Assembly: GCA_003166335.1 (NCBI GenBank)
Contig: PMWA01000058.1
Coordinates: 655 to 17,477, forward strand
From: Methanobacterium sp.
GTDB lineage: Archaea; Methanobacteriota; Methanobacteria; Methanobacteriales; Methanobacteriaceae
Length of the DNA stretch: 16,823 bases
Direction: 5' to 3'
Both the position numbers and the translations under genes were made by a program. Under the pieces are notes generated by a model. It saw only the letters and a program-made list of their open reading frames with translations. It did not search any database and had not been told where the DNA came from. Below, in pieces: positions 1 through 16,823 of this stretch; positions within the stretch are counted from its first letter, which is position 1, and the number at the start of each line of letters is the position of its first letter.

Positions 1-1679
1 ATATTGAATGAAATAATAAATTTGCTAATTATGCGGAAAAATTCTATTCCGCCTATTATGCAAATAGGGGCCAAAAATATAAGTGAAATTTGATATAACC
101 TTGAAGAATCAAGTGCACTTCCAAAGTATGGAATTATAATTCCTGCAATTAATACAATAAACATTATAAAACAAAATATCACATATTCTTTATCCATATT
201 TATAAATTTTCTTTTAATTATTAATTTTATAATTCCTATGAAAATAAAAAATTGAGATAACAAATCGAGATATTTTTCTATATTTCTTAATGGTGAAATT
301 GTCCCTTTTTGTATAATTTGCAATGCCTGTGTAGAATCTGGAGTTAAAAAATCTGTTGAGATACTACCAACAATATGATTTCCGATATGAACAACAGAAC
401 TAAATGCTGATGAACTTGAATTATAGGTATACCAAAAGTAAACTAGCACTGAAAATAGAATAACAAATGTTAATGTAATTCCCCCTTTTTTTGGGGAATA
501 TTCATAGATAAAATATTTTCTATGATCAATTAAAATAAGGATAATTATTACAAAAATAGCAGTTAATAAATAAATATATGATAATCCATAATGAGAGACA
601 ATTAATGAAAATGCAAATAAAACACTTAAAAATGATTTTTCTTTAATTTTAATTTCATCTATCATTAATAAAATTATCAAAACTAAAAATAATTCAGCAA
701 TTTCTTGTCTCGCTAACGTTACCATTTCTATAAAAAAAACATTGAAAGCCATGAAAAAAAAACAAGAAAAAAAAGCAATTTTAGATGTTGTTTGTTTTTT
801 AAATATCTCATACAATCCCAGAGGAACTAGAGAAAATATTAAAGGATATACAATTTTGAAAATCCATACCAAATTCATTCCTGATATTTTAGAATATACC
901 GGAGCAAACATTACAATACTTAACATAGCATTAAGATTATATGGAAGCGATGGATTCCAAAATCCATTAATGAAAACAATATTGGCTATGAAATATTCTT
1001 CATGGATATCATAACCCCATAAATAATTTGAAATTAAAGATGTACTAAATAATAAAGAAATAGAAATCATTAAAATTACTAATGGATATAAATTTTTAGA
1101 AATTTTATTAAATGCCGTTAATATTACTATAATTGAAATGACGATAATTAGAAGAATTGATAATAAATTGATATTATAATTATTTATTAGATATGTTCCA
1201 AAAATAGCTAAAAAAGGTAGAATAAAAATTGAAATATATGGCGATTCTGAAAACTTACTGAAATTAATGTAATTTGGATCGGAGAAATCCTTATCTCTTA
1301 TATAGCTCAAAATAGACAGTATAATAATATAAGCAGTTATTGTTATTATTAAATAATATTCAGATATTGGATTTTTTATTCCTAGAAAAGGATAAATTAA
1401 ATTCATAAAAAATCCAATAAACATTATGCTTGAGATACTTAGTCCACATGAATATAATACCGTTCTAATAGTGCCTAACTTATGTAATTTTATAATTCTT
1501 AAGATTAGGATACCCGGGATGAATAATAAATAAATAAATGATAATAATTCTCTTATTAATGGAATATGTAAATTTATCGCATCTAAACAAATTGTTACTA
1601 ATAATGCAACCTGAATAAATAAGATAAAATTGAAAAATCTACTTATTTTCCAGTCATTTATTTCAAAGATATTTAGCAA
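1..1679 (-). CDS. DUF2206-family polytopic membrane protein, 3' end outside the window
   Basis: Absent from the ORF track, presumably because it runs off the edge. Manual translation from TTG at 1679 (AGGTGA RBS at 1689-1684) gives MLNIFEINDWKISRFF...LLSFIYLLFIPGILILRII...SLISNYLWGYDIHEEY...LARQEIAELF...IIIPYFGSALDSSRLYQISLIFLAPICIIGG. The frame is the same at both ends and the motifs are typical of DUF2206. Not every codon was checked. Confidence 0.88.
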   Translation of the reverse strand, partial: MLNIFEINDWKISRFFNFILFIQVALLVTICLDAINLHIPLIRELLSFIYLLFIPGILILRIIKLHKLGTIRTVLYSCGLSISSIMFIGFFMNLIYPFLGIKNPISEYYLIITITAYIIILSILSYIRDKDFSDPNYINFSKFSESPYISIFILPFLAIFGTYLINNYNINLLSILLIIVISIIVILTAFNKISKNLYPLVILMISISLLFSTSLISNYLWGYDIHEEYFIANIVFINGFWNPSLPYNLNAMLSIVMFAPVYSKISGMNLVWIFKIVYPLIFSLVPLGLYEIFKKQTTSKIAFFSCFFFMAFNVFFIEMVTLARQEIAELFLVLIILLMIDEIKIKEKSFLSVLFAFSLIVSHYGLSYIYLLTAIFVIIILILIDHRKYFIYEYSPKKGGITLTFVILFSVLVYFWYTYNSSSSAFSSVVHIGNHIVGSISTDFLTPDSTQALQIIQKGTISPLRNIEKYLDLLSQFFIFIGIIKLIIKRKFINMDKEYVIFCFIMFIVLIAGIIIPYFGSALDSSRLYQISLIFLAPICIIGGIEFFRIISKFIISFN

Positions 1680-1763
1680 ATGCTCACCTAAATTGATATT
1701 AATTATCATTTACGAATTTTAATAAATAATCAAAAATTCAATTAAATATTATAAAATTTCAAA

Positions 1764-2540
1764 CTAATCATCACTATTTATAAATAAATTAGAAAACCTT
1801 TTTAGATTTTGATTGATAAGTGTTTCAATGTACAGGTATATATCGTAGCATTCGTTTTTTAGTTTGGTTTCTTTGTTTCTTAGTCTGTCGCTTCTGCTTT
1901 GGTTTTCATAGCCGAAAACTCGTTTTATGACTGATAGTACACTTTCTACCAGGCTTCTGAGGTGATATTTGGGTTTACTGATGAGATATTGCATTCCCAA
2001 CCGATATTTATCTTTTCTATTCCTTTCTTTGGTGGTATCATGCTGGTTGCTCCTAATTCTTCGTGTATGACTTGATGTATTTCTTCTTTGTCGAATGCGT
2101 TGTCTAAATCTGAAACTTGAAGGTTTGAATTCTTTGTTTTCTTGATTGTGGGTATTGCATCTTTAGAATAGCATCTGGGTCCCTGGCCTGTTCCATCTAT
2201 AGACACCACGGTTTCTCAATGTCAAATAGGTCCACGGTAAAATCTAGCATTCGTCAAAGAAGTGTGATGCGAAAAGTTTAAAGAATTTTTGCAAAGTAAT
2301 GTAGTGCTGAACACTTTTTAAGCAAATTATTTCCTTTAATTTAGGCATTAATCCCACAACAGCTGTGATTTCACGATATTTTAATCTTAAACGTTTCATT
2401 AAACATAATAAAGCCATAAGCTGATGTTGCGTGTACATTCGTTTTGAATATTCACCGGAATAAGCGGGTAAAGTCATTTCAGCCACTTTAAACGCAGTAA
2501 AGGTAAATGTTATTAGCTCGTTTTCACTTAAATCACTCAT
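1764..2540 (-). pseudogene. DDE transposase pseudogene in three fragments with an apparent internal deletion
   Basis: Fragment 2244-2540: YSGEYSKRMYTQHQLMALL...HYITLQKFF. Fragment 1946-2209: SIDGTG and DNAFDKEEIH...IPPKK. Fragment 1764-2000: YHLRSLVESVLSVIKR. These are the D, D and E regions of IS5-type transposases, broken by stops and frameshifts. Confidence 0.85.
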
Positions 2541-2611
2541 GGGATCACATTCGTACTTTACTTAATACTCAATGTGTGATCCCATTATACTTATAGGATT
2601 TCTACTGGGCC
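1790..2611 (-). mobile_element. Degraded IS5-family insertion sequence (probably ISH1-like group)
   Basis: Contains transposase fragments. The end at 2599-2611 (TTTCTACTGGGCC) matches the TIR of the 4636-4760 element. The other end starts TAGAAAACC at 1790 and lacks the outer GGCTCTG. Confidence 0.85.
2539..2585. repeat. Perfect 11-bp inverted repeat overlapping the transposase start codon
   Basis: ATGGGATCACA (2539-2549) and TGTGATCCCAT (2575-2585), with a 25-nt spacer. Confidence 0.8.
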
Positions 2612-2650
2612 GTTTTTTCTAAATTCATTTAGATTTATTATGACCAAAAG

Positions 2651-2754
2651 ATGTTATATTTGATGCATGTTAATTGGGAATGCCCAAACAAATGCCACAA
2701 TTTATAGCTGAAAGTGTATCTAAATTTTATAAAATATATGTTTTATTCCCTTAG
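2651..2754 (+). pseudogene. N-terminal remnant of a GT4 (TuaH-like) glycosyltransferase
   Basis: MLYLMHVNWE from 2651, then a 1-nt frameshift at about 2682 into PKQMPQFIAESVSKFYKIYVLFP*. This resembles the 'LYxMHVDWxWIKQRPHFIAExLS' start of GT4 enzymes. Confidence 0.55.
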
Positions 2755-3013
2755 ATCTACTCAGGGTCTATATCGAAATAATGTTATTTTATCTGTTAGA
2801 AATATTAGTTACAAACGAATAGAAGTAAAAAACGCTTTAATATCAGGATGCCCTACAGAAATGATAAAAGAGAATTATGGTCACAGTCTTACAAAACAGG
2901 TACATCAATTAAAAATAATAGAATATATCTAGTTAATCTAGAAATGAGAATACTATTTCAAATAAGATTATTTATTTTCTTAAATTGCAGTTTATAAATT
3001 TAAATGTTTAAAG

Positions 3014-4510
3014 TTAAGATTTCACAACTTTATATTGTAATCTAAAATAAAAAATTAAAATTAGAATCAAGATAGAAGTGATTAAATACAAAAATCTTAT
3101 TATTATTGAATAATTGAGAAGTGTGAAAATTGTTTGAATGATTAGTATTACCCAAATTATTAATACTTCTTTTGATATGATCAGATTGCTTGGAACAACC
3201 TCTTTCCACAAGTAAAACGGCACAAAAATTAATGTATTGAGTACATAAGCTGTAACATATCCTATAGCTAATGCGAGGGCTCCTAAGTTTTTTAGGAGAA
3301 AAACAGTACTTATTAAAAATATAGCCCATATAATATTGTCTAAAAAACCCCACCACATAAGATTTTTAACTTCTAATTTACGGGATATTCCATCCCTGTA
3401 AGCAGTTATGCAACTTACAAACATCATTAAAGCTAATACTTGAATAAAAATGTTCGCGTTATAACCTGGCCCATATAAGAACCCTATTATTTCGGGAAAT
3501 GCTATTAAGGGTAATGCTATTATTATGACTATAAACCAGCTTCCAAATACATTAATGGTTTCCAATTGTTCATTTTCATTTTTTTCATTTGCTGCTACCA
3601 TTGGCAATAAAACTTGACCTATTACACCGGGCAAAAATGAAAGTAAAATTCCCCATTGATTTGCTGCGTTAAAAAAACCTAATTGAACATAACCTCCCTG
3701 AATGTTAATTATAATGGTATTTGCAACCCATATAATAGGCCCCACCATAACACTGGAAAGCATTGTTGGAAATGATAACTTCCAAATTACGTCTTTTTCT
3801 TTTAATGATTTTAAATAATTTATTTTGATTTTAAATTTTTCAACCAGATTATGGACTGTTATTGTATATAAAATTAAATTTATAACACTATTTATAACAA
3901 TAGCTGAAACTGCACCAATTAAACCGAAAAAATAAACTCCAGTAATCGATAAAGAAGCAGATATTACTCCCTGAAGTAATGATATGCGAGCAAGATCTTT
4001 AAAGGCTCCAAAGCCTACGATCGATCCTGATTGTATGCCTACTATGGTGTTGAAAATTAAAAGTAAGGATGCTATACGTAAAGCTGGAGCTAAACCCGGC
4101 GAAGCTAATGTATGTGACGCAAGCCAAGGTGCCATTATGAAAAGAACAGCGAACGTAACTACTCCGGATATTATCCCGAAAAGATTAGTGAGCCCCATAA
4201 TTCGTCCAGTTCGTTCTGGATCTGTTTGATGATATTGTGCTATATATTTGGTGGCAGTTATCCCTAAACCTAAGCCAGCAAATGTTGAAAATAAAATCAC
4301 TGTACTGTTTATAATACCAAACTGTCCGTAACCAAATTTGCCGAGTATCCTAGCTGTTACTATGGCGGCGATCAATGGAAAACCCTGAGATGTTAATGTA
4401 CTTATGAGATTCCAGAAAATACCATAAATAAGCTTTCCTACCACACTTCCCCGATCATCACCGGCTACTTTGCTTAGTATACTTTTCAACACTAGTTTTG
4501 GGTTTCTCAT
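3014..4510 (-). CDS. Oligosaccharide flippase (Wzx/RfbX, MOP superfamily)
   Basis: 498-aa polytopic membrane protein with ARILGKFGYGQFGII...FAGLGLGITATKYIA and GYVQLGFFNAANQW motifs, adjacent to glycosyltransferases. Confidence 0.9.
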   Translation of the reverse strand: MRNPKLVLKSILSKVAGDDRGSVVGKLIYGIFWNLISTLTSQGFPLIAAIVTARILGKFGYGQFGIINSTVILFSTFAGLGLGITATKYIAQYHQTDPERTGRIMGLTNLFGIISGVVTFAVLFIMAPWLASHTLASPGLAPALRIASLLLIFNTIVGIQSGSIVGFGAFKDLARISLLQGVISASLSITGVYFFGLIGAVSAIVINSVINLILYTITVHNLVEKFKIKINYLKSLKEKDVIWKLSFPTMLSSVMVGPIIWVANTIIINIQGGYVQLGFFNAANQWGILLSFLPGVIGQVLLPMVAANEKNENEQLETINVFGSWFIVIIIALPLIAFPEIIGFLYGPGYNANIFIQVLALMMFVSCITAYRDGISRKLEVKNLMWWGFLDNIIWAIFLISTVFLLKNLGALALAIGYVTAYVLNTLIFVPFYLWKEVVPSNLIISKEVLIIWVILIIQTIFTLLNYSIIIRFLYLITSILILILIFYFRLQYKVVKS

Positions 4511-4635
4511 AATAACCAGTATCGATAACTTTTAAAAACAAATTTTAATTAATCATATGAGTTATTTCATCCCATATCATAAAATACTATTTGGCTTTTG
4601 ATATTATACTATTAATATTATTATTCTATTATTTT

Positions 4636-4760
4636 GGCTCTGTAGAAAACCTTTTTAGATTTTCATTGATAAGTGTTTTGCGTACAGGTATATGTCGTAG
4701 CATTCGTTTTTTTAGCTTGGTTTCTTTGTTTCTCATACTTATAGGAATTTCTACAGGGCC
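4636..4760. mobile_element. 125-bp non-autonomous MITE-like derivative of the IS at 1790-2611
   Basis: 13-bp TIRs GGCTCTGTAGAAA and TTTCTACAGGGCC (1 mismatch). 4643-4733 matches 1790-1880 and 4735-4760 matches 2587-2611. Flanks ATTATTTT (4628-4635) and AATATTTT (4761-4768) are a possible 8-bp target duplication. Confidence 0.88.
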
Positions 4761-5069
4761 AATATTTTAATGAATGATAATCAGTATATGAATCAGATTA
4801 ATATATAATTTAAAAAAAAACGAACAATAAAACCTTAACTTAATTCATAGTGAATTACCAAAGGTTTTACCATAGGGGGTACAATTAACATTCAAAAAGT
4901 AATGCACCCTCTATAATAAATCAATTTGATAAAGGTCAATATGGAGGAATTTACTTTATTTTGGTATAAAAGTTTATATTTCTCATTTATCAAAAAAACT
5001 TTAATTTCTTTTTAAATGGCACAATCGATGGTATTAAAATTATTACAACTAACAAAGAAGTTGATATGT

Positions 5070-6182
5070 ATGAAAATAATTATTTTAGCACCAATGTTAT
5101 GGAATAGTATAGGGGGACATCCTATTGAATTGGCTAAAGTATTATCTGACAAACATCAAATAGATTATTTAGAACCCATAGTTCATTCATCAAATCTGCC
5201 AATATCTTTTAAGATAACTTCGAATAATACAGTCCCAAAAAATGTTAACATAATCAAAAGATCTACAAATTTAGGAGCTAATTTCTTTTATTTAATCTAT
5301 ACTGAATACAAAAATCTTCTTTATTTTATTAAAGAAGATTACGATGTATATATAACTTATCATACAACATTTAATATTTTAGGAATTATATTTGCAAAAT
5401 TAACAGGAAAAAAAGTCGTTTTAATTTATGTCGATGATTTATCTGATCTATTTAAAGTACTATTGATTAAAATATTTACTAAATACCTATTTACACCTTT
5501 AGTAGCTTCATTATCAGGTTTAATCATTGTTACATCATATAAACTTAAAAAGTCAATTGATTTATTCAACAGAAATATTGAATATATACCTAATGGAGTT
5601 AATTTACATTCATTTAAAGTTGAAGACACTTTTAAAGAGAAATCAGAATTCATAGTTGGCTTTGTAGGAGGTTTTGGAAACTGGATTAATTTTGATATGG
5701 TTCTAAAATCGGCTCAATTTTTAATGGATAATGGTGTTAAATTTGTCTTAATAGGGGATGGTGAAATGTTTAATTATGTTAAAGATAAAATAAGTGAACT
5801 TAAACTTGATAACATAGAATTGCTTGGAGTTAAATCTCATACTGATTTGCCAAAGTTAATATGTGAAATGGATATATGCATAATCCCATTTAAAGTAAAT
5901 CATTTAACTGACAGGGTTTCTCCTGTGAAGTTATTTGAATACTGGTCATTAAAAAAACCAGTAATATCAACAAGCTTTTATGAAATTAAGAAAATTGCAA
6001 AAGATAAAGTAATTTTTGTAAATAATTCAAAAGAACTTAGTTATTCAATTTTAAAGTTTAAAAACAACAAAAATTTATGTAAAAAATATGGGGATATTGG
6101 ATACGATGAAGTAAGAAAAAACTATGATTGGAATATTTTAGCAGGAAAATATGAATTATTAATAAAAAAATTATTCATTTAA
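5070..6182 (+). CDS. GT4-family glycosyltransferase (TuaH-like)
   Basis: GT-B motifs YIPNGVN, VGFVGGFGNW, LIGDGE, DICIIPF and SPVKLFEYWSLKKPVIST. Start at ATG 5070 (MKIIILAP) is preferred over 5016. Confidence 0.88.
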   Translation: MKIIILAPMLWNSIGGHPIELAKVLSDKHQIDYLEPIVHSSNLPISFKITSNNTVPKNVNIIKRSTNLGANFFYLIYTEYKNLLYFIKEDYDVYITYHTTFNILGIIFAKLTGKKVVLIYVDDLSDLFKVLLIKIFTKYLFTPLVASLSGLIIVTSYKLKKSIDLFNRNIEYIPNGVNLHSFKVEDTFKEKSEFIVGFVGGFGNWINFDMVLKSAQFLMDNGVKFVLIGDGEMFNYVKDKISELKLDNIELLGVKSHTDLPKLICEMDICIIPFKVNHLTDRVSPVKLFEYWSLKKPVISTSFYEIKKIAKDKVIFVNNSKELSYSILKFKNNKNLCKKYGDIGYDEVRKNYDWNILAGKYELLIKKLFI

Positions 6183-6220
6183 TATAAAATTACTATATTT
6201 CTAACTTACTAATTAGTCAA

Positions 6221-7432
6221 TCATTTATCGACTAAGTTATTGTATACATTATTTATTCTTTTGGCATATCCTTCCCAGGTCCAACCTTCATTAATAACGA
6301 GTTTTCTCCCATTTTCTCCCATTTTTTTCATGACATCTTCATTATCAAGCAAGTATTTAATTTTATTTGCCAGTGCATCCATGTCTTCCGGTTCAAACAA
6401 AAGACCAGTATGATTGTCTTTAACTTGATCAGGGATTCCTCCAACATTAGTTGCAATGACGGCACATTCACTGGACATAGCTTCATATATCACCACAGGC
6501 TTGCCTTCCGTCAAAGAGGGTAAAATAAACAGATCAGCCACTGAATACCAATCTTCTAATTCTTTACCTCTAAGTTCACCTTTAAAAGTGACAATTTCTT
6601 GAAGATCCAAGTTCCTAGACAATTTTTGAAGATTATTCACTTCAGAACCTTTACCTATAATAACTACCTGTAAATTAATATCAGACGTTCCATATTTTGT
6701 TCTCAATTCATATATGGCTCTTAATAAATAATCAACGCCTTTTAATTTATCTAAACGTCCAACGTATAATATGATTTTACCCGCCTCTATCTTTAACTGT
6801 TTCTTAAGTGAAATTTTGTCGTCTGGTTTAAATTTGTAGACATCCACCCCCAGAGAGATTATTTCAATCTTCCCTGAATCAACACCAACTTCAATTAACA
6901 ATTCCGATAACTCTTCGCTAATGCAAATTATTTTACTAGAAAATTCAAATACCTCCATAACTTTATTTTTTATCCTGTCATCTTCTAGCCATGTTTTCAA
7001 CGAACCAGTGCTATGCAACTCCACAATCAACGGTACATTCCATTCTCTGCACAGATCCATCACCCCATATCCATCGGGATAAATTTGATGAGCATGCACT
7101 AAATCCGCTTCTTCAACATTGTTTAAAATATAATTTGAAACTGATTGACGATAAAAATCACCGATAAATCCATAAAAAATTTTTTTAGGCAATAAATAAA
7201 GGAAACGAGGATGATGAACAGTTCCCTCCTCTGAATATTCCATTAATGGTATTTTACTGAATTCATAGAAAGGCAAATATTTAAGGGGAGGAGAAAAAGG
7301 AATAGGAGCAATAACTTCGATATCAACATCTTGTAACTGGGAAATTGCCAGGTTTGCATATCTGTTCCAAGGAGTCCATAAATAAAATTTGTTAGGATAG
7401 TGTACAGATACCATAAGGGAACGAATTTTCAT
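6221..7432 (-). CDS. GT4-family glycosyltransferase (TuaC/WlbH-like)
   Basis: Motifs LVHAHQIYPDGY, ILYVGRLDKLKGVDYL and DLFILPSLTEGKPVVIYEAMSSECAVIATNVGGIPD (EX7E). Confidence 0.92.
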   Translation of the reverse strand: MKIRSLMVSVHYPNKFYLWTPWNRYANLAISQLQDVDIEVIAPIPFSPPLKYLPFYEFSKIPLMEYSEEGTVHHPRFLYLLPKKIFYGFIGDFYRQSVSNYILNNVEEADLVHAHQIYPDGYGVMDLCREWNVPLIVELHSTGSLKTWLEDDRIKNKVMEVFEFSSKIICISEELSELLIEVGVDSGKIEIISLGVDVYKFKPDDKISLKKQLKIEAGKIILYVGRLDKLKGVDYLLRAIYELRTKYGTSDINLQVVIIGKGSEVNNLQKLSRNLDLQEIVTFKGELRGKELEDWYSVADLFILPSLTEGKPVVIYEAMSSECAVIATNVGGIPDQVKDNHTGLLFEPEDMDALANKIKYLLDNEDVMKKMGENGRKLVINEGWTWEGYAKRINNVYNNLVDK

Positions 7433-7502
7433 GATTAATTTATTCCTTTAACATGATTAATGAATTACTATTAATATAGTTTCATAAAAAAAAATATATC
7501 AG

Positions 7503-8717
7503 TTAATTTAAATTGTCTAAATGTATTTTCAACTCAGAAACAATATCAGCACGGTCATAATGGGCTTTAACATATTCTCTACCATTCTTACCCATTTCTT
7601 CTAGTTTCTGAGGATTATTCAATAAAGTGATTATTGCATCAGATATTGCATCGGATGAATCATTAGTAATGATTCCTGCCTTTGATTTATGAGCTAATTC
7701 ACTTATTTCTCCATTTCCACTTGCAATAAATGGTAGTTCACATGCCAGATACTCGTAAACTTTAACTGGTACCATATACTCAAGTGATTTTAATTTTTTC
7801 ATGGGTGCTAATCCAATTAGAGATTCTGAAAGTAATTCAGGCACCTTTTCACGGGGGACTGAACCCTTGAATTCAATTACATCCTCCAAACCTAGCTTTT
7901 GTACCATTTTTTCTAATTCTTCCTTTCTTTCACCATCCCCCACGATTAGAAATTTGACATCATGCATTTTAGTAACATTTTTCATAGCTTGGATGTATTT
8001 TTCAAGATCTTGGGCATGACCAATGTTTCCTAAAAATATTATTTGATTTTTTTTAGAAACACTCTGACGATGAAAAATTTCTGTATCCGCTCCATTGGGA
8101 ATTAAAATTATTTTCTTATCATTAATATCATAAATATTTGATAATCTTTGGGCAAGCACATTAGTGGTTGCTCCCACTAGATCAGCATTATTATAACATA
8201 CTTTTTCAAATTTTCTGGCAATTTTTTCTAATGTACTTTCTTTTTCAAGGAAGCCAAGTGAAATTGAAGCATCTATCCATGAATCTCTTGCATCGATAAT
8301 CCATCTTTTTTTGAATAACTTTTTAGAAATAAGTCCAGGAATTGCAGTGAAAACCGGTGGATTAGAGGTTATGATTAAATCATAATGTTTGGAATAAAGT
8401 AGAGTCCATATAGAGGCATGTAATGGAAATATTAAATAATATAGCACTCTACTTATAAATCCAGGATCCTTTGAACCATTTTGCCATCCCCATAAGTTTA
8501 AAACTTTAACTCCTTCAATCTCACTAGATCTACGGATTTTCCTTCGTTTTTTGAAAGTTTTTTTAGGAAAAGACGGATAAGGGGTAAAAACTGTAGTGTT
8601 TACCCCAAATTTATTTAAAAATTTAGACATTTCATATATACGTGATGCATTAGCTATATTTTCAGGCGGGAAATGTTGAGTTATAATTAAAATTTGATTC
8701 TTATTCTGTTCATTCAT
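7503..8717 (-). CDS. GT4-family glycosyltransferase (WbuB-like)
   Basis: Motifs ITQHFPPE, PYPSFP, LIPNGAD, FLGNIGHAQDLE, IVGDGE and PVKVYEYLACELP. Confidence 0.92.
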   Translation of the reverse strand: MNEQNKNQILIITQHFPPENIANASRIYEMSKFLNKFGVNTTVFTPYPSFPKKTFKKRRKIRRSSEIEGVKVLNLWGWQNGSKDPGFISRVLYYLIFPLHASIWTLLYSKHYDLIITSNPPVFTAIPGLISKKLFKKRWIIDARDSWIDASISLGFLEKESTLEKIARKFEKVCYNNADLVGATTNVLAQRLSNIYDINDKKIILIPNGADTEIFHRQSVSKKNQIIFLGNIGHAQDLEKYIQAMKNVTKMHDVKFLIVGDGERKEELEKMVQKLGLEDVIEFKGSVPREKVPELLSESLIGLAPMKKLKSLEYMVPVKVYEYLACELPFIASGNGEISELAHKSKAGIITNDSSDAISDAIITLLNNPQKLEEMGKNGREYVKAHYDRADIVSELKIHLDNLN

Positions 8718-9246
8718 AATAATTTACAACTCATAATTTTTTAACTCATTTTAGCGCCAAATTCAATTCAAAAAAATTAAGGAAACAGCCCAAGTCAAAG
8801 TTTATTAAAACATAATACTCTTGCAAATCCTGAAATCCTCTTATATTGATAAATTTACTTTTTAATTAAAGTTTTTTGATAATCTACTATTCGTATGTCA
8901 GCACTAGCTTATAAATAGTTAACTAAAAAGTAAATTTTATTAATTAAAAATTACGTAATAATATTAACTTATTTCAACTTTATTAGCACGAAAAACCAGT
9001 CTATCCTAAATTTTACATAACCAGAAAAAAATTCTAAATCTAAAAATTACCTAAAATAATTTAATACGAAAATAAGGATAAAGGGCACTTCAAAATTTTT
9101 TTTTATTAAAATTTTTGTACGTAATTTTATGGATTAAATCAATTAATCGGAAAAAAGTGGAAAGACTTGACTAATAAATATGCATAGGATCCAGAAGAAA
9201 TAAGGATGAAAATTAGAAAAATAAAGATTCACTTTAAAATTTTTTT

Positions 9247-9861
9247 TTATAAATAAAATGTTTTATTCTGAATATTACCTAAAATATTCCCTGGTTCATT
9301 AACTGGATAATAAATATAATTACCCACCAAAACCAGGCCACCATTATTATTAGTTATAGTATAATTACCAATCCAATCTGTGTCTACTCCATTGATGGTG
9401 AATGTGCCCTTCAATATATGTCCATTATTCTGGAAATAAGAAGTACCATTCCAAGCACTGCAAGTCATATTCATACTACCACTAAAAATGCTGCTGAACA
9501 TGGCATCCTTCAAGTTATTCTCATATAAACCAAGGACAGTACCAGGGGTTACTTTAATCAGGTTAATATGTCCATTAACATGTAAACCACTACTTATATA
9601 ATCCAATGGAAATGAGGTGTTACTAGCACCGCCTGTGAGGATCATTAAGATGTTAAAATTCTGACCAGTACCATTCACGGTGTAATAACCACCCAAACTA
9701 CTGCCATTAAGCTCATTAGCCGGTATCAAAACATGACTACTGAAATCATACTTCATTCCATTAAACATTAAACCACTAAAAGTACCCATAGTATATTCTA
9801 AGGTGCCTGCAATGATTATTATGGCAGCGATTATGGTTAATGCTAAATATTTCTTCTGCAT
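9247..9861 (-). CDS. Hypothetical exported or membrane-anchored protein, Asn/Gly/Thr-rich
   Basis: 204 aa with an N-terminal KK plus hydrophobic stretch, a beta-rich-looking body and about 7 N-X-S/T sequons. Confidence 0.8.
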   Translation of the reverse strand: MQKKYLALTIIAAIIIIAGTLEYTMGTFSGLMFNGMKYDFSSHVLIPANELNGSSLGGYYTVNGTGQNFNILMILTGGASNTSFPLDYISSGLHVNGHINLIKVTPGTVLGLYENNLKDAMFSSIFSGSMNMTCSAWNGTSYFQNNGHILKGTFTINGVDTDWIGNYTITNNNGGLVLVGNYIYYPVNEPGNILGNIQNKTFYL

Positions 9862-9908
9862 ATAATATTACACTCATATAATAGGTTAATTGTTATAAAA
9901 AAAGATTT

Positions 9909-9918
9909 AAAAAAAAAA
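9909..9918 (-). terminator. Putative archaeal oligo-T terminator
   Basis: T10 on the minus strand, about 20 nt after the stop of 9940-10578. Confidence 0.45.
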
Positions 9919-9939
9919 GTTTAAATGGGAGATTTTTTT

Positions 9940-10578
9940 TTAGATTAATTCTGCAATGGTTTGACTGAGTCCGCCGGGTTTAGTAACAGTTATAATGAGG
10001 TCACCATTACTATCTTCAGTTAATAATAATTCATTGAATGAGTTAGTGTAAGTTGTATTAACATTCGGTGAATTCATACTAATATATCCAACAGTACCTG
10101 TTACATTAGATGGTAACGGACCGATAGGTACATTTAAAGATGTTAAATTGTAAAGTGGATCAATTACTGGTGGTGCTGCACCGTTACTCCATCCTCTAAC
10201 AGTTAAATTTAAATTACCATTACCACTGTTATTAGGATTAAACAATCCAGTCCAGGTGTCAATTCTAAGAAAAGATCCCACAGGTAATGATTTGTTATTA
10301 TATCCGAGTAAGCTGCTGATGTCAAAAGTTTTATTTTCACCAGGTTTAAGCCAGGCTTCACCATAATAAACTTGTGTGGTATTATTAACAGTAGTGTCAT
10401 TTAAAATGACAAACTCGATATGCGTCCAAGCTTGAGTATTATTGTTATAAAATTCGAGTTTAGTGCCGTTTTGAGTTAAAGTATTACTAGTAGTTCCTCC
10501 CATCATCATTATCGCTGCAACCGCTCCAATAATTATTAAAACAACCGCAACTATTAATATAATGATAGGGGTTCTCAT
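9940..10578 (-). CDS. Hypothetical membrane-anchored surface protein, sequon-rich
   Basis: 212 aa with an N-terminal signal/anchor helix and about 12 N-X-S/T sequons. Its ATG overlaps the stop of the upstream gene (ATGA). Confidence 0.82.
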   Translation of the reverse strand: MRTPIIILIVAVVLIIIGAVAAIMMMGGTTSNTLTQNGTKLEFYNNNTQAWTHIEFVILNDTTVNNTTQVYYGEAWLKPGENKTFDISSLLGYNNKSLPVGSFLRIDTWTGLFNPNNSGNGNLNLTVRGWSNGAAPPVIDPLYNLTSLNVPIGPLPSNVTGTVGYISMNSPNVNTTYTNSFNELLLTEDSNGDLIITVTKPGGLSQTIAELI

Positions 10579-10808
10579 ACTATTGTAACCACCTTATAAG
10601 CAACTATGGCAACAAATACTATTAATAAAGGTATTATGGCCACGTTCGCACCTTTTAAAAAGGATTGTACTGATTTATGCTCTGCTTCTGAACTCAAAAT
10701 CTCCTTAAGAGCCAAGAAAACTATTAAAGATACAACTGCGATTATACTTAAAGTCATTACCTCAGTAGTAGTGACCGTAGTAGTGGTAGTTGTTACAGTA
10801 GATATCAT
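10575..10808 (-). CDS. Small membrane protein with a poly-Thr N-terminus and two hydrophobic helices
   Basis: 77 aa: MISTVTTTTTTVTTT, TM1, charged loop, TM2. ATGA coupling to the next gene, a TATA element upstream and mixed Thr codons all support real coding. Confidence 0.82.
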   Translation of the reverse strand: MISTVTTTTTTVTTTEVMTLSIIAVVSLIVFLALKEILSSEAEHKSVQSFLKGANVAIIPLLIVFVAIVAYKVVTIV

Positions 10809-10832
10809 GTATAAAATGTATCCTACTCTTCA

Positions 10833-10840
10833 TATATATA
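10833..10840 (-). promoter_or_regulatory. Putative TATA box for a leaderless or short-leader transcript of the 77-aa gene
   Basis: TATATATA 25-32 nt upstream of ATG 10808, preceded by purine-rich AAGG (BRE-like). Confidence 0.5.
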
Positions 10841-11030
10841 CCTTGTGATTTAATTCCCATATAAAAGAGAATTATCTAATAAGTCCACATTAACTTAGAC
10901 TAACCGATAATTCCGTGACAAACTGCACATTAACAATTAAAGGAATACCTAATATCTTAATAAATCACAAACCATACCAAATTCTACCGAGTTATACTGT
11001 AATGATCTGGTATCACCAATCACTAATAAC

Positions 11031-12464
11031 TCAACCCGTAACATTACCTCCAGTTGAGGCGGTGATGTTAAGCCATAAATGAAGTGACCGGTAAACATTA
11101 CTATCATCCGGCAATTTATATAAATTAAAAACCATCTCCCTAGAACCCGGATCACCCGCCGTGAAGTTAAAAGGAATCATTATCGATTGCTGATTATTTA
11201 AAGTGACCACTTCATCAATCTGCGCAATATTATCACTAGTCACCACCAAATGATAACTAGTCTGCTTATTCTCATGATTCACAATACCAATAATCAAACT
11301 ACCATTCTCACCACTCGTTAAATTAGTTGGATAATCACTAGCCATACCACCCGGACCTAAAATATAAAACTCAGTAAAAGACTCACCCACCTTAGGCTCC
11401 ACAATAACATACACCGTAGCAGACACCGCCACCAATATGGATAAGATTAGAATCACTGATAAGACTTTACCAGTTCTAGATTCCCCGGAGAAACCCGCAC
11501 CTAAACTTTTAAAGAATCCACTGAAATCTACCCGGAAACGAGCCTCACTCGGTGTAAAACGCCTCCTCACATACGCTACAACAACTAATAAAATCGTTAA
11601 ACTACTTAACGATAATAAAATAGGATCCAAACGAATACCAAAACTAGTATAATTCAATAGTAAACCAACGAGTGGAGTAACTGCGATGCTCAATCCAAAA
11701 CTCAATGCTAAACGCTCAACACTATCCAAATCCCCCATTTTAGGAAACAAAGCAGCTATAAGAGCATAACCAGGTAAAAAAAGAATCAAAAATAATCCTA
11801 AAACCGTACGCGGTACAGTTCCACTTAAAACAGGAGTTAAAATAAACACTACAGTAAGAACTGTGAAGAAACCAATTAATACTAAATCCCATGCATAAAA
11901 ACCCTTTTTACTCTTAACTTTATTCTCATCACCCTTTACAGGTTCCTCTTTACTACTAGATTGCAATGATTCTAATTTCTCATCACTTTTAGAACCCGAA
12001 ACCTCCAATTCCAACTTATCAAGAAGCTGCTGACCTAAATTCTCCCGTTCAACCAGAATCTGCTTCTCATCAAAACCAGCTTCTTCCTTAATATTATCCA
12101 AAACAGCTCTTCGAAAAGAAGTCCTACGACGAATAAAAGCAGCAATGATTAAAATAAATGTCAATATCGGTATCACCACAAACATAGCTATCGAAGAAGG
12201 ATTAAAAACTGATAAAAGACTAACTGTAACCGTTAACAATAAACTTAAAACAATACTATAAATAACACGTCTAACTACACCCATCCGATAAAGAAGAGGT
12301 TTCAATACAGCCAAAAGTGAGTAACCAGATAAAAATACTAACAATAAAAAATAAGGTACAATATTAAAAGGATACTTAACCAACACTGGAATACTCAACC
12401 AAGCCACTGAGGCAACAGTTAAAACAAGTACAATTATAAGGTCACGATAAGATGGTTTAATCAT
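11031..12464 (-). CDS. DUF1616-domain membrane protein with a duplicated N-terminal membrane module
   Basis: LFLPGYALIAALFP...ERLALSFGLSIAVTPLVGLLLNYT and ESFTEFYILGPGGMASDYPTNL...GIVNHE...YRSLHLW are characteristic of DUF1616. AGGAG RBS at 12480-12476. Confidence 0.88.
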   Translation of the reverse strand: MIKPSYRDLIIVLVLTVASVAWLSIPVLVKYPFNIVPYFLLLVFLSGYSLLAVLKPLLYRMGVVRRVIYSIVLSLLLTVTVSLLSVFNPSSIAMFVVIPILTFILIIAAFIRRRTSFRRAVLDNIKEEAGFDEKQILVERENLGQQLLDKLELEVSGSKSDEKLESLQSSSKEEPVKGDENKVKSKKGFYAWDLVLIGFFTVLTVVFILTPVLSGTVPRTVLGLFLILFLPGYALIAALFPKMGDLDSVERLALSFGLSIAVTPLVGLLLNYTSFGIRLDPILLSLSSLTILLVVVAYVRRRFTPSEARFRVDFSGFFKSLGAGFSGESRTGKVLSVILILSILVAVSATVYVIVEPKVGESFTEFYILGPGGMASDYPTNLTSGENGSLIIGIVNHENKQTSYHLVVTSDNIAQIDEVVTLNNQQSIMIPFNFTAGDPGSREMVFNLYKLPDDSNVYRSLHLWLNITASTGGNVTG

Positions 12465-12616
12465 AAATATAAATGCTCCTGAGAGATAAACTATTTAAAA
12501 ATATTTAACATTTCTCCTTAATATAAATAAGTTAATTAAATAAAATATTTTTTAACTCTTATAACTTAAATAAGTACTATTATAATTAACTTGTATAATA
12601 GGTGGTATATAAAAAA

Positions 12617-12895
12617 ATGAAACTCTTACCCCACTCAACCATAGTAGTTAACAAAGACGTAGTAAGCTGTGACCTAGTTGACGAAGCTGCCATACTCAAC
12701 CTAAAAACTGGAATATACTACGGATTAGAGCCCGTAGGAGAACGCATCTGGAAACTCATCCAAACACCCCGACAACTAAATGAAATATTAGAAACACTCC
12801 TAAATGAATATGAAGTAGAAAAAGACCGCTGCCAAGAAGATTTAATAGAATTACTAATACAACTTTCAGAAAAAGAATTGGTAAATATAAATTGA
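12617..12895 (+). CDS. PqqD-family RiPP recognition element (lasso B1-like chaperone)
   Basis: DVVSCDLVDEAAILNLKTGIYYGLEPVGERIWKLI...LLNEYEVEKDRCQEDLIELLIQL. GGTGG RBS at 12601-12605 favours ATG 12617 over GTG 12602. Confidence 0.92.
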   Translation: MKLLPHSTIVVNKDVVSCDLVDEAAILNLKTGIYYGLEPVGERIWKLIQTPRQLNEILETLLNEYEVEKDRCQEDLIELLIQLSEKELVNIN

Positions 12896-12912
12896 GGTTA
12901 GATTAAAAAAAA

Positions 12913-13320
12913 ATGAAAATATTAACTAATTTTCTGAAGCAGACCCGGGTAGATCAACAACTCCTCATAACCACTCTCCTATCCATGATCATAATCCGAT
13001 TGAAACTATATTTAATACCATTCAACCGTAAACAACGATCACTAGAGAGAAGTAACAATAAAACAGCAAATGAAGTTCCCGTCCACAAATTAATCTGGGC
13101 AGTGCAAACAGTAAGCAATTATGTACCACATGCAACCTGTCTCACCAAAGCATTAACCGCCCAAAAATTACTTAAAAAATACGGTTACCCCAGCCAAGTT
13201 AAAATCGGTGTAAATAAAGACGCAGAAGGACAATTTGAAGCTCACGCCTGGCTAGAATACTCCGGAAAAGTGGTAATTGGAGAATCAGTGAAAGAATATG
13301 TACCACTCACCGATTTATAA
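12913..13320 (+). CDS. Lasso peptide biosynthesis B2-type protein (transglutaminase-like Cys peptidase)
   Basis: ATCLTKALTAQKLL (catalytic Cys) and VKIGV...FEAHAWLE (catalytic His). Lies 17 nt downstream of the PqqD gene. Confidence 0.9.
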   Translation: MKILTNFLKQTRVDQQLLITTLLSMIIIRLKLYLIPFNRKQRSLERSNNKTANEVPVHKLIWAVQTVSNYVPHATCLTKALTAQKLLKKYGYPSQVKIGVNKDAEGQFEAHAWLEYSGKVVIGESVKEYVPLTDL

Positions 13321-13450
13321 AACAAATCCCCTAAATTTATATATTTATAAATTATTTATCCTCTACTCTCCCTAATATGAATTTAGACTAATATTACCCA
13401 ATTATTGTTATACCCCCCTAATAATGGTGAAAAATGGAATGAGAAATAAA

Positions 13451-13632
13451 CTAGTTAATTTTTTTTCTATCTCCAATTGATAAATCCACATATTCCACAG
13501 GTTTAATATTAAAATATCTCCAGATCTAATTAAAGGTAACATACTAACCCCGAAGGCCTTGAAACGAAAACTATAACCTTTATCAAGAACCTCCTCCCAT
13601 AAATCAGAAGTTAATTCATCATTAATTTCCAA
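13451..13632 (-). pseudogene. S24/S26-family signal-peptidase-like gene remnant
   Basis: From TTG 13632: LEINDELTSDLWEEVLDKGYSFRFKAFGVSMLPLIRSGDILI (GxSMxP...GD catalytic Ser motif). A 1-nt frameshift near 13508 continues IKPVEYVDLSIGD, followed by a stop at 13451-13453. The second catalytic motif is absent. Confidence 0.75.
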
Positions 13633-13693
13633 ATTTTTACCTTCTAAAAAAAAAATCCATTTCTTTTTATATCTTTTATTAGTATGATAGGAT

Positions 13694-15514
13694 TTATTCC
13701 TGTTCAATGGATTGAAATTTATGAAAACTATTAAATTTACCATTATTCTTAGACAATAGCTCATCCCATGTTCCAGATTCAACTATACTACCGTTTTCCA
13801 TGAAATATATCTGGTCTGCTTTGCGAATAGTGGAAAGACGATGTGCAATCATCAGGATAGTGATATCACCATGCAGATTTTCAACCGAATTTAATATACG
13901 TTTTTCATTTTCAGAATCCAGATTACTAGTTGCTTCATCCAAAATAATTATAGAAGGCTTCCTAAGCAAAGCACGAGCCAACGCTAATCTCTGCTTCTCA
14001 CCACCAGATAATTTAACACCACGATCACCAATAAAAGTATCCAAACCATCAGGAAGCTCCTCCACAAAATCATAAGCCGCAGCCAATCTAAGAGAATTAA
14101 TTAAATCTTTCTCAACAGCATCTGGCTGAGTTAAAAGCAAATTAAAACGGATAGTTTCATTAAATAAGAAAGTCTCCTGAGCCACATAACCAATCCTATC
14201 CCGCCAAGATAAAAGATTATCCTGAGCTAAAGGAACATTATCAACCTTAATAACACCACTATCCGGTTGAATTAAACCCATAAGCAAATCCGCCACCGTA
14301 CTTTTACCCGCACCAGACGATCCAGTAATCGCAATAGTTTCACCCACCGGTATCCTAAGATTTAAATCCTCAATTTTAAAATGATCCTCACCCCTATACG
14401 AAAAAAATATATGATCAAAATTAATCATATTCTCTAAAACCATCACATCCCCCTCAGATTCCGTAGAATCAATATTCTGTAAACATTGCATTTCAAGTTG
14501 GTTAATATTATCAAACGCCGGCAGTGAATTAATGAAATACTGATAACTACTCTGAATAGTACTAAACTGTGGAAACATCATCACAAATATATAAATCAAT
14601 ATAAGTAAACTAGCAATGGGTATTTTAACTAATTGGATTAAAGTCAACACAATAATAGCCAACATAATCACCGTACCCACGTCAAATAATAATTTAACAT
14701 CAGCATAAGTTTTTACAGCATCCAAATAACCATCCATCACCTGATTAGTCTGATCAGAAAATACTTTGATATTCTCATCCTGCATTCCAAAACTTTTAAT
14801 GGTTTTCATACCATCCAAATGCTGCATAATACTATTATATATATTCCTAGTAGTATCCGTAATATTCTCACCACTCGAAATAGATCTCCTAACCCTTCTC
14901 CTAAGTAATAATAAAATAATTACACCGGCAATAAATATTAAACCAGTAGTAACACCCGCTAATTCAAGCGCGAAAATTATATACACCACTAGAACCATCA
15001 AACCCGCCAACAAATTAAGAAACTGACCCGTACCAACACTAACTCTTTCCACTTCATTCGTTAAAGCATGAGCAAAGCTTGATGACTTCATTCTAGTGAA
15101 AAATAACCAATCTGAATTTGTAATAGCCCGGTAAAGACGTTTACGGAGATGAGCAGCAAATTCAAACTGAATTTGCGAGGATTTAATAGTCTGCAAACGA
15201 TGCAATATTGCAATGAAACTCATCACCAACACATAAACCAATAAAATTATAAACAAGGTTGGCTTCAAATGCACTGTAAGAAAGAATGCAGATACATAGG
15301 CGGCAATCGCACCCAGAGAACCCTGCCCTACATTTAAACCCACCAACTCCAAAAGAGGAATCAATAAAAGCAAACTTACACCCGTGGATAGGCTAATTAA
15401 CACCATCAAAAAAACAGTCAACCCCACTTTCCGAGGCATTAAACTAAATAAATCATTAATAAAATGACCCAATAAACTATTTTTATATTTAAATAATATA
15501 GTTTCAGCAGCCAT
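13694..15514 (-). CDS. ABC exporter, fused permease and ATP-binding domain (MsbA/lasso D-like)
   Basis: N-terminal TM domain, Walker A GSSGAGKST, Q-loop YVAQE, signature LSGGEKQR, Walker B IIILDEATS and IAHR. GGAGTGA RBS favours ATG 15514 over GTG 15520. Confidence 0.93.
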   Translation of the reverse strand: MAAETILFKYKNSLLGHFINDLFSLMPRKVGLTVFLMVLISLSTGVSLLLLIPLLELVGLNVGQGSLGAIAAYVSAFFLTVHLKPTLFIILLVYVLVMSFIAILHRLQTIKSSQIQFEFAAHLRKRLYRAITNSDWLFFTRMKSSSFAHALTNEVERVSVGTGQFLNLLAGLMVLVVYIIFALELAGVTTGLIFIAGVIILLLLRRRVRRSISSGENITDTTRNIYNSIMQHLDGMKTIKSFGMQDENIKVFSDQTNQVMDGYLDAVKTYADVKLLFDVGTVIMLAIIVLTLIQLVKIPIASLLILIYIFVMMFPQFSTIQSSYQYFINSLPAFDNINQLEMQCLQNIDSTESEGDVMVLENMINFDHIFFSYRGEDHFKIEDLNLRIPVGETIAITGSSGAGKSTVADLLMGLIQPDSGVIKVDNVPLAQDNLLSWRDRIGYVAQETFLFNETIRFNLLLTQPDAVEKDLINSLRLAAAYDFVEELPDGLDTFIGDRGVKLSGGEKQRLALARALLRKPSIIILDEATSNLDSENEKRILNSVENLHGDITILMIAHRLSTIRKADQIYFMENGSIVESGTWDELLSKNNGKFNSFHKFQSIEQE

Positions 15515-15526
15515 AGTCACTCCGAA

Positions 15527-16732
15527 TTATTTTAATAAATATGTTTTATTTAGTTTAATTAAAATTTTTAGAATCCCAGTTTTTTTTATATATTTTAAAG
15601 CAAGATAAATGCTATTAACATAATAAAGAGGATATAATGAGTTAGGAATAGGAATAGTTGCTAATTGAGCAGGACGCGGATTAAAAAAAATCGATAAATA
15701 ATCTCTTATTTCATTAATAAAGCTCTCTCTTAACCCAATCCGATCCCATGCGGACCAATAAAAATTTATTGAATCTTTATTAAAAAGATTTTTTTGCATC
15801 CTATAAGAAATAGACTGCACTTTTTTGTCTTCCGCAAATTTCTGATAAACATCATCCGGAAGATTCACACCTATTAATTCCTTAGCTAATAAAAGAGATA
15901 CACCCAATATTCTATTTACACTACTCTTACTTGCCTTATCCAGTATCCTATCCCAATTTAATTCTTTATAAGTATTAATAATTTGCGCGATATCACAGAT
16001 CCAACCTAAGGAGTCCCATAAATGACCGGAAGCGTGCAATGATAAAATTAAAACTAACTCTTCCGGGGCGAAAGTTGAGAAACAGAAACCATCACCCCTA
16101 ACCTGAGTAATATAATTAGAATCATAAATCATATCATTATGCAAACGATTAACATTAAAATCCCAATGCAACTCCAAAATCAAAGTAGGATTATTCTGAA
16201 AAAATTTATACTCATGCTGAAACCTAAACAACAACTCCATCTGCGAATGATCTAACTCATAACATGAATCAAAACCATTAGAATTAAGTAATTCCTTTGC
16301 CTTAACAATATCTTCCTTCCTCACAAAAACATCTAGATCACCAAAATCCCTTAAAGCTAAATCTCCATAAGCAAGCAACGCTAAAACAAGCCCCTTATAT
16401 GGAATAGCCAAAATACCATTAGAATTCAATAAATCAAGAATTTCAAACAATTTACCCGCTAAAATAAAATTTCGTCTCGAAACTTCTAAAAACTTATTTT
16501 CAAGATCACTTAAAACATTTACCGGCACCATGTCTGGATATTTATTAAGATTCAAATATAAAAGCGGCGTCATTTTATGATAAAAGGCTTCATCCAAAAT
16601 ATATTGCCAATCCAAATCCTTTTTCAACAAAGAAAGAATCTTAAATTCAATATCACTCCTCAAATCCGTCCGAGCACAACAAAGAATTAACTCCTCTTCA
16701 GGACGAAAATTAACCTTTCCACTTACATCCAT
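15527..16732 (-). CDS. Nucleotidyltransferase family protein (NTP_transf_5-like)
   Basis: AIPYKGLVLALLAYGDLALRDFGDLDVFV (KG...R..GDxD), LELHW and LSLHASGHLW..LGWICDI motifs. Stop is 12 nt from the ABC gene ATG. Confidence 0.88.
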   Translation of the reverse strand: MDVSGKVNFRPEEELILCCARTDLRSDIEFKILSLLKKDLDWQYILDEAFYHKMTPLLYLNLNKYPDMVPVNVLSDLENKFLEVSRRNFILAGKLFEILDLLNSNGILAIPYKGLVLALLAYGDLALRDFGDLDVFVRKEDIVKAKELLNSNGFDSCYELDHSQMELLFRFQHEYKFFQNNPTLILELHWDFNVNRLHNDMIYDSNYITQVRGDGFCFSTFAPEELVLILSLHASGHLWDSLGWICDIAQIINTYKELNWDRILDKASKSSVNRILGVSLLLAKELIGVNLPDDVYQKFAEDKKVQSISYRMQKNLFNKDSINFYWSAWDRIGLRESFINEIRDYLSIFFNPRPAQLATIPIPNSLYPLYYVNSIYLALKYIKKTGILKILIKLNKTYLLK

Positions 16733-16747
16733 AAATATAAATCCCCA

Positions 16748-16777
16748 TCACCAGCCTTAAAACCTGTTATATATAAA
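16748..16777 (-). promoter_or_regulatory. Putative TATA box and GGTGA element upstream of the nucleotidyltransferase
   Basis: TTTATATA at 16777-16770 and GGTGA at 16752-16748. Confidence 0.4.
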
Positions 16778-16823
16778 AAAAGGATTCTCAAATACCAAAA
16801 TATTTTTTGAACAAAAAATTAAG

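Follow-up and report, generated by a model that had tools for sequence, protein, structure and literature searches.

A probable split paeninodin-like lasso peptide pathway with a likely cell-surface role in a Methanobacterium genome

The window analysed here, a stretch of 16,823 nucleotides from Methanobacterium sp., likely encodes the predicted RRE, leader peptidase, NTase-like tailoring enzyme and exporter of a paeninodin-like lasso peptide pathway. The predicted cyclase is encoded on another contig of the same genome, and a precursor gene was found on a nearly identical metagenome contig. We read these genes as a split archaeal lasso pathway with a likely cell-surface role and put the probability of this combined reading at just under 60%. 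That the pathway is of this type is very probable, and a role of its product at the cell surface is the moderately favoured part. The interpretation given in the preliminary description of the window was partly supported; its suggestion that the leader-peptide machinery has been repurposed was not.

Lasso genes in a surface-glycan locus

A profile search of the window confirmed the positions of all genes named in the preliminary description. On the forward strand, B1 (RRE with the PqqD fold, 92 aa, 12617..12895) matches PF05402 (E 3.6e-17, 62.9 bits, cut-off 23.4), and its best NCBIfam match, lasso_PqqD_Bac (NF033536), reaches 71.3 bits, which is under the cut-off of 80. It is followed on the same strand by the lasso leader peptidase B2 (135 aa, 12913..13320; PF13471, E 5e-21; NF033537, 95.5 bits, cut-off 33). 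Cys76 and His111 of B2 are invariant in 29 of 29 aligned orthologues, and no invariant Asp follows them. When the whole genome was searched with these profiles, as had been proposed, B1 was the sole PF05402 match, B2 the sole PF13471 match, and a lasso cyclase was found on contig C62.

Two further lasso genes lie on the reverse strand. The MsbA/HepA-like ABC exporter (13694..15520), which has membrane and ATPase domains, scores 363 bits with the HepA family, below the cut-off of 725, and groups inside the lasso-cluster ABC proteins of relatives; it is likely protein D of the pathway. The PsmN-like NTP_transf_5 protein (15527..16732, E 1.8e-50) has the DxD motif as DFGDLD. The assembly encodes one other NTP_transf_5 protein, in a sugar-epimerase locus on contig C15.

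Divergent from B1, a DUF1616 membrane protein was identified by profile match (11031..12464, reverse strand); among 33 regions of relatives centred on B2 or on the cyclase, 18 contain DUF1616. The same strand encodes a conserved Thr-rich membrane ORF of 77 aa without family match (10575..10808) and two conserved proteins of 204 and 212 aa with hydrophobic N-termini and no Pfam match (9247..10578), which follow DUF1616 in relatives. Profile matches to a Wzx flippase and three GT4 glycosyltransferases lie at 3014..8717, and a DUF2206 membrane protein (3..1709, reverse strand) is cut by a scaffold gap. NN gaps flank the window on both sides. The window also contains an IS-like remnant.

The S26 signal peptidase gene (13450..13632, reverse strand, lower boundary approximate) had been counted as part of the lasso module. 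Comparison confirmed the remnant: over 43 residues it shares 86% identity with the intact signal peptidase I (165 aa) encoded in a same-genus genome, after which a frameshift and a truncation follow. However, it most likely derives from a second, separate radical-SAM RiPP cassette rather than from the lasso pathway. Its intact relatives occur in cassettes that encode a radical-SAM enzyme together with YxKPxIxxExxFEKxVL-x-C-x-K precursors. These differ in type from the YxxPxVLxHQxIxFETxxS precursors of linear polyphosphorylated peptides (LPP) in the accessible part of Popov et al. 2026 (PMC13381572), where an intact archaeal-type signal peptidase I is a feature, whereas here only the pseudogene is left. 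The single PqqD match in the assembly gives no support to a second, LPP-type RRE. In addition, tblastn of the assembly, which has gaps, gave zero matches to the SpI-type precursor, RRE and kinase of genome G100. The NTase-ABC-S26 block is not fixed beside B2: in genome G131 it has 97% DNA identity and sits between histidine-kinase-like genes away from B2, and in the same-genus genome G063 no such block adjoins B2.

Cyclase, kinase-like gene and precursor outside the window

The preliminary description reported no cyclase, kinase or precursor. This was correct for the window, where the precursor motif had 0 matches, and for the next 7.1 kb rightward on the scaffold, where ORFs were read by eye, but for the cyclase it did not hold genome-wide. 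A cyclase and precursor just beyond position 16823, considered at the time, are absent; that stretch carries toxin-antitoxin-like small genes, an epimerase and a nucleotide-sugar dehydrogenase, all named by resemblance. The suggestion that the C and A genes lie elsewhere is supported. The C62 cyclase scores 701.5 bits with NF033535 (cut-off 525), begins with MSAITG and lacks Cys2 of the glutamine-using AsnB. A 506-aa Asn_synthase protein on contig C107 was rejected as cyclase (start MCAIVG, 25% identity to cyclases).

Metagenome contig L085 is identical to C62 at 2653 of 2654 bases and runs on into an HprK-like gene and a precursor gene. The 303-aa kinase-like protein matches Hpr_kinase_C (E 4.7e-7) and HprK_rel_A (E 3.7e-11), both under cut-off. 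The precursor (40 aa, L085 3739-3861, reverse strand; NF033521, 21.3 bits, cut-off 19) has a YNKPRL leader, Thr22 at position -2 of the core, and the core GTLSHGAETGGYHKGIP, which ends in Pro. A Gly1-Glu8 macrolactam ring is predicted, for which the cyclic core has a computed monoisotopic mass of 1662.81 (MH+ 1663.82); Tyr12, His13 and Lys14 are candidate plugs.

The assembly itself yielded no precursor, either with the motif (0 matches in 59,187 short frames) or with regular expressions and an HMM of 14 relatives (no significant match, best E 0.15), and neither the HprK-like gene nor an FxLYD lipoprotein was found in it. Assignment of the kinase-like and precursor genes to this organism thus rests on the near-identical contig and on co-coverage. 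The assembly may derive from run X1, in which 0.98 of the window's words are present. A contig of this run (L085 2698-4039) spans the end of C62 into the kinase-like and precursor genes at a depth of 6.8, compared to 5.0-8.4 on the window. Run X5, from another study, covers both the window and the L085 segment. No contig joins the window and C62. Much of the window and some parts of the cyclase are represented among RNA-run contigs, the kinase-like and precursor genes are not; such contigs show neither transcription nor its absence. The two genes likely follow the C62 cyclase, in a segment missing from the assembly that has a DUF11 adhesin gene on either side; both adhesin ends on L085 are anchorless. 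This likely position of the cassette, with a large surface-protein gene on each flank, makes the cell surface the likely site of action of the predicted knotted peptide.

Distribution and linkage to DUF11 adhesins

The lasso system is common in Methanobacteriaceae. Among 151 genomes of the family, B2 was found in 49, the cyclase in 48 and both in 45; the four with B2 and no cyclase match (G104, G130, G131 and G141) are assemblies of 30 to 150 contigs. Precursors adjoin 32 of the 35 cyclases examined, not counting nine loose motif matches that failed the stricter filter. The precursor scan suggested earlier was productive in relatives, while it gave none in the organism's own assembly and one on L085. 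In 27 of 33 relatives the A, B and C genes lie inside one 20 kb stretch (AsnB-like protein of L096 removed), whereas here B1-B2 and the cyclase are on different contigs. Cyclase-precursor cassettes without nearby B1/B2 also occur in G063, G081, G093, G117 and G148, all five of which have a single B2 match; in G063 the nearer cyclase is ~44 kb from B2. The predicted linkage to glycan genes recurs near B2 in 23 of 33 regions, though glycan-locus linkage of paeninodins is already reported for Bacilli in the available part of PMC13381572. That part also places lasso clusters in capsule loci and does not mention adhesins.

A DUF11 gene lies at most 3.4 kb from 30 of 32 precursors, in 22 cases directly upstream on the same strand; for the other two the examined stretch has no adhesin gene. 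Giant DUF11 adhesin genes were present at the lasso cassette in 15 of 16 family loci compared to 0 of 47 others; the scan covered 24 of 26 long frames, the other two being overlapping antisense frames. The lasso-linked adhesins stop at the last DUF11 domain: a wall-sorting tail was found in 0/32 main-cluster frames versus 17/22 unlinked frames, and in five lasso-negative genomes 0/32 DUF11 frames end anchorless at a DUF11 domain (open, cut frames left out of these counts). In orphan cassettes 5 of 11 DUF11 frames have the tail. It had no match among NCBIfam models; its motif, hydrophobic stretch and basic end, together with sortases in 5/5 genomes, suggest a sortase-type signal. At the isopeptide position, assigned from motif, Gln stands in 24 of 31 terminal domains of lasso-linked adhesins; of the 57 unlinked domains, 28 have Lys (22 unclassified). 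The linked terminal domains do not form a distinct clade: for only 10 of 31 is the nearest neighbour also a terminal domain. The giant adhesins were rejected as lasso substrates, as their N-termini, read by eye, are hydrophobic and signal-peptide-like, not lasso leaders. The genomes share ancestry, so the counts for adhesins, anchors and glycan genes do not represent independent events and may go back to a single ancestral linkage.

With the DUF11/CLIPPER fibrillar adhesins (Costa et al. 2025, PMC12617251, as far as its accessible text goes) these proteins share a signal-peptide-like start, a variable head (here thioester-like, beta-helix or PMP repeats) and a tandem DUF11 stalk. Unlike them, the lasso-linked copies are anchorless and mostly have Gln at the expected isopeptide Lys. 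The literature searched contained no description of a lasso cassette travelling with DUF11 adhesin genes. In G063 the adhesin ends around the cassette are inverted copies of each other (1803 nt, 98%).

Proposed pathway, alternatives and known systems

By analogy with paeninodin-type systems, B1 would bind the YNKPRL leader, B2 would cut two residues after Thr22, and the C62 cyclase would close Gly1-Glu8 of the core. The HprK-like enzyme may phosphorylate a Ser or Thr other than a terminal Ser (predicted shift +79.97), the PsmN-like enzyme may add a hexose to the phosphate (predicted shift +162.05), and the ABC protein would export the product. The single B1-B2 pair would serve the distant cassette in trans. 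The product most likely acts on the cell surface, together with anchorless adhesin and surface glycan, in adhesion, aggregation or matrix, rather than as an antibiotic. In a more specific and unlikely version, a phospho-glycosylated lasso is the fastener that ties anchorless adhesins to surface glycan, alone or with the FxLYD lipoprotein, and its variable core sets strain-specific aggregation; inverted adhesin ends such as those of G063 could also flip the cassette.

It is possible, though we doubt it, that the same pathway makes a diffusible signal or narrow-spectrum antimicrobial and that adhesin and glycan genes are merely co-inherited in a variable surface-gene island. In the alignment of 32 cores (31 relatives and L085; L063, with a long tail and likely frameshift, left out) mean identity is 18% in the ring compared to 49% in the leader motif, and this hypervariability is no less expected of a signal or weapon than of a structural tether. 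Runs of six or more T in 12 of 19 adhesin-precursor spacers suggest separate transcription, so that co-transcription is only a candidate. Moreover, the family cyclases form one clade except L103 (FastTree support 0.989), hence one old linkage could explain the counts, and the neighbours of orphan cassettes are often ordinary anchored adhesins. However, the adhesin adjoins the precursor across many gene orders, even in cassettes far from B1-B2 and glycan genes, in genomes whose DUF11 genes, by visual count, number only about 5 to 17, and lasso-negative genomes yielded no member of the anchorless class. In the accessible part of PMC6993621, pseudomycoidin producers did not inhibit three test strains.

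A decaying or incomplete pathway in this organism is improbable. The window B1-B2 and the C62 cassette would then no longer cooperate, or the L085 segment would belong to a sister strain. The S26 pseudogene and IS-like remnant, the frameshifted cyclases of relatives G099, G123 and G087, the missing FxLYD lipoprotein typical of these clusters and strain variants in the sequencing runs fit this explanation, but each lasso gene (B1, B2, ABC exporter, NTase, cyclase, kinase-like gene and precursor) has an open frame of full length, and DNA depth matches in X1 and X5. Repurposing of the RRE and B2 for envelope protein or glycan maturation without a lasso peptide, which the glycan locus and the separate cyclase of this genus might suggest, is highly improbable given the cyclase in the genome, the precursor on L085, the co-occurrence of B2 and cyclase in relatives and adhesins that start with ordinary signal-peptide-like segments.

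The split paeninodin-like reading yields a family-wide set of predicted archaeal precursors with masses open to direct search. Two of these precursors belong to cultured strains, Methanobacterium ferruginis NBRC 105197 (L105, predicted MH+ 1251.59) and M. oryzae DSM 11106 (L112, predicted MH+ 1579.77). The tie to anchorless adhesins turns a vague 'biofilm' idea into a specific, testable one, and aggregation of these organisms matters for methane production in peat and digesters.

Lasso clusters of Euryarchaeota were predicted earlier by genome mining, according to the accessible parts of the sources (Tietz et al. 2017, cited in PMC7533575; PMC12214591), and supplements of RODEO-type surveys probably list some of these precursors. 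The literature searched described no Methanobacterium lasso cluster, product or adhesin link, nor any archaeal lasso peptide that has been characterised. PMC13692751 deals with another archaeal system, of the radical-SAM kind, PMC13289728 with bacterial rumen clusters, and the main text of PMC13658579 contains neither 'lasso' nor 'DUF11'. The biological role of paeninodin-type peptides is stated as unknown in the part of PMC13381572 available.

The closest known systems are paeninodin (pade) and pseudomycoidin (psmCAKB1B2ND) of Bacillota. As described in the accessible part of PMC6993621, they have the same cyclase, split B1/B2, NTP_transf_5 protein with DxD and ABC exporter, an HprK-like kinase for which the archaeal gene is a candidate counterpart, as well as the YxxPxL...T-x leader and Asp/Glu at core position 7-9; tails without a bulky residue, in 8 of 32 archaeal precursors, recall pseudomycoidin. 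The earlier assignment to this type stands for the NTase, ABC and split B1-B2, but cannot simply be extended to C-terminal decoration: the own-species core ends in Pro, and terminal Ser does not track kinase adjacency, being present in only 2 of the 15 precursors that have the kinase gene next to them. Unlike in the known systems, a terminal Ser is limited to 12 of 32 cores, and core position 1 is also Lys (4), Gln or Asn. The archaeal system further differs in its host, in genes spread over distant loci and in its fixed association with DUF11 adhesin genes and the FxLYD lipoprotein.

A probable lasso gene set divided between contigs

Gene and profile scans bore out all five elements flagged in the preliminary description next to DUF1616, GT4, Wzx and DUF2206 genes. 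These are the leader-binding RRE (start 12617, profile match), the leader peptidase B2 (start 12913, with Cys76 and His111 invariant among aligned orthologues), an NTP_transf_5 nucleotidyltransferase (NTase) with a DFGDLD motif and an ABC exporter, both converging on the RRE-B2 pair, and a short S26 fragment. The window (G000:C125:655-17477 in the 126-contig assembly G000) is bordered by NN gaps at both sides. As described, it contains no cyclase, kinase or precursor; a cyclase or precursor just past its right end, the other possibility raised, was not found either, nor was a kinase. The suggestion that the cyclase gene lies elsewhere was supported, as a whole-genome profile search located a lasso cyclase on a separate contig, C62. 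The assembly gave a single match each for PqqD and B2 and two for NTP_transf_5, and neither a precursor nor an HprK-like gene was found in it.

C62 (2654 bases) encodes a 624-aa protein whose score with NF033535, the model for lasso cyclases, was 701.5 bits (cut-off 525). Its N-terminus is MSAITG, without the AsnB Cys2. The metagenome contig L085 aligns with C62 over its full length, with a single mismatch, and extends 1.45 kb beyond. Past the C62 end, its minus strand carries an HprK-like gene (2797-3708) and a 40-aa precursor (3739-3861; leader YNKPRL...VTK, core GTLSHGAETGGYHKGIP), which passes the lasso leader model NF033521. L085 terminates on both sides in the 3′ ends of converging DUF11 genes; these ends are nearly identical and form a 119-nt inverted repeat, which could plausibly have broken the assembly at C62. 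In metagenome run X1, possibly the source of the assembly, one contig runs across the end of C62 to the kinase and precursor genes, with a depth equal to that of the window, and run X5, from another study, covers both the window and the C62-kinase-precursor segment. The runs in which the window was present are metagenomes from peat or permafrost. No single contig spanned the window and C62, and we infer that the two are linked.

The second NTP_transf_5 gene (G000:C15:809-1981), followed by two epimerases, is sister to a G063 copy just beyond the adhesin cassette and may be that cassette's original NTase. Within the window, a membrane ORF of 77 aa (10575-10808, minus strand) is highly conserved and rich in Thr at its N-terminus; found after DUF1616 in many relatives, it had no family match and might be glycosylated. 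Three short frames in the glycan locus (1764-2540, minus strand) resemble a broken transposase, and a Pfam scan gave no match for them.

Distribution and precursors in Methanobacteriaceae

Among 151 family genomes, a strong B2 match (our cut, E < 1e-7) was present in 49, a cyclase match in 48 and both in 45, while the 15 genomes of the phylum's other families gave no cyclase match. The relatives that have names belong to Methanobacterium and other Methanobacteriaceae. In a tree that also held cyclases of cyanobacteria, other bacteria, Methanothrix and halophiles and was read for grouping only, the family cyclases, except L103, formed one clade (FastTree 0.989). Precursors adjoin 32 of 35 cyclases; of the remaining three cyclases, one borders the limit of the retrieved sequence, one lies at a contig end and one is frameshifted. 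The precursor filter, which gave 0 matches in 59,187 short control frames of G000, required an acceptor residue, so that this feature is partly built into the set. In five genomes, cyclase-precursor cassettes lie far from the single B2, which makes action in trans the likely norm for such cassettes.

The proposed linkage to glycan genes was seen in relatives: 23 of 33 genomes (26 if DUF1616 is counted) have such genes in the retrieved sequence. Wzz and Wzy genes also adjoin some bacterial homologues, and a published account (PMC13381572) already reports a capsule link for Bacilli.

Predicted cores at L041, L068, L076 and L078 (also L090) begin with Lys and have Asp at position 7, and those at L046 and L070 begin with Gln or Asn; these first residues are unusual for lasso peptides. 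A disulfide would be possible in some cores (L064, L060, L111, L116), which contain two Cys. Related archaeal clusters with precursors and no DUF11 genes occur at L121, L145, L158 and, with four tandem precursors, in a Methanothrix harundinacea MAG (L118:9933-10604).

DUF11 adhesins near the precursors

A DUF11 gene lies at most 3.4 kb from the precursor in 30 of 32 cases, and in 22 it is the immediate upstream neighbour in the same orientation. By a profile made from sequences of the family, DUF11 occurred in 15/16 named family loci (at least 10 kb) versus 0/47 others; a Pfam scan of 24 of the 26 long frames in non-family loci found no DUF11. Three short records assigned by their labels to other taxa carry DUF11 and nest in the family clade, two of them as tree rows by full-length cyclase; they may be mis-binned.

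The usual DUF11 C-terminus elsewhere consists of an MQxTG-like motif followed by a hydrophobic stretch and then a basic tail, found in 17/22 frames of five lasso-positive genomes and in 22/32, plus four variants, of five lasso-negative ones (most of the genomes' DUF11 genes were fetched). Sortases were present in 5/5 genomes. Across L184-L223, MQxTG/MKxTG with a transmembrane segment and basic C-terminus is the standard family tail, and it had no match among NCBIfam models. None of 32 main-cluster adhesin frames carries a sorting tail (two contain gaps and some are frameshift pieces), and most end directly after the last DUF11 domain. This anchorless class was absent from the 32 DUF11 frames of lasso-negative genomes; a single unlinked member (L199) lies about 25 kb from a cluster. 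Orphan cassettes, away from B1/B2, were mixed (5/11 frames anchored). Lasso-linked domains mostly have Gln at the position that we assigned to the CLIPPER Lys. Several observations count against a tight functional unit: T-runs in 12/19 adhesin-precursor spacers, no distinct terminal-domain clade among the adhesins, hypervariable ring sequences and the kinship of the genomes.

An FxLYD lipoprotein is encoded in 47/151 genomes, of which 43 also have a cyclase or B2, and was not found in G000. In G043, which had no cyclase match, the gene of a homologue is surrounded by anchored DUF11 genes (G043:C1:157314-157700, within L206), so the lipoprotein may go with the adhesins rather than the lasso peptide. 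At L061:7795-15107 (G063), L063:6266-12734 (G117) and the L085 ends, inverted, 96-99% identical 3′ adhesin parts flank the cyclase-kinase-precursor cassette. The inverted flank of the two converging genes is 1803 nt in L061, and the cassette is potentially invertible; those of G063 and G117 have the same orientation.

A second RiPP cassette and comparison with known systems

Over 43 residues, the S26 remnant shares 86% identity with an intact TIGR02228 peptidase of G100, which heads a cassette of kinase-like, PqqD and radical-SAM genes with its own precursor type (L088:3934-8258). Like cassettes occur in G115 (L090:1187-4520) and G089 (L089:2869-5769), and a remnant in G027 (L053:3099-3176); those of G115 and G027 lie downstream of the lasso-cluster ABC gene. 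A strain variant of the S26 gene without the frameshift exists; the G131 copy, with 97% identity, is truncated as well. The remnant most probably derives from a co-resident RiPP system, in a parallel to the linear polyphosphorylated peptides (LPP) beside paeninodin. The second archaeal cassette comprises signal peptidase I, an HprK-like protein, PqqD, a radical SAM/SPASM enzyme and a precursor with YxKPxIxxExxFEKxVL-x-C-x-K and further Cys. Its leader is LPP-like but comes with a radical-SAM enzyme, for which no NCBIfam radical-SAM family reached cut-off.

The putative system of window, C62 and L085 passed every sequence test for a lasso system. Beyond the genes, motifs, co-occurrence, linkage and anchor pattern observed here, family knowledge predicts that the leader would be bound by the RRE and cleaved after Thr-Lys, a Gly1-Glu8 ring closed and the product exported. 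Most speculatively, the product might act at the cell surface, together with the anchorless adhesin. Earlier predictions of lasso clusters in Euryarchaeota are mentioned in PMC7533575, citing Tietz 2017. We found no paper on a Methanobacterium lasso system or adhesin link, with subscription papers and survey supplements mostly outside the search. Assignment to LPP failed. The system would function like paeninodin/pseudomycoidin, but the terminal Ser of the paeninodin subtype, the paeninodin target, is missing here and in 13/15 kinase-adjacent precursors. Phosphorylation and hexosylation of the product are therefore more weakly suggested, and we call the system paeninodin-like.
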